DNA of 64,000 bases, from the IMG/VR virus record IMGVR_UViG_3300021400_001413, positions 1-64,000 of that record; one strand, given 5' to 3'. A model generated the notes under the pieces. That model searched no databases. It saw nothing but the letters and a program-made list of their open reading frames with translations, and had not been told where the DNA came from. How positions within the stretch are numbered: position 1 is the first letter of the stretch; the number at the start of each line of letters is the position of its first letter. A program made the position numbers and the translations under genes. This DNA comes from a virus. Taxonomy: Duplodnaviria > Caudoviricetes. Shown piece by piece: positions 1 through 64,000 of the stretch.

Positions 1-636
1 TTCTACATTAAGCTTCAGATTGAAGTTCACAAATCTGGTCTTCTGAGCTGTATCCAGAGAAGTAACACTAAATTCTCCGTCATCTGGGTTAGTAGTAAGG
101 ACTACTGTCGTATTCTTAGGCAGCTTCCATGAGATATAGCTGGCTGTGTTAATCAACTCCATAGTAGCCTGCATAAACAGAGAATTAGCTCTGGTATAGT
201 CATCAAGCAAAAGGATACAACCATTCTCATTGTCCTCTCTAGGCAACCAAGCAGGTGCTGCATATCCCATTCTAGTTGTACTAGTTACTTGAACTCCTTG
301 AGGTGCTTGAGCCAACATAGACTCAGGCCACCATTTAGTACTAGTATGCTCATTACCTTCTTTATCTTTCCAGGTAGCCTTAAGAAGTACTTCTTTCATA
401 GGAAAGCCAGTCAAATCACCTACCTCCTCAAGCTGACTTAGATTTAACTTACAGAAACTCATTCCACGTTTCTTTGCTACTTCTTCAACAATTGCCGTTT
501 TGCCGATTCCAGCTGCTCCCTCTAAGCCTATAGCTATAGGAGTCAAGCCTTGCTCCTCTAACTGCTTGTTATTATCAAGCAGATAATTTAATACACCAGT
601 GAATTCACTGATAGTCATTTCATTTAATTGTGCCAT
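1..636 (-). CDS. MoxR-like AAA+ ATPase (N-terminal part; runs off window start)
   Basis: Manual translation from ATG at 636: MAQLNEMTISEF...IGLEGAAGIGKT (Walker A)...LNLSQLEEVGDLTGFP...CILLLDDYTRA (Walker B)...VVLTTNP (sensor 1)...RF; open to position 1. Confidence 0.85.
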   Translation of the reverse strand, partial: MAQLNEMTISEFTGVLNYLLDNNKQLEEQGLTPIAIGLEGAAGIGKTAIVEEVAKKRGMSFCKLNLSQLEEVGDLTGFPMKEVLLKATWKDKEGNEHTSTKWWPESMLAQAPQGVQVTSTTRMGYAAPAWLPREDNENGCILLLDDYTRANSLFMQATMELINTASYISWKLPKNTTVVLTTNPDDGEFSVTSLDTAQKTRFVNFNLKLNVE

Positions 637-684
637 GTTTCTTTTTGTTTATTATAAATTTGTTTGTTGTTGTAAGATAATTAT

Positions 685-948
685 TTAAAAAGTAGTTAGG
701 AATACTCTATCATAAAGAGAAAATTTCTTGCTTATATCCTCTTTGAAGAATAATACAAGTCTTCCTGCTGTATACACGTAATCAGAGGATTCTACATAAT
801 TGTAAGTAAGTTGATTTCCTTTATCTACGATAATGTTTTCATTATACTTAGATGCTTTTCTATAGATATTCCCAACACTTACCCAAGGAGGATCTTCAGA
901 ATCCTTCATTATGACCATACTACAATCACCCAGTTCTACTATTCGCAT
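685..948 (-). CDS. hypothetical protein
   Basis: 87-aa ORF tightly packed in the minus-strand gene array. Confidence 0.6.
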   Translation of the reverse strand: MRIVELGDCSMVIMKDSEDPPWVSVGNIYRKASKYNENIIVDKGNQLTYNYVESSDYVYTAGRLVLFFKEDISKKFSLYDRVFLTTF

Positions 949-950
949 AA

Positions 951-1523
951 TTAATCTTCTATATCAAACTTATGAATGTATATAAAATTTTCATCACAAG
1001 CATCAGAATCTTCATAGTCAGAGTTAAATGAATCAACATCCTCTTCATTCTTTACTCTTCCTTCCGTAATATCTTCAAGCCAATCATAAACTCCTTTTTC
1101 AGTAATGAAGTATTCACTTTGGTATTCTCCATCAATACAAGTATCTACCCAATATCTTTCAGGGAAATAAATACCATCCTTGTCATTGGTGCAATAGACC
1201 TCACATCCAGGTTCTTCTACTCGCCAATAAACTTTTATTTCTGAAAATTTCTTTTCAAGCAGCTCATTGAAATCCTGTAGTCCCCATCTTTCTTCAGCCC
1301 AAAAATGAAGAACACCATTATCTAATTCAGGGGCATCACTGATTTCACCACCAAGTCTTTTATTATTAAGCTCATCTTCTGAAAAACCAAGTATCTTACA
1401 AGCTAAATATTCTTCATAAAAAGACTCCTTAGATTCTACAGCCTGTCTTATTGCATTTTGAATCCATTTTAAGGACTCTTCAGGGCCTTCAATAGCATAA
1501 GCCACACTTGCCATATTTGCCAT
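951..1523 (-). CDS. hypothetical protein, possibly DUF1281/Api92-like ferredoxin fold
   Basis: 190 aa, acidic; YAIEG...FWAEERWG...VYWRVEEPG pattern resembles DUF1281 C-terminal family (recalled, not searched). Confidence 0.5.
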   Translation of the reverse strand: MANMASVAYAIEGPEESLKWIQNAIRQAVESKESFYEEYLACKILGFSEDELNNKRLGGEISDAPELDNGVLHFWAEERWGLQDFNELLEKKFSEIKVYWRVEEPGCEVYCTNDKDGIYFPERYWVDTCIDGEYQSEYFITEKGVYDWLEDITEGRVKNEEDVDSFNSDYEDSDACDENFIYIHKFDIED

Positions 1524-1532
1524 AGTATTCTT

Positions 1533-1829
1533 TTAAATTACCGTTATATCTTCTTCAATTTCTCCTTCAAAAGTTCCGTAAGGACATTCTATATCCTCTT
1601 CAATCTCAGCATTATCTCTATAGATGTAGTTCTCAGGATTTTCCAAAATGTTCTCTCTTGCTTCTCTTATAATGGAATCATAAGCTTCCTCATGCTCTTT
1701 TATTACAAGATTGCAGTTGTTAGGATTAAAGTCTTTTGGAACATCTACTACCACTCTTGTTGTAGTGGTAAAAGTTACTAAATAAGATTTCTTCATCATA
1801 ACTATTACTCGCCTAAAGATTCTAACCAT
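1533..1829 (-). CDS. hypothetical protein (true start probably MMKKS near 1798)
   Basis: ORF track, acidic phage-like protein. Confidence 0.6.
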   Translation of the reverse strand: MVRIFRRVIVMMKKSYLVTFTTTTRVVVDVPKDFNPNNCNLVIKEHEEAYDSIIREARENILENPENYIYRDNAEIEEDIECPYGTFEGEIEEDITVI

Positions 1830-1966
1830 TCTTTATTTACCAAATAAGTGCTACTGCCAATGCCCATAAAGTCATTAGGCTCTATCAAAGTAGCATTTTC
1901 ATCAAAGCCCTCTTTATCCATAATATCTTGAATGTCAGGCCAACCTATAATCTCATAATCTTCCAT
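1805..1966 (-). CDS. small hypothetical protein (53 aa, not in ORF track)
   Basis: Manual translation MEDYEIIGWPDIQDIMDKEGFDENATLIEPNDFMGIGSSTYLVNKEWLESLGE*; fills the gap between neighbours. Confidence 0.6.
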   Translation of the reverse strand: MEDYEIIGWPDIQDIMDKEGFDENATLIEPNDFMGIGSSTYLVNKEWLESLGE

Positions 1967-1971
1967 AACTA

Positions 1972-2196
1972 TCAACCATTAATGTTTACTACATTATACT
2001 TATCCCCATAATACGCTTCAAGGAAGGAAGCTGTCATCTCTCCTACTGCCTCATCAGTAAAATTCATCCCTGCCATTATAGTTCTGAATGCATGGCATAT
2101 ATCACTTACAGTAGTATATTTCGTAGGAAATTCAACTGTTATTGTGTTTCTGCCACTTACTTCAGCAGTAATCTTTGTGAATTCTGTATTCTCCAT
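1972..2196 (-). CDS. hypothetical protein
   Basis: 74-aa ORF in operon-like array. Confidence 0.6.
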   Translation of the reverse strand: MENTEFTKITAEVSGRNTITVEFPTKYTTVSDICHAFRTIMAGMNFTDEAVGEMTASFLEAYYGDKYNVVNING

Positions 2197-2198
2197 AT

Positions 2199-2483
2199 TT
2201 ATCCTTTAATAAATAATTTGCATTCACCTTCTTGTACTAAATCCTCATAAACTCCTTCAGCATAATCTTCCCAAGGAGCAACGGGTGTATCCTGAATGAT
2301 ACCTACATGCCCTGATGGATGGTCATAGAGAATAATGTCATTGCCAGCAAACTGCATCTTTAGGAAGTTAGACTCTCCGACACTACTATCTTCTAAGCAT
2401 TCTGAATACAGCTTAGTAACCTTACCTTCTTCAAGCAAATTGAGGAAAGTAATGAAGTCCTTTAAATCAAAATATCTTTTCAT
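2199..2483 (-). CDS. hypothetical protein
   Basis: 94-aa ORF in operon-like array. Confidence 0.6.
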   Translation of the reverse strand: MKRYFDLKDFITFLNLLEEGKVTKLYSECLEDSSVGESNFLKMQFAGNDIILYDHPSGHVGIIQDTPVAPWEDYAEGVYEDLVQEGECKLFIKG

Positions 2484-2548
2484 ATTATCTTAGTTTAACT
2501 TTTTTCAATGTGTACTGATAATATTCTTCCATTACATGGTACATCATT

Positions 2549-2824
2549 TTAATACTTTTCTCTTTCTATTCGTTTTAAAACTTGTGTTACCTTTCGTGAG
2601 TATTTCACTTTCTCACGCCCTCCCTTGTAGTGATACCAATTGCGCCACTCTTCCTTACGGCTCTTATTCTTAGTTCGAGGCTCTTTATCTCTACCACCGC
2701 AAAAGGTCTTACGCTCCAATAGGCTATCCGTGTTCAGCTTGCTGCAATAGTAAAAGCCACGCCCTCCACCATCAGAGGCGAAAAGCCAATGCTTACAGCC
2801 CGCACAGAATATAGTATTTGCCAT
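2549..2824 (-). CDS. Cys-rich basic hypothetical protein
   Basis: CAGCKHW...YYCSKL...FCGG; basic C-terminus. Confidence 0.55.
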   Translation of the reverse strand: MANTIFCAGCKHWLFASDGGGRGFYYCSKLNTDSLLERKTFCGGRDKEPRTKNKSRKEEWRNWYHYKGGREKVKYSRKVTQVLKRIEREKY

Positions 2825-2898
2825 AATTTAACCTATTAATTCTTTTTTAATAGTGCGGTAATCTCTGCCTCCTACAAATAGTAATCTACAATGTGCCA

Positions 2899-3075
2899 TT
2901 ATACCAAGACTTCGTTATGAAAAGTTATAGTACAAGCTCCAAACATCCACTGACAGTTACTGGCATTATGCCCAAGTGACCGAAGGAGTTCTTCTATGTT
3001 AGTCCCATCAAGATTGTCTGTTGGATATATATCTACTTCTCCAGTACTAAAATCTAAAATTGTTAAATATTCCAT
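2899..3075 (-). CDS. small hypothetical protein (likely start MEYLTILDF)
   Basis: ORF track 2899..3174; downstream ATG at 3075 avoids overlap with the next gene. Confidence 0.5.
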   Translation of the reverse strand: MEYLTILDFSTGEVDIYPTDNLDGTNIEELLRSLGHNASNCQWMFGACTITFHNEVLV

Positions 3076-3076
3076 A

Positions 3077-3208
3077 TCACTTTTCTTTAAATGAATAGAT
3101 GTGTTCTTTACAAATTGGACATATAAGATACCTCCCCCAAGAGTTACTGATAATGTCTTTAGAATGATACTCAAAGCAATTCTGACATTTAAAGCATTTC
3201 TTTATCAT
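3077..3208 (-). CDS. small zinc-ribbon protein
   Basis: MIKKCFKCQNC...LICPICKEH; two CxxC pairs. Confidence 0.5.
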   Translation of the reverse strand: MIKKCFKCQNCFEYHSKDIISNSWGRYLICPICKEHIYSFKEK

Positions 3209-3340
3209 ATTCTTCCTCCAATACTTTCTTTTTATTATCACGGAATATAAATTCCCACATAAGGTAGAATTCAAAGAAGATTAAGGCAATAAATCCTACA
3301 ATGATCCCGATAATTACTGAAATTAAATAGGCCATCATAC

Positions 3341-3598
3341 TTAATCCTCCTCATGCAATATACCAAGCTCATGAAGTGTTTGGGCCTTAGTTACCTTTTC
3401 CCAACTACAACAATGCTTACAATGAAAATAATGATACCCGTTATCCTCTCTTTCTCTATAGCCTCTATAATACATAATATGCCCACAATTCTTACATCTT
3501 CTGAAGAAGAACCAGAAGGTATAGCGGCTTATTATTATAAAGGTAAGAAGAGAGAACCCTAAGATAATACCTACAACCACAATTAAAAAGAACTTCAT
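3341..3598 (-). CDS. membrane-anchored zinc-ribbon protein
   Basis: N-terminal hydrophobic helix, then CKNCGH and HCKHCC. Confidence 0.55.
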   Translation of the reverse strand: MKFFLIVVVGIILGFSLLTFIIISRYTFWFFFRRCKNCGHIMYYRGYREREDNGYHYFHCKHCCSWEKVTKAQTLHELGILHEED

Positions 3599-3610
3599 AT
3601 TTTGATGTTT

Positions 3611-3859
3611 TTAGCTATTTTCAAATTCTGACTGACATTTATCATAGAGTTGTTCTACAAATTGCTGATAGACAATTGATGGCTTATAGCCTCTTTTATG
3701 TGCCTCTTCTAAGGAAATCTCAATAGTAGCTCTCTTACACCATGTAGGGTAATACATATACCCTTTCCTACTGATATACACAGTGTCAGGTATTTCAAGG
3801 GAAACCATACTATCTGCCTCAATGTCATCGAGGCCAACTCTTTTCTCAATCTCAGTCAT
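3611..3859 (-). CDS. hypothetical protein
   Basis: 82-aa ORF in array. Confidence 0.6.
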   Translation of the reverse strand: MTEIEKRVGLDDIEADSMVSLEIPDTVYISRKGYMYYPTWCKRATIEISLEEAHKRGYKPSIVYQQFVEQLYDKCQSEFENS

Positions 3860-3870
3860 AATATTGTTAT

Positions 3871-4326
3871 TTAATCGTTTATAAACTCTGTTTCATCCTC
3901 ACACCAGTCATCACATTCTTCAATAAGATGTTTTAATCTCCTTACCTCGGCAACTTTAGCATAAGGCTGTTTAGTATCAACAGGAGCATTCTCAAGGTCT
4001 TTCAGTTCCTTCTCAACTCTCATTTTAAGCATACCAATAAGCTGGAGTGGGGTATAATGACCATTCTCCTTATACTCATCACTCCAAGATGTATCAGAAG
4101 TATCATCAGGGTCTTGCCATCCTACAGTGCTATAGCCCCCTTCACCATCACTTTCATAATCACATCCTGAGGCTCCAGGAATATAATTATTAGTAGTTAC
4201 TGCTACAGTTTTACTTAATGTTTGAACACAAGTAACATCAAAGTCTTTCTCTGGAACTTCTGGTTCATTCCAAGGGGTTCCTGGTGTCCAGTCAGAAAGC
4301 CCCTCAGGGTAGTTTGATAAATTCAT
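3871..4326 (-). CDS. hypothetical protein
   Basis: 151-aa acidic ORF. Confidence 0.65.
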   Translation of the reverse strand: MNLSNYPEGLSDWTPGTPWNEPEVPEKDFDVTCVQTLSKTVAVTTNNYIPGASGCDYESDGEGGYSTVGWQDPDDTSDTSWSDEYKENGHYTPLQLIGMLKMRVEKELKDLENAPVDTKQPYAKVAEVRRLKHLIEECDDWCEDETEFIND

Positions 4327-4347
4327 TTTGCTTGATTGTTATAAAAA

Positions 4348-5832
4348 TTAATTATTACCTTGATTTATGTCTTTTGGTATATATACCGTTTTTCCTGGGA
4401 AATCCTGATGACATCCCATAGAAGAGATTACCCATACCATACCTTGAGGATGCTTAACAGGTAATGGAGCCTCACCATCAGTAAAGTAAATAAGAGAAGC
4501 ATACTCCTTCTTATGCTTTACATAATAATTTACAGGTTCATTAAAGTCTGTACCTCCTCTTCCTTTAATTTCAGGGATATTATTGCCATTGTATTCCTCA
4601 ACAGCATTAATCTGGGTATCACACTGAAGTATAGTGATTCTTGCACCAGCCTTATAAGCATAGTCAATCTCAGAGAAGAACTCTTGAAGCTCTTTAGTAG
4701 ATACTGAGCCTGAAGTATCAACAGCTACAAGAATACTTACTTTCTTCTTATGCTGAATACCAGCTGCTTCATCAAATCTCTTAGATACCTTTCTTCTTGT
4801 ACTACGGATATTTACATCGTAGATAGAACCAAGGAGCCTTCTGAAATAGGCTTTCCAATTGAACACCTCAGGCTTCTTCTGCCTGAGTTTCTCAATAATT
4901 TCTGAGAATTCTCCAGGAATAGTTCCTCTCATCTTCTCTACTTGCTCTACTGTATTCTTTAGAATAGTATTAATATTATTTTGCATCAGCTGCTTAGTAG
5001 CCTCAGGCATATTATCAAAATCATCCCAAGTGGAATGATCATCAAACTGCTTAATTTCAGCTTTAAACTCATCAGGATATTGGGACTCTTGTTCTTCCTG
5101 AGAATCCTGCCCTTCATCCTCACCCCTCTCTTGCTGCCTCTGTGATTGCTTTTGAGAATTATCATTCTCTTCCTTATTATCGGGTTGAGATTGGAGGTTC
5201 TCCTGAGGTGACGATGGTTGTTGCTTCTTTTCCTGAGAATTATCATCTTGGGGAGCTTCAGAGGGAGAAGGTGAAGAAGGAGAATTCTGAGATGGATTCT
5301 GAGAATTGTCTGAAGAGTTCTGAGAATTCTGTTGAGAATTCTGAGAATTTCCTCCCTGACCACCATTACAAGGCATCTGAGGATTCTGTGCTTGAGCTTG
5401 CTGCTGTTGCTGATTCAGATAATCTTGAATAGCCTCATAGTACTTCTTTGTGCCCATTCCTGATTCAAGCTGCTTGCCAATTTTGCTACATAGCCATTTA
5501 TAAGTACAAGCACTATTAGGAAGATTCTCAATATAAGAATTTACTTCACAGTCAGCTGATACATTAAACATTTTCTGGTCAGCAAAGCTTTTACTCATGA
5601 ATACATGCTGAAAACAGATATGTCCAAGCTCATGTTGGAGTAATGCAAGCTGTTCATCATCAGTATGCTGCTCCCAAAAATCAGGATTGATATTTAACTG
5701 ACAATTAATACCTTGCTTTGTTACTGCTAAGGTAGGTACTTTTCTTGTAATTACCTTAGGTAAACTAAGACAAAATAATCCATAAAAAGGATTACGTATC
5801 AATAGTCTTTTAAATGCTTTTTCTACTTCCAT
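4348..5832 (-). CDS. DUF2201-type putative metallopeptidase with C-terminal VWA domain (MoxR partner)
   Basis: HELGH (HExxH) in N-terminal domain; Q/S/N-rich linker; MIDAS motif VAVDTSGSVS, GRGGTDF and IYFTDG. Confidence 0.85.
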   Translation of the reverse strand: MEVEKAFKRLLIRNPFYGLFCLSLPKVITRKVPTLAVTKQGINCQLNINPDFWEQHTDDEQLALLQHELGHICFQHVFMSKSFADQKMFNVSADCEVNSYIENLPNSACTYKWLCSKIGKQLESGMGTKKYYEAIQDYLNQQQQQAQAQNPQMPCNGGQGGNSQNSQQNSQNSSDNSQNPSQNSPSSPSPSEAPQDDNSQEKKQQPSSPQENLQSQPDNKEENDNSQKQSQRQQERGEDEGQDSQEEQESQYPDEFKAEIKQFDDHSTWDDFDNMPEATKQLMQNNINTILKNTVEQVEKMRGTIPGEFSEIIEKLRQKKPEVFNWKAYFRRLLGSIYDVNIRSTRRKVSKRFDEAAGIQHKKKVSILVAVDTSGSVSTKELQEFFSEIDYAYKAGARITILQCDTQINAVEEYNGNNIPEIKGRGGTDFNEPVNYYVKHKKEYASLIYFTDGEAPLPVKHPQGMVWVISSMGCHQDFPGKTVYIPKDINQGNN

Positions 5833-5914
5833 ATTTAATAATTCGTCACGTTTAAATTACACACTCCCACATTCTCTAAGAGTTTTTTACTTTGTAAAAT
5901 CGAAGTATAATGTT

Positions 5915-6394
5915 TCATGCCTTTTTCCTTTCTTTATAGTCTTTATATCGCTTCAACACTTCTTTGTATATTTCTTCATCATTCATAAGAGCGTGGTTTT
6001 GCTTGAAGAAATCATCAACTAACTTTTCTATTGTCGCCAAATCTTCCCAAGTCAATTCCAAGTCTTGCTCTGCTTGTTCATACCCATCTATAAAAGCATC
6101 CCGTACTTCATTCGCAGTATATTCTGCTCTATTTAATGGGTCTGTCCCGTAGCCTGAATTTTGTGCTCTTTCTTCTGCCTTGCTCATATTTAGTCCTCCT
6201 TTATATGGTTTAACGAATAACGTACAAGAATTACTATCAATAACGGAGAGATGTTCAAATGAAAACACTCGCTCAACCACCTCGTACCACTCACCTTTAA
6301 GCATTAAACATTCACCTTTATTTGGTACGACATTAAAATCCTCCGTTTGAAACATTACGTCCTCTGTCTCGTAATCTTGAATAAATAGCGTCAT
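5915..6394 (-). CDS. hypothetical protein
   Basis: 159-aa ORF. Confidence 0.55.
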   Translation of the reverse strand: MTLFIQDYETEDVMFQTEDFNVVPNKGECLMLKGEWYEVVERVFSFEHLSVIDSNSCTLFVKPYKGGLNMSKAEERAQNSGYGTDPLNRAEYTANEVRDAFIDGYEQAEQDLELTWEDLATIEKLVDDFFKQNHALMNDEEIYKEVLKRYKDYKERKKA

Positions 6395-6397
6395 GCG

Positions 6398-6544
6398 TCA
6401 GTCCTCCTTAATTTGTCTTTTAAAAAACATTGTTGCTGTATAACCAGCACGCCCGATAACTGCGACAAGTTCCCATCCGAGTTTGCCAAGTTCATTCATA
6501 GCAGCCTCACTTAATCCTCCAGTTTTCTTATATTCCCATTTCAT
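6398..6544 (-). CDS. DUF4177-like small protein (48 aa, not in ORF track)
   Basis: Manual translation MKWEYKKTGGLSEAAMNELGKLGWELVAVIGRAGYTATMFFKRQIKED*; WEYK...N.LG..GWELV...FKR signature. Confidence 0.65.
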   Translation of the reverse strand: MKWEYKKTGGLSEAAMNELGKLGWELVAVIGRAGYTATMFFKRQIKED

Positions 6545-6546
6545 AT

Positions 6547-7011
6547 TCAGCCCTCCTTAATTAGAATTACCTTATACTTATCACCTTCTTTCGCCAAGGG
6601 AATATCCTTGTCATAGTCGTAGATTTCTATCTGCGGGATATACGGATAGCCGCCAGCATCAACCTTTACTTCATGCTTACCAGTCTCTTCCACCAGCTTT
6701 GTTATTTGCCACTCAGCACCAGCCTTGAAAGCATACATCAATGGTGCATAGCAACCTCTACATCTATCAGGAAGAGTTGCTGGACTTTTACGGCTGTATT
6801 CTTCTTTAGCATACCTACTTGCAGCTTCTTCCAAATCCTCGCTTACAGGCTCTTTCTGTAAGATGTCGATATAAGCATCAAGATTGCACAAGGTGTTGTA
6901 AGAAGCCTCGTCTGCCGCAGTTTTGAAGTTGCCATTGGTATCCATAAGACCGTCCTGCTTCTTGCTTATCCACTCTTTGATTTTCTTTATTTTATCCATA
7001 TTATTTTCCAT
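6547..7011 (-). CDS. hypothetical protein
   Basis: 154-aa ORF; YAFKAGAEWQ motif common in Bacteroidota phage small proteins. Confidence 0.6.
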   Translation of the reverse strand: MENNMDKIKKIKEWISKKQDGLMDTNGNFKTAADEASYNTLCNLDAYIDILQKEPVSEDLEEAASRYAKEEYSRKSPATLPDRCRGCYAPLMYAFKAGAEWQITKLVEETGKHEVKVDAGGYPYIPQIEIYDYDKDIPLAKEGDKYKVILIKEG

Positions 7012-7019
7012 TTCAGTAC

Positions 7020-7247
7020 TTATTTAATTATGGGGTTGAGAATAAAATATCCTACTAATGATAATATACCAAGAATAGAACCTACTATATCTATAGTTAA
7101 TACAAGATAGGTAATATCAAACATCCCATCATTCTTAAAACCATACCAAGACCAACTACTATGCTTATATCTATACCTTTCAATAAAGAAAAGTATTATA
7201 TGAAGCATAAGCCACACAATGCAAAATCTAAATATTACACTTTCCAT
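7020..7247 (-). CDS. small membrane protein
   Basis: Two hydrophobic segments in 75 aa. Confidence 0.55.
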   Translation of the reverse strand: MESVIFRFCIVWLMLHIILFFIERYRYKHSSWSWYGFKNDGMFDITYLVLTIDIVGSILGILSLVGYFILNPIIK

Positions 7248-7250
7248 AAC

Positions 7251-7487
7251 TTATTCTCCTTCCAAATATTTTTTAAAATCCTCAATAAACTCATCTATTT
7301 TATAACTCTCCTTTCCATCTACATCTAAATATGTCATATCAAGAACCATATTCTTAATATAAAAACAAGCCTTTTCAATAAAGACATCTGTTCTGACATA
7401 CTCAATAGAATCCTCTTCCTTATATCTGACCGTATTAGCCGCCAATATAGTAGGTATATAAATCTTTTCTGGTGCGTTTACTTTCAT
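7251..7487 (-). CDS. hypothetical protein
   Basis: 78-aa ORF overlapping the next stop/start by 4 nt. Confidence 0.6.
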   Translation of the reverse strand: MKVNAPEKIYIPTILAANTVRYKEEDSIEYVRTDVFIEKACFYIKNMVLDMTYLDVDGKESYKIDEFIEDFKKYLEGE

Positions 7488-7984
7488 AACCTTATTACTT
7501 TTTTAAACGTCCACAGGTCTGATTTTTTTACCCTGATAAGCTCTCTGTCCTTATGCTCATCATATGTACCATCTCTTAGTTTTTCCTCTTGCTCATCAGT
7601 AACAAGAGCATACATCCCTGAATAATAAGATTTCGTGCATTTACCATATTGACAATCCTTATTTGAGCAGCTGTGCTCATACTGCAAAGGAGAGGTACAG
7701 ATAGCACCACCATCGGGTTTTAGAATACTTCCACATTCAGGGCAACGAAGTACAATATGAATCGGGTGTCTTGGTGCAACGTCTTCAATATTTATAATAG
7801 CTTTAGGAAATGGTTTAAATTCAAATCTTTCTTCCACTTCCTTTTCACCTAAACAAATTTCAGTTTTTCTCTCTTTGTCATCCCATTCAGCCAAAGTGAT
7901 TTCAACTCCTTTTGATGAGCTTGACCATGTCGTTCTTCTCCACCACTTACCTGTGGATTTTTCGATGTACCTTGTTCTTTCCAT
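7484..7984 (-). CDS. hypothetical protein with zinc ribbon
   Basis: LRCPECGS...HSCSNKDC. Confidence 0.6.
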   Translation of the reverse strand: MERTRYIEKSTGKWWRRTTWSSSSKGVEITLAEWDDKERKTEICLGEKEVEERFEFKPFPKAIINIEDVAPRHPIHIVLRCPECGSILKPDGGAICTSPLQYEHSCSNKDCQYGKCTKSYYSGMYALVTDEQEEKLRDGTYDEHKDRELIRVKKSDLWTFKKVIRL

Positions 7985-7995
7985 AAGTTTATTCT

Positions 7996-8202
7996 TTAAT
8001 CATCAATTAAATCAAGAAATTTACAACAAGAGGCTTCGCAACTAAAGGTGTCGGAATCTAAATCATTTCTTTGTCTGTATATCGACAATTCTTCCATTAC
8101 CTCATGTGCAAGGTCTGCTGCTTGTTTGATAACATCATTAATATCAAGACCATCAAGAGTCACTATAGATGATGCAGTAGTTGTAACTTTAAGCTGTTTC
8201 AT
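7996..8202 (-). CDS. hypothetical protein
   Basis: 68-aa ORF in array. Confidence 0.5.
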   Translation of the reverse strand: MKQLKVTTTASSIVTLDGLDINDVIKQAADLAHEVMEELSIYRQRNDLDSDTFSCEASCCKFLDLIDD

Positions 8203-8235
8203 AACTTATACCTCCCTTAGTTTCTCTAATTGCAA

Positions 8236-8619
8236 TCACAATAAATTTAATTCGTACAACTTCAGTATTATTTCATAACAAGCATCGACAGGATTGTCAG
8301 TTCTTGCAGTATAAATATTACGATATCCTATGTGCCATAATGCAGCAGATGTCTCGATAAATAGTGTTTCGTTATTAACAATCTTAGGCAGAACACCAAG
8401 CAATGCTGCAAGACTCCAACAAGGAATATGTTCATCAAAGACAGGAACTATTGTTCCATCTTCTCTTTCTGTATATCCTTCATGATATGAACCAACAAGA
8501 ATATTATAATCATCTTCAAAATCACATCTAAGATATACCATATCTGAACTTTCAAGTGGAAGTATCTTACTCAAAGCCTTACTCTGAGAAAGGTCTGTAA
8601 ACGATTTAATTGTTGCCAT
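8236..8619 (-). CDS. hypothetical protein
   Basis: 127 aa; IPCWSLAALL...PVDACYE motif recurrent in Bacteroidota phages. Confidence 0.65.
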   Translation of the reverse strand: MATIKSFTDLSQSKALSKILPLESSDMVYLRCDFEDDYNILVGSYHEGYTEREDGTIVPVFDEHIPCWSLAALLGVLPKIVNNETLFIETSAALWHIGYRNIYTARTDNPVDACYEIILKLYELNLL

Positions 8620-8621
8620 AG

Positions 8622-8873
8622 TTATACCTCTTTATCTAAAAGTGTTGCCTCAAATATCTTCTTACCACCTTTGGTTATTACCAGCATATCATCATTATTC
8701 TCTTCGCACCATTGGCGAAGATAGTGCTCAAAACAGCCAATCATCTCACTTTTTGTGATAGGTCTGCGGTCTTCACTTATTGTCTGTACTCCTTTCTTCG
8801 TGGGTTTCTTCTTCTTAGCAAGATAAAGCGTACCCAAACATCCCTCTACAATTTCATAATCTTTTGCTGCCAT
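8622..8873 (-). CDS. hypothetical protein
   Basis: 83-aa ORF in array. Confidence 0.6.
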   Translation of the reverse strand: MAAKDYEIVEGCLGTLYLAKKKKPTKKGVQTISEDRRPITKSEMIGCFEHYLRQWCEENNDDMLVITKGGKKIFEATLLDKEV

Positions 8874-8875
8874 AG

Positions 8876-9409
8876 TTATTTCTTTTTTATATTATACATT
8901 CCATCATGTGCTTCAAGAGCAAGACCTTCCTCAATAAGCCCACGATAATCAAAATGGTGCGCATTAAGCCAATCAATTGCATCCATTGAGAATACTGATG
9001 GATATTTAATGCCATTTCCATCGTCAGTATATACATTGTCTATTTCAATGCAATATGAAGTGCTTATATGTCCCTCCCAATCTTCCTCACAATATCTTTT
9101 AACTAATAATTTACTGAACTTGATTCGTTCTTCCTCAGTCATACTTGACATTGGACGGAGATAAGGTTTACACTCGCTAATAGAACATATGTTTTGCTCT
9201 GGGCCACAAGGATATATTGTAATAAAAGAATAAACCCAAGCAGTATATGGTTTATTTGTTGTTATTCCCCAAATATCACCAATACAAGTTTCACTATTAG
9301 GTTTGTGAGCATCTGAATATTTTACATTAATTCTTACCTGCGCTTTTACCCCATAAGGCAACCTTGCACAAAGGTCTTTGAGCAGTAGCTCTCTATCTTC
9401 TTGTTTCAT
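8876..9409 (-). CDS. hypothetical protein
   Basis: 177 aa; LLKDLCARLPYGV...KPYLRPMSSMTEEE...WLNAHHFDYRGLIE motif recurrent in Bacteroidota phages. Confidence 0.7.
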   Translation of the reverse strand: MKQEDRELLLKDLCARLPYGVKAQVRINVKYSDAHKPNSETCIGDIWGITTNKPYTAWVYSFITIYPCGPEQNICSISECKPYLRPMSSMTEEERIKFSKLLVKRYCEEDWEGHISTSYCIEIDNVYTDDGNGIKYPSVFSMDAIDWLNAHHFDYRGLIEEGLALEAHDGMYNIKKK

Positions 9410-9414
9410 ATTAG

Positions 9415-9624
9415 TTATTTTTTTGACTTTAAATATTCAATAACACGAGGATCATTAGAAGGAATACAAGCTTTGATATTTAAATACCCATAATAACTGG
9501 TTGTCACATCATGACCATCAATCATCATAGCAATGTCTTCTTCTATTCCATTAGGAGTTTCATAGTATATAGTATCTCCTTCATGAACTTTAAATTTCTT
9601 TTATTTATTCCTTTTTATAGCCAT
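9415..9624 (-). pseudogene. small gene with in-frame TAA at codon 8
   Basis: MAIKRNK*KKFKVHEGDTIYYETPNGIEEDIAMMIDGHDVTTSYYGYLNIKACIPSNDPRVIEYLKSKK*; fills the gap between polA and the next gene exactly. Confidence 0.55.
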
Positions 9625-9662
9625 AATTTAAAAAAATTGTTGTTTAATTATTGTAAATAAAC

Positions 9663-11753
9663 TTAATGTCTCCAAAAAGTCGCTACATCAGGTTTTGCAG
9701 GAATTGGTAGCTTAGTGCAAATGAGTGCTGCTGCTTCTTCCATACACTTTTGCTGCATTGGAGGTACAATATCTTTGAGTTCTTCAGGAAATATGATATT
9801 ACTTTCATCGTGTATTAAAGCGGCTAGTTCTACTATTCCAAAATAACCTTGCTCTACAATCCAATGAAAAAAGTTGGTCATACCAATCTTCAAAATCACA
9901 ATACCAGAACCTTGTGTAACAGAATTAAGTGCCATGCGATCCCATTTAGAAGCGGCTTGGAAATGTTCTCTCACCTCTTGGGCTACCCAATCTCCAGTTC
10001 CCTTATGATTATTACGATAGTCTTCCCAAAACTCCTGAGTAAAGGATTTCTGCCTTTCAAGCCACTTATCATGATCCCACCAGAACATTTTATGTCCAGA
10101 GTACTTACACATAAGAATATAACCATTCTTTCTTACAAATGCAGAACCTTTCTTTTTAAATTCTGCTATCCCTGGAAAACCAGAATCATAAGCATTCTTA
10201 AACTCCTGTGCTTCTTCAAGAGAACATCCCATAGAATTCTGAATAGCAAATTCAGAACCTCCAAATTGTTGTGAGAACTCAATGGGCTTAACAGCAGACC
10301 GGAGATGAGGGTACTTATCTTTAATATCTTTAACAGGAGTATCACGAGGAATCTCGTCTTTATAGACCATATAGGCACATAGAGAATGCATATCACCAGA
10401 GCCATGAAGGAACTCATAAAGCATAGACTGCTCATTATAAATGTCTGCCCCAAGTCTTGACTCAAGAGCCGAGAAATCACAAGAAGACCATAGATAACCT
10501 TTAGGAGCTGTAAAACAAGCTCTTGTTTCTTCATCATGGGGGAGTTGCTGGATATTGGGATAAGTACAATCCTTTGCGGAAACTTGATTCAGCTTTGCAA
10601 GAACAGTATTCTGTTGTTGGGAACCACAAGACATCCTTCCTGAAGCTGCACCAAGTTGTTTATACACAGTATGTATCCTATCAGTTTTAGGATTAATGGC
10701 GTTCAAATGCCCTTGACCAAAAGATGTACAGACTTTAAAGCTACCACTATACCCAGGATAGTAATCATCATCCCCAGGCTCTCCTTTACCAAAATAAAGA
10801 CGAATAAACTCAGGATTGATTTTCTTCTGTTTCTTGAGATGCTTCTCCATAGCAGAATCTTTATCCTCTCCAGTTTTCTTGTCCTGTACCTTAGTATCAA
10901 ATCCTAAAAACTTACAGAATTTCACGACCTGCTGAGAGCTGCTCCATTGTATAGTACATTTAGGAGTAAAGTCATAGCCTAGAAACAAGTCCCCTTGAGT
11001 ATTAACATGAGTAAATTGTTTATACTTGGGATTACTAGTCACAAAGTCATCAAGAGCTTTAATACAATCTTGTAGATTTTGTTGGTCTTTCTTCATCTTA
11101 GCTTTCCATTTATCTTGGTCAAGATGAATACCACACCATTCCAGATAAGCAATCACAGGCACAAAGTCACACTCAATCTGAGCCGCCTTCATCAGCCCTT
11201 TCTGCTTGAGGTCTTTTAGCTGTGATTGCATTATCTGTTCTAGATATGTAACATCACCAGCAGCATACATAATGACAGTTTTATCCAATCCTCTCCAATG
11301 AATCTCCCCACGTACTGTTTTATCAATATTGATTTTAAGCCTGCGCCAAGCTATTTCTTTGAGAGAATAAAGAATCTTACCTGATGGGTAGCCAAGATAT
11401 AACAATTGCTCGCAGATCATGGTATCATATATCTTCATAGGAATAATACCTTTACTGTAGAGGAACTGTAAATCAAACTTTCCATTTTGGAAAAGAAGTC
11501 TATGACTCTCAAGAAAATCTTTATAAAGACACACATTTACAGTAGTACAATCCACCACAATGCGAGTATCAGCTTTATCATTACCAAACTGAATGCACAG
11601 TAATTCACAAAGATGAGCATCACTACCTGAGGTTTCAGTATCTACTTGAATGAGATTCCAATCTTTCATTATCTCCAAAGATAGCTCTGGAGAGATACAT
11701 TCAAAATCTGCATCGGGAAACAGCTGCTTTTGGTGAGTTACAAAATATATCAT
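9663..11753 (-). CDS. polA: family A DNA polymerase with 3'-5' exonuclease, no 5'-3' exonuclease
   Basis: ExoI VDTETSG, ExoII FQNGKFDL, ExoIII YAAGD; motif A CDFSALESRL, motif B RSAVKPIEFSQQFGG, motif C IHDE. Confidence 0.93.
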   Translation of the reverse strand: MIYFVTHQKQLFPDADFECISPELSLEIMKDWNLIQVDTETSGSDAHLCELLCIQFGNDKADTRIVVDCTTVNVCLYKDFLESHRLLFQNGKFDLQFLYSKGIIPMKIYDTMICEQLLYLGYPSGKILYSLKEIAWRRLKINIDKTVRGEIHWRGLDKTVIMYAAGDVTYLEQIMQSQLKDLKQKGLMKAAQIECDFVPVIAYLEWCGIHLDQDKWKAKMKKDQQNLQDCIKALDDFVTSNPKYKQFTHVNTQGDLFLGYDFTPKCTIQWSSSQQVVKFCKFLGFDTKVQDKKTGEDKDSAMEKHLKKQKKINPEFIRLYFGKGEPGDDDYYPGYSGSFKVCTSFGQGHLNAINPKTDRIHTVYKQLGAASGRMSCGSQQQNTVLAKLNQVSAKDCTYPNIQQLPHDEETRACFTAPKGYLWSSCDFSALESRLGADIYNEQSMLYEFLHGSGDMHSLCAYMVYKDEIPRDTPVKDIKDKYPHLRSAVKPIEFSQQFGGSEFAIQNSMGCSLEEAQEFKNAYDSGFPGIAEFKKKGSAFVRKNGYILMCKYSGHKMFWWDHDKWLERQKSFTQEFWEDYRNNHKGTGDWVAQEVREHFQAASKWDRMALNSVTQGSGIVILKIGMTNFFHWIVEQGYFGIVELAALIHDESNIIFPEELKDIVPPMQQKCMEEAAALICTKLPIPAKPDVATFWRH

Positions 11754-12226
11754 GGAAATTTAACTGTTTGGTTTTGAAAATCAATCATACCTTTAGTAGC
11801 CTTGAAGAACTCAACTCCTAATAGTCCATCCATAATGATACCATGTTTCTTAAAACAGGCAATATCATCACTATCATAGACTACAAAGTCAGTCTTAATT
11901 ACCTTACCATTAATAGTGATAGGTATGGCTACAACTTCTGAATGAACACTTTCTTCTGTAAGAGCTGCCAAATTCACACTTCTACTACTTACTTCATATT
12001 GCAGATTCTTAAGTGCATCTTTTCTGATAATAGAAACAGCAGCAGCAGAATCAGTAATCATATTCAGAAAGTGCCCCTGAACATCAATGGTAATAAAAGG
12101 TAAATCAGACTTCTCCCAACTCTGAAAAGAATACATGGCAGTTTTATACATACATCTCTTTGCAAACAAAGCTAAGGAAATGATAATAAATACAATGCCA
12201 AAGAAAATCAAAATATCACAATTCAT
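11750..12226 (-). CDS. retropepsin-like aspartyl protease with N-terminal transmembrane helix
   Basis: LNMITDSAAAVSII (variant of D[TS]G) and C-terminal DGLLGVEFF; hydrophobic residues 4-21. Confidence 0.7.
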   Translation of the reverse strand: MNCDILIFFGIVFIIISLALFAKRCMYKTAMYSFQSWEKSDLPFITIDVQGHFLNMITDSAAAVSIIRKDALKNLQYEVSSRSVNLAALTEESVHSEVVAIPITINGKVIKTDFVVYDSDDIACFKKHGIIMDGLLGVEFFKATKGMIDFQNQTVKFP

Positions 12227-12232
12227 ATCTTA

Positions 12233-12781
12233 TCATTTAAATGTTATAGTACCCGTACTTCCAAGTCCCTTTCTATCATCATTTCCAAGGGAATCAACTT
12301 CTACTAATTCAATACCAGATGTGAATAACCACTTTATCTTCTGCCATACAGTAGCTTTCTGAGAAAGCTGGATTCTGAATTGACAAAGACGAGTATTCTG
12401 AGCAATAGAAGTCTTACGAAGAGTTACTGCTGGGTACATCCACTGGTCACCATCTCCGCAATAACTGTTATCAATGATACCAATACCATTTGCAAGCATT
12501 ACACCCATCTTCTTTGCAGCTGAAGAGCGAGATGCCATAATAGCCTCAAATCCATCAGGTAGCTTCATAGCTACTCCAAGAGGAATATAGGTAACATCAG
12601 ATACAACATCACGATGCTTGACATCATGGCCTTTAAGTGTACCGGCTTGAGGAGCATTAAGTACAACCTCCTGGGATGCCATGAGATCAACCCACTCACC
12701 CTTCTTAATTATCTTAGGAAGACTGACTAAAGGTTCCCCTTTCTCATTCTTAAATCTTTTTACTAAAATCTTCAATTTCAT
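12233..12781 (-). CDS. dut: trimeric dUTPase
   Basis: WVDL, SRSS, GIIDNSYCG, RLCQF and RKGLGSTG motifs 1-5. Confidence 0.93.
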   Translation of the reverse strand: MKLKILVKRFKNEKGEPLVSLPKIIKKGEWVDLMASQEVVLNAPQAGTLKGHDVKHRDVVSDVTYIPLGVAMKLPDGFEAIMASRSSAAKKMGVMLANGIGIIDNSYCGDGDQWMYPAVTLRKTSIAQNTRLCQFRIQLSQKATVWQKIKWLFTSGIELVEVDSLGNDDRKGLGSTGTITFK

Positions 12782-12786
12782 AATTC

Positions 12787-13239
12787 TTAATTACCAGTTT
12801 TTCTTATGATTAACTTTCCATTCTTTCCATATTTCCTATTTACAGGCTTCCTGATAGACAAATTCTGTGCATACTCATGCAAATCTACCTGACTGAATCT
12901 TGCAACCAGCCCTACATTGATTCTGATATCTTCCAGTACAGGAACTAAAGTGAATTTGCTATACCCGACATACTTCAAGAATGAAATGTGCGCTCTCAAG
13001 TCAGGAGTAAGAGAAACCATAAAATCCCTTGGAATGTATTTACCTTCTTCTTTCTTAATACCCAATAGCAATACTGTATAAGTAGTGAGATTATTGCATT
13101 GAATACGGTCTACATTTACTACAAGCAGATATTCCCCCCAGTTATTAGAGGTATTTATATTATACAGAATACTGCCCGCATTCAGGTTCTTACAGAACTC
13201 ATTATACTCCTTTAATCCAACTTTACTGCCAGCTATCAT
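12787..13239 (-). CDS. hypothetical protein
   Basis: 150-aa ORF in replication operon. Confidence 0.6.
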   Translation of the reverse strand: MIAGSKVGLKEYNEFCKNLNAGSILYNINTSNNWGEYLLVVNVDRIQCNNLTTYTVLLLGIKKEEGKYIPRDFMVSLTPDLRAHISFLKYVGYSKFTLVPVLEDIRINVGLVARFSQVDLHEYAQNLSIRKPVNRKYGKNGKLIIRKTGN

Positions 13240-14282
13240 CTTTTATCATCAAACCATCTTTCAATATTATTAGGTTTATCCAAATTAATACCAAGAGGAA
13301 CACTAGGACGACTATCCAGATAATAATGCAATTCCTTACCAATAACTTCAGGGTCTCTGAATTTAGTACCTCCAATCTCAATCTCACCTACACTCGCAGT
13401 CTTTGTGAATTCCCATACCAGGGGTATAGGATTATCAATATTGTTAACTACAATAAAGCGATAATTAAGGAGTTTGAAGTCTTTAAAGTACTCATCTTTG
13501 TCCATAGCCTGTCTGAGTAATCTGCTATAAAGCCTTGCCTGACATTGATAGTGCCATTGTACAAATGATTTAGGGAAATCATACTCCCTATGAGAACTTG
13601 TCTTCAAGTCACAAGGAATAATATACTTCTCCTTATGATTCAAAACTGCTAAGTCCATCATACATCTGTAATCTATCCCTCCTAAGCTGCCCTTAAACTT
13701 CAATTGGTAGAATCTCTCTATATCACTGAATGGGTCATTAGCTGCAAAGTACATCCTGGTAGATGGAGAATCCTTCAAGGCTCTTACACAGGCAAATACC
13801 TTATTATACATATCCTGAGAGACAATAGTCTTATCGCCAGCCATGAACATAGTCTGATAATACTGAGCACCATCTTTCCTGATAGCATCACACTTAGCCT
13901 TTGTACCCCAGTTAGTATTACCCTTATATCCAGCTCGAGAGAGGATAGGCATCAATGCATCGTCTGGAATATCATTGATGTTGGTATAAGCGTTGTGGAA
14001 AGAAGCATATATCTCCTTTACTATAGGCTCTGCTGATGGAGATACTTTAGGAATATCACTAATGAAATAATTATCAGCGAATGCCCCTTCTCCATCTGTA
14101 ATCAATGTATCTACGCAGCTTCCAAATAAGAGTGATGGGCTCTCAATCCTATCAAACAGGGTATCCAAATGCTCAAATCCTTCTCTTTCGTATCTGGATA
14201 AAGTACTATAAGATAATGCAGGGTCTTCTCTGTACTGGCTTTCTGGAACCCTCCAGCTGATATCTGCTAAACTTTTTCTCAT
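13236..14282 (-). CDS. PD-(D/E)XK exonuclease (RecE/DUF3799-like)
   Basis: LSYSTLS...GSCVD...RCMMDL...IPCDLKTSS...YQCQARLY. Confidence 0.8.
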   Translation of the reverse strand: MRKSLADISWRVPESQYREDPALSYSTLSRYEREGFEHLDTLFDRIESPSLLFGSCVDTLITDGEGAFADNYFISDIPKVSPSAEPIVKEIYASFHNAYTNINDIPDDALMPILSRAGYKGNTNWGTKAKCDAIRKDGAQYYQTMFMAGDKTIVSQDMYNKVFACVRALKDSPSTRMYFAANDPFSDIERFYQLKFKGSLGGIDYRCMMDLAVLNHKEKYIIPCDLKTSSHREYDFPKSFVQWHYQCQARLYSRLLRQAMDKDEYFKDFKLLNYRFIVVNNIDNPIPLVWEFTKTASVGEIEIGGTKFRDPEVIGKELHYYLDSRPSVPLGINLDKPNNIERWFDDKR

Positions 14283-14743
14283 TATTCTGTAAATTTTTTA
14301 ATTATGTCGATAGCAGCTTTTAACTGCTTTTGATTGTGGATCTCAAAGAAAGCACTATTAGGATAGTGGTCTTCTAAATACTTGAAGAATAGTTTCTTCT
14401 GATAGGGATATTTTTCCGCAGCATATCCTTTCACTTCTACTATAATAAGTTTGTCACCTATAGTGAAAACAAAGTCTGGAGTATATTTTATGCTGATAGT
14501 TTTATACTTATTTAGTCCCCACACCATTTTATGAATCTTCCTATCTGTAAAGGGAGCATAATGCTGAGTAGGAAAGAGCTTTGATTTCTGAAGCACATAG
14601 GTATGCTTCTCATACTCTGGATTAAATCCCTCTTGCATAAGCTCCTTATAGGCAGTAACCTCTAAGCCGCTCTTAAAATCTATACCATTATAGGTATGTC
14701 CTTTTGCGTTCCTTACTTTTTTATTTTCCACAATCAATATCAA
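14282..14743 (-). CDS. PD-(D/E)XK endonuclease (DUF1064/T7 endonuclease I-like)
   Basis: FKSGLE...KYTPDFVF...IIVEVKG. Confidence 0.8.
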   Translation of the reverse strand: MILIVENKKVRNAKGHTYNGIDFKSGLEVTAYKELMQEGFNPEYEKHTYVLQKSKLFPTQHYAPFTDRKIHKMVWGLNKYKTISIKYTPDFVFTIGDKLIIVEVKGYAAEKYPYQKKLFFKYLEDHYPNSAFFEIHNQKQLKAAIDIIKKFTE

Positions 14744-15716
14744 ATAAAGGTTTTACAATCTTAATGAATTCTTCCTTACCCTTTGCTTTAAACATATCTG
14801 ATAAATCCTTTCCTTCTGAGAAATGAGGCAGTACTACATTCTTAAATCCTGTTTTTAGAGATAACTCCTCACCATCTATTAACCCAGGAGCATCATTATC
14901 AAAACAGATAAAGATATACTTAAATCTATTTCTTAATACCTCTTGAGCTGTATTAGACAATCCTGTAGTCTCAGACTGCACATAAATAGCTGGTATTCCT
15001 GTATTTGCCCACAAACAAAGGCTATCTTTGAGTGAAGAACATATAACCAACTTTTCCCCAGTCTGAGGAACCTTAGTCCACAAACCAACTACAGAACCAT
15101 CATTGCTATTATCCCACTTGCGTCTTTTGTCATCAACTTCAGGCTGATAAACCTTTAGTGATACTAAGTTTTCTTTTCTCTCCACAAAGACATAAGCATA
15201 CTTAGCAGCATGGAATACAAACCTTTGTCCTCCTTTATATATAATCTTGTGGGAGATGGGATAAACTTCAGCATACTTAAGCCATTTGAGAGATATGCCA
15301 TATTGTTCCCAATAGGCTATATCATGCTGTTGCCAATCTCTGATTCTAACTCTCAGTTCTCTTGTAGTTTTGGTAAACTTCTTACCTTGAGATGAGGTAT
15401 TGGTGAAGGTTGCCTCTTTTTTCTGGAATACTTTCTCTGATGCAATCTTACGCAGTAATTGTGAGAATGTAATACTGTCCTTTTTCTCAAGCAAGGAATA
15501 AATATCCCCCTTATCACCAGTGGCGTAGTCCTTATAGAGGACTTTCTCGCCATCTGGTGAATAGATGAAAAATGAAGGATGGACATCATCTCTTAAAGGA
15601 GAGTTGATGAGCACAGGAAGGGAATTAATACCAAGATAATGTGAAAGCAAGTCAGCATGGCTTACTCTTTCCATAATCTCAGCAACAGATTCGCATTCAC
15701 TCTTATTTGCCTTCAT
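14721..15716 (-). CDS. dnaG: DnaG-type (TOPRIM) primase
   Basis: N-terminal SPLRDDVHPSF (degenerate CHC2 region), YKDYATG, TOPRIM ICSSLKD and ICFDNDAPG, KDLSD. Confidence 0.8.
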   Translation of the reverse strand: MKANKSECESVAEIMERVSHADLLSHYLGINSLPVLINSPLRDDVHPSFFIYSPDGEKVLYKDYATGDKGDIYSLLEKKDSITFSQLLRKIASEKVFQKKEATFTNTSSQGKKFTKTTRELRVRIRDWQQHDIAYWEQYGISLKWLKYAEVYPISHKIIYKGGQRFVFHAAKYAYVFVERKENLVSLKVYQPEVDDKRRKWDNSNDGSVVGLWTKVPQTGEKLVICSSLKDSLCLWANTGIPAIYVQSETTGLSNTAQEVLRNRFKYIFICFDNDAPGLIDGEELSLKTGFKNVVLPHFSEGKDLSDMFKAKGKEEFIKIVKPLFDIDCGK

Positions 15717-15737
15717 AACATCAGGGACATTTAATAG

Positions 15738-16742
15738 TTAGTTATTGTTAGCGAAAGGGTCTTCATCAGTAGAATTACCAAATGGCAGATCATCCTCAGG
15801 TAAAGCTGCTGCCTTGGCAAAGGGGTCATCAGAAGCTACTGGAGCCGAATTCAGATTAGTCTCCTTGACATTCTCCTTATACTCCTCAATCTCCTTGATA
15901 ATACCAATGGGGTCATTTGAGAATACAGTGTTCTTTACATTAGAAGACTGATTGCCATCAATATCATCCTTGATTCTAGTATAACTTCTTGCACCATTTC
16001 TCAAAGAGGTACGGGTGTAGACAGTCATAAACTGTTTTCCCTGGTCATCAGTCTGTACACCTACAGCAAGCTTCACATGGTTACTTGGCATATAGGTACA
16101 GAACTCCTTCAGCTCAGATACATTACCAGTGAAATAGTCCTTAATCTTATCCAGCCTTCCCTCACAATCCTCAGGATGTGCATTGGTTATCCAAGTATTT
16201 GTATTGCTGTTATAAGTGTCAATAGGAGTGACATTAAGATAATTGAGAATGAACTGAGTCAAATCATCCTCACCTCTGAATGCAGGACGATAATCAGCAT
16301 CAATTCTTGCTGGGCCATTGCTATATACAGGAATCTGATGATTCTTACACTGGTCAATAGTAACCCATGCAGTTCTGCCATACTTATCAATCACCTGTAC
16401 CTTGGTCTTATCCTTGTTATAGTTATAACGAGAATCAATGAAGAAGTTAGCCGTAAGCTTCAGATCCTCAGGAAGAGCAGCATTCTCCTTGATAGGCTTG
16501 CCATCCTCATACTCCTTATCTGCAAGTACCATAAAAGATACACGAAGCTGCTTATAAGCCTTATTGTTATCATTCTCATCTACCTTATCCTTAAGATACT
16601 CAGGCTCCTTCTGCATCTCCCTGCCAAAGAACTTCTCAAGTTCTGCCTTTGTAGGATTAACACCGATTACACGGAAAGAAGCAACACCAACATACTTTTT
16701 AAACTCACCTCCCTGTGAAGAGGCATTTGCTTTAATTGCCAT
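15738..16742 (-). CDS. putative single-stranded DNA-binding/replication protein
   Basis: 334 aa between primase and helicase; acidic tail with DDPF/DDLPF/EDPF motifs typical of SSBs. Confidence 0.5.
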   Translation of the reverse strand: MAIKANASSQGGEFKKYVGVASFRVIGVNPTKAELEKFFGREMQKEPEYLKDKVDENDNNKAYKQLRVSFMVLADKEYEDGKPIKENAALPEDLKLTANFFIDSRYNYNKDKTKVQVIDKYGRTAWVTIDQCKNHQIPVYSNGPARIDADYRPAFRGEDDLTQFILNYLNVTPIDTYNSNTNTWITNAHPEDCEGRLDKIKDYFTGNVSELKEFCTYMPSNHVKLAVGVQTDDQGKQFMTVYTRTSLRNGARSYTRIKDDIDGNQSSNVKNTVFSNDPIGIIKEIEEYKENVKETNLNSAPVASDDPFAKAAALPEDDLPFGNSTDEDPFANNN

Positions 16743-16869
16743 ATTAAATAACTTTTAATTGTTTATATTATCTAAAAATGAGGAAACTCTAATGACTGCA
16801 AGAAATAATATTAGGCAGTAACAGCAGGGAACTTGTCTCCTCAGAATCAGTTACCTTTAAGAGATTTCC

Positions 16870-17400
16870 TTACTGATTGAATGGGTCTCCCTCAACAGCA
16901 TTCTCAAATGGGTCTGCATTAGCAGCCTCCTCAGCTACCTTATCCTGCTCCTTTATAATCTCCTCAGGCATCTCTTCGGAAGCTACCTCTGCATTCTCCT
17001 TGTCAATGTCAAAGTCAGAGCCAGGATTATCCTCAGTGGTAGGAGGAACAATAGTCTCAGGAATGACAGTCTCAGGATACTTGAGATTATAGACAGTCTT
17101 CATAATCTCCTTGCCATTGTCACCAATCTGACCAGTGCCTTCCTTGGTAACAACAACCAAATCCTCAGTTGTGTAGCCACCAGTAATCTGCTTTACAGCC
17201 TGATTCATAGAATCAATGATAGACTGATACCCTGCCTTCTCTGCCTCAAGCTTCTGAAGCTTCTCTTCCAGCATCTTCTGGATTTTCTCCTTGGTTGCAG
17301 CAATCTGCTCATCTACCTTAGCCTTCTTAGTAATGAAGGGTGCTACATTCTTGGCTGTTGACTTAATCACGCTAATTTCAATCTTTGAAAATGTTTTCAT
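16870..17400 (-). CDS. coiled-coil hypothetical protein with acidic DPF tail
   Basis: 176 aa; heptad-like segment; ends ADPFENAVEGDPFNQ. Confidence 0.7.
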   Translation of the reverse strand: MKTFSKIEISVIKSTAKNVAPFITKKAKVDEQIAATKEKIQKMLEEKLQKLEAEKAGYQSIIDSMNQAVKQITGGYTTEDLVVVTKEGTGQIGDNGKEIMKTVYNLKYPETVIPETIVPPTTEDNPGSDFDIDKENAEVASEEMPEEIIKEQDKVAEEAANADPFENAVEGDPFNQ

Positions 17401-17441
17401 TGTTTAACTTGTTTAAATTGTTAAAAGATAATATTATTTGT

Positions 17442-18176
17442 TTATTGATAACGCTTGGCAATTTCTGCTACTACTAATCCAAGATCATTAGGAAACTCAT
17501 CAGGCAACGCATCAAGATATCCTAAAGAATCCTTTGCAGGAAACTCTCCATCAAACTCCTTAAGGAAAGTCTTACTGGCTTTTTTAGACTGCATATCAAA
17601 ACTCTGTTTACCAAAGAGAATAATGTCAAAATTTCCTTCGGGTGTTATGTAGTCATCAACCATCTTACCAGTAGTCTTGAACTTATAAGAGATAGAATCA
17701 CCGTTTTTATCCTTATACTCTTCATAATGAGCACAGCAGATGATATTCTTATTCTCTGGACATCCCTTCATTGCATTGAAGATAAGTCCCATACCATAGC
17801 CAATTTGCTTAGGAGTATCCCAGCCGCCCTTCATAGCATTTGCCATATAGAAATCCTGAGAAAGATAATTGAAATCATCTACAATCAGATTCTTATAAGG
17901 ATTATTAGGATTCTTAAAAGACTCAATGAATTCTGCTACCTTCTTGAATCTATCCAAGCCAGTAATAGTATCTACCTGTACTCTGTTGTACTGGGCAATA
18001 TACTTAATCTCTGGCTCTGGAGCCAATTTAAATTCAGGATTAGGTACTCCTCTTCCAATACACTGAATGACAAAAGTGGTTTTTGGGTCTAACCCTTTAA
18101 TACCATACTTTTCTCTTCCAGCATAAGAAGTGGTTTTACCAAAACCTGACTTTGCTAAAACTAAAATCTTTGCCAT
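17442..18176 (-). CDS. AAA ATPase (AAA_24/Sak4-like recombination protein)
   Basis: Walker A LAKSGFGKT, Walker B LIVDDFNY. Confidence 0.8.
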   Translation of the reverse strand: MAKILVLAKSGFGKTTSYAGREKYGIKGLDPKTTFVIQCIGRGVPNPEFKLAPEPEIKYIAQYNRVQVDTITGLDRFKKVAEFIESFKNPNNPYKNLIVDDFNYLSQDFYMANAMKGGWDTPKQIGYGMGLIFNAMKGCPENKNIICCAHYEEYKDKNGDSISYKFKTTGKMVDDYITPEGNFDIILFGKQSFDMQSKKASKTFLKEFDGEFPAKDSLGYLDALPDEFPNDLGLVVAEIAKRYQ

Positions 18177-18185
18177 TTGTTTAAC

Positions 18186-19427
18186 TTAATGTTTAAAATT
18201 GATGTTTATAAAGTGTTTAATACTATTTGCCATAGAGAGAAGTAATACAGGCTTTGTTGTAGTAGAAGGGATCTTAGATGCTGACTTGGCTACCTCCATC
18301 TGTTTACAGTTGTCATAGATAACTTTCATACTAGGTTTGTCATCAGGTTTAGGCAACTCCTTAAAGTCACACACTGCACCATCAAACCAAAGAGGAAGAA
18401 TACCACCCATCTCACCATTTCTGTGGACTATCACCTCTAAGAACCTGATGTGATCCTTTAGAATAGTAATATCATAACCGAGATATTCTGTAATACCAAA
18501 TCTGAATGGAGAAAACAAACCTAAGACTATATCTCCATCGCGGGCTGTGTATTTTGAGTCCCCAAGGCCAACAGCTGAAGGTCTTACTCTTCCAAGTTTA
18601 AATGCGTCATTACCCTCAGACTCAAATGCCTGCTGCTGAATAACAATAGGAGAGTAGTGATATCTATTTCTAAGATACTTAGCCAAGTACTCTGAGAGTT
18701 TATCCATAGACTGCTTAAGAGTCATCCCTCTTTCAGTATCTATCAGATTAATAGTATCAATAATAATCATACGATACTCATTGGGATTATCCTGTTCATA
18801 AGAATCAAATACTTCTATCTCTTGAGGTTGCCCAAGTTCATCTTTGATAGTTACTTTCTTCTTATTTACAGTGCCATGTTCTTCAGCATATTGCTTACAA
18901 TACTTATAGATACCAGTTGGATTAGGGGCTTCATTTGGAAATATGACATGTTCCTCAAAATACTCAAGTATATTCTGAATATCAGTCTGCTTAAGCCTGT
19001 CAATAATGCTTTCATCAAGAGCGTCTGTAGTAGAACGCAATTGTCTGGGACTTATTCTCACAGCCCCCTTTGACATCTTATACAAAAGCCAAGACATAAA
19101 TCTCTGCATGATTCTCTCCTTAGTCTCCTCAAGAGGAAAATATATAATCTTAAAATCTACTTGCTCTTTAGCAAACATAGAAAAAATGACTGCCTGGAAG
19201 ATAAAAGTATAGGATGTAAATTGCGATTTTCCTCCTTTACTAAAGCTAGTAATTATATAATAAGTATCTTGTTCAATACCACAGAAATCCTCGGCAAACC
19301 TCCTAAACGGTGATGGTATACAGTTTACACCACCATCAATGATCCGTTGTCTTTTACCCTCAATTTCTTGCAGAGTCTTTTCTACAAGACTTAAGTTTTG
19401 ACTCGGAGACTGAAATACTTCATCCAT
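18186..19427 (-). CDS. dnaB: DnaB-like replicative helicase
   Basis: Walker A SFSKGGKS, FPLEE, Walker B IIIDTIN, VIQQQ, DGDIVLGLFSP, HRNG arginine finger. Confidence 0.8.
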   Translation of the reverse strand: MDEVFQSPSQNLSLVEKTLQEIEGKRQRIIDGGVNCIPSPFRRFAEDFCGIEQDTYYIITSFSKGGKSQFTSYTFIFQAVIFSMFAKEQVDFKIIYFPLEETKERIMQRFMSWLLYKMSKGAVRISPRQLRSTTDALDESIIDRLKQTDIQNILEYFEEHVIFPNEAPNPTGIYKYCKQYAEEHGTVNKKKVTIKDELGQPQEIEVFDSYEQDNPNEYRMIIIDTINLIDTERGMTLKQSMDKLSEYLAKYLRNRYHYSPIVIQQQAFESEGNDAFKLGRVRPSAVGLGDSKYTARDGDIVLGLFSPFRFGITEYLGYDITILKDHIRFLEVIVHRNGEMGGILPLWFDGAVCDFKELPKPDDKPSMKVIYDNCKQMEVAKSASKIPSTTTKPVLLLSMANSIKHFININFKH

Positions 19428-19908
19428 TGTCCTTACTTGCTAAGAGTTCTCCAATATGATGTGCCTCACGGATACACAAGCCCTCATACTTCTTCACATC
19501 CTTAGCCAAACAACTACCATAGCCTGTATCTACGACACCAGATTCTCCAAAGAGTATCTTATCATAGTAATCATACAGCTTGTGTGTTAAGTTATAGAAG
19601 AACTTGTAGATATCATACTTAGCCCTTGCCTCTGCCAGCCTCTCTCCAAGAAGCGAGTCATACTTGTCATCAGGTCTGCATTTAGCCACTCCTTCAGAGT
19701 ATATGAGCAGACAATTATCTACTATGTCCTCATAAACTTCTATTTTAGTAGTATAACCTATGAAATCAACAACTTCATCAGGAATATGATTCCAGAATGA
19801 AGGCAAATCCACAACTCCCTTTAAGATGACGGTGGTGGTTTTTCCTACTTTTTTCACAGCTTTACAGGGATTATTCTCTGTTTCCTTAAAACTTACTTTA
19901 AAAATCAT
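19420..19908 (-). CDS. conserved phage hypothetical protein
   Basis: AKCRPDDKYDSLLGERLAEARA motif. Confidence 0.65.
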   Translation of the reverse strand: MIFKVSFKETENNPCKAVKKVGKTTTVILKGVVDLPSFWNHIPDEVVDFIGYTTKIEVYEDIVDNCLLIYSEGVAKCRPDDKYDSLLGERLAEARAKYDIYKFFYNLTHKLYDYYDKILFGESGVVDTGYGSCLAKDVKKYEGLCIREAHHIGELLASKDNG

Positions 19909-19921
19909 ACCTTATTATATA

Positions 19922-20548
19922 TTAACGTAATTCTATATCCCAATCAGCACTTGTCTTCTTATCAGGAGTATCCTCAATCCAAGCAGCAAGCTGGCTCTGT
20001 CTTTCAACTTCACCAACTACTCTTCCCCTAACTACCTCTTCACCAGTAACCTTGTTCTTCCAGATGAAATATTTAAGAAGCTGCATATAAGTGTAGTTAC
20101 CATTGAATGATGCAACATAAGCCTTGGTAGCCTCTATTACCTGTTCATCACTATATTCACCATACTTCATGAAGAACTTCTTAAGTCTGTCTGTAATACA
20201 GGAGACACTATCTCTCCATGTATAGGCATATCCAGGTTTCTTACCAGCAGGGAATATATCCCTAAGTTTCTCTGCAAGCTGTACACACCTCTCCTCTGAA
20301 GCTATATTACTGCTACTTGCCATAATACTCTCAGCAAGATGCTCTCCAGTCACATTCAATGAGACATACTCAGGAAACGGTTTTCGGGGATCATACATCT
20401 GCTCAAACAACAATAGATTCTGTTGCCTTGCTTTCTCAAAGGTGTTAGTGGTAATCCTACAGCCAGAGAGGAGAGAGAGAAGATACAGGATAACATCAGC
20501 ATCCTTACCTTCTTTCTTACATACTTCTGTGTCTAAAATAATCTTCAT
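19922..20548 (-). CDS. hypothetical protein (replication module)
   Basis: 208-aa ORF; YMQLLKYFIWK motif. Confidence 0.7.
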   Translation of the reverse strand: MKIILDTEVCKKEGKDADVILYLLSLLSGCRITTNTFEKARQQNLLLFEQMYDPRKPFPEYVSLNVTGEHLAESIMASSSNIASEERCVQLAEKLRDIFPAGKKPGYAYTWRDSVSCITDRLKKFFMKYGEYSDEQVIEATKAYVASFNGNYTYMQLLKYFIWKNKVTGEEVVRGRVVGEVERQSQLAAWIEDTPDKKTSADWDIELR

Positions 20549-20551
20549 AAG

Positions 20552-20707
20552 CTATTTAATAAATTTAATCTTACCTTTAGCAGTATATTTATCTCCATTT
20601 TTAAGAGTTATCAATACTTTTTCAACACCTCTAGAATCAACATCCTCTATCTCTTCTAAAGAAAAGCAATGTTCTTTATTTGCACTGTCTTCAAATTTGA
20701 TTCTCAT
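20552..20707 (-). CDS. small hypothetical protein (51 aa, not in ORF track)
   Basis: Manual translation MRIKFEDSANKEHCFSLEEIEDVDSRGVEKVLITLKNGDKYTAKGKIKFIK*. Confidence 0.55.
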   Translation of the reverse strand: MRIKFEDSANKEHCFSLEEIEDVDSRGVEKVLITLKNGDKYTAKGKIKFIK

Positions 20708-20730
20708 AACTTGATTGTTTTAGATTGTAT

Positions 20731-20973
20731 CTATTCTCTATAACCATCATATATTTCTATCTCAGGGATGTCAAATCCCCAGTTAGATACAGGGAATACA
20801 ATAACAGGATGACCTACTTTCTTACTTAGCATATTCAAATCCTCAAGAGAGTCCAACTCTACAGTGTAAGACTCAGAGAGTCTCCCATCTTTAGGAATTA
20901 ACTCTTTTTGTGCTCCTGGACACTGGGGATTCTCTTCCGGATAGCAATTACTTCTGCTTACTACATATTTCAT
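20731..20973 (-). CDS. hypothetical protein
   Basis: 80 aa; ends IEIYDGYRE. Confidence 0.65.
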   Translation of the reverse strand: MKYVVSRSNCYPEENPQCPGAQKELIPKDGRLSESYTVELDSLEDLNMLSKKVGHPVIVFPVSNWGFDIPEIEIYDGYRE

Positions 20974-20980
20974 AATACTT

Positions 20981-21367
20981 CTATCTAATCATTCCTAATT
21001 GTCTCATCTCCCTATAATCCATAAAGAGGGCATTCTTACCTTTATACTCCTCAGGTAAATGCTGATAGAACTCTGAAGCTTTCTTAATGCCTACTAAGTG
21101 TCCTGTTCTCCAAGGATTCTTCATATCATCAGACTTCTCAGGGTCTATGCCTATAACAAAAAAAGCATCCTGGTCCAGAATCTTCTGACACTCCTTGCAA
21201 GGCTTATCAGAGTAACCAATAACCTTATCATGCATTTCTTCTACCTTCTTAGCATCTGCCTTAGTTAATCTTGTATTCATGACAATAGCAGAAGCATCTT
21301 CATCAACCTGTCCACATATAGGACATACATACTTCACTACTGAAGCAGCAAATTTCTTCTCTTCCAT
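20981..21367 (-). CDS. zinc-finger hypothetical protein
   Basis: CPICG...PCKECQ. Confidence 0.7.
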   Translation of the reverse strand: MEEKKFAASVVKYVCPICGQVDEDASAIVMNTRLTKADAKKVEEMHDKVIGYSDKPCKECQKILDQDAFFVIGIDPEKSDDMKNPWRTGHLVGIKKASEFYQHLPEEYKGKNALFMDYREMRQLGMIR

Positions 21368-21378
21368 AATATTTGCTA

Positions 21379-21591
21379 TTAGTTATTCTCTTTTGGCATT
21401 GGGGGATAATGAAACTCATTTTCTTTGCAGGGACTAATAGAGACAGTAACTCTATCTCCTATATTGTATCCACCACAATCTTTTAAAATAAAGTCTCTTA
21501 TAAGAATAGCACCACCACAATCTGAAAATATTTTTCGATTTTCTCCATCGGAGTATTCTGTTATTTCTCCAGATATTTTTATTTCTCTCAT
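21379..21591 (-). CDS. hypothetical protein
   Basis: 70-aa ORF in array. Confidence 0.5.
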   Translation of the reverse strand: MREIKISGEITEYSDGENRKIFSDCGGAILIRDFILKDCGGYNIGDRVTVSISPCKENEFHYPPMPKENN

Positions 21592-21666
21592 ACTACTTTA
21601 TATTTATTGTTTATTAATCATTCTATCAAGCTTTCTTCTTAAAATTTCTTCTCTTCCATAAGTTGT

Positions 21667-22923
21667 TTATAATGTTTTAGATAAGTTATTATAGTCTATA
21701 TACTTAACAAACTTAGGGTCTATATTCTCAAGTGCTCCCTTCAGATAATTCTCATCCTGAGTTCCCTTATAATAGAATATGTAAGTAACAGGGTCTTCAG
21801 CACGAAGACTGCGCCCAAATTTTTGAATGAAAAGTCTTTCCTTACCATCAAGCTGTACTATAATACCAGTCTGAATATCTGTCAGGTTCATACCTTCAGT
21901 AATCATACCAACTGCATAGATACGATTTACCTCCTTGTTATTGAATTTATCAATAATCAGCTGATTACTCTTAGCTGGTCTCTTTGAGGATATTGTATTT
22001 ACAAAGTCAAGAGAATTTGCCTGAGCTACAGAAGCACAGAAACATACAAACCTGTTATTCCTGGGAAGAGAGTCTATCAGTTTTCTAACTGCTCCAGTCT
22101 TGAGCTCACCAAGAAATCTCTTGCGTTGACTGCCTATATTAACCCACTTGGTTCTCTGGAACTCATTATGAGACCTCTCATATCTCTGTTTCCAGTATTC
22201 CATAGTAGAAGTAAGATAGGCGTTCTTCTGGAACTCAGTACACTGTATGATACAAGGAGTATTATTATAGATATACTTAGCCCTATTCTCCCATTTGACC
22301 AAAGGAGCCTTTGGATCATTGCCAATCTTAATCTCCTGATGCCTCTTGACATTATCAAGGTGCATTTCTACCACATATACCTTTGGGTCTGGAAGTATGT
22401 CTTCCTTGATAGCATCCTTTAAGGTGACAGTGGAGGTAGTGAATTTTCCGAAGATACCTGTAATCAAGTCTTCCTTGCCTGAAGATAGGGTAGCAGAGAG
22501 GAGATAAATATAAGCATTAGGATACAAATTCTCTTTTAGCTCCTCTAAAGCTGCCATTCTCTTCTCTGTAAAGCAATGGTGCGCTTCATCAAAGATAACT
22601 GCTTCATAGTTATTGTGAACATATTTTTTTAAGGAAGCATAGCAGCATACATCAGTAGATATGCCAGCTCTGTTTAAATCCCATTTATCAAACTCATCTT
22701 CCCAGTTATTAATATGTGCTCTCTCAGCCACCACAAAAAGAACTTTCATATACAACATATTATTCCTGTCAGGTGGCCATCTTCTTGTTAACTGATAGTT
22801 AATAAGGTCAATAACCATCTTGCTCTTACCACAGCCAGTAGCCCATTTAAGGATAACACGATGTTCCTCCTTAAGAGCCTTAAATTCTCTTTCCTGTAGT
22901 TTTTGCTTAAAATCGTTATTCAT
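21667..22923 (-). CDS. superfamily 2 (DEAH) helicase
   Basis: WATGCGKS, IFDEAHH, LLSAT, MITEGMN, QKFGRSLR; start moved to MNNDF (22923) because the upstream part of the ORF contains the promoter. Confidence 0.88.
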   Translation of the reverse strand: MNNDFKQKLQEREFKALKEEHRVILKWATGCGKSKMVIDLINYQLTRRWPPDRNNMLYMKVLFVVAERAHINNWEDEFDKWDLNRAGISTDVCCYASLKKYVHNNYEAVIFDEAHHCFTEKRMAALEELKENLYPNAYIYLLSATLSSGKEDLITGIFGKFTTSTVTLKDAIKEDILPDPKVYVVEMHLDNVKRHQEIKIGNDPKAPLVKWENRAKYIYNNTPCIIQCTEFQKNAYLTSTMEYWKQRYERSHNEFQRTKWVNIGSQRKRFLGELKTGAVRKLIDSLPRNNRFVCFCASVAQANSLDFVNTISSKRPAKSNQLIIDKFNNKEVNRIYAVGMITEGMNLTDIQTGIIVQLDGKERLFIQKFGRSLRAEDPVTYIFYYKGTQDENYLKGALENIDPKFVKYIDYNNLSKTL

Positions 22924-22956
22924 TTTGAAAATCTCTTTTACTGCCTCTTCTGTTTG

Positions 22957-22964
22957 CAAAGATA
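22957..22964 (-). promoter_or_regulatory. Bacteroidetes sigma-type -7 promoter element upstream of SF2 helicase
   Basis: TATCTTTG(CA) on minus strand matches TAnnTTTG. Confidence 0.6.
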
Positions 22965-23079
22965 TACAAAATATATGCAATATCCAAGTAATTAATGCAT
23001 AAATATACATTGAATTAACAACTTTAACGTATATTTATACAGTAATTACTGGATAGCAACTAAAGGGACAATTATTATA

Positions 23080-23307
23080 TCATTTATTTTTTCCGTAAAT
23101 TATACCATAGCTCTCCATGTGATTGAGTGCCCTATATTCACTTGAGAATGAGGTACGAATATTCTTACCAGCAAGGCATAAACATACCTTATATTCTCTC
23201 TGGTCATCAGTATGCATCTCTGCTACAATATTCTCCTTAGGATTGATATTTGCAACCCTACATACTCTGACAGCCTTTCTAGGCGTTTTGAATAAACCTG
23301 TAATCAT
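23080..23307 (-). CDS. hypothetical protein
   Basis: 75 aa; preceded by a TAnnTTTG element at 23360-23367. Confidence 0.6.
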   Translation of the reverse strand: MITGLFKTPRKAVRVCRVANINPKENIVAEMHTDDQREYKVCLCLAGKNIRTSFSSEYRALNHMESYGIIYGKNK

Positions 23308-23444
23308 TGTTGTAAGTATTAAATGTTAATGAATATTTTCTATATCAGCTCTACAGTTGCAAAAATATCCCCTCCTCCCATATAGCTATACTATACAGAA
23401 AGAGGGGCGCGAATCTTACAACAATCAAGCCAAACAAATTTGGT

Positions 23445-23783
23445 TTATACTATTCCTGTATCATCATCACTGAATATGTCATCAATTCCCATCTTAGAAG
23501 TAATGGCACTTACAAGAGTCTCAATGTCCTTACGTGTTCTGTTTATGTCACTAAGATGCTGCCTTTTTAACCTGTATTCTGCAATAGCAGAATCACAGGA
23601 GGGTATGATGACATTATCCATAATGACACTTGCATCCTCATCAGGATTATGAAACTTATGCAAGGCATAATCAGCATATACGACATAGAAATCATCAAGT
23701 GGGTTAGAGTAGTGCTCTACCACTACTCCTAGAATCTTTTCTCCTTCAGAGGAGAACGCAATAATATCATGTAGATCTGCCAT
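23445..23783 (-). CDS. hypothetical protein
   Basis: 112-aa ORF. Confidence 0.6.
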   Translation of the reverse strand: MADLHDIIAFSSEGEKILGVVVEHYSNPLDDFYVVYADYALHKFHNPDEDASVIMDNVIIPSCDSAIAEYRLKRQHLSDINRTRKDIETLVSAITSKMGIDDIFSDDDTGIV

Positions 23784-23874
23784 ATTAGTAAATTATTAGT
23801 TAAACATAATACCTTCCTTTTATTGAAGGTCTGTCTCCCTGTTTGAGCTTGATTACTATGACAGATACATAGGA

Positions 23875-24066
23875 TTACTTGATAGAAAGTCTTTTCTTCT
23901 TATCCTTAATCTTATAATTGACCTCTGCTCCTATCTTCATGGTAGCAGTACCATTGGGAATCTTAAGATGGTAATAAGTATCATCCACACTGAGGACTAT
24001 CGCATCCTCAAAACCGGTATAACCCTCAATAGGGGTAAGATAATCGCCTTTTTTAAATTTTGCCAT
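23875..24066 (-). CDS. small hypothetical protein (KOW/SH3-like start MAKFKKGD)
   Basis: 63-aa ORF. Confidence 0.55.
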   Translation of the reverse strand: MAKFKKGDYLTPIEGYTGFEDAIVLSVDDTYYHLKIPNGTATMKIGAEVNYKIKDKKKRLSIK

Positions 24067-24195
24067 ACTATAATAAATCTACAAGTCCTTTACTACCATC
24101 ACCTACAACCATAGCAAGGAATGCTACAGCCATTATTATTCCTATAATCAGACAAAGTAAGTCTTCTTCTATCATGTCTTTAATCTTCCTCATAG

Positions 24196-24405
24196 TCAGT
24201 CTGTTATATTATCCCACATGGTTATCTTTTCATTAATACTATCTGCATCGAGGGTAGCTTCAGAGAGAGTAAGAACATGTGCAGCCTCTTTACTAGCTAT
24301 ATCATCATTGAATGCCTGACATAACCTGGTAGCGGATATGACTGTACCACAATATTTCTCTACAGGACAGCCATTACAGTTGTGATACTTATCTGAATAA
24401 TTCAT
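24196..24405 (-). CDS. small Cys-containing hypothetical protein
   Basis: CNGCPVEKYC...LC. Confidence 0.55.
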   Translation of the reverse strand: MNYSDKYHNCNGCPVEKYCGTVISATRLCQAFNDDIASKEAAHVLTLSEATLDADSINEKITMWDNITD

Positions 24406-24408
24406 AGG

Positions 24409-24723
24409 CTACAATCTTTCTGCTATTTTATATAATTCGTCAAAACTCATATCTCTCAAAGGCATCCAATACTCATGTCTCTCAGTGTGAACATCATCTA
24501 CTTCTACTACTTGAATATCGGCATAGAGAGTATTATCATTTTCATTAAACTGAAGACAAGCAACCTCTTCATACATAAGATAAGAACCTTCAGTAGAAGG
24601 AAGATGTATCTTAATATGGGGAGAAAAGACAATCTCTCCTCCCTTAGCCTTAACAGTATCTGCAATCTCAGCTACAAAACTCTCTTTGAGTCTGTTATAA
24701 AGATGAAATAATTTCTGTTTCAT
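24409..24723 (-). CDS. hypothetical protein
   Basis: 104-aa ORF in array. Confidence 0.6.
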   Translation of the reverse strand: MKQKLFHLYNRLKESFVAEIADTVKAKGGEIVFSPHIKIHLPSTEGSYLMYEEVACLQFNENDNTLYADIQVVEVDDVHTERHEYWMPLRDMSFDELYKIAERL

Positions 24724-24735
24724 AATCTTGTATTA

Positions 24736-24954
24736 TTATAGTTTATTCTGTACATGCCATATACCATCATAATCTTCACAAAGCCATTGTCCTTTAAGGG
24801 CATAGATATTAGAACCTATAGCTACCATATAAGGATAAAGCCTTACAAAAAGATTACCATTAAATGTCTTCTCTACACAATATACGCAAGGTAAGCGAAA
24901 GATATCCTCTATACACTTACCTTCTATGTGTATGCATTGCCTATAGTTGCTCAT
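24736..24954 (-). CDS. hypothetical protein
   Basis: 72-aa ORF in array. Confidence 0.55.
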   Translation of the reverse strand: MSNYRQCIHIEGKCIEDIFRLPCVYCVEKTFNGNLFVRLYPYMVAIGSNIYALKGQWLCEDYDGIWHVQNKL

Positions 24955-25208
24955 ACTTAATCGTAATTATTATCATTTCAAACTTCCAGTCATAACATCT
25001 ACATAGAGGTTTTTGCTGTGGTTTTCCTTATAAATAAGCAGACTCCACATGACTGGAAGAGAATCATATAGTTAGAGCCAATGAAAAGAACCCTACTCCT
25101 ATAAGAAGAAATACAAAAGTGATACCAGTGGCTCTCCAGCTGTCCTTAGTTAGAGAACCTATAGCAATACTGATAGCACAGAATAGCATTGCTATAATGA
25201 CAAGAATA

Positions 25209-25595
25209 TTATTCATACCTATCATATATTCCTTGAATTTCTTCTTCTAATACCTGCTCCCAAAGAGGATAATCATCGACAATCTCCTCTACAAGCTCCC
25301 TGTTATAGATAAACTTAGTAGCATCAATATGGTGCCAGTCAGTATCATCCCAATAAGGATACTTCTCAAGAATCCCATCAACTGTTTTCTCCTCAAACAC
25401 ACATTCAGAGTATTCTATATGTCTGAGGTAATCACAGAATGTAGCATAAAGCTCAGGATTATTCTCAAGCTCCTTAGCATCCACACTCCATCTCTTGAAG
25501 ATGTAATCATAACATTCTTCCTTAGTACCTACAAAAAGAAGTTCATTCTCTATGCAAGGTACACTCCAATCTGTTTCATAATATCTGAGTATCAT
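25209..25595 (-). CDS. hypothetical protein
   Basis: 128-aa acidic ORF. Confidence 0.65.
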   Translation of the reverse strand: MILRYYETDWSVPCIENELLFVGTKEECYDYIFKRWSVDAKELENNPELYATFCDYLRHIEYSECVFEEKTVDGILEKYPYWDDTDWHHIDATKFIYNRELVEEIVDDYPLWEQVLEEEIQGIYDRYE

Positions 25596-25772
25596 AAGCT
25601 GAATTGTTTTGTTGTAAGATTAATAGTAGTCTCAATGAGAATCGAACTCATATCTAAGGTTTAGGAAACCTTTGTTCTATCCATTGAACTATAAGACCAA
25701 ATGCCTGCCACTGTAGGCTTAACATTTAAAGAAAAATTTGAAACGAATATGTCGCTCTCTCAGCGAGTAAAG

Positions 25773-26443
25773 TGATTCTGCTGGGGCTCGAACCCAGGAC
25801 CTACTGCTTAGTTTGCTACTCTATGTTACCATAGCCAAACAAAGATAGTATCCTTTCTTCCTCCTCCTAAGTTTCCCCAGGCGATACTAAGTTATTTCAT
25901 AGGGCTAACCCTTTGTTTGTTGTAGTCTGGAATACATTATTACTATATTGAAATTCTTGCAAGATTAGATTTACTTATATAGTCCTTTCTTTTATTTTTC
26001 CGTATCTTGTCCTACAGCTTAACGTATTCACCATAGGGGAGCGCAGTTTATTTCACCTGAAAATACTTAAACTAACTTCATAAGTCTAAAATTTCAACTT
26101 AGGCATTCTTATCAGATACATCTGAATAGAATGTGAGGGTATTCAATATATTTCCCTCATATCTCCTATATACTCTCTACACATTTATGAAGGAAGAAAC
26201 TCATATTCATTTCTTTGTAGATTGACCTTCAATTTAGCACGGTATTATCCTTACACATTATTGGTTAGTGTTGTGGTTCCTCCGCCATACTTAAGCCACA
26301 CATTATAAATTGCAGGTTTGAAGGGAAGGACTTTCACCGTTTTAGGGAGATTCTACTATGGGATTTCTCGCCATAGCACTCCTGTTTATTTATTCACAGA
26401 AACATTTGAAGGCAGTTGCTCTATCCAGCTGAGCTACAGAACC
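25773..26443 (-). tRNA. tRNA-Arg(UCU), intron-containing (exon 1 26443-26409, exon 2 25811-25773)
   Basis: Joined exons give GGTTCTGTAGCTCAGCTGGATAGAGCAACTGCCT-TCT-AAGCAGTAGGTCCTGGGTTCGAGCCCCAGCAGAATCA: acceptor GGTTCTG/CAGAATC, D arm, anticodon stem ACTGC/GCAGT, T arm; no encoded CCA. Confidence 0.9.
25812..26408 (-). ncRNA. group I-like intron (597 nt) in the tRNA anticodon, non-canonical 3' end
   Basis: P1 with U.G pair (exon CUU|C vs GGAG 26382-26379), P2 CTATGG/CCATAG, P3 TCTCCCTA/TAGGAGA, P4 ACGGT/ACCGT, R-like GTGTAGAGAGTA, S-like AAAGGATACTAT, GUAA-capped P9; ends in A. Confidence 0.75.
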
Positions 26444-26466
26444 AAAAAATCCCTCCGCTGAGGGAT
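26444..26466 (-). terminator. intrinsic terminator-like hairpin abutting the tRNA 5' end
   Basis: ATCCCTC-AGCG-GAGGGAT followed by TTTTT then the first tRNA base. Confidence 0.6.
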
Positions 26467-26570
26467 GAAATTTAAAACTATAAATATTATAACCTACTAT
26501 CACAGTAGAATTAATAAAAATGAAAAATACCTATAAACCTAAAACAATTATGCAAAAAATGTATTTTCAT
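26444..26570 (-). ncRNA. candidate U-rich small RNA
   Basis: TAnnTTTG elements at 26574-26581 and 26600-26607, ~125-nt ORF-free U-rich body, terminator. Confidence 0.4.
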
Positions 26571-26637
26571 GTGCAAAAGTAAGATATTAATTCTCAATGC
26601 AAATATAGTTTAGATAAATCCTTAGATTTTATTATTT

Positions 26638-26796
26638 CTACACTATATCTTTGTCTATATCCCAATTACCCCCACCAAGACAGTCATGCCAATTTTCATC
26701 TTTATTGATAAGGTCTTTGTGGTAGATAGGATAGCCAAAGCGAAGTTTTATATTTCCACTTTTATCCAATATTAATATATATTTCTTTTGTCTCAT
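26638..26796 (-). CDS. small hypothetical protein (52 aa, not in ORF track)
   Basis: Manual translation MRQKKYILILDKSGNIKLRFGYPIYHKDLINKDENWHDCLGGGNWDIDKDIV*. Confidence 0.55.
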   Translation of the reverse strand: MRQKKYILILDKSGNIKLRFGYPIYHKDLINKDENWHDCLGGGNWDIDKDIV

Positions 26797-26801
26797 AGCT
26801 C

Positions 26802-27263
26802 CTACTCTTTAAATAGTTTAGCAACTCTATTATTCATCTCTTTATAGGTCATAGATTTTGGCCAATCACCAAATAACATGCCCATGCGGAAATGTTCTTT
26901 TTTACCAAAATGAGGAGGATTGAGTTTTATCTCTTCTCCGGATAATCCCTGAAGTCTGCTAAGTACTAATAGTATGATTGCTCTATTATAAGTGCATTCA
27001 TAAATATCTGAATACCTATTTACCTCATTCCAGAAAGATGCAAAAGAACACAAGTAACCACTGGAGAATTTTTTATCTTGCGCTTCATAGATTCTCTCAA
27101 GAATATTAAGCATGAAATAAGCTAATTCGTCGTCTCTTTTAGGTGTCCATCCATATATTTTTGATAGAAGGTAACCTAAATCTTCATACAGATCTATCCT
27201 TTCATACCATCCTTTTGCGTAAAGGACAATATCATTATAAATAAAATCTACAATCTGTTTCAT
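26802..27263 (-). CDS. hypothetical protein
   Basis: 153-aa ORF. Confidence 0.65.
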   Translation of the reverse strand: MKQIVDFIYNDIVLYAKGWYERIDLYEDLGYLLSKIYGWTPKRDDELAYFMLNILERIYEAQDKKFSSGYLCSFASFWNEVNRYSDIYECTYNRAIILLVLSRLQGLSGEEIKLNPPHFGKKEHFRMGMLFGDWPKSMTYKEMNNRVAKLFKE

Positions 27264-27486
27264 AATTATGTCTCCTATGTTTTAATTGTTGTAAGTATTT
27301 AGTCCCACAATGACTTCGATGTCAACCTACTTCACAGTAGAAAGTCTACCTATTTGATACTATCTCATTAGACTGTTGCGGGTATAGCAAATCCTATAAA
27401 AAGACAAAAAGTGCTATAGAGTTTGATTACAAGGGATTTTGTGATGCATTTGAAAGTTGTTGCAAAAGGGAGAGGGTGTATTGTGT

Positions 27487-27512
27487 ACCAATTACACCCA
27501 ATTACACCAATT
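27487..27512 (+). repeat. tandem 9-bp repeat ACCAATTAC x3
   Basis: Copies at 27487, 27496 and 27505 (last partial). Confidence 0.85.
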
Positions 27513-27791
27513 AGAAACACTTTAAACACCTGCACTAATTATCTGTTAATCAATGATTTATCACTCATTAAGAAGGTGATGAAGGTTTTCTCTTTCTATT
27601 ATATAATATGTACACGTACATTATATATTTAAATACAAACCATAAACACACTACCACATTCCCAAATACCATTAGTGATTATAAGGGAACCATTACATCT
27701 TTCCTATTCAAAACTTTATTTAATTTCAGAGTGCTATATACGCATTATACAACCTATTTTTTCTTCAAACTTTGCCTTAAATAGAAGTATA

Positions 27792-27815
27792 GAAGATAGA
27801 TTATCATCTATCTTC
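27792..27815. repeat. perfect 10-bp inverted repeat
   Basis: GAAGATAGAT-TATC-ATCTATCTTC. Confidence 0.8.
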
Positions 27816-27895
27816 ATTCTCATCTCTTCTAAAGAAAGAAATATATAAAGAAAGAAAGGTTTCTCTTCTCCTTATAATATTGTAAAGAATTAAGA

Positions 27896-27958
27896 ACTAT
27901 GCATCCTATTTGAACTATGTGTTCTACTTAAACTATGTGTACTATGTGTACTATGTGC
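27896..27958 (+). repeat. ACTATGTGT repeats on a 9-bp register
   Basis: Copies start at 27896 (degenerate), 27914, 27932, 27941 and 27950. Confidence 0.85.
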
Positions 27959-28022
27959 AATAGACAAGAGAAAACCAAATCCCCTCAGCTCCACTGGGGA
28001 GCCAAGGGGTTGAAGACCACTG

Positions 28023-28400
28023 TTAGAAGCTGGCGGCAGTCTTGGCAAGGTCTTCCTGGTTAGAGAGGCCAACACAAGGAACCCAAGCCTTGGTTTCTGG
28101 GTTGAAGCTCTCAAAGAAGCAGAGGTTGTGCTTCTTCTCAACCAACTCAGAAGGTGACATACCCTGGAGCTTCTTGCCAAGGTAATACCTGCCAACTTCA
28201 GCATCACCAGCATTGAAGAGGAAAAGCACATGCTTCTTCTCATTCTCAACTGTGTTCAGCTTGCAGGCACCTCTGGCATTGGTCTCATCACCAAAGGATA
28301 CACTCTGTGTCAGGTAGCTGATAGAGCCATTGTCACTTGTGATTTTGGTCACGTTGTTTCTGTTCTCGAAGCTGTTAAGAGTCTCGCGTATCATAAGCAT
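28023..28400 (-). CDS. hypothetical protein, first gene of the leftward arm
   Basis: 125-aa ORF, locally GC-richer and coding-like. Confidence 0.65.
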   Translation of the reverse strand: MLMIRETLNSFENRNNVTKITSDNGSISYLTQSVSFGDETNARGACKLNTVENEKKHVLFLFNAGDAEVGRYYLGKKLQGMSPSELVEKKHNLCFFESFNPETKAWVPCVGLSNQEDLAKTAASF

Positions 28401-28469
28401 TTGTGGAGAAGGAATACGACTACCTTTGGGAAGTTAACTAATCAAAGTCTCACCCTGAGACACCTTCCC

Positions 28470-28680
28470 TAAAGGCAGAGGGGGTAGAACCCACTCCTCC
28501 GAAGGCAGGTAGGGGTATGGGGTGGCTATTCTCCCCTTGCATCACTATGAAACAAAAAAATTCTGGGGAAAAATTTTTGGAAAAATTCCTCTCTTGTATA
28601 CCCACAAAACTTTTTGAAAATCAGAAAAATTTCCAAAAAATTTTAGAAAAAAATTAGGAAAAATTCCCCAATAATTTCTC
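28470..28680. other. strand-switch region with G-runs and phased A/T tracts (putative pac/terminus or origin)
   Basis: GGGGG/GGGG runs at 28480-28525, then A4-A7 tracts spaced mostly ~10-12 bp over 28553-28665; coding strand flips here. Confidence 0.45.
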
Positions 28681-28907
28681 TTGTTTTCCCTAAATCTTTT
28701 CTTCAAACAACTGGCAGAAAAAAGAATAATTTTATATTGGCAAATTACCAGCAAATAGAAACTTATTGATTATCAACAGCTTACTTTCTTTTTGGATTTT
28801 CTGCGCAAGTAAAAACAGCACTCGCTTCTCTATAACCCCTGTCTACTTAACCACTTAATAAAGATTAAACTTTCCCCATAAATAGTATATCGTTAAAGAA
28901 TTATTAT

Positions 28908-28915
28908 TATCTTTG
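28908..28915 (+). promoter_or_regulatory. Bacteroidetes -7 promoter element
   Basis: TATCTTTG(CA) 26 nt upstream of the ORF at 28941. Confidence 0.6.
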
Positions 28916-28940
28916 CAGAAACAATCTAAAGATAACTATT

Positions 28941-29093
28941 ATGGAAGAGAAAAAAGATCCTTGGTGGCTTAAGCCATTAGTATTATTATTTGTATTATTT
29001 GTGCTTTTTGGTATGGTTTCAATGTGTAATCATAGTCTTAAAGAAAGTAGTGGAGTAGGTATAGAATCTACCATAAAAAGTCATGGAGATTAA
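28941..29093 (+). CDS. small membrane protein (50 aa, not in ORF track)
   Basis: MEEKKDPWWLKPLVLLFVLFVLFGMVSMCNHSLKESSGVGIESTIKSHGD*; A-rich leader and own promoter. Confidence 0.6.
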   Translation: MEEKKDPWWLKPLVLLFVLFVLFGMVSMCNHSLKESSGVGIESTIKSHGD

Positions 29094-29165
29094 AAAGATA
29101 TTAAAATAAATGTTAATAACTTCATTTTATATCTATAAAGTCACCTTTATATTATAAATAAGGTG

Positions 29166-29173
29166 TATTTTTG
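29166..29173 (+). promoter_or_regulatory. Bacteroidetes -7 promoter element
   Basis: TATTTTTG(CA) directly upstream of the ORF-free structured region. Confidence 0.6.
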
Positions 29174-29177
29174 CACC

Positions 29178-29647
29178 AGCATCCAGTGAGATGTTGTAGC
29201 AAGTACTTATGCCATGCTGGTTAAAATTGCTGCTTTATTGAGAGAAGTGTTTCATAGTTGAAGTCTTGATTCTACCAACTTGATTGGAGGTAAAGGACCA
29301 CAAGAAGGGTACAGGTAAAGAATCCTAGGGTGTAAAAGAGACAGAGAGCCTATAGTTACTGTTCATCTGGAGACCCGCAAGTCAATGAAGGATGTTCTAG
29401 GAGGCAAGACGGGGATGGATGCTAGGTTACACAGCAAGCGAAAATCTTGCAACCCAGGGCTTAAAGAAGGTTTTGCCCAAGGTCTCTTAATGAAGAATTA
29501 ACAATTTTAAATTAGTAAATAAGGAATGAGGAATGGCATGTCTTGTTTTGAAATATTGCCTTTACCGCCTGGGGTTGAAGACCCAGAAAAACATAGGAGG
29601 ACACCTGCCAAATCCGTCTAAATCTCTTGGGTGTCCTCCGTTTTTTA
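29178..29647 (+). ncRNA. candidate large structured non-coding RNA
   Basis: Promoter, ORF-poor GC-richer island with many stems, and terminal hairpin with U-tract. Confidence 0.45.
29596..29647 (+). terminator. intrinsic terminator
   Basis: GGAGGACACC...GGTGTCCTCC followed by GTTTTTT. Confidence 0.7.
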
Positions 29648-29729
29648 TTTTTAGAGATATAATTGTTTTATTTACTAAGAACTGTTATTTGGATTCTTTT
29701 GTTTATATTTGCAGCAAAATATATAGATT

Positions 29730-31232
29730 ATGAAAGTTTGGAATGAATTATCAATGGCAGAGAAAGCTGATGTGATGAAGCTTGCTATAGAAGGAGGTGT
29801 CTATGATTTAGATGCCATCAGGTCTGGGTATAATGAGTATGCCAAAGGTGGAAAGATACATATTGATCCAAGTAAGAAGGGAACCTTTACAGCAGCTGCC
29901 TCTAAACATGGAATGGGAGTACAGCAGTTTGCCTCTAAAGTATTAGCACATCCAGAGAACTATTCTCCTGCTATGAGAAAGAAAGCCAACTTTGCTAGAA
30001 ATGCAGCCAAATGGAAGCATGAAGATGGAGGAAGTTTGTATGCACATGGAGGAGAATTAGGAAATTATTATGATGGTTGGGGAGATGCTTTGAATTTCTT
30101 GAAGAAAGGATGGAATAAAGTTAAAGATGCTGTACAAGCATCTGCTGTTTATGAGAATCCTGCTGTTATGATGGCAGCGGGTCAAAAAGTTAACCAACAG
30201 GGAAAAGTGGAATATAATCATATAAATGATAATGAAGTTAAACAGCTAAGAAATAACCTTGCCACTTTAGGAGAAGGAGCTTTGAGTGCTGTTACAGCTA
30301 CAGGAGATGTAGAAGCTGCATATAATATGTTAAGACATCCTGTTCAGACTGCAAAGGCAATAAAAGCCAGTTTAAAGCCCGTTTATAATAAAATTGCTAA
30401 CAAGAGTAAAGCAAAAGTTCTTGAAGAAGAAAGTTTTATTCCAGACTATATTAAAAGAAAAGTAGGTAGTAACATCACTGAAGAATCCGTAGTAAAGGAT
30501 ATTAATAAAGCTAAGGACTATAAAGAATCAGATGGTTATAGAAAGTTAGTTGAATCTTTCATTGCTGAAGCTGGGGATAATAGCATTCCTGTTGATGCCT
30601 TTTACAGGAGCAGAAAATCTGTTCCAGAGATAATATTGGAAAAAAGACCTGACGGACATCTAGGTGGATACAACTATCACGACAACAGATTGTCTGTTGA
30701 TCCAGCACAAGCCACAGAAGACGTTCCATTTCACGAGGGCTTACATTGGCAAAGAATAGGAAAGCCTGAGGTAGAAAGAGGAGAAGCTTATGAAGCCTGG
30801 GCCAAGGCATTTGATGAGAATGCTCCTGAAGAAATCCAAGATGCATTATTTAATAAGTATTATAATTCAGAACTTGGAAAGCAGGCAATGAGACAGGAAA
30901 AAGCCATTAAAGATTTGTACGATAGAAAAGTTGAAGATGTTTTGTATTCAGATGTTTCTAAAAACAGTGAAATGCGAAAACATGAAGAATTACTTGCACA
31001 TACATGGGGAGTTGGAGAATCTTTAGGATTAGAAGCTTTTCAGGATTATCCAGGAATGGCAAAGGCTTTAGATACAATAGAAAAAGCCAGGAAAAAAGAT
31101 TCATTTTTGTGGGATGTAAAGGCAGGAACACAAGATGAAGTTCAAAATTTCTGGAAATTATTAACTGGTAATTATGCACCGTCTGTAATGATTGGAACAT
31201 CTGCATTAGGATTAGAAGAACTAAAAAAATAA
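29730..31232 (+). CDS. crAss-type modular protein with C-terminal HExxH metallopeptidase-like domain
   Basis: N-terminal WNELSMAEKA...YAKGGKIHIDPSKKGTFT...ANFARNAAKWKHEDGG module; PFHEGLHWQ and KHEELLAH; promoter TATATTTG at 29704-29711. Confidence 0.65.
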   Translation: MKVWNELSMAEKADVMKLAIEGGVYDLDAIRSGYNEYAKGGKIHIDPSKKGTFTAAASKHGMGVQQFASKVLAHPENYSPAMRKKANFARNAAKWKHEDGGSLYAHGGELGNYYDGWGDALNFLKKGWNKVKDAVQASAVYENPAVMMAAGQKVNQQGKVEYNHINDNEVKQLRNNLATLGEGALSAVTATGDVEAAYNMLRHPVQTAKAIKASLKPVYNKIANKSKAKVLEEESFIPDYIKRKVGSNITEESVVKDINKAKDYKESDGYRKLVESFIAEAGDNSIPVDAFYRSRKSVPEIILEKRPDGHLGGYNYHDNRLSVDPAQATEDVPFHEGLHWQRIGKPEVERGEAYEAWAKAFDENAPEEIQDALFNKYYNSELGKQAMRQEKAIKDLYDRKVEDVLYSDVSKNSEMRKHEELLAHTWGVGESLGLEAFQDYPGMAKALDTIEKARKKDSFLWDVKAGTQDEVQNFWKLLTGNYAPSVMIGTSALGLEELKK

Positions 31233-31236
31233 AAAC

Positions 31237-31452
31237 ATGGATAACTGTTTTTCCGGAGACAAGAGGGGTAGAAATGCTTCAGAAAACCATGAAGATAAAA
31301 TAGCTGCCATAGTAGAGGACAGATATAAAAAACTCTGTATTAAATCGGAGAGCAAAAATACCTCTATTGAAACACAGGAAAGAATAGAAAAATATAACGA
31401 ATACCTCAGGGATTGCATAGAAGAGAGGGTAAGGAATAATGCAGAAGAATAA
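31237..31452 (+). CDS. small hypothetical protein
   Basis: 71 aa, 4 nt after the previous stop. Confidence 0.5.
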   Translation: MDNCFSGDKRGRNASENHEDKIAAIVEDRYKKLCIKSESKNTSIETQERIEKYNEYLRDCIEERVRNNAEE

Positions 31453-31554
31453 TCTCTATTCATTACCCCTCTTAAGCTGCCCTTTAAATAAGCACTTTCT
31501 TAAAATCGGCAATATTATTAAAGTTTTACTGCCGATTCTGTAATTATAAACTGC

Positions 31555-32709
31555 TTATTCAAGATTTTGGGCTTTTTCTTTAATAGCATCCACCACAGTC
31601 TCATCAAGAAGCTTGGCATATATTTGCTCTGTTATCTTCAAAGATGAATGTCCACATATCTTAGTGACTATCTTCATATCTATTCCTTCGTTAAGGAGGA
31701 TAGTTGCTCCAGTATGTCTAGCCCAGTGTGTAGTTAATCCAACATCTAACCCTGCTGCTTGTGCTACATTCTTCAAGTAGAGATTATATTTCACATTACT
31801 TATTATAGGTAATACCCCTCTGTATTTAGCAAGAATATCAAGAGCAGGCTGGAGTAGGGGAATAGTAGTACTTTTCTTTGTCTTCTTCTGATTGAACTTA
31901 TAGACTTCTGTACCATTAATGATTACTATATTGTTAGGATTGAATCTTGCAAGATCTGAGTATCTCAGGCAAGTATAAGTCTGGAATACAAATAAATCTC
32001 TGACTCTTTTAAGACTATCTGTAGGCATCTTAGCAATTCTTAATTGATGGAATTCATTTAAAGTCAGACATTTATCCAAACTATTATTGTCCTTTCCTTT
32101 ATCTATATTTACCCACTTATATGGATTTCTTTGCAGTAGCCCGTCATCAATTGCATCTAAGATAAAACTATTAAGAAAGCGGTGGTAGTTCTGCCATTTG
32201 CTGTAGTTCTTCATACCTTGGTGTATAAGGTATTTGTCATAAGCTATGATATTACTGTCATTGATATCATTGAATGTCTTTATCTTTCCCCAGGAAGTGA
32301 ATTTCCTGAGAAACCTTTCATATCTCTGCTGGGTGTCTTTCTCTTTACCGTACTCTCTTACAGCAGCCCTCTGGTTACAAAAATCAATGAATCCGATTTT
32401 ATCAAGCTCTTTCCTGTTGAGTCTATCCTGAATAGTGAATATATCAATATTGTCTTCTTGGATCATATCTATTAGCACCTGTCTTACATTAGATACAAGC
32501 TTATCAAGAACCTGACTTATCTGAAGGATATTATCACAGTTGGTTATCTTGCCATCTTTCCATTGATTAGGATATAACCATATTCCAGTACTGAGGTATT
32601 TCTGTTTTCTGTTGTGAGTTACTCTGATTTCTACTACAGCTTTGGTCTTTGCATCTGCTTTCTTATACCTATTATATATAAGGTGTATTTGTGGAAATTT
32701 GTTATTCAT
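31555..32709 (-). CDS. int: tyrosine integrase, Bacteroidetes type with arm-binding N-terminal domain
   Basis: N-terminal VEIRVTHNRKQKYLSTGIWLYPNQW; catalytic set TCLRYSD (R), QKKTKK (K), HWARHT (H,R), GHSS (H), EQIYA (Y). Confidence 0.92.
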   Translation of the reverse strand: MNNKFPQIHLIYNRYKKADAKTKAVVEIRVTHNRKQKYLSTGIWLYPNQWKDGKITNCDNILQISQVLDKLVSNVRQVLIDMIQEDNIDIFTIQDRLNRKELDKIGFIDFCNQRAAVREYGKEKDTQQRYERFLRKFTSWGKIKTFNDINDSNIIAYDKYLIHQGMKNYSKWQNYHRFLNSFILDAIDDGLLQRNPYKWVNIDKGKDNNSLDKCLTLNEFHQLRIAKMPTDSLKRVRDLFVFQTYTCLRYSDLARFNPNNIVIINGTEVYKFNQKKTKKSTTIPLLQPALDILAKYRGVLPIISNVKYNLYLKNVAQAAGLDVGLTTHWARHTGATILLNEGIDMKIVTKICGHSSLKITEQIYAKLLDETVVDAIKEKAQNLE

Positions 32710-32810
32710 TGTTAAATTTTTAATTTGTACGTGAAATGGAGATAAAATGTATTATAGCAGGGGAGAGGAGTGTGAACTCTATAATACATTTATAATACAT
32801 TAATAGGAGA

Positions 32811-32842
32811 AAAATAAAAAGGGAGACCTGAGGACTCCCTTT
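32811..32842 (-). terminator. intrinsic terminator between att core and int
   Basis: AAAGGGAG...CTCCC hairpin followed by TTTTTATTTT on the minus strand. Confidence 0.7.
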
Positions 32843-32900
32843 ATTTACTTGAAAAGCAGAGGGTAAGGGGTTGGGACCCTATAGCCCTATTCTTTTTCCT

Positions 32901-32924
32901 TGCGGAAGGTGAGGGATTCAAACC
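32901..32924 (-). repeat. tRNA-Ser-like 3' fragment (T arm plus acceptor strand)
   Basis: GGTTTGAATCCC-TCACCTTCC-G-CA; no D or anticodon arm upstream. Confidence 0.7.
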
Positions 32925-33205
32925 TTGTAACCTATTTATACTATATATGTACCAGAGAATCACATATTTATCATTATAATACTATGGAGCATTAATCATA
33001 AGCTATAATACTTTTATAATACATTTGTTCATTTCGGGATTATTTCTGCCGCAAAATTAAGGTTTTAAATTTGAATTTTGAGTTAAACCTGTGAAAAAGA
33101 ATGTTAACGGATTCATTATAATGAGTAAATAATTGATTAGCAAACTAGTTAATAGTATATTTGCAAACAGTTACTCATAGTGTTATACTTAAAACCAAAA
33201 TTATA

Positions 33206-33442
33206 ATGGGCAGAGATTCTTATGACGATGAGCCAGTTTATTACTGCAAAAGATGTCTATCACTAAAGGTACGTCAAATGCCAATGGTTGAAGACCAATG
33301 TTACTGTGAAGATTGTGGCACAGTAGATATAGGAGTTGCAAGTTTTGAAGAATGGGATGATCTGTATGTAGAGAGGTATGGACATCATTTCTGTGAAAAA
33401 GAAGAGAAGAAAGAAGAAAGAAAGTGGCCTTACTGGTGCTGA
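33206..33442 (+). CDS. small zinc-finger protein
   Basis: YYCKRCLS...CYCEDCG; start moved to MGRDSY; promoter TATATTTG at 33156-33163. Confidence 0.7.
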   Translation: MGRDSYDDEPVYYCKRCLSLKVRQMPMVEDQCYCEDCGTVDIGVASFEEWDDLYVERYGHHFCEKEEKKEERKWPYWC

Positions 33443-33477
33443 AAGATTTATTGTGAAACTATAATATTTATGGAATT

Positions 33478-33804
33478 ATGGCAAAAGAGAAGAAAACAAT
33501 TGAGATTAAAGCTACACAGGATGGTAATGTGGAGAATCCTGGTCAGAAAGAAAAGCTGAGTTATGAGCAGCTTGAGCAGATTGCTGGTAATCTTAATCAG
33601 CAGTGTAGGCAGATGCAGCAGATTATTAATAATCAGCAGCAGGCTATTGCTGAATTCAATGAGATTGGTATGCTTCTAGATGTACTTGGTAAGAGTGAAC
33701 ACTTTAGTGAGAAATTTGTTACTCGTTGCTCAAACAAGATTGAGGAACTGATTACCAAGGCTATGGATGCTTCAGAGAAGCAAGAAGTAGAGTCAAACAA
33801 TTAA
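33478..33804 (+). CDS. coiled-coil hypothetical protein
   Basis: KLSYEQLEQIA...; 108 aa. Confidence 0.7.
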   Translation: MAKEKKTIEIKATQDGNVENPGQKEKLSYEQLEQIAGNLNQQCRQMQQIINNQQQAIAEFNEIGMLLDVLGKSEHFSEKFVTRCSNKIEELITKAMDASEKQEVESNN

Positions 33805-33814
33805 ATCCTGCATT

Positions 33815-34246
33815 ATGGAGAGTATAACCAATCTCATTCAAATCAAATCAAATCCCAAACTGAAGATGTCTCCAGACGGAGATTTCTTCAGATATTGGGT
33901 GGAATTCCTGAGACCTCTTCATGAACTTACAAAAAGGGAAATGGATGTACTGGCAGAGTTTTTAAAGGCTAGATATAACCTTAGCAAGGAAATCATTAAT
34001 GGGGATAGGCTTGACAGGGTATTAATGTCTGAAGAAACAAAGCGTGAAATCAGAAAAACCTGTGGCATTAGTACAAAGCACTTCCAAGTAATCATGACTA
34101 AGTTCAGAAAGAATGGAGTAATCAAAGATGGCAGGATATGTTTGAATCTGATTCCAACTATCACGGATGAAGGTGTAGGACTTATGGTACATTTTAGCTT
34201 TAAGGATGAACAACTCGTTAAACTTGGCTCTCAAAAAAACAGCTAG
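33815..34246 (+). CDS. putative winged-HTH DNA-binding protein
   Basis: LTKREMDVL...KREIRKTCGISTKHFQVIMTKFRKNGVI. Confidence 0.55.
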   Translation: MESITNLIQIKSNPKLKMSPDGDFFRYWVEFLRPLHELTKREMDVLAEFLKARYNLSKEIINGDRLDRVLMSEETKREIRKTCGISTKHFQVIMTKFRKNGVIKDGRICLNLIPTITDEGVGLMVHFSFKDEQLVKLGSQKNS

Positions 34247-34511
34247 AAAGCTTTGTGTTGATATCAAGCTAGTTGAAAATGTCTATAAGAGTTACTGGTG
34301 TTTCATAAAAGAACATATAGCCAGTCTGCCTCTTAGAGAAATGACTGAAGAAGAGTTTAATGATACTGTAAGTAACTTTAATCTTCCTTATATTGGGAAG
34401 CTCTACGTAGATTATGACAAAATAGAAAGATACAAAAGACAATTAAAATTTTACCAAGATGTTAAAAGTAAAGGAAATAAAACCAATAGGTTGTCAAATA
34501 TTAGTGACTGA
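34206..34511 (+). CDS. IHF/HU-like small DNA-binding protein (crAss type)
   Basis: KTARKLCVDIKLVENVYKSYW...FNLPYIGKL pattern resembles the HU/IHF fold. Confidence 0.5.
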   Translation: MNNSLNLALKKTARKLCVDIKLVENVYKSYWCFIKEHIASLPLREMTEEEFNDTVSNFNLPYIGKLYVDYDKIERYKRQLKFYQDVKSKGNKTNRLSNISD

Positions 34512-34917
34512 AAATCTCTATGGGTGGGATGACTTTGATGAAGCAGGTCTGATTATTCATAAGCGTGGTGACCTTAAGACCTATCAGGAAGTTATTGTTG
34601 TGGGAGATGACGTAAAGATGGTTAAACCAGGGGATGTTGTTGAAATTAATTTATACAAGTATTGCTCTTTTGAGGATGACCCAACCTCTATTAAAGTCAA
34701 TGGCACAAATAAGATTGTGAACATTCATCTTAATGAGGTGGAGATGGTAGGTACTGATGATGAGCCAGTTACTTGTTTCCTTATTGACCAGAGAGATGTT
34801 AAGTACATTCTTAAAGATTTTGAAGAAGTTACTTATGAACAGAATAAGCATAAGCTGATTCAGGTCAAGCAGCCTAAGACAAAACTGATTCTTCCAGATA
34901 ATAAGATTAAGGTATAA
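34459..34917 (+). CDS. GroES-like co-chaperonin homolog
   Basis: IKPIGCQILV...GLII...VIVVGDDVKMVKPGDVV...IDQRDV. Confidence 0.55.
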   Translation: MLKVKEIKPIGCQILVTENLYGWDDFDEAGLIIHKRGDLKTYQEVIVVGDDVKMVKPGDVVEINLYKYCSFEDDPTSIKVNGTNKIVNIHLNEVEMVGTDDEPVTCFLIDQRDVKYILKDFEEVTYEQNKHKLIQVKQPKTKLILPDNKIKV

Positions 34918-35447
34918 TGAAGCTGTTTAAATATGAAGGTTATGAAGTAAAGGTAGCTCCAGAGGCACTGACTCTGAAGCCTTTTAAGAAACTTTGGAGC
35001 AGAGATAAATCCAAAGATAAGGAAAAGGCCATGATGGAGTTTGGATTTTTATACTTCTACTGTGATCCGAGGTCTGACTATCAGTATATCATTGATGAGG
35101 AAGACAGGCTGAATGCAGTAAAGAATGGTCAGGGATTTCCTGAAGATTGGAAACCAGATGCCACTTTGAAGGCAGCAATGGAGTTCTATTCTACTTTTGA
35201 TACCTCTTCTGCTATGCTACTAAGGGCAGCTATGAAGGCGGTGAAAAAAGTACAAGATACTTTAGACGAATTAAATCCTGACGACACCAAGAGTCTAAAA
35301 GAGTACCTTACAGCATTAAAGATGATACCAGAAGTAGCATCAATGATACAGGATGCAGAAAAAGCACTTAATGAAGAGATGGAATATGGTGAAGCAAAAG
35401 GTTCGATTGAAAAGACCCTGTTTGATGACGGGCTAGATAACATCTGA
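34917..35447 (+). CDS. conserved crAss-type protein (possible terminase small subunit)
   Basis: KLWSRDKSKDKEKA...YFYCDPRSDY; position upstream of terL. Confidence 0.5.
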   Translation: MKLFKYEGYEVKVAPEALTLKPFKKLWSRDKSKDKEKAMMEFGFLYFYCDPRSDYQYIIDEEDRLNAVKNGQGFPEDWKPDATLKAAMEFYSTFDTSSAMLLRAAMKAVKKVQDTLDELNPDDTKSLKEYLTALKMIPEVASMIQDAEKALNEEMEYGEAKGSIEKTLFDDGLDNI

Positions 35448-35561
35448 AAATATATTAAAAGATTTAAGAAAAGTGTGTTTGTGTGCTATAAAATGAGTAA
35501 CTTTGCAGAGGGATTGGGGAAACTCAGTTCCTCTTTTCTACTCATTAAAACATTAAGCATT

Positions 35562-35867
35562 ATGGACACTCAACAAGTTATTAATCTCATCAAGGACAGT
35601 TTTGAAAGCTGGTACAACAAAGTATTTACTAAAGCATCTATTGTTATTAACTACAACGATGTACAAACTCTTTCTATTAAAGCATACCATACTATTTCTA
35701 TGGAAGTAGAAGCCATTAGTATTATAGAGGGAAAGGCACATAGAAAAAGCCTAATTTCTTTAACAGAAAATTATAATCATGGGGTTACTAGTGAAGACGA
35801 GGCTAAATTAGGATTGACAAAGAAAATGCTAAAAGAGATGTTTAGTTATCAAGCACGTATTCTATAA
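35562..35867 (+). CDS. hypothetical protein
   Basis: Start moved to MDTQQ; promoter TAACTTTG at 35498-35505; terminator follows. Confidence 0.6.
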   Translation: MDTQQVINLIKDSFESWYNKVFTKASIVINYNDVQTLSIKAYHTISMEVEAISIIEGKAHRKSLISLTENYNHGVTSEDEAKLGLTKKMLKEMFSYQARIL

Positions 35868-35900
35868 TAGAATACAAGTATTTATCAGTGAATTAAATTT

Positions 35901-35931
35901 AAGAGCAGGTTTTGTTAACTTGCTCTTTTTT
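35901..35931 (+). terminator. intrinsic terminator
   Basis: AGAGCAGGTT...AACTTGCTCT followed by TTTTT. Confidence 0.7.
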
Positions 35932-36020
35932 CGTATAGGTATAAGTGAAAAATTAACTCACTTGTAGAGACTTTTATTTCTATCTATTTTTGCATTGAAA
36001 ATGGTTAAATAGATAGTAAA

Positions 36021-36533
36021 ATGGAAAAATATTTTGAGTGGATGACATGTGTCATTGGAGGAATTATAGGATGGTTCATAGGTACATTCCAGCCAGCCTT
36101 TCCCCTTATTTATGTGGCAGTAGCCTTCATAGTATATGATTCTTGGACAGCTTATGAGCTGGACAAGAGAGTTAAAAGGCGGTATCCCGATAAAAAGAAG
36201 CTACCTGCTGCCTATGTTAGCTACAAAGCTTGGGGTATGGTTCCTACTATGATTGAAAGCTTCTCTATTATTCTTCTGATGTACTCTGCTCAGAAATGGA
36301 TATTTGTAGATGTCTATGTACCTTTGAGTTACATTGCTACAGGTGTTATCTGTGGTGTACAGTTACTGAGTATTGCTGAGAATAAATCTTCTTGTAGGAC
36401 TCCTCAGGATAAAGGATGGAACTACTGGAAGATCATGGCTAAGGTTCTTATTGATAAGACGGAAAGACATTTTGATGTCAATCTATCTGATTTGAAGGAG
36501 GATTTTGATAAGGAGACTAATACAGAAGATTAA
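36021..36533 (+). CDS. putative holin
   Basis: 3-4 hydrophobic helices; first gene of the lysis cassette; promoter TATTTTTG at 35985-35992. Confidence 0.6.
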   Translation: MEKYFEWMTCVIGGIIGWFIGTFQPAFPLIYVAVAFIVYDSWTAYELDKRVKRRYPDKKKLPAAYVSYKAWGMVPTMIESFSIILLMYSAQKWIFVDVYVPLSYIATGVICGVQLLSIAENKSSCRTPQDKGWNYWKIMAKVLIDKTERHFDVNLSDLKEDFDKETNTED

Positions 36534-37171
36534 TGGAGTTATATAAAAGAGGATCTAGAGGAGAAATAGTTAAGCAGATACAGATAGCACTACATCTGTA
36601 TCCTGATGGTATATTTGGCATCTTAACAGAAGAAGCTGTTAAGGAATTCCAAAAAACTAATGGCTTAATAGTAGATGGCATTGTTGGGCCTGCTACTATA
36701 GCTTATCTTATACCTCTGAGGCTGAAGAAAAGCAAAAGAACTATTGATGAGATAATCATTCATTGCTCTGCAACTCCAGAAGGCAAGGATTATACAGTAG
36801 AGGATATCAGAAGAGACCATAAAAAACAAGGTTGGAGTGATATTGGCTACCATTATGTTATCTATAGAGATGGTTCTATTCATGAAGGAAGAGATGTAGA
36901 TTTAGTAGGTGCTCATTGTTCTAAGAATGGGCATAATCAACACTCTATAGGAATATGTTATATTGGAGGAGTTGAGAACAAGCCAAATACGCCTTATGCT
37001 TTACTGAAAGCTAAGGATACTAGAACAGATGCTCAGAAAGGAGCCTTAATATGCTTATTGTACGATTTAAAGAAGCTCTATCCAAAAGCTCAGATATGGG
37101 GACATAGAGATTTTGATTCTGGTAAGGAATGCCCATCATTTGATGCAAGAAATGAATATAGGAGATTTTAA
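36533..37171 (+). CDS. endolysin: peptidoglycan-binding domain plus T7 lysozyme-like N-acetylmuramoyl-L-alanine amidase
   Basis: PDGIFG...GLIVDGIVG (PG-binding); IIIHCSAT, DIGYHYVI, SIGICYIGG, WGHRDF, KECPSF. Confidence 0.92.
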   Translation: MELYKRGSRGEIVKQIQIALHLYPDGIFGILTEEAVKEFQKTNGLIVDGIVGPATIAYLIPLRLKKSKRTIDEIIIHCSATPEGKDYTVEDIRRDHKKQGWSDIGYHYVIYRDGSIHEGRDVDLVGAHCSKNGHNQHSIGICYIGGVENKPNTPYALLKAKDTRTDAQKGALICLLYDLKKLYPKAQIWGHRDFDSGKECPSFDARNEYRRF

Positions 37172-37172
37172 T

Positions 37173-37661
37173 ATGGGAAAAGGAGAAGAGTATTATTACA
37201 GTCAAGTGTATAACAGGAAAGCAGAAAAAAGTATGAAATCCTGCTTTTTATGTCTTGTAGGAATCATAATAGCTGTTTTACTTTCATTTATATTTTCTGG
37301 ATGCAGAAGCATTCAGTATGTACCAGTAGAGAAAGTAGTTACTGAATACAAGACAAATACTGTACATGACAGTGTTTACCTTCAGGTTCTTAAGCATGAT
37401 AGTGTAGTTATTGAGAAGTCAGGAGATACAGTATATGTAAATAAGTGGCATACTCTGTACAAAGATAAATGGAAAGAAATAATCAAAACAGATACTATTA
37501 TTAAAACAGACTCTATCCAAGTACCTTACCCGGTAGAGAGAAAACTTACTAAATGGGAACAGACTAAGATGGATGCTGGAGGTATTGCCATTGGGGTTTG
37601 TATAGCTACTGTATTAATGGTAATTGTTGGCTTTATAGTTAAAGCATATAAGAAGACTTGA
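37173..37661 (+). CDS. lipoprotein with C-terminal TM helix (putative unimolecular spanin)
   Basis: Hydrophobic stretch ending FIFSG-C (lipobox-like); beta-rich middle; C-terminal helix GGIAIGVCIATVLMVIVGFIV; follows the endolysin. Confidence 0.65.
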   Translation: MGKGEEYYYSQVYNRKAEKSMKSCFLCLVGIIIAVLLSFIFSGCRSIQYVPVEKVVTEYKTNTVHDSVYLQVLKHDSVVIEKSGDTVYVNKWHTLYKDKWKEIIKTDTIIKTDSIQVPYPVERKLTKWEQTKMDAGGIAIGVCIATVLMVIVGFIVKAYKKT

Positions 37662-37708
37662 ATTTGTTGTACGTTGATAATAAATCGTTGAATTGTTAAT
37701 TAGTGATT

Positions 37709-37742
37709 ATCCCTCTTGTCTGGGAAGATAGGAGGGATTTTT
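37709..37742 (+). terminator. intrinsic terminator after the lysis cassette
   Basis: ATCCCTCTTGTCT-GGGA-AGATAGGAGGGAT-TTTT. Confidence 0.7.
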
Positions 37743-37756
37743 AAAGTGGAGAGATT

Positions 37757-40081
37757 ATGGAAGAGGAGAGTAAAATATTATTTGATAACAGTCAGTTAAA
37801 TGAATTTCAGACCCCAATAACTAAGGAGTTATTGGAACAATACCCCCAAGAAGTGCAAGAACAATTTTGGGAGTTTATTCTTTCTGTACCTTTTATTAAG
37901 AATTTGATTTCAGTTAACAGGCAGAGAGCAAAAGACAGACCTAGGGATGAAAAAGGTAGGATTATAGTAGATCTTGCCAATCCGCATATCTTAGAAGATA
38001 TGGATTACTTTAGGCAGGCAGCTATTAAGTTTGAGAGAGACGGCAGATACACTGATTTGAAACCCAACAGCAATCCTAATTCTCCTTATGGTAAATGGAT
38101 AAGGAGAGAGATAAAAAGATGTTGGGAAGGAATGGTAAGACCCTCTGACGGGGAATGGGTAACAGGATATATGTATTTTTATCTGAATTATGTACCAATG
38201 ATGGTAACTAAGGCAGATAAAGATACCAAAAAGAAAAGAGCTTCAAGAACAGAAGGATTTCCTGAAATGTGGGAAGCAACTTATTGGAGATTCCACTATA
38301 TTGACCAAGCAAGAAATGGAGGAATGTATAATGATTTTGCTGGTGGTAATCATGCAGTAGAATTAAGTAAGCGTGGCTCTGGTAAGTCATTTTGTCTTGC
38401 AGCAATCATGGCTCATAACCTGATTCTTGGAGAAAATGCAGAAGCACATAAAAGAACAACCACTATCCTGACTGCATACTTAAGAGAATACCTTGCTGAG
38501 AAAGATGGTACTTTTTCTAAATTTGTTCCTATTAAATCTTTCTTGGCTGAACATACTCAATTTCCAAGAAGAATGCTGACTGACTCTCCAAACAAGATGT
38601 CTTGGAGGTCAGGTTATAAAGATAGGCTTACTGGTGCAGAAACAGGAGACCAGAATATTCTACTTGGTCTTTCATCAAAGGATGACGTAGCAAAGATTCG
38701 AGGTAAGCGTGGTTATATATTATTTGAGGAGTTTGGTTCATTCCCTAACCTTATTGAGATATATAATAATGTAAAGGATGGTATGCGTGAGGGTAAATAT
38801 GTCTATGGACTTGCTTATCTGTTAGGTACAGCTGGTGATAAAGACTCAGACTTTCACGGTGCTCAGGAGTTGATATATAATCCTAAAGGATATGATGTAT
38901 ATGCTATTCCAAACGTATGGGATAAACCCAATCAGGGAAGACCTTGGTTTGCCTTCTTCACTCCAGCATTTGTAAACCTGAAAGGGTACTTCAACAAGGA
39001 TGGTGTAAGTGATATAGTAGGGGCAATGCTCTATAAACTGATGGATAGATATAAGGCTAAATATGAGACTGGAGATCCAAGAACCATCATTAAAGAAGTC
39101 AGCAATATGCCTTTTACTCCCTCGGAAGCTATCATTCAGGGAGGAATCAGCCAATTCCCAGTAGTAGACCTTGAGAACAGGATACTTGAAATAAATTCTA
39201 ATCCTAATTTCTATGATGATACTTTAGTAGGCCAGTTGGTTATTACAGATAATAAAGTAGAATTTGTACCTACTTCAGATACTCCTATCAGATTCTATCA
39301 ACAGAAGGATAACAAGAATATGCCAGGAGCCATAGAAATATTTGAGAAACCTCAGGTAGATTCTAATGGTGAAGTATATGCTAATAGATATATTGCAGGT
39401 GCAGACCCCTATGATAACGATGAGTCAACTACGACTTCTTTAGGCTCAATTCTTATTCTTGATTTGATGACTGATAGGATTGTAGCAGAGTACACTGGAA
39501 GACCTCCTATGGCAGATGATTATTTTGAGATATGTAGAAGACTTTGTCTTTATTATAATGCAAGGTTAAATTATGAGAACAATAAAAAAGGACTCTTTGG
39601 TCATTTCTCTAAAATGAATTCTACATATCTGTTAACAGATGTTCTTGAGATTCTTGTAGATAAACAAATGATGAAACCTGGGGGTGTAGGTAATACCGCT
39701 AAAGGAACCAATGCCTCTAATTCTATAAATGGTTGGGGAAGACAACTTATTGCAAAATATCTTCTTACCCCACAGACAATAATTGTAGCTCCGGAGGGAG
39801 AAGAAAAGGAAATAAAGAAACGTAATCTTGATTTTATCAAAAATAAGGCTCTTCTAATAGAATTGTCACAGTGGAATCCATTTGGTAACTTTGACCGAGT
39901 ATCTGCTATGGGTATGTTGATGCTTCTTAGAGAGGATAAGCTCAGGTTAATGGGAGGAAGTTATAATGGTAGAGAAGATGATATATCAGATCCAGATGAC
40001 ATCGCAAATGATAGTTATTGGGAGGATAATTTTCATGATACAGACAAGGATTCTTGGGAAGAGTTAATGTATAAGGAATAA
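37757..40081 (+). CDS. terL: terminase large subunit
   Basis: Walker A SKRGSGKSF, Walker B ILFEEFG, coupling motif LLGTAG, nuclease YIAGADPYD and FDRVSA; crAss-like size. Confidence 0.93.
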   Translation: MEEESKILFDNSQLNEFQTPITKELLEQYPQEVQEQFWEFILSVPFIKNLISVNRQRAKDRPRDEKGRIIVDLANPHILEDMDYFRQAAIKFERDGRYTDLKPNSNPNSPYGKWIRREIKRCWEGMVRPSDGEWVTGYMYFYLNYVPMMVTKADKDTKKKRASRTEGFPEMWEATYWRFHYIDQARNGGMYNDFAGGNHAVELSKRGSGKSFCLAAIMAHNLILGENAEAHKRTTTILTAYLREYLAEKDGTFSKFVPIKSFLAEHTQFPRRMLTDSPNKMSWRSGYKDRLTGAETGDQNILLGLSSKDDVAKIRGKRGYILFEEFGSFPNLIEIYNNVKDGMREGKYVYGLAYLLGTAGDKDSDFHGAQELIYNPKGYDVYAIPNVWDKPNQGRPWFAFFTPAFVNLKGYFNKDGVSDIVGAMLYKLMDRYKAKYETGDPRTIIKEVSNMPFTPSEAIIQGGISQFPVVDLENRILEINSNPNFYDDTLVGQLVITDNKVEFVPTSDTPIRFYQQKDNKNMPGAIEIFEKPQVDSNGEVYANRYIAGADPYDNDESTTTSLGSILILDLMTDRIVAEYTGRPPMADDYFEICRRLCLYYNARLNYENNKKGLFGHFSKMNSTYLLTDVLEILVDKQMMKPGGVGNTAKGTNASNSINGWGRQLIAKYLLTPQTIIVAPEGEEKEIKKRNLDFIKNKALLIELSQWNPFGNFDRVSAMGMLMLLREDKLRLMGGSYNGREDDISDPDDIANDSYWEDNFHDTDKDSWEELMYKE

Positions 40082-40162
40082 ATAGGATGATGGTATAATA
40101 AAAAAGTAACTAGTTTGTAAACGTAGGTTTATCTACTTACTTTTGCAGAAAATATATTGAAT

Positions 40163-42583
40163 ATGAGTGTAGCATTATTTACTGGATTTCCAAGACAGAT
40201 GCTTTCTTACAAGCAGAAAGGTTCCAAGTGGGGCAAGCAATGTGTTGACTTTGCTGACAACAAGGGAACTTTTATGCATGTGTCTGCTGTGCAGAAATCA
40301 GTACTTCACAAGAAAATCAACTATGATCTTGTGAATATGAAAATCCATAAGGATGATATTGCTTATGTCCTCAATCCAAATAATCTGAAGGCAAGCTTTA
40401 TCCCTGATTCTATTCAGCACTATCCAACTCTTAATGCCTATATGGAACTGTTAAGAGGAGAAGCTCTTGACAGACCTTTTGAATGGACAGCAGTAGTAAC
40501 AAACCCAAATGCTATCAGTGATATTGAGAATCAGAAAAGGAATGCTGTTTTTCAGAGTCTGCAAAGTTTGATTCAAAGTCAGTCTGTTTCTGAGGAAGAT
40601 TTTCAAAAGAGACTCCAGGAACAGAGTGATTACTTTACTTATCAGTATCAGGATATGCGTGAAGTAAGGGCCAACAGACTGATGAATCACTATAATATGC
40701 AGTATGATTTCCGTAATATCTTTGATAGTGAAGGAATCATGGATGCTTTAACTTCTAATGAGGAATACTATGCTGTGGACATTCTTGGAGGAGAACCTTT
40801 CATTGAAAGAATAGACCCTCTGGAGCTGCGTATTTATAGGTCTGGTAATTCAAATAGAGCAGAAGATGCTGATATGATTATATGGGAAACATATAGAAAT
40901 ATTGGCTGGGTTAAGGATAATTACCACGATGTTCTAACTAAGAAGGATTGGGAATATCTTAACAAACTGGAATCAGGAAGCATTGAGGACACAAATGAAG
41001 ATCCTCTGTGGGATGATAAAAATGCCTGGATGGATCCTGAATTTGGAAATGAAATGGTCAATAATCCACATTTCTTCTCAGCAATGTTGGGAGAATATGG
41101 ATATGTCTCAGGAGCACTGCCTTTTGATGGAGAAGGTAATGTAAGAGTCCTTCGTGTATACTGGAAATCAAGCAGGAAAATTAAGAAAGTCAAAAGTTAT
41201 AATCCTACAACAGGAGAAGAGGAATTCCATTTCTATACAGAAGATTATGTTCCTAATAAAGTATTGGGAGAAGAAGAAGAAATATTCTGGGTAAATGAAG
41301 CTTGGGAAGGAACAAAGATCGGTACTGATATTTATGTAAACATCAGACCAAGACCTATTCAATACAACTCTATGAGTAATCCATCAAGGTGCCATTTTGG
41401 TATTATTGGACAGATATATAATATAGGTAAGCATTCTAGCCCATCTATGGTAGATATTCTGAAGCCTTATGTTTATCTGTTTGATGCTACAATGGACAAA
41501 CTTTACAAGCTACTTGAGTCAAATCTTGGCAAGCTTGTAGAGATGGATTTTGCTTTTAGTCCTGATTCCTGGAAAATGGAAAAGGTTCTTCACTTTGCCA
41601 AGGTTAATCACCTGTGGGTAAAGAACTCTTTTAACGAAGGTAAAAAAGGAGCTGCAACAGGAAAGATTGCAGGAGCTATGAATGCCAATACTACTGGTGT
41701 TATTGATGCCTCAGTAAATACTGAGATTCAATTCAATATTCAGTTATTGGATTGGCTTGATACTCAGATGGGCAAAGCTTGTGGTATTACTCCTCAGAGA
41801 CTTGGTCAGGTATCTAATAGAGAAACAGTTGGTGGTGTGGAAAGAGCTACACTACAAAGTTCTCATATTACAGAGTCTATCTTTGCAAGACATGATAACC
41901 TGAAGAAGAGAGTATTGGAAGCATTTATTGAAACAGCCAAGATTGCTATTAAAGGAAGAAAGAAGAAGTTTGAGTATATTCTTTCTGATGGAGCAAGGGC
42001 TTTAGAGACAATTGATGGTGATGAGTTTGCAGAGTGTGACTATGGAATTGTAGTTGATAGCTCTCAAGGTACTCGTCTTCTTATGCAGAAGCTTGACACT
42101 TTAGCTCAGGCAGGTATTCAGAATCAGATGTTCAATTTCTCTACACTGATGAAACTGTATTCTACAGACTCTATCTCTGAGAAGGTGAGAATGATGGAAG
42201 CAGCAGAAAGACGTGCTGAGGAATTGCAACAGCAACAACAACAGATTCAGCAGCAAATGCAGCAAGAGCAACTGGAGGCTGAAGCACAACAGAAGCAGCT
42301 TGAGATGGAGCAGAAGGAAATCCAGAATCAGCGTGATAATGAAACCAAGATTCTTGTTGCTCAGATTCAAGCACAAGCTAATATTGATTCTTCTGTTGCA
42401 AGAGCATCCGGATTTACAGAAAACCCGCAAACTCCTATTTCAGAGAAAGATCGCTTACAGCTTCAGCAACAGATTCAAGAAAGCAAGGAGAAGAATCAGC
42501 TGGAAAGAGAAAAGTTGCAGCTTGAGAGGGAGAAGATAAAAAGCCAGGAAAGAATAGCAAAGAGTAATAATGGTGGAAACTAA
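40163..42583 (+). CDS. portal protein
   Basis: ~807 aa directly after terL; FPRQMLS...W...C.D N-terminus, QRLGQVSNRETVGGVERA, Q-rich coiled-coil C-terminus; promoter TACTTTTG at 40138-40145. Confidence 0.9.
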   Translation: MSVALFTGFPRQMLSYKQKGSKWGKQCVDFADNKGTFMHVSAVQKSVLHKKINYDLVNMKIHKDDIAYVLNPNNLKASFIPDSIQHYPTLNAYMELLRGEALDRPFEWTAVVTNPNAISDIENQKRNAVFQSLQSLIQSQSVSEEDFQKRLQEQSDYFTYQYQDMREVRANRLMNHYNMQYDFRNIFDSEGIMDALTSNEEYYAVDILGGEPFIERIDPLELRIYRSGNSNRAEDADMIIWETYRNIGWVKDNYHDVLTKKDWEYLNKLESGSIEDTNEDPLWDDKNAWMDPEFGNEMVNNPHFFSAMLGEYGYVSGALPFDGEGNVRVLRVYWKSSRKIKKVKSYNPTTGEEEFHFYTEDYVPNKVLGEEEEIFWVNEAWEGTKIGTDIYVNIRPRPIQYNSMSNPSRCHFGIIGQIYNIGKHSSPSMVDILKPYVYLFDATMDKLYKLLESNLGKLVEMDFAFSPDSWKMEKVLHFAKVNHLWVKNSFNEGKKGAATGKIAGAMNANTTGVIDASVNTEIQFNIQLLDWLDTQMGKACGITPQRLGQVSNRETVGGVERATLQSSHITESIFARHDNLKKRVLEAFIETAKIAIKGRKKKFEYILSDGARALETIDGDEFAECDYGIVVDSSQGTRLLMQKLDTLAQAGIQNQMFNFSTLMKLYSTDSISEKVRMMEAAERRAEELQQQQQQIQQQMQQEQLEAEAQQKQLEMEQKEIQNQRDNETKILVAQIQAQANIDSSVARASGFTENPQTPISEKDRLQLQQQIQESKEKNQLEREKLQLEREKIKSQERIAKSNNGGN

Positions 42584-42710
42584 AAACCAATAATTTGCAA
42601 AAATATATTTATTCAGAAAGAGAACAGCGGTTTTCAGATATATTGATAAGGGATTGTTCGTTTTTTAGGTTAGTATTAGTATTTATAGTTTTAGGTTTTT
42701 AGTTATTCGG

Positions 42711-42742
42711 AAATAAGCTGTCTGAGAAGATAGCTTATTTTT
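42711..42742 (+). terminator. intrinsic terminator
   Basis: AAATAAGCTGTCT-GAGA-AGATAGCTTATTT-TTG. Confidence 0.75.
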
Positions 42743-42845
42743 GTTTTATTTGTGCCGATATAAGTAGAATATTTACTGGCTTGTAACACCAATTCTTTAT
42801 CAATACTTTTGCAATAGAATTTTAACTAAATATTGTGGAAAAAAT

Positions 42846-44012
42846 ATGGAAGGCATTGGATTAGACAACATGCTGGGAGCTGAAGAAGTGGAGAGAATGT
42901 TCAGTAACACAGCAGCTCAGGAGGAAGAAAGAGAAACTCCTGAAAACACAGGGGAGGAGACTCCTGGAAGTGAGAATAATAATGAGACAGAAGAAACTGC
43001 TGAGGTAGATTTTTCAGACCTTTTAGGTAATCAACCAGAGAGCGTAGGCAGTGGAGAGAATACAGAGGGAAACGGGGGAGCACCCAAGTCATCAGATGGC
43101 CAAGGTTCTCCACAAACAAATCTCTTCTCTTCCATTGCCAAGGCAACTAGAGACGAAGGTGTTTTCCCTGACCTTTCTGATGAAGAATTAGACTCTGTAA
43201 CAGATGCTGCAACCCTTAGGAAACTATTTGATGATCAAGTTAAAAAGATGTTGACTGAGGAACAGCAGAGATTGAAAAAAGCTCTGGATGGAGGTGCAAG
43301 CTCAGAAGAGATGCAACAGTACCAGCAGGCCATTAACCTCTCACAGTATCTTGATAACAAGGATACTTATGATACCTTGGTTAAGGAAGGAGAAGAAGGA
43401 GAGAAGCTTCGTAAACAGATGATGTACCAGGATTATATTAATCGAGGTTTTAAGCATGAGAGGGCAGTGAAAATGATTCAAAAAAGCTTTGATGACGGTA
43501 CTGATATTGAAGATGCCAAGGAAGCCTTCAATGCCTGTAAGGAATTCTACAAGCAACAGATTGATGATTTCCAGCAGGAAATGGAAGAGAGGCAGAAGGC
43601 CAACAAAGCCAATGAGCAAAAGCAATTCTCAAATCTGAAGAAACATATTCTGGATACAGAAAGTTTCTATGATGGTGTAAAGGTAGATAAGCAGACAAGG
43701 CAAAAAGCCTATGATTATATTACCAAACCCATTTACAAAGATGAGAATGGAAATCTGATGAATGCATTACAGAAGTATCAAAGAGAACATCCAGTGGAAT
43801 TTATGGAGAATGTTGCCTTGCTGATGGCTTTAACAGATGATTTTAAGAATGTTAGCAAGCTTACCAATAAGAAGGTACAACAGGGAATAAAAAAGGGATT
43901 TGAAGAAGTGGCCAGTGTTTTGAACTCTACAAGAAGAAACGGAGATGGTACTTTGAATCTGGCAAACAATGCTCCAGATAATGAAGACAGAGAAAGTTGG
44001 ACTTTAGCATAA
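42846..44012 (+). CDS. putative capsid scaffolding/assembly protein
   Basis: Acidic disordered N-terminus and coiled coils; between portal and MCP; promoter TACTTTTG at 42804-42811. Confidence 0.65.
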   Translation: MEGIGLDNMLGAEEVERMFSNTAAQEEERETPENTGEETPGSENNNETEETAEVDFSDLLGNQPESVGSGENTEGNGGAPKSSDGQGSPQTNLFSSIAKATRDEGVFPDLSDEELDSVTDAATLRKLFDDQVKKMLTEEQQRLKKALDGGASSEEMQQYQQAINLSQYLDNKDTYDTLVKEGEEGEKLRKQMMYQDYINRGFKHERAVKMIQKSFDDGTDIEDAKEAFNACKEFYKQQIDDFQQEMEERQKANKANEQKQFSNLKKHILDTESFYDGVKVDKQTRQKAYDYITKPIYKDENGNLMNALQKYQREHPVEFMENVALLMALTDDFKNVSKLTNKKVQQGIKKGFEEVASVLNSTRRNGDGTLNLANNAPDNEDRESWTLA

Positions 44013-44071
44013 AGTTGAAATATAAAACAGGGAAAATAAAATTGTTTATTAATGCTTAATTTTAGTTGATT

Positions 44072-45607
44072 ATGGCTGGACAAATTGGAAAATTTACAAT
44101 GCAGCATTTTGATGCTTGGGCTCCAAACATCACAAAGAAAACGCATATCAGCTCAATCTTTGGTTCTAAGACCCAGAAGGTTCGTGGTTTGATGGTTGAA
44201 TTGTTGGCTGCTACTAATGGCCCCACTTTTGATACATTGGTATCAAAGCTTCCTACAAAGGAATTTGAGAATGGTGATGACTATGTATGGGATGTTACTG
44301 GTTCTACAGACCGAGTAATTGAACTGCTGGAGTGCCGTGATGAGAATGGTGTTGTAGTTGATGCTAATTACACTGATAATGTAGGTGCAGGTACAGCTCC
44401 TTTCTATCTGGTATTTGGAGAGCACTGGTTCTTTAAGGGAGAGACTATTGAAGGTAACCTTGGTAACAAGTATCCTTTGCGAGTTCTTGAGGATGCACGT
44501 GAAGAGGGTTCTCGCTATGTGTATAAGGTAGAGACTATGGCTGGTATCACTGATGGTGTTCCCGCAGAGCGTCTGATGCCTGGTGAGATGTTTAGTTATG
44601 GTGCTGCCTTTGTAGAAGGAGGTCTTTCTCGTAAGGTTGGTGGTATTCGCCATGCAATTCCTGCAACTCTTCGTAATGAGTTCTCTCATATTCGTATTCA
44701 TCACAAGGTATCTGGTGATATGATGGATGATAAGCTGGCTATCTCTGTTCTGGTGAACAAGGGTCAGGGTGTTAAACCAACTCCAGTTAATTCTTGGATG
44801 CTGAATGTGGACTTTGAGCTTGAGAAGACATTCCGTGATTATAAGACTTATGCTCTTGTTTGGGGTCGCAGTAACCGCAATAAGAATGGTGAGTACACTA
44901 ACATTGGTGTATCAGGTGATGCTATTCGCACAGGTGCTGGTCTTTATGAGTTGATGGAGCAAGGCGGTAATACTATTTACTACAATGACTCTCCTCTGAA
45001 GATGATTGAGGAAGGTCTCTATGCATTGTTTGCAGGAAGAACTGACTTCAAGGATAGAGCTGTAACTGTTAGAGGTGGTGAGCGTGGTATTGCTTGGTTG
45101 CAGAAGGAAGCTTCTCAGGAGGGATCAGGCTGGAAGTCAGCTTATGAGTTTGATGCAGTAGCTCTTGGTTTGGCAAAGAAGGCTTCTGCTGCTCATGCTC
45201 CTTATGGTGGTGGCATCTCTGTAGCTACTCCTCAGGTTGTTGAGTTTATTGCTCCTATGGGTATTAAGATTACCTTTGAGGTTGACCAGAGCAAGGATAA
45301 CATCAATCACAGTGGTTACAAGCTTACACATCCTCTGGGAGGCCCTGTAAGCTCTTATTGCTTTGATATTCTTGACCTTGGTTCAAGTGTAGAGCCAAAT
45401 ATCCAGAAGTGTAAGATTAAGGGACATCCTGATGAGTGGATGGGCTATGAGGCTGGTTTCCGCAATCCTTTCACTGGTGCATGGAACAATGACCACATGA
45501 GTAACGATGAGGATGCTGCTGTAATTCACAAGATGGCAGATGTAGGTATTGTTGTTTGGGATCCTACTCGTACAGTAAGGGTTCTTCCTGACATCCTTTC
45601 AGATTAA
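44072..45607 (+). CDS. major capsid protein (crAss-like)
   Basis: ~511 aa; LRNEFSHIRI, WGRSNRNKNGEY...GDAIRTGAGLYE, GFRNPFTG; strongly biased codon usage. Confidence 0.9.
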   Translation: MAGQIGKFTMQHFDAWAPNITKKTHISSIFGSKTQKVRGLMVELLAATNGPTFDTLVSKLPTKEFENGDDYVWDVTGSTDRVIELLECRDENGVVVDANYTDNVGAGTAPFYLVFGEHWFFKGETIEGNLGNKYPLRVLEDAREEGSRYVYKVETMAGITDGVPAERLMPGEMFSYGAAFVEGGLSRKVGGIRHAIPATLRNEFSHIRIHHKVSGDMMDDKLAISVLVNKGQGVKPTPVNSWMLNVDFELEKTFRDYKTYALVWGRSNRNKNGEYTNIGVSGDAIRTGAGLYELMEQGGNTIYYNDSPLKMIEEGLYALFAGRTDFKDRAVTVRGGERGIAWLQKEASQEGSGWKSAYEFDAVALGLAKKASAAHAPYGGGISVATPQVVEFIAPMGIKITFEVDQSKDNINHSGYKLTHPLGGPVSSYCFDILDLGSSVEPNIQKCKIKGHPDEWMGYEAGFRNPFTGAWNNDHMSNDEDAAVIHKMADVGIVVWDPTRTVRVLPDILSD

Positions 45608-45750
45608 GATAATAGGCTAAGGTGGGGATGAGAAGTTGCAGAGCTTCTTCTCTCCCCTCTGAAGCTTTATAAGTGCTCTTGATTCCTTTGGGTTTCATAC
45701 AACACTATAAAAGAAAAATAAACAAGAAGTAAAGATAGGAGATACTAAAA

Positions 45751-46674
45751 ATGGGAGAAGAGAAGAAAGAGATGAAAAGCTGTTTGGTAAATGAGAGAGT
45801 AATACTCAGAAAATTACCCAAGCGTACTAATTTGGTACAAGATTCTAATCATATCATGGGTGATGGAATGCATGAAAATGCTTTCTACATCTATTGTGTA
45901 CCTAAGTTACAGAAAAGTAATAACTTCGTTAATGTTCTTACAAAGGAAGAGAAGGATTACTTGGAGTATGTAATGGGTTTGCCTGAGAATGCATTATCTA
46001 TTTATCGTCAGCCTAAGGAGGAGAATTACTGGAGTAATGCTAATCCAAATGGATTGAGTTCAGTGACTCTTAAGAAACGTGATAATATATTTGATATGTC
46101 TAAGCCAACAGACTATATTGCTGTAAAGATTCTGATGGCTAACAAGGATAAGATTTGTCCTTCTATGGAAGAGTGGGCTGCAAGACCAAAGGAAACTTAT
46201 GAGTTTGTGATTATTCGTGAGGGCCAGGAAAGCAAGATGTCTAAGAGTAATACTGATGCAACTATTCAGGCTGTTATGAAGCTTGGTAAGATTGCTGATG
46301 ACAAGGATGTTTTGAAGCTTGTTGTAGAGACTATGATGGGCAAAAAATATTCAGATGCCACATCATTGGATTGGTTGCAGACACAGGCTCTTGACCTGAT
46401 TAAGAACACACCAAAGAATGCAAGGATGTTCCTTTCTATTATGGAAGATGAGAGTCTTGATAATAAGGTACTTATTCGTAAATGCATCTCAAAAGGTATT
46501 ATTGCTGACAGGGGCGGATTCTTGTATATCAAGGATGGTAATATTCCTATGTGTGGTGATGGTGAGGAGCCAACTTTAAAGATGGCTGCTAAATGGCTTG
46601 GTAAACCTGCAAACCAGGAAAGACTCTTCAAGCTACAGGCATTACTAAAAGGAGAAACTTTAGAAGAAGAATAA
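45751..46674 (+). CDS. conserved crAss-type virion/assembly protein
   Basis: 307 aa immediately after MCP. Confidence 0.65.
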   Translation: MGEEKKEMKSCLVNERVILRKLPKRTNLVQDSNHIMGDGMHENAFYIYCVPKLQKSNNFVNVLTKEEKDYLEYVMGLPENALSIYRQPKEENYWSNANPNGLSSVTLKKRDNIFDMSKPTDYIAVKILMANKDKICPSMEEWAARPKETYEFVIIREGQESKMSKSNTDATIQAVMKLGKIADDKDVLKLVVETMMGKKYSDATSLDWLQTQALDLIKNTPKNARMFLSIMEDESLDNKVLIRKCISKGIIADRGGFLYIKDGNIPMCGDGEEPTLKMAAKWLGKPANQERLFKLQALLKGETLEEE

Positions 46675-46740
46675 ACACATCTGCTTGGGGGCTGGGGTGA
46701 AAGCCAGTTCCCTCGCAGTATCAAAAATAAAAGAGAAGTT

Positions 46741-47481
46741 ATGACAATTACAGAATTTTCAGACCAGTTTGATGTTCTATATAACAACATCACATCAAAT
46801 CAAGCCCCAGGCTTGAATGAATATGAGAAGAGCCTTTTTCTCACTAAGGCCGAAAAAGAGATAGTAAAGAACTATTTTTCTGCCCAAAGTAAAGGCAATA
46901 ATCTTCAGCAGGGTTTTGATGATTCTGCTAAGAGGCAGGCAGACTTCTCTGTACTTATGAAAACTGGTGCTTGTACATCAGTAACAATGTCTGACACAAA
47001 TAAGATTGATGAGAGGAGCGAAGTATTCTCATATCCCAATGATGTATATATTGTTATCAATGAGACTGTAAAGATAGGTTCTGCTATTAAGCAGGTTATT
47101 CCATTGAGATATGATGAATACACACGATTGATGTCTAAGCCTTTCAAGAGACCATTGAAGAATCAGGTATGGAGACTTATTAACTCAGGCTCTGTATCAG
47201 GTACTATTGCTACAAAGAGAGTAGAGATTATTGCTGGAGTAGGAGAGACTGTAAGCTCTTATTCAGTAAGATATGTAAGAGTTCCAAAGCCTATTATTGT
47301 AGCTGATTTGGATGGTCTTACTATTGATGGTCAAAGTACTGCCTCTACAGAATGTGAGATTGATCCAATCTTGCATGAGGATATTCTTCAGAGAGCAGTA
47401 GAGCTTGCAAAGATTGCTTGGACTGCAACAGGCAATGATAATATACAAGCAGAATTAGCAGCAGGACAACGCAGTGAATAA
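46741..47481 (+). CDS. tail ring/head-tail connector protein
   Basis: EYEKSLFLTKAEKEIV...YVRVPKPII...CEIDPILHEDILQRAVELA; paralogous to the next gene. Confidence 0.7.
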   Translation: MTITEFSDQFDVLYNNITSNQAPGLNEYEKSLFLTKAEKEIVKNYFSAQSKGNNLQQGFDDSAKRQADFSVLMKTGACTSVTMSDTNKIDERSEVFSYPNDVYIVINETVKIGSAIKQVIPLRYDEYTRLMSKPFKRPLKNQVWRLINSGSVSGTIATKRVEIIAGVGETVSSYSVRYVRVPKPIIVADLDGLTIDGQSTASTECEIDPILHEDILQRAVELAKIAWTATGNDNIQAELAAGQRSE

Positions 47482-47501
47482 CTCATATAATAATAAAAAG
47501 T

Positions 47502-48230
47502 ATGACGAGAGAAGAATTCAGTTCCAGCTTTGATACCTTACTCAATGGGTATGCCAATACTGCTCAGTTTGGTAATTCAAACGCTAAAACAGATATTGTG
47601 CTTGATGAGTATGAGAAGTCGGTATTCCTAACTCAGGCTCAGGAAGAGGAAGCACTCTCTCTTTATACCGGTAAAAATTTGGATAGAGAAGCCTTTGAAG
47701 CTACGGAGGAGATAAGAAGATATCTGTCTCCGCTTATCAAGGAAGCAGAACTTAATCCTATTACTACTACAAATGGAAACTTTCTTGGGCTTGAATCCAA
47801 CTCAAAATTCTTCACACTGCCACTAGACCTTTGGTTTATAACATTTGAGAGGGTAATTATTACTGATGGTAAATGTGGGGGATCTACTAGCTTAGATGTC
47901 TATCCTGTAAGACAGGATGAATATCATAAAATTCGCAAGAATCCTTTTAGAGGAGCTAATGACAGAAGAGCACTAAGATTGGATTTGTCGGAAGGTAATG
48001 TGGAAATTGTTAGTAAGTATGGAGTCACATCTTATTACATAAGATATTTGCGTAAACTGAAGCCTATTGTGCTGACAGATTTTGATGCGGATGTTTCAAT
48101 TAATGGTATATATACAGCTACTGACTGTGAACTTCCAGAGATTCTTCATCAGAAAATTTTAGAAAGAGCAGTTAGATTAGCTCTGAGGTCTAAAGGTATC
48201 AGAATAGAAAATAACAACGAGAATAGATAA
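47502..48230 (+). CDS. tail ring/head-tail connector protein (paralog)
   Basis: EYEKSVFLTQAQEE...YLRKLKPIVL...CELPEILHQKILERAVRLA. Confidence 0.7.
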   Translation: MTREEFSSSFDTLLNGYANTAQFGNSNAKTDIVLDEYEKSVFLTQAQEEEALSLYTGKNLDREAFEATEEIRRYLSPLIKEAELNPITTTNGNFLGLESNSKFFTLPLDLWFITFERVIITDGKCGGSTSLDVYPVRQDEYHKIRKNPFRGANDRRALRLDLSEGNVEIVSKYGVTSYYIRYLRKLKPIVLTDFDADVSINGIYTATDCELPEILHQKILERAVRLALRSKGIRIENNNENR

Positions 48231-48285
48231 TGCCGATGGTTTGCCATTACCAGAAGCTATGTTTAATTTAATTTAATTTACGATT

Positions 48286-49299
48286 ATGGCAATGTTTACA
48301 GAAAATCAGTCACGACAGCTTTATGTCGTAAACAGTGTAGTAGCAGCCAATGCAGACCCTGTAAATGCTGGTGATATTAAAATGAAGGAAACTGCTGATG
48401 GTAAGGAGTTCTTCTTCAATATTATGGGTGCTACAGATGATGGCCTCCAGAGGTCAGATTTGGTTAACAAGTGTCAGATTATGGATATCAGGGCTACTGC
48501 TGCTGATGACATGAAACACAAGATGAAGAAAGTAGAGCTTGTGCTTGATTCTAATGTAAGTGCAACTCCTATTGTTGGCCAGGATTATCTTGTTAATGTC
48601 ACCATTAAGAACTATATTGCCAATGGTGATGATTCTATTAAGGTAAAGTTTGGTGCAGCTAAGGCTTTCAGCACTTCTGCTGATGCTCTCTACAAGTCTC
48701 TTGCAATTAATCTGGCTAAGAATTTCAGCCGTGAATCAGTAAAGTTGGTAAAGATTACTTTGAAGGGTGATGCCAACAATACTGAGATTACTTCTAAGAC
48801 TAAGGTATCTGACCTGAGTGCTATTACTGCTACAGGTATTATCTTTGAGGAAGTTGAGCAGCCTTGGAGACTGGGTTGTGCAAAGGTTGAGTATGTAAAC
48901 TTTGAGGTACAGCCCTCTACTATCTATGCTAATCAGATGGATCAGGTATGGGGTGTTGTAACTGATGTTACTGCTAATAATACCAATGCTCTGCCAAACT
49001 CAAAGATTGTTGCTGATATGGAGTACTTCTTCCATAAGAATCGTGGTGATATCTATGGTATACAGGATTGGCCTAATAACATTGACACCAAGTATATGGT
49101 TAACCCATCTCTGGCTGCTGGTTACAGCATGTTAGACATTCATTTCTACTATGAGGGTAACAGCCATAATATTGGTCACAGCGAGAAGACCATTACTCTG
49201 GTAGGTGAAAAGACTGAGTTGGCTAAGATTGTTTCAGACCTTGAGAACACTGTTCTTTCAGGTTACAATGTAGTTGTCAAGAAGTCTGCTAATTGGTAA
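48286..49299 (+). CDS. abundant virion structural protein (auxiliary capsid protein-like)
   Basis: MFTENQSRQLYVV N-terminus, ADMEYFFHKNRGD; high-expression codon bias. Confidence 0.6.
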   Translation: MAMFTENQSRQLYVVNSVVAANADPVNAGDIKMKETADGKEFFFNIMGATDDGLQRSDLVNKCQIMDIRATAADDMKHKMKKVELVLDSNVSATPIVGQDYLVNVTIKNYIANGDDSIKVKFGAAKAFSTSADALYKSLAINLAKNFSRESVKLVKITLKGDANNTEITSKTKVSDLSAITATGIIFEEVEQPWRLGCAKVEYVNFEVQPSTIYANQMDQVWGVVTDVTANNTNALPNSKIVADMEYFFHKNRGDIYGIQDWPNNIDTKYMVNPSLAAGYSMLDIHFYYEGNSHNIGHSEKTITLVGEKTELAKIVSDLENTVLSGYNVVVKKSANW

Positions 49300-49372
49300 G
49301 AGTGCTACTTTTTTGTCTATAACACGGGGGATGGAGAGTAATCCCCATTCCCCACTTTAAAGTTCTAAGACT

Positions 49373-49825
49373 ATGATGATATATGACAAAATTGTAGAAT
49401 CAGTTACTGAGCCTCAGTCAACTAATGTCATTTGGCTGAGACCTACTGAAGGAGGCTTTGCCTTCTACAGATATAAGAATGGTAAGTGGGATGCCCTGAG
49501 AATCATGAATACTAAGGATTCTACAACTCCAGAGGATGATGAGCCTTATGATCTTGATGGTGTTGGTGCAAAGAGACTTGCAGACCTTGAGGATGTAACA
49601 CTGTCTTCTGTAGAGGATGGACAGATACTGAAATATAAGGGTGCTGGTTGGGAGAATGAGGATGATGATTCTGGTACACCAGGTCCTGACACAGTAGGTA
49701 CTGAGCAGATTATTGATAACTCAGTTGAGATGGGGGACTTGAATGATAGTGTGAAGAATAAGATTCAGAAGACTTATGATATAAGTGATGAGTCTCTTTC
49801 TATGGATTATGATGTACAACCTTAA
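49373..49825 (+). CDS. putative fibre/structural protein
   Basis: LADLEDV...DGQILKY...W motif and PDTVGTEQIID. Confidence 0.5.
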   Translation: MMIYDKIVESVTEPQSTNVIWLRPTEGGFAFYRYKNGKWDALRIMNTKDSTTPEDDEPYDLDGVGAKRLADLEDVTLSSVEDGQILKYKGAGWENEDDDSGTPGPDTVGTEQIIDNSVEMGDLNDSVKNKIQKTYDISDESLSMDYDVQP

Positions 49826-49829
49826 GAGT

Positions 49830-50060
49830 ATGGCAAAGTCAGCATTACAAGATTATGAGTTCCTTCAGTGTGAGGATGGAATTTACTTTGGAAGAGCATT
49901 GAAGAATGGTTCAATCTCCAAGGATGCCCGCAAGATAACTGATGAGGAGATAGTACAGATGTTCTCAGAGTTTTTGCAGGACTACTGCCTAAGAACAAAG
50001 AAACCTTTGGTTCTTGAGAGAAATGGCAAACCATTTATTCAGGCTCAGATAATAATCTAA
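49830..50060 (+). CDS. small hypothetical protein
   Basis: Start moved to MAKSAL. Confidence 0.55.
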   Translation: MAKSALQDYEFLQCEDGIYFGRALKNGSISKDARKITDEEIVQMFSEFLQDYCLRTKKPLVLERNGKPFIQAQIII

Positions 50061-50162
50061 TAGGTTTTGATACCTGTTAACACAAGATTCTGATTTGCGG
50101 GATAACTACCCGCCACAGATATATAGTTTAATTTATGTTTAACACTTTAAAGATTTAGTTTT

Positions 50163-51317
50163 ATGCCAGATCCAAAAAAGTATCTTAGTAAAATTGTTAA
50201 GGGTACAGATACCCTTTGGTTGAAGGATGCAGAGGCTCGTGAGTCTATTGAGGACATCTATTCAAAAATATCAGGTGGTCTTCACTACCTTGGTAAGTCT
50301 ACAACTCCTATTGCTGATGGTGATGCTACAGGCCCTTGGGTGATTGACGGTGTTACCTATGTAGTAAGCAATCCTTCTGAGGGTCAGAAGGTTCTTTCTG
50401 CTGGTGATATTGCCATCTATGGTGAGTCTGAGTTCATTTGGTCAGGTGCTTCTGGTAAGTGGCAGGAGTTTGGTTCTACTGGTTCACTTGGTGCTTTGGC
50501 ATTCAAGGATAGTGCAAGTGGCACTTACACCCCTGCTGGTACAAATGCTGCTTCTACAGTATCTTTCACAGGTACAGCTGATGGTGACTTTGTAACTGGT
50601 TACAATAATGACGGTGTAGCTCCTAGCTTTGTTGAGGGTACATTCAGTGCAGGTAGTCTGCCTACATTCCAGGAGGGTGCATTTACTGCTGCTTCTCTGG
50701 GTACAGGTTTCTACACTCCTGGTACTGCTCCTTCATTCTCTGAGGGTGCTTTCAGCGCAGGTTCACTTCCATCAAAGGAGGCTGACACTTTTGATGCTGG
50801 ATCACTCCCATCAAAGGCTGCTGATACCTTTACACAGGGTACACTTCCTTCACTGGGTGCAGAGACTAAGAGTGCCTTCGCTACTGAGGGTGAGGTTTCT
50901 ACCTATGATGAGGATAATGAGACTCTGACTCTGAGTGCTGCTTCTACTTCTGATGCTGTTACTGCTCAGGGTACATTTGCTGCTGGTTCTCTGCCAACCT
51001 TTACAGAGGGTGCCTTCTCAGCTGGTTCACTGCCTTCTTACACTGAAGGTGCATTTGATGCAGGCTCTCTGCCTAGCAAGGCAGCTGATACATGGAATGC
51101 AGGTTCTATGGCTGCTATTGATGTTACCAAGTTTGACGGTGGTTCTAAGGCTGCTGACAGCTTCACTGCTGGTACTCTGCCTTCTAAGGATGCAGATACC
51201 TTCAATGCTGGTTCTGCTGCTACTCTTGCTACATCTAAGGCTATTACAGACCTTGGTACTGCAGAGGCTGCTGCTCAGACCTTCACTGGTACTCAGGCTA
51301 CTATTACTGTTGAGTAA
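50163..51317 (+). CDS. fibre-like structural protein with 13-aa repeats
   Basis: About 11 copies of [ST][FK]x[EA][GD][AT]FxAG[ST]LP. Confidence 0.7.
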   Translation: MPDPKKYLSKIVKGTDTLWLKDAEARESIEDIYSKISGGLHYLGKSTTPIADGDATGPWVIDGVTYVVSNPSEGQKVLSAGDIAIYGESEFIWSGASGKWQEFGSTGSLGALAFKDSASGTYTPAGTNAASTVSFTGTADGDFVTGYNNDGVAPSFVEGTFSAGSLPTFQEGAFTAASLGTGFYTPGTAPSFSEGAFSAGSLPSKEADTFDAGSLPSKAADTFTQGTLPSLGAETKSAFATEGEVSTYDEDNETLTLSAASTSDAVTAQGTFAAGSLPTFTEGAFSAGSLPSYTEGAFDAGSLPSKAADTWNAGSMAAIDVTKFDGGSKAADSFTAGTLPSKDADTFNAGSAATLATSKAITDLGTAEAAAQTFTGTQATITVE

Positions 51318-51329
51318 TAAGTCCACTAT

Positions 51330-51375
51330 TATAGGGAAGGGGAGGGGTTTAAATCCTCCCTCTCCCTTTCCTTTT
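51330..51375 (+). terminator. intrinsic terminator
   Basis: AGGGAAGGGGAGGG...CCTCCCTCTCCCTTTCCTTTT. Confidence 0.6.
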
Positions 51376-51407
51376 AATTCTTTAATCAGAATAAAACATA
51401 AAGGATT

Positions 51408-51773
51408 ATGGCAAAGAAATATCTTTCAATAATAAATAAAGGTAGTAATGATATTTTCATAAAGGACTCAGAGGCTCAGGAAGCTGTGTTCTATAAAGAT
51501 ATATATGTTGGTGCAGCCACTCAGTCAACAACTATCAAAACTGCTACCTATCATCATGATATACTAGTTAAGGGAAGCTTGGTAGCTATTACTGCAAATA
51601 GCCAGAAAATATGGCTTATATTCCCAGAAGCTATGGAAGTACCAAGTGTGTTCATGAGTGGTATGGAGGTTGCAATGACTTTGCATGGAACCACTACAAT
51701 AAATGAAGCTACCTATAAGGTGTATAAGAGTGAATCGCCTTTTACTGGCACATTCAACATTCAATTATTTTAA
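51408..51773 (+). CDS. putative structural protein
   Basis: N-terminus KKYLSII.KG...IKDSEAQE paralogous to the start of 50163..51317 (KKYLSKIVKG...LKDAEARE). Confidence 0.6.
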   Translation: MAKKYLSIINKGSNDIFIKDSEAQEAVFYKDIYVGAATQSTTIKTATYHHDILVKGSLVAITANSQKIWLIFPEAMEVPSVFMSGMEVAMTLHGTTTINEATYKVYKSESPFTGTFNIQLF

Positions 51774-51788
51774 GAGAGGAGGTGGTTT

Positions 51789-52379
51789 ATGAGTGTTATA
51801 TTTGACCAGTTGCGCATTTCAGATGATGGCAAGAAGATGTACATTAATCTACATGTCAATAAAGCAGAATACTTTGATGACATCTATCTTGACAGTATTA
51901 CTATTATGACTGCTGACAAGGTATCAGAGACTAATCCTAATATGCCAACATCTGACTATATATATAATAAGGTATTTGAGGGTAATCAAAAAGAAGCTGA
52001 TTTGGTATTGCTACCATCAGATTTCAATGAGCACTTTGCAAAGTCTGACTTTAGCAGTGACCTCTTCTTTGTGTTTGTTAAGATTAAAGGAACACCCTCA
52101 GAGTGTACTCCATGCAGACTGGATGAAGAAATTACTCTCGGAGTAACTTTTGATGATAATATGTTGTATCAGAAAGTAATGCAGTTCACTAGAGATCTTG
52201 CGGACTCTTGTACCATCTCAAAAGGATTTATTGATATGATACTTCTTTGGAATGGATTCAAGGCTGCTGTAAACACAGAGCATTATCTGCCTGCTATTGA
52301 CTTTTGGAAAAAGATGTTCTATGGGCATCATGGTATAAATGGATTGAGTAGTTCTAAACCTTGTGGGTGTCATGGATAA
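51789..52379 (+). CDS. tail hub-type structural protein (crAss-like)
   Basis: MSVIFDQLRISDDGKK...; ends KPCGCHG. Confidence 0.6.
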   Translation: MSVIFDQLRISDDGKKMYINLHVNKAEYFDDIYLDSITIMTADKVSETNPNMPTSDYIYNKVFEGNQKEADLVLLPSDFNEHFAKSDFSSDLFFVFVKIKGTPSECTPCRLDEEITLGVTFDDNMLYQKVMQFTRDLADSCTISKGFIDMILLWNGFKAAVNTEHYLPAIDFWKKMFYGHHGINGLSSSKPCGCHG

Positions 52380-52749
52380 ATTTATATATACTTCTATTAC
52401 CCAATATTATGATGCCCTAAGTAGATTAGGGTATCATAAATATGGGGATGTATTTAGTCTCTTAATACTAGGTTTCCTTAGAGATTTTGTCTATGAAGAT
52501 TATAGAGCAAGACTTAGTAGAGAAGACTACCATGAGATAGAGAAGGCACTTAATTGCCTATTTGGTTCAAGTTGTTTAATTCCTTATCCAGATTATTTGA
52601 AAATGGGAAAATTACATATTGGTGAGATGACAGAGATGGCCCATAGGGTTAAGACTCTGGAAAATACAGAGGTATTAAAAGCCTTTGATGGTGACGATGA
52701 GAATTCTGACATTATGATTTTGTCAGAGAATAGTGAAGAATCAGAATAA
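52363..52749 (+). CDS. tail hub-type structural protein (crAss-like)
   Basis: ALNCLFGSSCLIPYPDY motif; coupled to the previous gene. Confidence 0.6.
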   Translation: MGVMDKFIYTSITQYYDALSRLGYHKYGDVFSLLILGFLRDFVYEDYRARLSREDYHEIEKALNCLFGSSCLIPYPDYLKMGKLHIGEMTEMAHRVKTLENTEVLKAFDGDDENSDIMILSENSEESE

Positions 52750-52757
52750 TTCATACT

Positions 52758-53465
52758 ATGGCAAAGTATAAGGAAATAGTAAGCATGGTGCTGGATGAGC
52801 TGAAGATAACCAGTGATGATAGCATCTTTACAGAAGAACATATCATCTTTTTGGCGGGTAGGTATAGGAGTTTCTTGTTAAAGCAACGTTATTATACAGA
52901 CCTGAAAAAACAGATACCAGAGAGTAACTATCAGACTCTATGTCTCTCTCTTGAGAGAGTAGAGGCTATAGAAGGACTTCCTTGTATTGGAGGCTACTAT
53001 CTCCGTACTACAAAGCCAGTGCCTAATTTGTTACCTTTTGGTAATTCTCGTTTTTATACTTCTGCCAGTTATTTTAAAGGAGATATTACTATGGTTAGCA
53101 AGGATAGATTCAAGTATGTAGGCAGTAATAAATACATGCAGAACATCCTTTATGCTTGCCTTGGCCCAGATTCCTATGTTTACATTACAAGTAGTAATCC
53201 TCAGTTCCTTTATCTTGAAGGGGAGAATAAGCTTAAAGTGACTGGTATCTTTGAGAATGCAGAAGAAGCCTCTAATCTTGAATGTGATAATCAGGGAAAC
53301 CCTGAAACGTGTGATATACTTGACAGGGACTTTCCTATGGAAGATGCTCTCATAGCCCCACTCATAGAACTTATTACTAAGGAATTATCTCCATCTGTTG
53401 CTGCCCCAGAAGATAAAGAGAATAATGCCAATGACAATTTAAGTCCTGAATCTCAAGCGAGGTAA
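52758..53465 (+). CDS. tail ring protein
   Basis: RSFLLKQRY...YQTLCL...CDILDRDFPME...LI. Confidence 0.65.
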   Translation: MAKYKEIVSMVLDELKITSDDSIFTEEHIIFLAGRYRSFLLKQRYYTDLKKQIPESNYQTLCLSLERVEAIEGLPCIGGYYLRTTKPVPNLLPFGNSRFYTSASYFKGDITMVSKDRFKYVGSNKYMQNILYACLGPDSYVYITSSNPQFLYLEGENKLKVTGIFENAEEASNLECDNQGNPETCDILDRDFPMEDALIAPLIELITKELSPSVAAPEDKENNANDNLSPESQAR

Positions 53466-53468
53466 AAT

Positions 53469-54002
53469 ATGGAACAATACCAGGAATTTGTAGGAAAACT
53501 GCAAAAGAGAGGATCCAAACCCCATAAAATTGCCCACTGTTTTGGAGCAAGAGATGCTTTTCATTGGGTAAGGGCTAATCATTGGAAAGCTACTGGAGGA
53601 AAAACTGTTGATAAGTTATTGTATAGCCAGATTATATCTGAGGTACACAAAGAGCTTGCAGGTATGTTACTTGAAGGACATGAAATAGAATTTCCATATA
53701 AAATGGGCTGCTTAGTCCTTACACGTACTCCAGCTAAAGTTACTTATGAAAAGGGAGAATTGAAAACAAATTATAGAACTGACTGGAAAAAGACTCTTGA
53801 ATATCGTTATAATGAAGATCCTGAGGGGCATAAACGTATTAAGAGAGTGCAGCCTTTTATTTATAGCATTCGTTATCATAAGAAGAAAGCGACATACCAT
53901 AATCGTAGATTCTATATGTTCAGAATCAACAGAAGTTTGATAAAGACACTAGGAGCAGCTATAGAGAGACAGGGAATAAAGGCAGAAACAGTAGATATTT
54001 AA
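53469..54002 (+). CDS. IHF-like DNA-binding protein (crAss late module)
   Basis: IISEVHKELAGMLLEGHEIEFPYKMGCL HU/IHF-like segment; basic. Confidence 0.55.
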   Translation: MEQYQEFVGKLQKRGSKPHKIAHCFGARDAFHWVRANHWKATGGKTVDKLLYSQIISEVHKELAGMLLEGHEIEFPYKMGCLVLTRTPAKVTYEKGELKTNYRTDWKKTLEYRYNEDPEGHKRIKRVQPFIYSIRYHKKKATYHNRRFYMFRINRSLIKTLGAAIERQGIKAETVDI

Positions 54003-54019
54003 AATAAAAGTTAACAGCT

Positions 54020-54715
54020 ATGGTAAAAGAGATAGAGTACATTAGCATTAAGGAGTTACTTTCAAGAGTACTTCGTCATAAGCTGCTTCAGGAATTTACT
54101 CTTGAGCAAGCTATTCAATACACCATTGACTTTATTGGTATCTTTGGATTCCCTGAGTTATATGAGGATAAACAGGCAGAAGTTGATATATGTGACTTTA
54201 GAGGAAAGTTACCTTGTGATCTCATTCAGATTAATATGGTAAAAGATTGCAAGACTGATATTCCACTAAGGTCTATGACAGCTGCTTTTAATCCTGGAGG
54301 CAAGTATTATAATCATCTGAGGCAGGAACCACAATTCAAAACTCAGAATAGGACTATTATTACATCATTTCCAGAAGGTAGGGTAATTATCGCCTATAAA
54401 GCCATACCAGTTGATGATGAAGGTCTTCCTCTACTTGTTAACAATACAAAGTACCTTAAAGCACTTGAATTATATGTAAAATGTCAGATGTTTACCATGC
54501 TCTTTGAGGAGGGAAAGATTACTCAGCAAGTATTAAATCATACAGAGCAAGAATACTGCTGGGCAGCAGGACAGCTTGAGGAAGAGGTCAAAACTCCTTC
54601 TGAATCAGAGATGCAGACAATTACCAATATATTGCATCAGATAATTCCGAGACATGATGACTTCTATAACAGATATGAAGCATTAGGAAACAAGGAATTC
54701 AGAAAAATACATTAA
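54020..54715 (+). CDS. tail tubular/ring protein (P22 gp4-like position)
   Basis: YISIKELLSRVLRH...LPCDL...YKAIPVDDEGLPL. Confidence 0.65.
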   Translation: MVKEIEYISIKELLSRVLRHKLLQEFTLEQAIQYTIDFIGIFGFPELYEDKQAEVDICDFRGKLPCDLIQINMVKDCKTDIPLRSMTAAFNPGGKYYNHLRQEPQFKTQNRTIITSFPEGRVIIAYKAIPVDDEGLPLLVNNTKYLKALELYVKCQMFTMLFEEGKITQQVLNHTEQEYCWAAGQLEEEVKTPSESEMQTITNILHQIIPRHDDFYNRYEALGNKEFRKIH

Positions 54716-54734
54716 CTCCATATATATACAAATT

Positions 54735-54767
54735 AAAAAGGGAACTGCCTCCACAGGTGGTTCCCTT
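54735..54767 (-). terminator. terminator between convergent genes
   Basis: AAGGGAAC...GTTCCCTT stem with U-run on the minus strand. Confidence 0.6.
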
Positions 54768-54798
54768 CAACTTACTAAAAACAATATCGCTTATGGAA

Positions 54799-57700
54799 CT
54801 ATTTATAATCTTTTGCGTAATACTTAGTACCTGTATCAAGATCCTCGACAAACTTATCAATTTGTCTAAATTGTGTAAATGGAGGCAAAGGTAATTCAGC
54901 CCATCTCTTATACAGATAACTGTGCCCCTCATATCTTCCACTCTGAATCAACTCATCATCATCTGGGAACCAGTTGGCAGGATTAATGGTAGTTACCATA
55001 GCCTGAGCTAGCTTATTTGCAGCACTTGCAGCTACAAATGGAGAAGTGACTGTCTTATAACCTTCAGTCAACATCATTGGGCCTGGAGTCAGGAATCCTA
55101 ATTCATGTACTTCTCTATGCAACATATACTCAGCAAACTTCATAGCCCAACTTCTGTCTGGATCCTTGATTCCACTTCCAAGACAAGTACACAGAACCCA
55201 CAAAGCATAAGTTTGAGCCATTTCAGTAAGAGCCCTTCTTACATTGGCTTTTTCACTCTCATTAAGTTTTTCCCATTCAGTAGTCAGCTTGAATCCTCCT
55301 TTCCATAAATCCTTAGCTAATCTACCAGCAGTTCTGTAATAACCCTCTTCTTCCCTGCCAATGTCAAGTATCATTCTCTTACCCTGGAATCTGCGCATCA
55401 TCTGAGGTATAATCCACTTACGCATCTGCATAGCCAACCTGCCAAGCATTACTCTATTGGCTGCATTTTGGTCATCATCATTATAGATACCTGCTATTAC
55501 GTGGTTAATATGAGCTATTTCTCTTGAAAACTGTCCAGAATCAAACACATTTCCATCAAGATTCTTTGTACCCTTCTTAGGCTGCATATACTTATAACCA
55601 TTCTTATCAGTTACAATCTCAAGAGCATCCCATACAGACATCTCCCTACCATTAACTTTAACTCGCTTTTTCTTAGCCATAGCAATAGCAGTTCTATTGT
55701 AAATCCAGTGGTCTCCTAATCCCTGTTGAACAAATAACCAGTTGTTACCAAAGAACCTTCTGAAGATACTCTTCATCTGAGTATTATGTAACTTATCCTT
55801 AGCATTCTGTCTCACATCAAAGAGCTCATCAAACAGAGCCAATTTACTTTGTTTCTCTCTGCTACCAAGCTCTGCAATAAACTCAGGAATCATAGCAGCA
55901 TATTCCTTATCTGCTAATGCTAATTCTTTGGCTCCAAAAAACTCTCCAGCAGCAGCTTCTATATTCTGCATACCAGCAGCTGTTGCAACGTTAGCAACAC
56001 CAGCAAGATAGTTACATCCAAGGTATGCCATAGAAGTGAGTTTTTGGAATACATTAAGAGTTTTCTGTGCGTTTACTCCAAGCACATCATCTTCTTTCAT
56101 GTACCTTCCGTATACCTGACATTCCAGATAATCTCTTAACTTTTTAGCAAAATTAGTATTACTTCCGACCTTAATACTCTTATGAGTAACTCTGCCTAGT
56201 ACATTTAGTACCTCTTCTTTGGTCTTAGAGCCTGCATTCTTCACAAATTCTTTCTGAGCAGTTACACTTACACCAACCTCTAATGGGTCATATACCTTAC
56301 TCATTTGGTCATAGGTATTAGTAGCATAAGCATAAGCCATCAAGTCTGAGAACACATCAGTACTCAAAGTATCAGGATTCTTTAACCTATTAGTATATAG
56401 CACTGGAAGAGTCATGTACTCCTGTCCAGTAAAATCAGTCAATCCCTTAGTTGTCTCTCCATACAATAAATCATCATCTTCACTCTTGCTAAAGGCACTC
56501 TTTAAATCTTCCTTAATAGCAGCAAAAGCATTTGTTGGATTAGTAGCAGAGTCTATCAGTCTCTGAGTACCACTTCTTCTCCTCTGAATAGCCCTAACTC
56601 TATTCCTTCTGTCAGCAGGTAGTTGCATTTCAAGTTGATCCTTGTATTTTAAAATTTCATTCAAAGTTTCTAACTGTGCCTGACTCAATTTACTATATTC
56701 AGGATTTTTATACCTATCTCCAGGGAAACTATTACCGAACATATCCTTGGTAGCATGAGTCTCATACCAAGCCTTTCTTTCAAGAAAAGCCTTTTTGAAA
56801 TCTTCTCCTATAGGCTGTTTGCCATATTTCTCAATCAATTTCCTTTGCATCTCCTCCTCATCTTTCTTAAATTGGCCATGATTATAGGGAGAGATGTAAT
56901 TACCAGTCTTATGTCCTGCATTATCTTTTTCAAACATCCATTCAAATGAAGTGATACCTCTCTTTTCAGCATTCTCTCTTAATTTCCAGATATCCCTTAC
57001 ATTATGAATAGTACTGAGTCTCACTTTATCTTTGGCATTTTTCACAACCTTATCAAACAACTGTAGTAATACAGAACTTGACTCACCCATAGAAGTACAC
57101 CATCTGTCAAACTCTGATATATCAAAATCCTCACCGGCTAACACTTCTTTAAGTTTCTTGATACTTCCATCCGGATTCCTTAATGGAGATTTCTCGTAGA
57201 TAGGAGCCAAGAAATCACTAAATGCAGCAAATGCCTGATTCTTAAAGGCAGAATCACATGACTTATAGAGATCATCTATCTCCCTCCAGAGCTCTCTCAG
57301 ATTCACATCCTGACCATTGATAGTTATAATGAAGTCTTCTCCCATGTCATCCAATACCTCATGGAAGTCAGAAATAAATCCTTCATAACTATCAAGCACA
57401 CTCTTGATATGTCTGAGCATAGTGAAATTCTGCTGATTAAGAGTACCACTGATATCAAGTTTATCCATAGCATCCTGTAAATCATTCAATGCCCACTTAG
57501 CATAGGTATGCAATCCTTCCATCTTTTTAGTATCAGTCATCAGAGCCTCTAGTTTAACAATATTATCTCTGATATCTTTCCGCTGCTCTTTTGGAGCTAT
57601 TTTACTCCTCTTACGCTCTATTTCATTGGCTTTCTTAAGAAGAGACAGTACTTTGTCATTAGCATCCCTTAGATGATTGAATCTGGCGTTTCTTCTATTC

Positions 57701-58770
57701 TTAATCAATTCCTCTGTTTTCAGTTGCTGAGTTCCACTAAGTACATTCTTAGCAAGTTCTCCCATTGTAGCACTTACATCATTCCTTGCTTTCTGTATAT
57801 CATCCGAGTTTCTACCTTTGAATATTCTTTTAATATAGCTTAAGAGGCGATTAATAAGAGAAGCAAGAGGGCTAGAATCTGAAGTATTCCCATCATTAGT
57901 CTTCAGTTTATCCTGAAGAATTCTTCCTAAAGCTTCTTCAGCCAATGTTTCCTCTAAAGGAATCTCATTACCAAAGGCATCATAGTTAGGATTCTGCTCA
58001 TAATAAGCTCTATTCTGTTCATACTCATCACCAAGAACCTCCTGTACTAAAGTATCATTGTTCATCAATTGTGCAAGACTTCTCTGTACTAATGGAGTAT
58101 CTCTGAACATACCTATCAGCAGATGAGCAAACTCTTCACTCAATGCCAGTTCACCTTGCATACCATTGGCAATGTTTATCAATCCCTCAAAGCCTTGTGC
58201 TATGCCATCAGCCTTACTAAAATCTACAAAACCATTGGTTTGTTCATAATCTTCAAGTAATTCAACAGTTACTCCAAGATCTCCAAGCAACCCCTCAAGT
58301 TTCTGATTTAGTAACTGAGTACTGTATTGGCTCTCATACTCATTTACATTCTGTTCATTCCTTTCTCTAATTTCAACCTGAAGCATACTATCAGGAGTCT
58401 GAGTAACAATAGCTACAAGGTTATTTCTATTATCACTACTCTGATTATAATTATGAGCAGATAATATCAACCTCTGATAGTTTTCTCTACTATTTTCTAC
58501 CTTAGGAAACTTTTTTTGATCAACTGATATTAGTTTATCATTACCTATCAATTTCTTAATATATTCAGTTTTTGCAGCACTTTCATAAGTAGGTACACCT
58601 TGAGCATCGAGTACTAAAGTTTTTTCATGTTGTTTCTTAAAACTTGGACTCAATACTGCAGTGAATACCTTAGTAGCTGTTTGATATCCTAATTCCTTTT
58701 TATAGGTTTGGAAACCCTTGAGCTCTTCTCCCTTTTTATTACGGGGAATATAACTACAACTTAATGCCAT
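54799..58770 (-). CDS. large (~1,323 aa) putative ejection/cargo protein with zincin-like EEFAH motif
   Basis: Start moved to MALSCSY; LSEEFAHLL...LAEEALG; mostly helical; promoter TATTTTTG at 58795-58802 (minus). Confidence 0.6.
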   Translation of the reverse strand: MALSCSYIPRNKKGEELKGFQTYKKELGYQTATKVFTAVLSPSFKKQHEKTLVLDAQGVPTYESAAKTEYIKKLIGNDKLISVDQKKFPKVENSRENYQRLILSAHNYNQSSDNRNNLVAIVTQTPDSMLQVEIRERNEQNVNEYESQYSTQLLNQKLEGLLGDLGVTVELLEDYEQTNGFVDFSKADGIAQGFEGLINIANGMQGELALSEEFAHLLIGMFRDTPLVQRSLAQLMNNDTLVQEVLGDEYEQNRAYYEQNPNYDAFGNEIPLEETLAEEALGRILQDKLKTNDGNTSDSSPLASLINRLLSYIKRIFKGRNSDDIQKARNDVSATMGELAKNVLSGTQQLKTEELIKNRRNARFNHLRDANDKVLSLLKKANEIERKRSKIAPKEQRKDIRDNIVKLEALMTDTKKMEGLHTYAKWALNDLQDAMDKLDISGTLNQQNFTMLRHIKSVLDSYEGFISDFHEVLDDMGEDFIITINGQDVNLRELWREIDDLYKSCDSAFKNQAFAAFSDFLAPIYEKSPLRNPDGSIKKLKEVLAGEDFDISEFDRWCTSMGESSSVLLQLFDKVVKNAKDKVRLSTIHNVRDIWKLRENAEKRGITSFEWMFEKDNAGHKTGNYISPYNHGQFKKDEEEMQRKLIEKYGKQPIGEDFKKAFLERKAWYETHATKDMFGNSFPGDRYKNPEYSKLSQAQLETLNEILKYKDQLEMQLPADRRNRVRAIQRRRSGTQRLIDSATNPTNAFAAIKEDLKSAFSKSEDDDLLYGETTKGLTDFTGQEYMTLPVLYTNRLKNPDTLSTDVFSDLMAYAYATNTYDQMSKVYDPLEVGVSVTAQKEFVKNAGSKTKEEVLNVLGRVTHKSIKVGSNTNFAKKLRDYLECQVYGRYMKEDDVLGVNAQKTLNVFQKLTSMAYLGCNYLAGVANVATAAGMQNIEAAAGEFFGAKELALADKEYAAMIPEFIAELGSREKQSKLALFDELFDVRQNAKDKLHNTQMKSIFRRFFGNNWLFVQQGLGDHWIYNRTAIAMAKKKRVKVNGREMSVWDALEIVTDKNGYKYMQPKKGTKNLDGNVFDSGQFSREIAHINHVIAGIYNDDDQNAANRVMLGRLAMQMRKWIIPQMMRRFQGKRMILDIGREEEGYYRTAGRLAKDLWKGGFKLTTEWEKLNESEKANVRRALTEMAQTYALWVLCTCLGSGIKDPDRSWAMKFAEYMLHREVHELGFLTPGPMMLTEGYKTVTSPFVAASAANKLAQAMVTTINPANWFPDDDELIQSGRYEGHSYLYKRWAELPLPPFTQFRQIDKFVEDLDTGTKYYAKDYK

Positions 58771-59093
58771 ATTCGTTTTCTTTTTTAATTGCTGCAAAAA
58801 TAAACATATTATTATGTTAGACATAATAGGTAAATCAATTATTTTCTGTTAGACAAGTAATAAATTAAGTGCTTTCTAAAGAAATAAATATATGAGTACA
58901 TTTGCACAGAAAATATAAATAATAAAAGAAGGAATTATATTATGGCAAGAACTCAATACCAAGTAACTACATTTCTCTGTCTCAGAGATGGAGTCTCTTG
59001 CTAATATTTTCAATACCATGCTACCAAGTATGCATACTTTCAGGCAAGGTTTTAAATTCAATGGTACGAAGGAATATTTAAAAAAGCATTAAT

Positions 59094-61115
59094 ATGGCAA
59101 GTCCTATAGATCAGATGTTGGCAATAGCCTCACAGATTAAAGAGGCTACTAAAAGAGGAGAGAATACTGCTAGTAAGGTTGGAGGTCTGCTAGTAGATAT
59201 TATAGAGTATTTGTCTATACTAAGAGTGGATGATGTAGAGTTGGGACCATTCCTTACTGCTCTAAAGAATTCAGAACTCTTAGACCCTGTTGATGGACAA
59301 ACTCTTGCCTTTAGTGTTTTAGAGGATAAGTGGACTTTCTCTTCTGCTATTACTCAGCTAAAATTATCACAGAACCATATAGAAGAAGCTGTGGCCTCAA
59401 ACTATACAGCACTTCAGGAGACAAAGAGCTTGCTTCAGGGAGAGCTGCAGCAGGTAGCATCACAAATGGATGATAAGTACGATAGTCTGGTTACTTGGAG
59501 AGACCAGACTGACTCTTATATAGGGCAGTATGCAACAGCATATGATGAGGAGGGGAATTTAGTATCTATGTCCAGCATCTTTCAAACTACTGAAGATGTA
59601 ACTCAGCATGTGGAAAAGTTGGAGTCTGAGCTTATTGACCTGGCTAATTATGATGCATGGGAACAGGGAAATACTCAGAATGAGGAAGCAGGAAAAACCT
59701 ATGAGGAGACCAAGGTAAATGATTCTAAGTGTCTTAGAATGAGGAATATGCTTCCTGTAACCAAGAATTCCTATATAACTTTTATTCCCAATGATAGCAG
59801 ATTTTCTTTATGCCTGCTTTACTTTAATCAGGAAAGAACATATAGCAACTCCACACAATGGAGTAGGGGATGGGTAGATCTTGATTCAGAAGAAGCAAAG
59901 GAAGGAAGACTGAAGATTACAGATGATTCTGATGTGCAGTTTGTTGCCATTAAGCTAAAAAGAAAGAATGGGGATAATATTACTGTAGAGGAAGACATCA
60001 AAGAAAGCAGTCTGGCTATTGTAAACAATAAGGTAGCTACTTCTTCGGAAGTTAAGCAGACTGCTGATAGTATTATGTCAGTAGTTTCTAATAACAAGGA
60101 GGCTGCTGATGAAGCTTTTAAAAACATTGATGAGGTAGTTATACCTGGAATTAATGATAGACTTGATGATGTAGAAGAGGAGTCTGGTAATAGTGCAAGT
60201 TGGATATCTCAGAATAAAGACAGAATAATATTAATATCTGCCCAGTTTGATGGGGAAGGGAACCTGACAAATACCTCAGGCCTTGTTACAACTGCAGGAT
60301 TCTCAGAATTGTTTGCCCAGGAAGTAGACTCTGAAGGCATAGCCCATTCTGCTGACTTAGGTGTTTTTGTAGAGAAAGACCAAAATGGCAAAATTGTTAC
60401 TGGTATAAGCTTAGATGCTGACCAGATTAATATGACCAGTTCTGTGTTTGAAGGTTGGTTCAGAGATGCAACTATTCATTCTGAAGATATAACTTTTGAT
60501 GCAGACACTCTGAGGATGATTTCAGATAATGTATCTCTTAAGGCCAGCCAGCTTTCATTTGAAGGAGATGACAGCTTTGATTGGACAATAACATCTGAAG
60601 GTGTTACCATATTCCATCTGGACCATAATGGTAATCTTGAGATAGCTGGTCAGTTAAAGCAATGCCAGATTATTGATAATGTTACAATAGGAGAGTCATC
60701 TAAAAAGATAGTAATAGAGCCTGATAACAGTGGTGCAAAACTTGTTGGTTATAATGATAATGTAGAGGTGTTCTCCCTTGGTTTCAACACTTATGGGGAT
60801 AGTGTTAAACCGGGCTTAAACTTGGGCAGCTCTTCTATTACTGATACAAATGGTCAGTTCTACAGGAGTGATGGTATGGGTCATTTAAGTACTATAGAGT
60901 ATAGAATGTGGGATAATCTATCAGAGCTCCATCTTTATAACCATGAAAATGGTAACTATGTTACTAATCTTAGGATGGCTACCGACAATGGTAAAGTAAT
61001 TATTGCGGCTTATGACTATGGAGGAGATAATCATAAATGGCCTACCTCTTCTCAGAGTGTGCCCATAGGAGGTTTATTTGTTGATCAGGGGTATCTTAAA
61101 GTACGAACATCCTAA
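59094..61115 (+). CDS. putative tail fibre/receptor-binding protein
   Basis: N-terminal ENTASKVGGLL motif, coiled coils, beta-rich C-terminus; promoter TACATTTG at 58897-58904. Confidence 0.55.
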   Translation: MASPIDQMLAIASQIKEATKRGENTASKVGGLLVDIIEYLSILRVDDVELGPFLTALKNSELLDPVDGQTLAFSVLEDKWTFSSAITQLKLSQNHIEEAVASNYTALQETKSLLQGELQQVASQMDDKYDSLVTWRDQTDSYIGQYATAYDEEGNLVSMSSIFQTTEDVTQHVEKLESELIDLANYDAWEQGNTQNEEAGKTYEETKVNDSKCLRMRNMLPVTKNSYITFIPNDSRFSLCLLYFNQERTYSNSTQWSRGWVDLDSEEAKEGRLKITDDSDVQFVAIKLKRKNGDNITVEEDIKESSLAIVNNKVATSSEVKQTADSIMSVVSNNKEAADEAFKNIDEVVIPGINDRLDDVEEESGNSASWISQNKDRIILISAQFDGEGNLTNTSGLVTTAGFSELFAQEVDSEGIAHSADLGVFVEKDQNGKIVTGISLDADQINMTSSVFEGWFRDATIHSEDITFDADTLRMISDNVSLKASQLSFEGDDSFDWTITSEGVTIFHLDHNGNLEIAGQLKQCQIIDNVTIGESSKKIVIEPDNSGAKLVGYNDNVEVFSLGFNTYGDSVKPGLNLGSSSITDTNGQFYRSDGMGHLSTIEYRMWDNLSELHLYNHENGNYVTNLRMATDNGKVIIAAYDYGGDNHKWPTSSQSVPIGGLFVDQGYLKVRTS

Positions 61116-61126
61116 ATATTAGAACT

Positions 61127-61480
61127 ATGATAAAGCTTAAGAGAGTTTATAATCAGATTATCCCAGTATCAGGGTATATAGCAATAACGCTATTCCCCTT
61201 GGTATTTGTCAGAAATGACAATAAGCAGAAGTTTACTCCTACTGTAAATCGGCATGAAGTAACACATGCCTATCAACAGTTAGAGTGCCTATGGCTGATT
61301 TTCTTTGTCTGGTATCTAGTAGAATGGGTTATAAAGATTCCACTTTGTTATTTCACTGGTAAGGATGCATATAGGTCTATCAGTTTTGAGCAAGAGGCTT
61401 ATGCCAATCAAGGAAAGGTAAACTATAACAAAGAGAGAAAGCACTATGCTTGGATAAAGTATGTTTTTAAACTAAAATAG
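61127..61480 (+). CDS. small HExxH-containing protein
   Basis: AITLFP...VNRHEVTHAYQQ...ISFEQEAY. Confidence 0.65.
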   Translation: MIKLKRVYNQIIPVSGYIAITLFPLVFVRNDNKQKFTPTVNRHEVTHAYQQLECLWLIFFVWYLVEWVIKIPLCYFTGKDAYRSISFEQEAYANQGKVNYNKERKHYAWIKYVFKLK

Positions 61481-61487
61481 GAAGAGT

Positions 61488-61955
61488 ATGAAGGAAGTTA
61501 CACTAAAGATTGCAGAAATCAAAGAGGCATATGATCTTCTTGAAAATCCAAAAGATGAATGCCTTAGTGACTTAGATAAGATTAAAGTTTGGAGGATATC
61601 AAGAAAGCTGAGTCCCTTTGTGAAAAAATATAAGGAAGAACAAGTTGAGGCTAATAAGAAGTTTTTCCCACAAACTAAGGAGTTTGCTGATAGGCTAAAA
61701 AAGGCTATTAAGTATGAACTTGCCAAACAGAATAAGTTAGAACAGAATGCCTCAATGACAGAAGATGAATATTCCTCATTCAAAGAGGAGTACTTTAAGT
61801 ACCAGAAACTTGTAGAAGAGGCACTATATGATATAAAGAATACCGAGGAGACTATTGAGATAGAACCATTATCTGATGAAGCTCTTGGAGGCTTGAAAAC
61901 AGCAAATAAATGGTCCTTTGAGCAGTTGGATAAGGTTAGCTTTGTTTTAGAGTAG
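61488..61955 (+). CDS. hypothetical protein (possible fibre chaperone)
   Basis: 155-aa helical protein. Confidence 0.6.
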   Translation: MKEVTLKIAEIKEAYDLLENPKDECLSDLDKIKVWRISRKLSPFVKKYKEEQVEANKKFFPQTKEFADRLKKAIKYELAKQNKLEQNASMTEDEYSSFKEEYFKYQKLVEEALYDIKNTEETIEIEPLSDEALGGLKTANKWSFEQLDKVSFVLE

Positions 61956-61979
61956 GTAAGGATTAAAAGCAGTAAACAG

Positions 61980-64000
61980 ATGAGTAAGAAATTTATGGGC
62001 TGGAAAACTAGGGGCATGAACAGAGACCTTTCTGTTACTGCCTTTAATCCAGAGTTTGCATTTGAAAATAGGAACTTAAGGCTGTCCACAAATGAAGCTA
62101 ATACGCTTTTAAGTTGGGTAAATGAAAGAGGGACAGCAAAGATGGAACTGGTTAGTATGGATTCTCGGGGAGAGTATCATACTGCCCAGTTATCAGGCAT
62201 TCCTATAGGAACAGCTGTCATTAATCATCAGCTTATAGTATTCACAACTAATTATGACGTAAGTCAGAACAAGCAGGCAGACTACATTTACAAGCTGCAC
62301 TATAAAGACAATACAAAGACATCTATGGTAGTTGAGATACTATTTGGTGAGAATGGAGATAGCTTGAACTTTGATGTAGAACACCCACTGGAGACTCTGG
62401 TCAACTATGAGTCAGAGAGTATTCAGAAAATATACTGGACTGATGGAAAGAACCAGCCAAGAGTTATCAATATAGCAAAGAAGACTGCTCAGAATGATGC
62501 ATCTCAATTTGATTTTGTTCCTGAACTTAGTCTGAATGAAGAGATTAAGGTAGAAAAGATGCTTGGTGCCAATGGAATGTTTGCTCCAGGTGTCATACAG
62601 TATGCCTTTACTTATTATAGAAAAAATGGACAGGAGAGTAATATCTTCTACACTACACCCTTGCATTATATTTCTTATAGGGATAGGGGGGCTTCACCAG
62701 AAGATAAGGTAGAGAATGCCTTTAGGATTACCATCACTAATCCTGATGCTCACTTTGACTATCTGAGAATCTACTCTATTCAAAGAACATCCATTGATAG
62801 TACTCCTATAGTTAAAAGAATCCAGGATCTTTCCTTGGCAGATGCTCAGTCAAAGACCATACAGAGTGATTACTTTGCCCTATCCATAAACAAGCCCACA
62901 TGGTCTCTTAATGGAAGCATTCTTTCTCCTGAGGATATGAGCTATAGTGAGTTTAAGAATCCATTTGGAGATGGAAGCATCAGATGCTTTGGTACAGACC
63001 AGTTTGACTATATTATTGCTGATGGTACACATGTAGAATTCAAGGAAGCACAGGCTCAAGGATGTATGTGGATTACAGAAAATCCTATTACTCATGATGA
63101 TATCACAGGCTATTGGATATTCGCTACAGATGGTATTAGCTCTGATACATTAATACCTATAGAGGTTACAGGAGAGAAGGACGTCATTCAGCTATCTTAT
63201 ATAGATACAGGCACATCAGGTGATTCTATTGATCCGACAGAGCTACTCTATAAAGGAGGGGAAACTATTGTTGCTGAAACAATGGAACAGAAGGATGGAA
63301 CTCTATTCTTGGGAAATATTAGTATCAAAAGAGACCAGTTAAAGTCCTATACTGACACTGTTAAGGCTGTAACTGATATTACACAAAGTAGCAGAAAGTT
63401 CAAACCAGAACTTATATCAGAAGGAAATTATCAGTATGCTAACCAACTTACTTCTTATAAAGTAACTAGTGCAGGACAAACTAAGGAAAGTGTGCCTTGT
63501 GGAGGCTTTAAGACACTTGATACTTACCGTCTTGGTGTACAGTTCCAACATAAGAGTGGAAAATGGAGTGAGCCTCTATGGATAGGAGATGAGACTATAT
63601 ATAACAGGCCTCATTATGATAAAATCAATAATATAATAACAGTACCTACATTAAAAGCTGATATTGGTAAGGGAAGAAAAGGACAGGATTTCCTTAATAA
63701 TTTGAAGAAGGCAAACTACACAAAACTCAGACCTGTAGTTGTCTTTCCTAAAATTCAAGACAGACGTGTTATCTGCCAAGGAATAGTCAATCCAACATTA
63801 TTTACCAGTGAACATAGAAATACGCAGAAGGATATTTATGCTCAGGCATCATGGTTCTTTAGAGCCTCTAATGGAGGTAAGGTTGACTTGAATACAGGTG
63901 CTGTAAGTCCTTTTAGTTATAATTCAAGTGGAGATAGAACATTACCTTATACATGGAAGGGCATCAGTGCAGACACAGGAGGTTCTTTTGACCCAGATAG
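61980..64000 (+). CDS. tail stabilization/muzzle protein (P22 gp10-like), runs off window end
   Basis: Manual translation MSKKFMGWKTRGMNRDLSVTAFNPEFAFENRNLRL...NERGT; later KIYWTDGKNQPRVINI and GVIQYAFTYY. Confidence 0.8.
   Translation, partial: MSKKFMGWKTRGMNRDLSVTAFNPEFAFENRNLRLSTNEANTLLSWVNERGTAKMELVSMDSRGEYHTAQLSGIPIGTAVINHQLIVFTTNYDVSQNKQADYIYKLHYKDNTKTSMVVEILFGENGDSLNFDVEHPLETLVNYESESIQKIYWTDGKNQPRVINIAKKTAQNDASQFDFVPELSLNEEIKVEKMLGANGMFAPGVIQYAFTYYRKNGQESNIFYTTPLHYISYRDRGASPEDKVENAFRITITNPDAHFDYLRIYSIQRTSIDSTPIVKRIQDLSLADAQSKTIQSDYFALSINKPTWSLNGSILSPEDMSYSEFKNPFGDGSIRCFGTDQFDYIIADGTHVEFKEAQAQGCMWITENPITHDDITGYWIFATDGISSDTLIPIEVTGEKDVIQLSYIDTGTSGDSIDPTELLYKGGETIVAETMEQKDGTLFLGNISIKRDQLKSYTDTVKAVTDITQSSRKFKPELISEGNYQYANQLTSYKVTSAGQTKESVPCGGFKTLDTYRLGVQFQHKSGKWSEPLWIGDETIYNRPHYDKINNIITVPTLKADIGKGRKGQDFLNNLKKANYTKLRPVVVFPKIQDRRVICQGIVNPTLFTSEHRNTQKDIYAQASWFFRASNGGKVDLNTGAVSPFSYNSSGDRTLPYTWKGISADTGGSFDPD

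Follow-up and report, generated by a model that had tools for sequence, protein, structure and literature searches.

A tRNA-Arg(UCU) gene of a crAss-like phage is split by a large group I intron that ends in A instead of G

The window, i.e. the whole stretch of DNA that was analysed (64,000 nucleotides), belongs to a 79-kb IMG/VR contig with an estimated completeness of 78%, whose TerL is 52-57% identical to those of crAss-like phages, as expected from a first-pass annotation that had placed the sequence in this group. Only two tRNA genes were found in the 79-kb record, both on the minus strand of the window like all other features described here: an uninterrupted tRNA-Arg(CCU) (25626..25698, called by ARAGORN and Rfam) and, 74 nt upstream of it, a split tRNA-Arg(UCU). 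Exon 1 of the split gene (26409..26443) encodes the acceptor 5' strand, the D arm, the anticodon stem 5' strand and C32, U33 and U34, the last being the -1 nucleotide of the 5' splice site (26409). Exon 2 (25773..25811) encodes C35, U36, A37, A38, the anticodon stem 3' strand, the variable loop, the T arm, the acceptor 3' strand and the discriminator. Between them lies a 597-nt insert (25812..26408), assigned as an ORF-less group I intron from an alignment, covariation, a covariance model and an ORF check.

The joined exons form a canonical 74-nt cloverleaf with anticodon UCU, and ARAGORN, when introns are allowed, reports a tRNA-Arg(tct) on the minus strand (25772-26443) with a 597-nt intron, in agreement with the earlier proposal of a tRNA gene interrupted between U34 and C35 at a junction that can slide by one C. 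Removal of the insert at an anticodon-loop position thus restores a canonical tRNA, as is expected of a tRNA intron, for which eight positions are admitted (Williams 2020, bioRxiv 10.1101/2020.01.27.920355). Exon differences from two relatives that carry a homologous intron (L002 and L004) are compensatory in the stems. The prediction that standard tRNA scanners would miss the gene held for both programs at their defaults: ARAGORN and Rfam call only the tRNA-Arg(CCU) (25698-25626). On its own strand the insert wholly contains no ORF of 30 aa or more, and the homing endonuclease ORF that had been noted as absent is indeed lacking by this measure. Terminator-like hairpins lie on both sides of the split tRNA (26449-26466 and 25752-25766, minus strand). 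Together with its T-run, the upstream hairpin stops one base short of the tRNA 5' end, and a similar hairpin followed by ATTT lies ahead of the tRNA-Arg(CCU) at about 25703-25718. An exact-protein look-up of the upstream 153-aa ORF gave no match.

Homology, covariation and a covariance model of the family identify the insert as a group I intron; the first reading had called it group I-like. In an alignment of 32 intron sequences including the window copy (alignment A1), 95% of the cells in helices P2 to P9b are paired, and sliding the 3' partners lowers this figure to 37-46%. Compensatory changes that affect both partners are seen at 39 of 64 pairs, and none of 500 shuffles reaches the observed values. 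This pairing and covariation define the core order P3-P4-P5-P6-P7-P8 with the P3/P7 pseudoknot. Across five anticodon-loop contexts (GAG/CUU, GGA/UCU, GUG/CAU, GGU/ACU), changes in the guide accompany changes in the exon end, the U.G wobble at the 5' splice site being retained every time; the bases 5' of the guide triplet match the start of exon 2, giving P10.

The training set of a covariance model (R1) comprised 12 small introns and excluded the window copy and its large relatives; ten of the 12 came from bacterial genomes and MAGs, for the most part of Ruminococcus and Oscillospiraceae. Over the 64 kb it has just two significant matches, both inside the intron and in the correct order: 26374-26162 (P2 to P3', E 1.4e-6) and 25947-25816 (J8/7 to P9.0, E 8.7e-11). 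A covariance-model hit and covariation through the P3-P7 region, both suggested beforehand as checks, were therefore obtained from R1 and A1, respectively; in the suggested comparison with RF00028, the window copy went unmatched at every E value up to 10. RF00028 does match the smallest phage member of the family (L027, 212 nt) over the full model (E 1.4e-8, 38.6 bits, below gathering) and a bacterial member from Massiliimalia (L106) at 62.7 bits, above the gathering score of 50; at gathering, Rfam reported only tRNAs in the loci of 12 relatives. A group II intron was considered and rejected: the insert starts with CAAAUG and not with 5' GUGYG, and an Rfam scan of the window matched no group II family at E up to 10.

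The missing RF00028 match, together with the absence of a terminal guanosine described below, would also be expected if the insert were not self-removed at all but were either the remains of a mobile element in a tRNA gene that no longer works or a segment that proteins cut out before rejoining the halves. This explanation is highly improbable, given a conserved, covarying core that the family model matches and a guide that matches the exon; in addition, neither an RNA ligase gene nor an RtcB gene was found in the 79-kb record, and the ends left by group I chemistry (3'-OH and 5'-phosphate) are not RtcB substrates.

The internal guide GGAG (26379..26382) was located in the first reading exactly where the family alignment places it; GAG pairs with C32-U33-U34 to form P1 with the U34.G wobble, as reflected in the guide/exon covariation, and the AG of CAGGAG can pair with C35-U36 as P10. 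P2 is a hairpin (GCUAUGG/CCAUAGU, 26355..26377) with double changes at six of seven pairs and 96% of cells paired. P3 (AUCUCC, 26351-26346; GGAGAU, 26166-26161) has double changes at five of six pairs; the helix had been recognised, with limits (26350-26343/26168-26162) slightly off those of the family alignment. P4 (26340-26336/26243-26239), which had been given the same limits, is 100% paired, its first pair being A-U in 17 sequences and U-A in 15. Within the P4-P5 domain (26239..26340), P5 (26330-26326/26252-26248) carries a 73-nt extension with a conserved ACAC/GUGU hairpin (26271-26253), and P6 (GAAGG/CCUUC, 26230-26226/26193-26189) has double changes at all five pairs and a 32-nt insert.

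The P7 5' strand (26171..26177) consists of G, the bulged A26176 and GAGUA, and its 3' strand (25929..25934) is UAUUCC, both placed by A1 covariation and the latter also by the R1 match. The predicted guanosine-binding pair, G26175-C25930, follows the bulged A26176 and is G-C in 31 of the 32 A1 sequences, including the window copy; the pairs beside it covary (G.U in 15 and C-G in 14; A-U in 23 and G-C in 8). In two relatives (L039 and L057, A1 columns 751-801) a 40-50-nt insertion lies within the P7 3' strand, beside the guanosine-binding pair. A 56-nt two-hairpin module at the P7.1/P7.2 position (26104..26159) is optional, being found in six of the 32 aligned introns. P8 (26097-26090/25955-25948) has double changes at five of eight pairs and a 134-nt extension resembling that of L032 in A1. 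In the 3' domain (25816..25925), P9.0 (CUAC/GUAG, 25925-25922/25819-25816) has a middle pair that is C-G in 15 sequences and U-A in 14, P9 (25919-25911/25844-25836) has double changes at seven of nine pairs and a 66-nt insert, and the hairpin P9b (25834-25821) is capped by GUAA, which accounts for the GNRA-capped hairpin noted earlier near the 3' end. The extra length of the intron comes from the P1 loop, the P5 extension, the P6 insert, the P7.1/7.2 module, the P8 extension and the P9 insert.

Several other pairings and repeats were rejected. The first-pass annotation had closed a domain of ~220 nt by pairing CCTAAGTT (26103-26096) with AACTTAGG (25873-25866); the complementarity is real, but the family does not share such a 220-nt closing helix (CCUAAGUU/AACUUAGG). 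CCUAAG-UU is the invariant J3/8 of the family plus the start of P8, which pairs locally with covariation, and CUUAGG in the P9 region occurs in the window copy alone among 68 members. Pairing of GUGUAG with CUAC was rejected, since the partner with which CYAC covaries is GURG at the 3' end. The CAAA present at both ends of the intron might be taken for a target-site duplication; it is missing in L002 and L004 and is regarded as a coincidence. Just 5' of the P8 3' strand there is a palindromic 8-mer (CUUGCAAG, 25963-25956, minus strand), and the family keeps a palindrome at this A1 position, the versions being CUUGCAAG, CUAGCUAG and CUUCGAAG. Eight bases leave no room for a hairpin with a normal loop; the element might instead serve in dimerisation or kissing, or act as a site at the DNA level.

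More than 50 tRNA genes on viral and metagenome contigs are split by introns that can be aligned with the window copy. A homologous intron occupies the same site in a 76% relative (L002) and in a contig whose helicase is 61% identical (L004), while the search for intron-less alleles proposed for relatives was successful in a 70% relative (L003), which has a tRNA-Arg(UCU) without the intron. A 19-nt motif from the intron 3' end was found in 48 viral contigs, always a few bases ahead of a tRNA 3' half, and a looser pattern in which the last two intron bases were left free retrieved 27 more tRNA-Arg(UCU) copies from metagenome contigs. The split genes are mostly tRNA-Leu(UAA), tRNA-Arg(UCU) interrupted after U34, tRNA-Arg(UCU) interrupted after position 36, and tRNAs with anticodon CAU. 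The first reading knew of no such intron in an Arg(UCU) tRNA of a crAss-like phage, but the setting is not rare: at least 30 tRNA-Arg(UCU) genes in viral contigs and in rumen or gut metagenome contigs have an intron of this family at the same U34/C35 site. Among GenBank phage records, blastn of the locus matched tRNA exons only and a 41-nt query from the intron 3' end had no match. A scan with an exact pattern from the P3-P4 region gave no match either.

The same 3' motif is found in chromosomal tRNA-Leu(UAA) introns of about 214-243 nt in Ruminococcus albus 8, R. flavefaciens FD-1, R. callidus and their relatives, from which it is concluded that the phage family is an enlarged and retargeted offshoot. 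This family of introns in the tRNA genes of rumen and gut phages has descended from the small Ruminococcaceae tRNA-Leu(UAA) intron and has been enlarged by peripheral modules in P5, P6, P7.1/7.2, P8 and P9. The modules are mosaic and appear to have been exchanged between introns: the P7.1/7.2 module of the window copy is 98% identical to that of a tRNA(CAU) intron on a 220-kb contig (L041, 2935-3035), and the first 217 nt of the intron are 91% identical to L002.

Four contigs (L017, L024, L067 and L082) have two tRNA genes split by introns of this family within a few kb, so that single phage genomes can hold multiple copies. One member (L030, 2430-2852, the same sequence as L114), on a 410-kb contig that has also been deposited as a 'Firmicutes' MAG, lies between exons that seem to give an anticodon stem only (ACAA/UUGU) and no anticodon loop; its guide CAGAAA gives no U.G pair, and it may be a degenerate or repurposed copy.

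The window copy lacks the terminal guanosine expected of group I introns: its last nucleotide (omega, 25812, minus strand) is A, where its relatives have G. In A1 (column 976), G is found in 31 of 32 sequences and A in the window copy only. U(-1)/G(omega) is found in 51 of 53 resolved family members, the exceptions being the window copy and L030, and omega is G in all 27 further metagenome copies of the Arg34 type, even though the search pattern left that base free. For comparison, the survey by Williams (2020) gives U(-1)/G(omega) in 98.5% of 5292 tRNA introns and attributes the remainder to errors or to C(-1) cases.

No junction that yields a canonical tRNA from the window copy ends the intron in G. 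Sliding the junction puts C at omega, which is still not G; a junction at the G four bases upstream (GUAG|CAAA) was rejected because it produces an 11-nt anticodon loop; and junctions that give anticodon UCA were rejected because the intron again does not end in G. A 'rewired' guanosine-binding site was also rejected, since P7 as defined by the family is canonical. Descent thus makes the window copy a group I intron, but one that lacks the residue needed for the second step of splicing.

The window copy departs from columns that are at least 90% conserved in only two places, both G to A: omega itself and position 25942 (minus strand, A1 column 737), where the change weakens a C-G pair at the base of P8 beside J8/7. 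A possible explanation is that the A at 25812 reflects a consensus error or a minority allele, most genomes of the population having G and splicing normally. Although the sequence is only one transition away from UAGCAAG, a tail found in L052, this is quite improbable, because a separately produced assembly, Logan contig L121 from run SRR873599, agrees with the window without a mismatch over 545 nt, the A's at both 25812 and 25942 included. Given this identity the A at 25812 is not an assembler slip; SRR873599 may be the IMG/VR record's own sample, and the identity shows neither that the allele exists in another sample nor that it is the sole allele of the population.

From group I chemistry, family members would be spliced as follows. 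The guide GAG would pair with C32-U33-U34 and place the U34.G wobble in P1; free guanosine bound at G26175-C25930 of P7 would attack after U34; P10 (CU with AG) and P9.0 (CUAC with GUAG) would bring in the 3' splice site; and the intron-terminal G would enter the same pocket, after which the exons would be joined into tRNA-Arg(UCU). In the window copy the first step is still predicted, but exon ligation would be strongly impaired. Ligation is expected to suffer badly because the pocket that binds the terminal nucleotide still specifies G: its binding pair is the ordinary G-C and shows no retuning. In the Tetrahymena intron, an A in place of omega-G reportedly blocks exon ligation, a block that is lifted when A-U replaces the G-C binding pair; how strongly an omega-A acts is known from other introns only.

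Splicing of the window copy, specifically exon ligation, is thus probably impaired, both the catalysis and the defect being deduced from sequence. The allele would yield little or no mature tRNA-Arg(UCU), and the gene, otherwise intact, would have lost its function recently, as the undamaged exons and core suggest. Two considerations run counter to impaired splicing: the rest of the intron and both exons are intact, which would be unexpected in an old pseudogene, and AGA is the main Arg codon, so that loss of the tRNA should be costly unless the host supplies one. The abundance of AGA in the phage genes, remarked upon from the outset, is borne out by the codon counts: AGA makes up 59% of Arg codons (23.7 per 1000 codons) and AGG 25%.

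These same observations would favour adequate splicing in vivo despite the A at omega, in which case the gene would be functional and splicing might limit the supply of tRNA-Arg(UCU). The 3' splice site would be kept in position by P10 and a 4-bp P9.0, for both of which the complementarity is present, with assistance from the tRNA fold of the exons; conserved columns are violated at only two sites, exons and ribozyme core being otherwise intact, and the tRNA is the only one with anticodon UCU in a record where AGA predominates among Arg codons. Such an outcome is nevertheless unlikely, as the window copy stands alone among more than 50 relatives in having A at omega, which argues for strong selection for G, and the unchanged guanosine-binding pair makes no accommodation for A. 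There is only a slender chance that splicing is completed with adenosine at omega and an ordinary G-C site, P10, the long P9.0 and the exon tRNA fold substituting for recognition of omega-G, or that the intron acts as a slow conditional gate on tRNA-Arg(UCU) supply. The earlier idea that AGA decoding could be gated by splicing is accordingly doubtful for the window copy, in which an A at omega is set against a normal G-C binding site.

With impaired ligation as the preferred interpretation, the A at omega is the sole unusual feature of the locus; neither the intron family nor the Arg(UCU) setting is rare. This crAss-like phage may have one working tRNA or two, which makes both its tRNA count and any deduction about its codon supply uncertain. 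The omega-A allele in an otherwise intact intron offers a clean natural test of the stringency for a terminal G in vivo. More broadly, many phage tRNA genes (Arg(UCU), Leu(UAA), CAU and others) escape default annotation because they are split by introns of a large and modular family without ORFs, and the curated Rfam model misses most of the big copies of this family. The family also illustrates retargeting, the same ribozyme being found in at least five anticodon-loop contexts through small changes in the guide.

Text searches of the literature found no description of group I introns in phage tRNA genes. Lak megaphages have 'enigmatic' tRNA introns that remained unclassified after an Rfam test, one of them looking tRNA-like, and the authors knew of no earlier report of phage tRNA introns (Devoto et al. 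2019, PMC6784885). Like the window intron, these interrupt tRNA genes of gut or rumen phages and are missed by bacterial tRNA settings (PMC6784885); the Lak introns were left unclassified, whereas the window intron is shown to belong to group I.

One of the closest counterparts is the Ruminococcaceae tRNA-Leu(UAA) intron ('Leu.3Ug') of R. albus 8, R. flavefaciens FD-1, R. callidus and Massiliimalia, a setting that is classical in cyanobacteria and plastids. The two share the 34/35 insertion point, the P1 logic (CUU with GAG and a U.G wobble), the core, and an identical 19-nt 3' motif comprising the P9b GUAA hairpin followed by the P9.0 3' strand; R1, built mostly from these introns, matches the window. 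The window intron differs in residing in tRNA-Arg(UCU) instead of tRNA-Leu, in its length (597 versus about 214-243 nt), in its omega (A, not G), in its location in a crAss-like phage and not a chromosome, and in its insertions in P1, P5, P6, P7.1/7.2, P8 and P9.

Bacteria have 21 tRNA intron settings, 17 of them new, according to Williams (2020), whose list includes the Agrobacterium tRNA-Arg(CCU) ('Arg.5Ug') and Azoarcus tRNA-Ile(CAU) ('Ile2.5Ug') introns. As described there, these two are likewise ORF-less group I introns of the anticodon loop, and relatives of the window intron occupy the same post-anticodon site in Arg(UCU) and CAU tRNAs; the window intron itself is inserted after U34 (position 3 in the Williams numbering), interrupts the anticodon UCU, and is about three times larger.

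With respect to omega, there is a close parallel with the Tetrahymena omega-G to A laboratory mutants, in which a terminal A is said to face an unchanged G-C guanosine-binding pair in P7, just as in the window copy; those mutants were engineered, whereas the window copy is a natural allele present in two assembly contigs.

Follow-up and report, generated by a model that had tools for sequence, protein, structure and literature searches.

The window analysed here is a 64,000-nucleotide stretch, bases 1-64000 of a 79,326-base IMG/VR record with 78% completeness, and it carries, on the minus strand, a gene for a tyrosine integrase (int) with a terminator hairpin and a 22-25 nt core about 190 nt upstream of it. 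Around the core the layout is of lambda type (POP'), with three copies of a repeat on the int-proximal side and two or three on the distal side, the repeated word being distinct from the core. The features to which we refer below are these:

25626-25698, minus strand: tRNA-Arg(CCT), found at the same distance from int in the apparently integrated relative L134
31555-32709, minus strand: int, encoding a 384-aa tyrosine integrase (open reading frame; Pfam; PHROG 1, integrase)
32746-32756, minus strand: P' arm-type repeat, TATAATACATT exact and inverted, at -47 from the int ATG
32780-32801, plus strand: P' arm, an exact 11-bp tandem of two TATAATACATT copies, 90 and 79 nt upstream of the int ATG
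32818-32842, minus strand: intrinsic terminator hairpin with U-run, just downstream of the tRNA 3'-end copy (inverted repeat; fold)
32900-32924, minus strand: attP core, matching the 3' end of tRNA-Ser(CGA)
33004-33025, plus strand: P arm, an 11-bp tandem of TATAATACTTT followed by an exact TATAATACATT
33206-33442, plus strand: first phage gene past the P arm, a called gene for a 78-aa Cys-rich protein of unknown function

Read along the minus strand, the order is far arm, core, terminator, near-arm tandem, inverted near-arm copy and int start codon. The core itself, from 32924 to 32900, reads GGTTTGAATCCCTCACCTTCCG followed by CAA, and positions 32903-32924 reproduce the final 22 nt of tRNA-Ser(CGA), from two nucleotides of T-stem through the T-loop, T-stem and acceptor strand to G73. 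Neither the window nor the 79-kb record contains a second copy, the chance expectation being 0.06 even with three mismatches. The hairpin at 32818-32842 was missed by a simple terminator scan and was settled by folding (-14.4 kcal/mol, z = -4.2); together with its U-run it bears out the terminator that a first-pass annotation of this DNA had placed upstream of int. That annotation had also described five repeats flanking the core, two pairs of them in exact 11-bp tandem. The repeats on both sides and the 11-bp tandem spacing stand, but the second pair (33004/33015) is not exact, because the copy at 33004 differs from TATAATACATT by one mismatch. All four exact copies in the 64-kb window (32746 on the minus strand; 32780, 32791 and 33015 on the plus strand) fall within one 280-bp stretch; some 3.9 one-mismatch matches to the word are expected by chance in the whole window. 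A third, weaker P-arm copy with two mismatches may lie at 32975-32985.

The core, which has no second copy in the record, is flanked on both sides by phage genes; the site is therefore in the free attP form, as had been proposed from the sequence. The same single copy, and the lack of a full tRNA-Ser in the window, exclude a mobile element inserted into a phage tRNA gene. Two Logan contigs (L157 and L162, SRR873599) are broken at the core, where they share 30 identical nt (k-1, k = 31) corresponding to window positions 32892-32921. This break was considered as a graph branch arising from junction forms and was discounted, the break point fitting neither attL nor attR.

Integrase and phage backbone

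Three Pfam domains score above their cut-offs in Int: the arm-binding Arm-DNA-bind_5 (PF17293, residues 11-87), the SAM-like core-binding Phage_int_SAM_5 (PF13102, residues 107-198) and the catalytic Phage_integrase (PF00589, residues 233-369; 62.5 bits against a cut-off of 27.1). With this combination Int meets the criteria for the IntCTnDOT subgroup, and the scores of NCBIfam Xer models on the same protein are far below their cut-offs. Motifs and alignment to XerC-like 4a8e and HP1 Int 1aih place the catalytic set at R249, K276, H328, R331, H354 and Y364, the last of these being the tyrosine nucleophile, in agreement with the earlier claim of a tyrosine integrase with an arm-binding domain and a full R-K-H-R-H-Y set. 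Full-length orthologues are found in 18 related loci, and K276, H328, R331 and Y364 are invariant across them. In an alignment of 19 sequences the first catalytic arginine co-varies perfectly, R249 being paired with Q274 in 4 of the 19 and S or A249 with R274 in the other 15; the window Int, with R249 and Q274, has the canonical arrangement. Two alternative locations of this arginine are described for the IntCTnDOT subgroup, the integrases of NBU1, NBU2 and Tn4555 having the canonical residue (PMC8138268) and that of CTnDOT the alternative one (PMC8138268, citing Kim et al. 2010), to be compared with the R274 of those 15 sequences, two residues before the catalytic lysine. As judged by its domains and residues, the window integrase belongs to the Bacteroidota IntCTnDOT/NBU-type subgroup.

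The genome that surrounds it is crAss-like. TerL (37757-40081, PHROG 6681) and portal (40157-42583, PHROG 6547) are both crAss-type in a PHROG search and satisfy the criteria for Crassvirales/Steigviridae, MCP and virion RNAP being outside the comparison. TerL is 57% identical to that of cr85_1, 56% to that of IAS virus and 52% to that of crAss001, all Steigviridae/Asinivirinae, and in the TerL tree the window is nested among the Steigviridae/Asinivirinae references. An identical integrase is encoded on a Logan contig of SRR873599 and on a sheep-rumen scaffold that matches the window at 99.9% identity along 21 kb. These comparisons assign the window to a sheep-rumen crAss phage that is Steigviridae-like. 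Its replication module lies to the left of int/attP, and TerL and portal lie to the right. The protein encoded at 33206-33442, which marks the border of the int/arm/core cassette, has no Pfam or PHROG match, and megablast of the int region against 50,697 phage records returned no match. An endolysin with PG_binding_1 and Amidase_2 domains is encoded at 36533-37171, just upstream of TerL. In the closest relative, L185 (G001:C1:10800-14600), about 1.1 kb interrupts TerL between residues 358 and 359 of the window TerL; the gene is one stop-free open frame of 1166 aa, the interruption is intein-like in look, and TerL is split in L179 and L183 as well.

The host tRNA gene and the attL junction of a relative

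When each prokaryotic species, represented by a single genome, was scanned for the core with a variable T-loop, at least 120 loci were obtained, and all 120 matches listed are tRNA genes. The exact and unusual T-loop of the core, GGTTTGAATCC, is present in 59 of these 120, every one of which is labelled Prevotella, Prevotellaceae, Bacteroidaceae or Bacteroidales (or Candidatus Equimonas) or has no taxon label; among the matches listed, the Bacteroidales-labelled loci with this T-loop are mostly Prevotella/Prevotellaceae. A tRNA-Ser with anticodon CGA is readable in 58 of the 59 listed, and the CAA of the core (32900-32902) also stands directly after the gene in 21 of them. Those matches listed that come from other phyla carry the T-loop GGTTCGAATCC. 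The tRNA 3'-end copy with G73 that had been called Ser-like from the sequence alone agrees at every position with the 3' end of Prevotella/Prevotellaceae tRNA-Ser(CGA), and the suggested Bacteroidales tRNA-Ser target is borne out and narrowed to rumen Prevotella rather than Bacteroidales in general. Together with the attL junction described below, this match between core and tRNA provides a firm assignment of the host to Prevotella. The core is on the same strand as int, an orientation fit for restoring the host tRNA-Ser gene.

An integrase scan of metagenome contigs yielded 24 loci. The relative L134, 12.2 kb from the start of contig JAEEGL016827000.1, whose full length is 53.6 kb (a metagenome assembly, without reads), begins with host-like DNA: positions 1-837 have 53.6% GC, hold the end of carB and a yigZ/Impact_N gene, and are 70-84% identical in nucleotide sequence to DNA upstream of tRNA-Ser(CGA) in Prevotella MAGs. 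A complete tRNA-Ser(CGA) follows at 838-926, and after it come a terminator hairpin, three TGTATTATA repeats and int. The arm word TGTATTATA is common to the window and L134; the terminator is a different hairpin with a T-run in the same relative position as that of the window. The L134 Int is 88% identical in amino acids to the window Int, and the 10 kb beyond int (37.7% GC) are collinear with window 31579->21698, including tRNA-Arg(CCT) and a helicase. Taken as assembled, this order of host DNA, full tRNA-Ser, int and phage genes is the predicted attL junction, and the layout that the first-pass annotation had foreseen after integration, with the tRNA restored, a terminator added and int adjacent, is seen in this relative.

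Two short contigs, L158 and L159 (JGI 3300041004 and 3300041006), carry an Int identical to that of L134 behind a near-full tRNA-Ser, and there are two junction variants with this same Int, one in L134 and L159 and the other, with a different spacer, in L158. A host with an identical YigZ is represented on more than 20 contigs, including some from JGI 3300041004 and 3300041006, in which non-phage DNA follows the tRNA. Because the same-YigZ host also has this non-phage DNA after its tRNA, occupied and unoccupied tRNA sites coexist. In the same host strain (L166, L168 and L170-L172) genes for Peptidase_M15_3, an HTH_3/Gp49 pair, HIRAN, DnaJ-like and SMC/AAA proteins come after the tRNA-Ser and look like another island or prophage end, and in L169 the host tRNA-Ser is accompanied by an inverted tRNA-like fragment and by an arm-binding integrase that is truncated.

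Of the attL and attR junctions and prophage copies whose search had been proposed at the outset, we detected attL, in the relatives L134, L158 and L159, but no attR and no related prophage. When the product of the gene neighbouring the P arm was looked up as an exact protein, every contig recovered was either attP-type or very short, a P-arm-plus-core pattern had no match in viral_contigs, and the relatives of the 143-aa neighbour gene in viral_contigs are Int-less phages. By TerL, no related prophage was found in 802 sampled Bacteroidaceae/Prevotella species genomes (401 at the family level and 401 at the genus level). The sole TerL match in those 802, L165 (G644:C203:13065-17975), comes from a Prevotella-genus genome and is crAss-type, with 36% identity, and unrelated; its TerL has six in-frame TAG codons, as in a TAG-recoded crAss-like phage, which was either binned with the genome or is integrated in it. 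Among 57 small ORFs, Pfam and PHROGs revealed no HTH/CI repressor, excisionase (Xis) or antirepressor, a result that does not exclude divergent proteins. The classical criterion for a temperate phage, repressor/immunity and excision genes beside int, is not satisfied.

Cassette exchange and the reading of the locus

Seven further crAss-like contigs (L122, L123, L127, L132, L135, L137 and L138) carry int in the attP state at the corresponding site, with the replication block on one side and the genes that lead to TerL on the other, and the position of the cassette remains syntenic across a TerL divergence of 38-88%. Every lineage has an 11-bp tandem about 90/79 nt upstream of int, a third proximal copy (at -57 or -47 in the relatives) and copies past the core. 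The -90/-79 tandem geometry is realised with lineage-specific words in L134, L158, L122, L161 and L132, and far-arm tandem copies are located in L122/L161 (-253), L123 (-270/-259) and L124 (-329/-318). The arm word is TTCTTTATA in L122, L132 and L161, TTATGTACA in L123 and TGTTTTACC in non-crAss phages; as far as can be judged from these repeats, the word varies with the integrase lineage and the spacing is kept. Core length among relatives ranges from 22 to 45 nt of the same tRNA. The cores of L122/L161 and L132 are other tRNA-Ser-like acceptor sequences, and the alternative core of L122/L161 (acceptor ACTCTCC) is absent from five Prevotella genomes. L161 encodes a protein identical to that of window positions 33206-33442 beside a different Int, a different arm word and a different tRNA-Ser-type core; since the same backbone thus occurs with another int/arm/core set, the cassette has been exchanged as a unit. 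At L136:114-186 a clade-2 crAss-type integrase (63% identity) is situated directly behind a complete tRNA-Glu(CTC) on a contig of only 2.3 kb; this tRNA may be a further target or belong to the phage.

In the TerL tree the Int-positive phages form two separate, well-supported clades that are interleaved with Int-less phages (crAss001, IAS virus, cr85_1 and several rumen contigs), and PF00589 is absent from three complete sister genomes. Integrases that are 48-52% identical and have the same tRNA-Ser core occur in complete 51-63 kb non-crAss phages. This distribution of Int fits cassette exchange among Prevotella phages, or repeated loss. At the site syntenic to int-attP, the three complete sister genomes have tRNA arrays instead; in the Int-less sisters L177-L182 (viral_contigs) such arrays comprise one to four genes (Gln, Thr, Pro, Arg, Leu).

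We interpret the locus, with a probability of about 0.82, as an integration module made up of int and attP, in its free state, that belongs to a Steigviridae-like crAss phage infecting rumen Prevotella. Int would act as a heterobivalent tyrosine integrase of the Bacteroidota IntCTnDOT/NBU type in a lambda-like reaction. Its N-terminal domain is inferred, in the absence of binding data, to bind the TATAATACATT arm sites that flank the core, and its catalytic domain would exchange strands within the 22-25 nt core, the crossover probably falling, by inference, in or just 3' of the T-loop. The attL formed by integration would be composed of the host 5' part of the tRNA, the phage-supplied 3' end, the phage terminator, the arm sites and int; the tRNA would stay intact and its transcription would be insulated from int, a product layout that is seen only in the relative L134. 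Because the integrase is intact, the att site is complete and matches tRNA-Ser, and a relative is assembled as inserted at that very gene, we conclude from sequence evidence alone that this branch of supposedly non-integrating phages very probably forms prophages. The activity of this particular phage is inferred. The first-pass reading of an integrating lineage is supported, those of its proposed checks that were run having come out in its favor. Against integration it can be held that no attR, no related prophage in the sampled genomes and no recognisable repressor or excisionase was found, that the attL evidence consists of metagenome assemblies of a relative, not of this phage, and that the core is short, keeping 2 nt of the 5' T-stem.

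It is possible to suppose that int-attP is a captured passenger, derived from temperate Prevotella phages or an NBU-like element and left unused by a phage that is effectively virulent. The occurrence of related integrases with the same tRNA-Ser core in complete non-crAss phages, the interleaving of Int-positive and Int-less phages in two TerL clades, the lack of a recognised repressor or excisionase and the absence of prophages from the sampled genomes can all be cited in its favor. However, all 19 integrases are full length with conserved catalytic residues, the arm words co-vary with Int at fixed geometry, the cassette keeps a single syntenic position across the full range of TerL divergence, and L134 joins phage genes, beyond the cassette alone, to the host tRNA; we regard an unused passenger as unlikely.

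L134, L158 and L159 could also be assembly chimeras formed by way of the shared tRNA segment, in which case the core would be a relic and there would be no evidence of integration. All three were assembled from short metagenomic reads, in some lineages the segment in common could be as long as ~45-56 nt, L158 and L159 start at the tRNA, and the samples may share one project. Such an artefact is nonetheless very improbable in our estimation: the join coincides exactly with the crossover point that was predicted, orientation and gene order are likewise as expected, the junction exists in two variants (L134/L159 and L158) with the same Int, and other phages of the same Int family have the same attL layout in long bacterial contigs, e.g. 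L144 (179 kb). A role for Int other than chromosomal integration, such as multimer resolution of a circular or plasmid-like phage genome, would accord with the report of the prototypic crAssphage as a non-integrating phage-plasmid (PMC10983915) and with the fact that tyrosine recombinases act also as resolvases. Yet an arm-binding domain with arm repeats is a hallmark of integrases and not of Xer-type proteins, whose models score so far below cut-off here, the site copies the 3' end of the host tRNA gene letter for letter, and an attL junction is observed in L134, leaving this role scarcely credible.

Beyond the integration module itself, we give slightly better than even odds to a wider proposal, the parts of which are judged jointly. 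Rumen Crassvirales would include truly lysogenic lineages, in at least two Steigviridae-like TerL clades, with exchangeable int-arm-core cassettes at one hotspot; the cassettes would retarget phages among Prevotella tRNAs (two or three tRNA-Ser types, perhaps tRNA-Glu or tRNA-Lys); and lysogeny would be controlled by proteins unlike known repressors and excisionases, the Int-less sisters holding tRNA arrays at the hotspot.

Relation to known systems

Whether crAss-like phages can be lysogenic has been an open question since their discovery. For crAss001, no integrase was reported and no evidence of any crAss-like phage as a prophage (PMC6235969), Carjivirus communis is described as non-integrating (PMC10983915), and no integrase was found in Epsilon crAss phages (PMC11054128). 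Integrase annotations do exist in some Crassvirales, rarely in Steigviridae (PMC13503771), and recent surveys predict crAss-like prophages (PMC12454387, PMC11923282), without mapped att sites in any of the three (PMC13503771, PMC12454387, PMC11923282); our literature search found no published att-site mapping for a crAss-like phage. For a Steigviridae-like lineage attP, attB and attL can now be written down, with a named host genus and target gene, and with these three sites known, lysogeny is directly testable. The module might also serve as an integration tool for Prevotella, in which genetic manipulation is difficult.

crAss001 and Carjivirus communis share the order Crassvirales with the window phage but differ from it in that they are reported to lack an integrase and a prophage form. 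In the phage record collection the nearest integrase is that of LoVEphage/Bacteroides phage BI-TP1 (36% identity over 97% of the length), a low similarity to temperate, non-crAss Bacteroides/Phocaeicola phages of ~71 kb. The likeness to lambda Int and its POP' site lies in a core between arm-type repeats, an int beside attP and the placement of int at one prophage end; the differences are an integrase of an unrelated subgroup, a core that is a tRNA 3' end, and the fact that neither Xis nor IHF sites were identified. IntDOT of CTnDOT resembles the window Int in being heterobivalent with arm-type sites, and the alternative location of its arginine is shared by 15 of the 19 aligned relatives (S/A249, R274, without the box-I arginine), whereas the window Int has R249/Q274. 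CTnDOT is not known to target a tRNA, and it tolerates heterology in the overlap. Closest in design are IntN2 of NBU2 and IntN1 of NBU1, which have the same Arm-DNA-bind_5, SAM_5 and catalytic architecture, the canonical first arginine and, as target, the 3' end of a tRNA gene; NBU2 integrates at tRNA-Ser. NBU1 and NBU2, however, are small mobilizable elements of Bacteroides, and the window module is carried by a ~100-kb crAss-like phage of Prevotella. The type of system, an IntCTnDOT/NBU-type integrase at a tRNA gene, is known; its mapped presence in Crassvirales is new.
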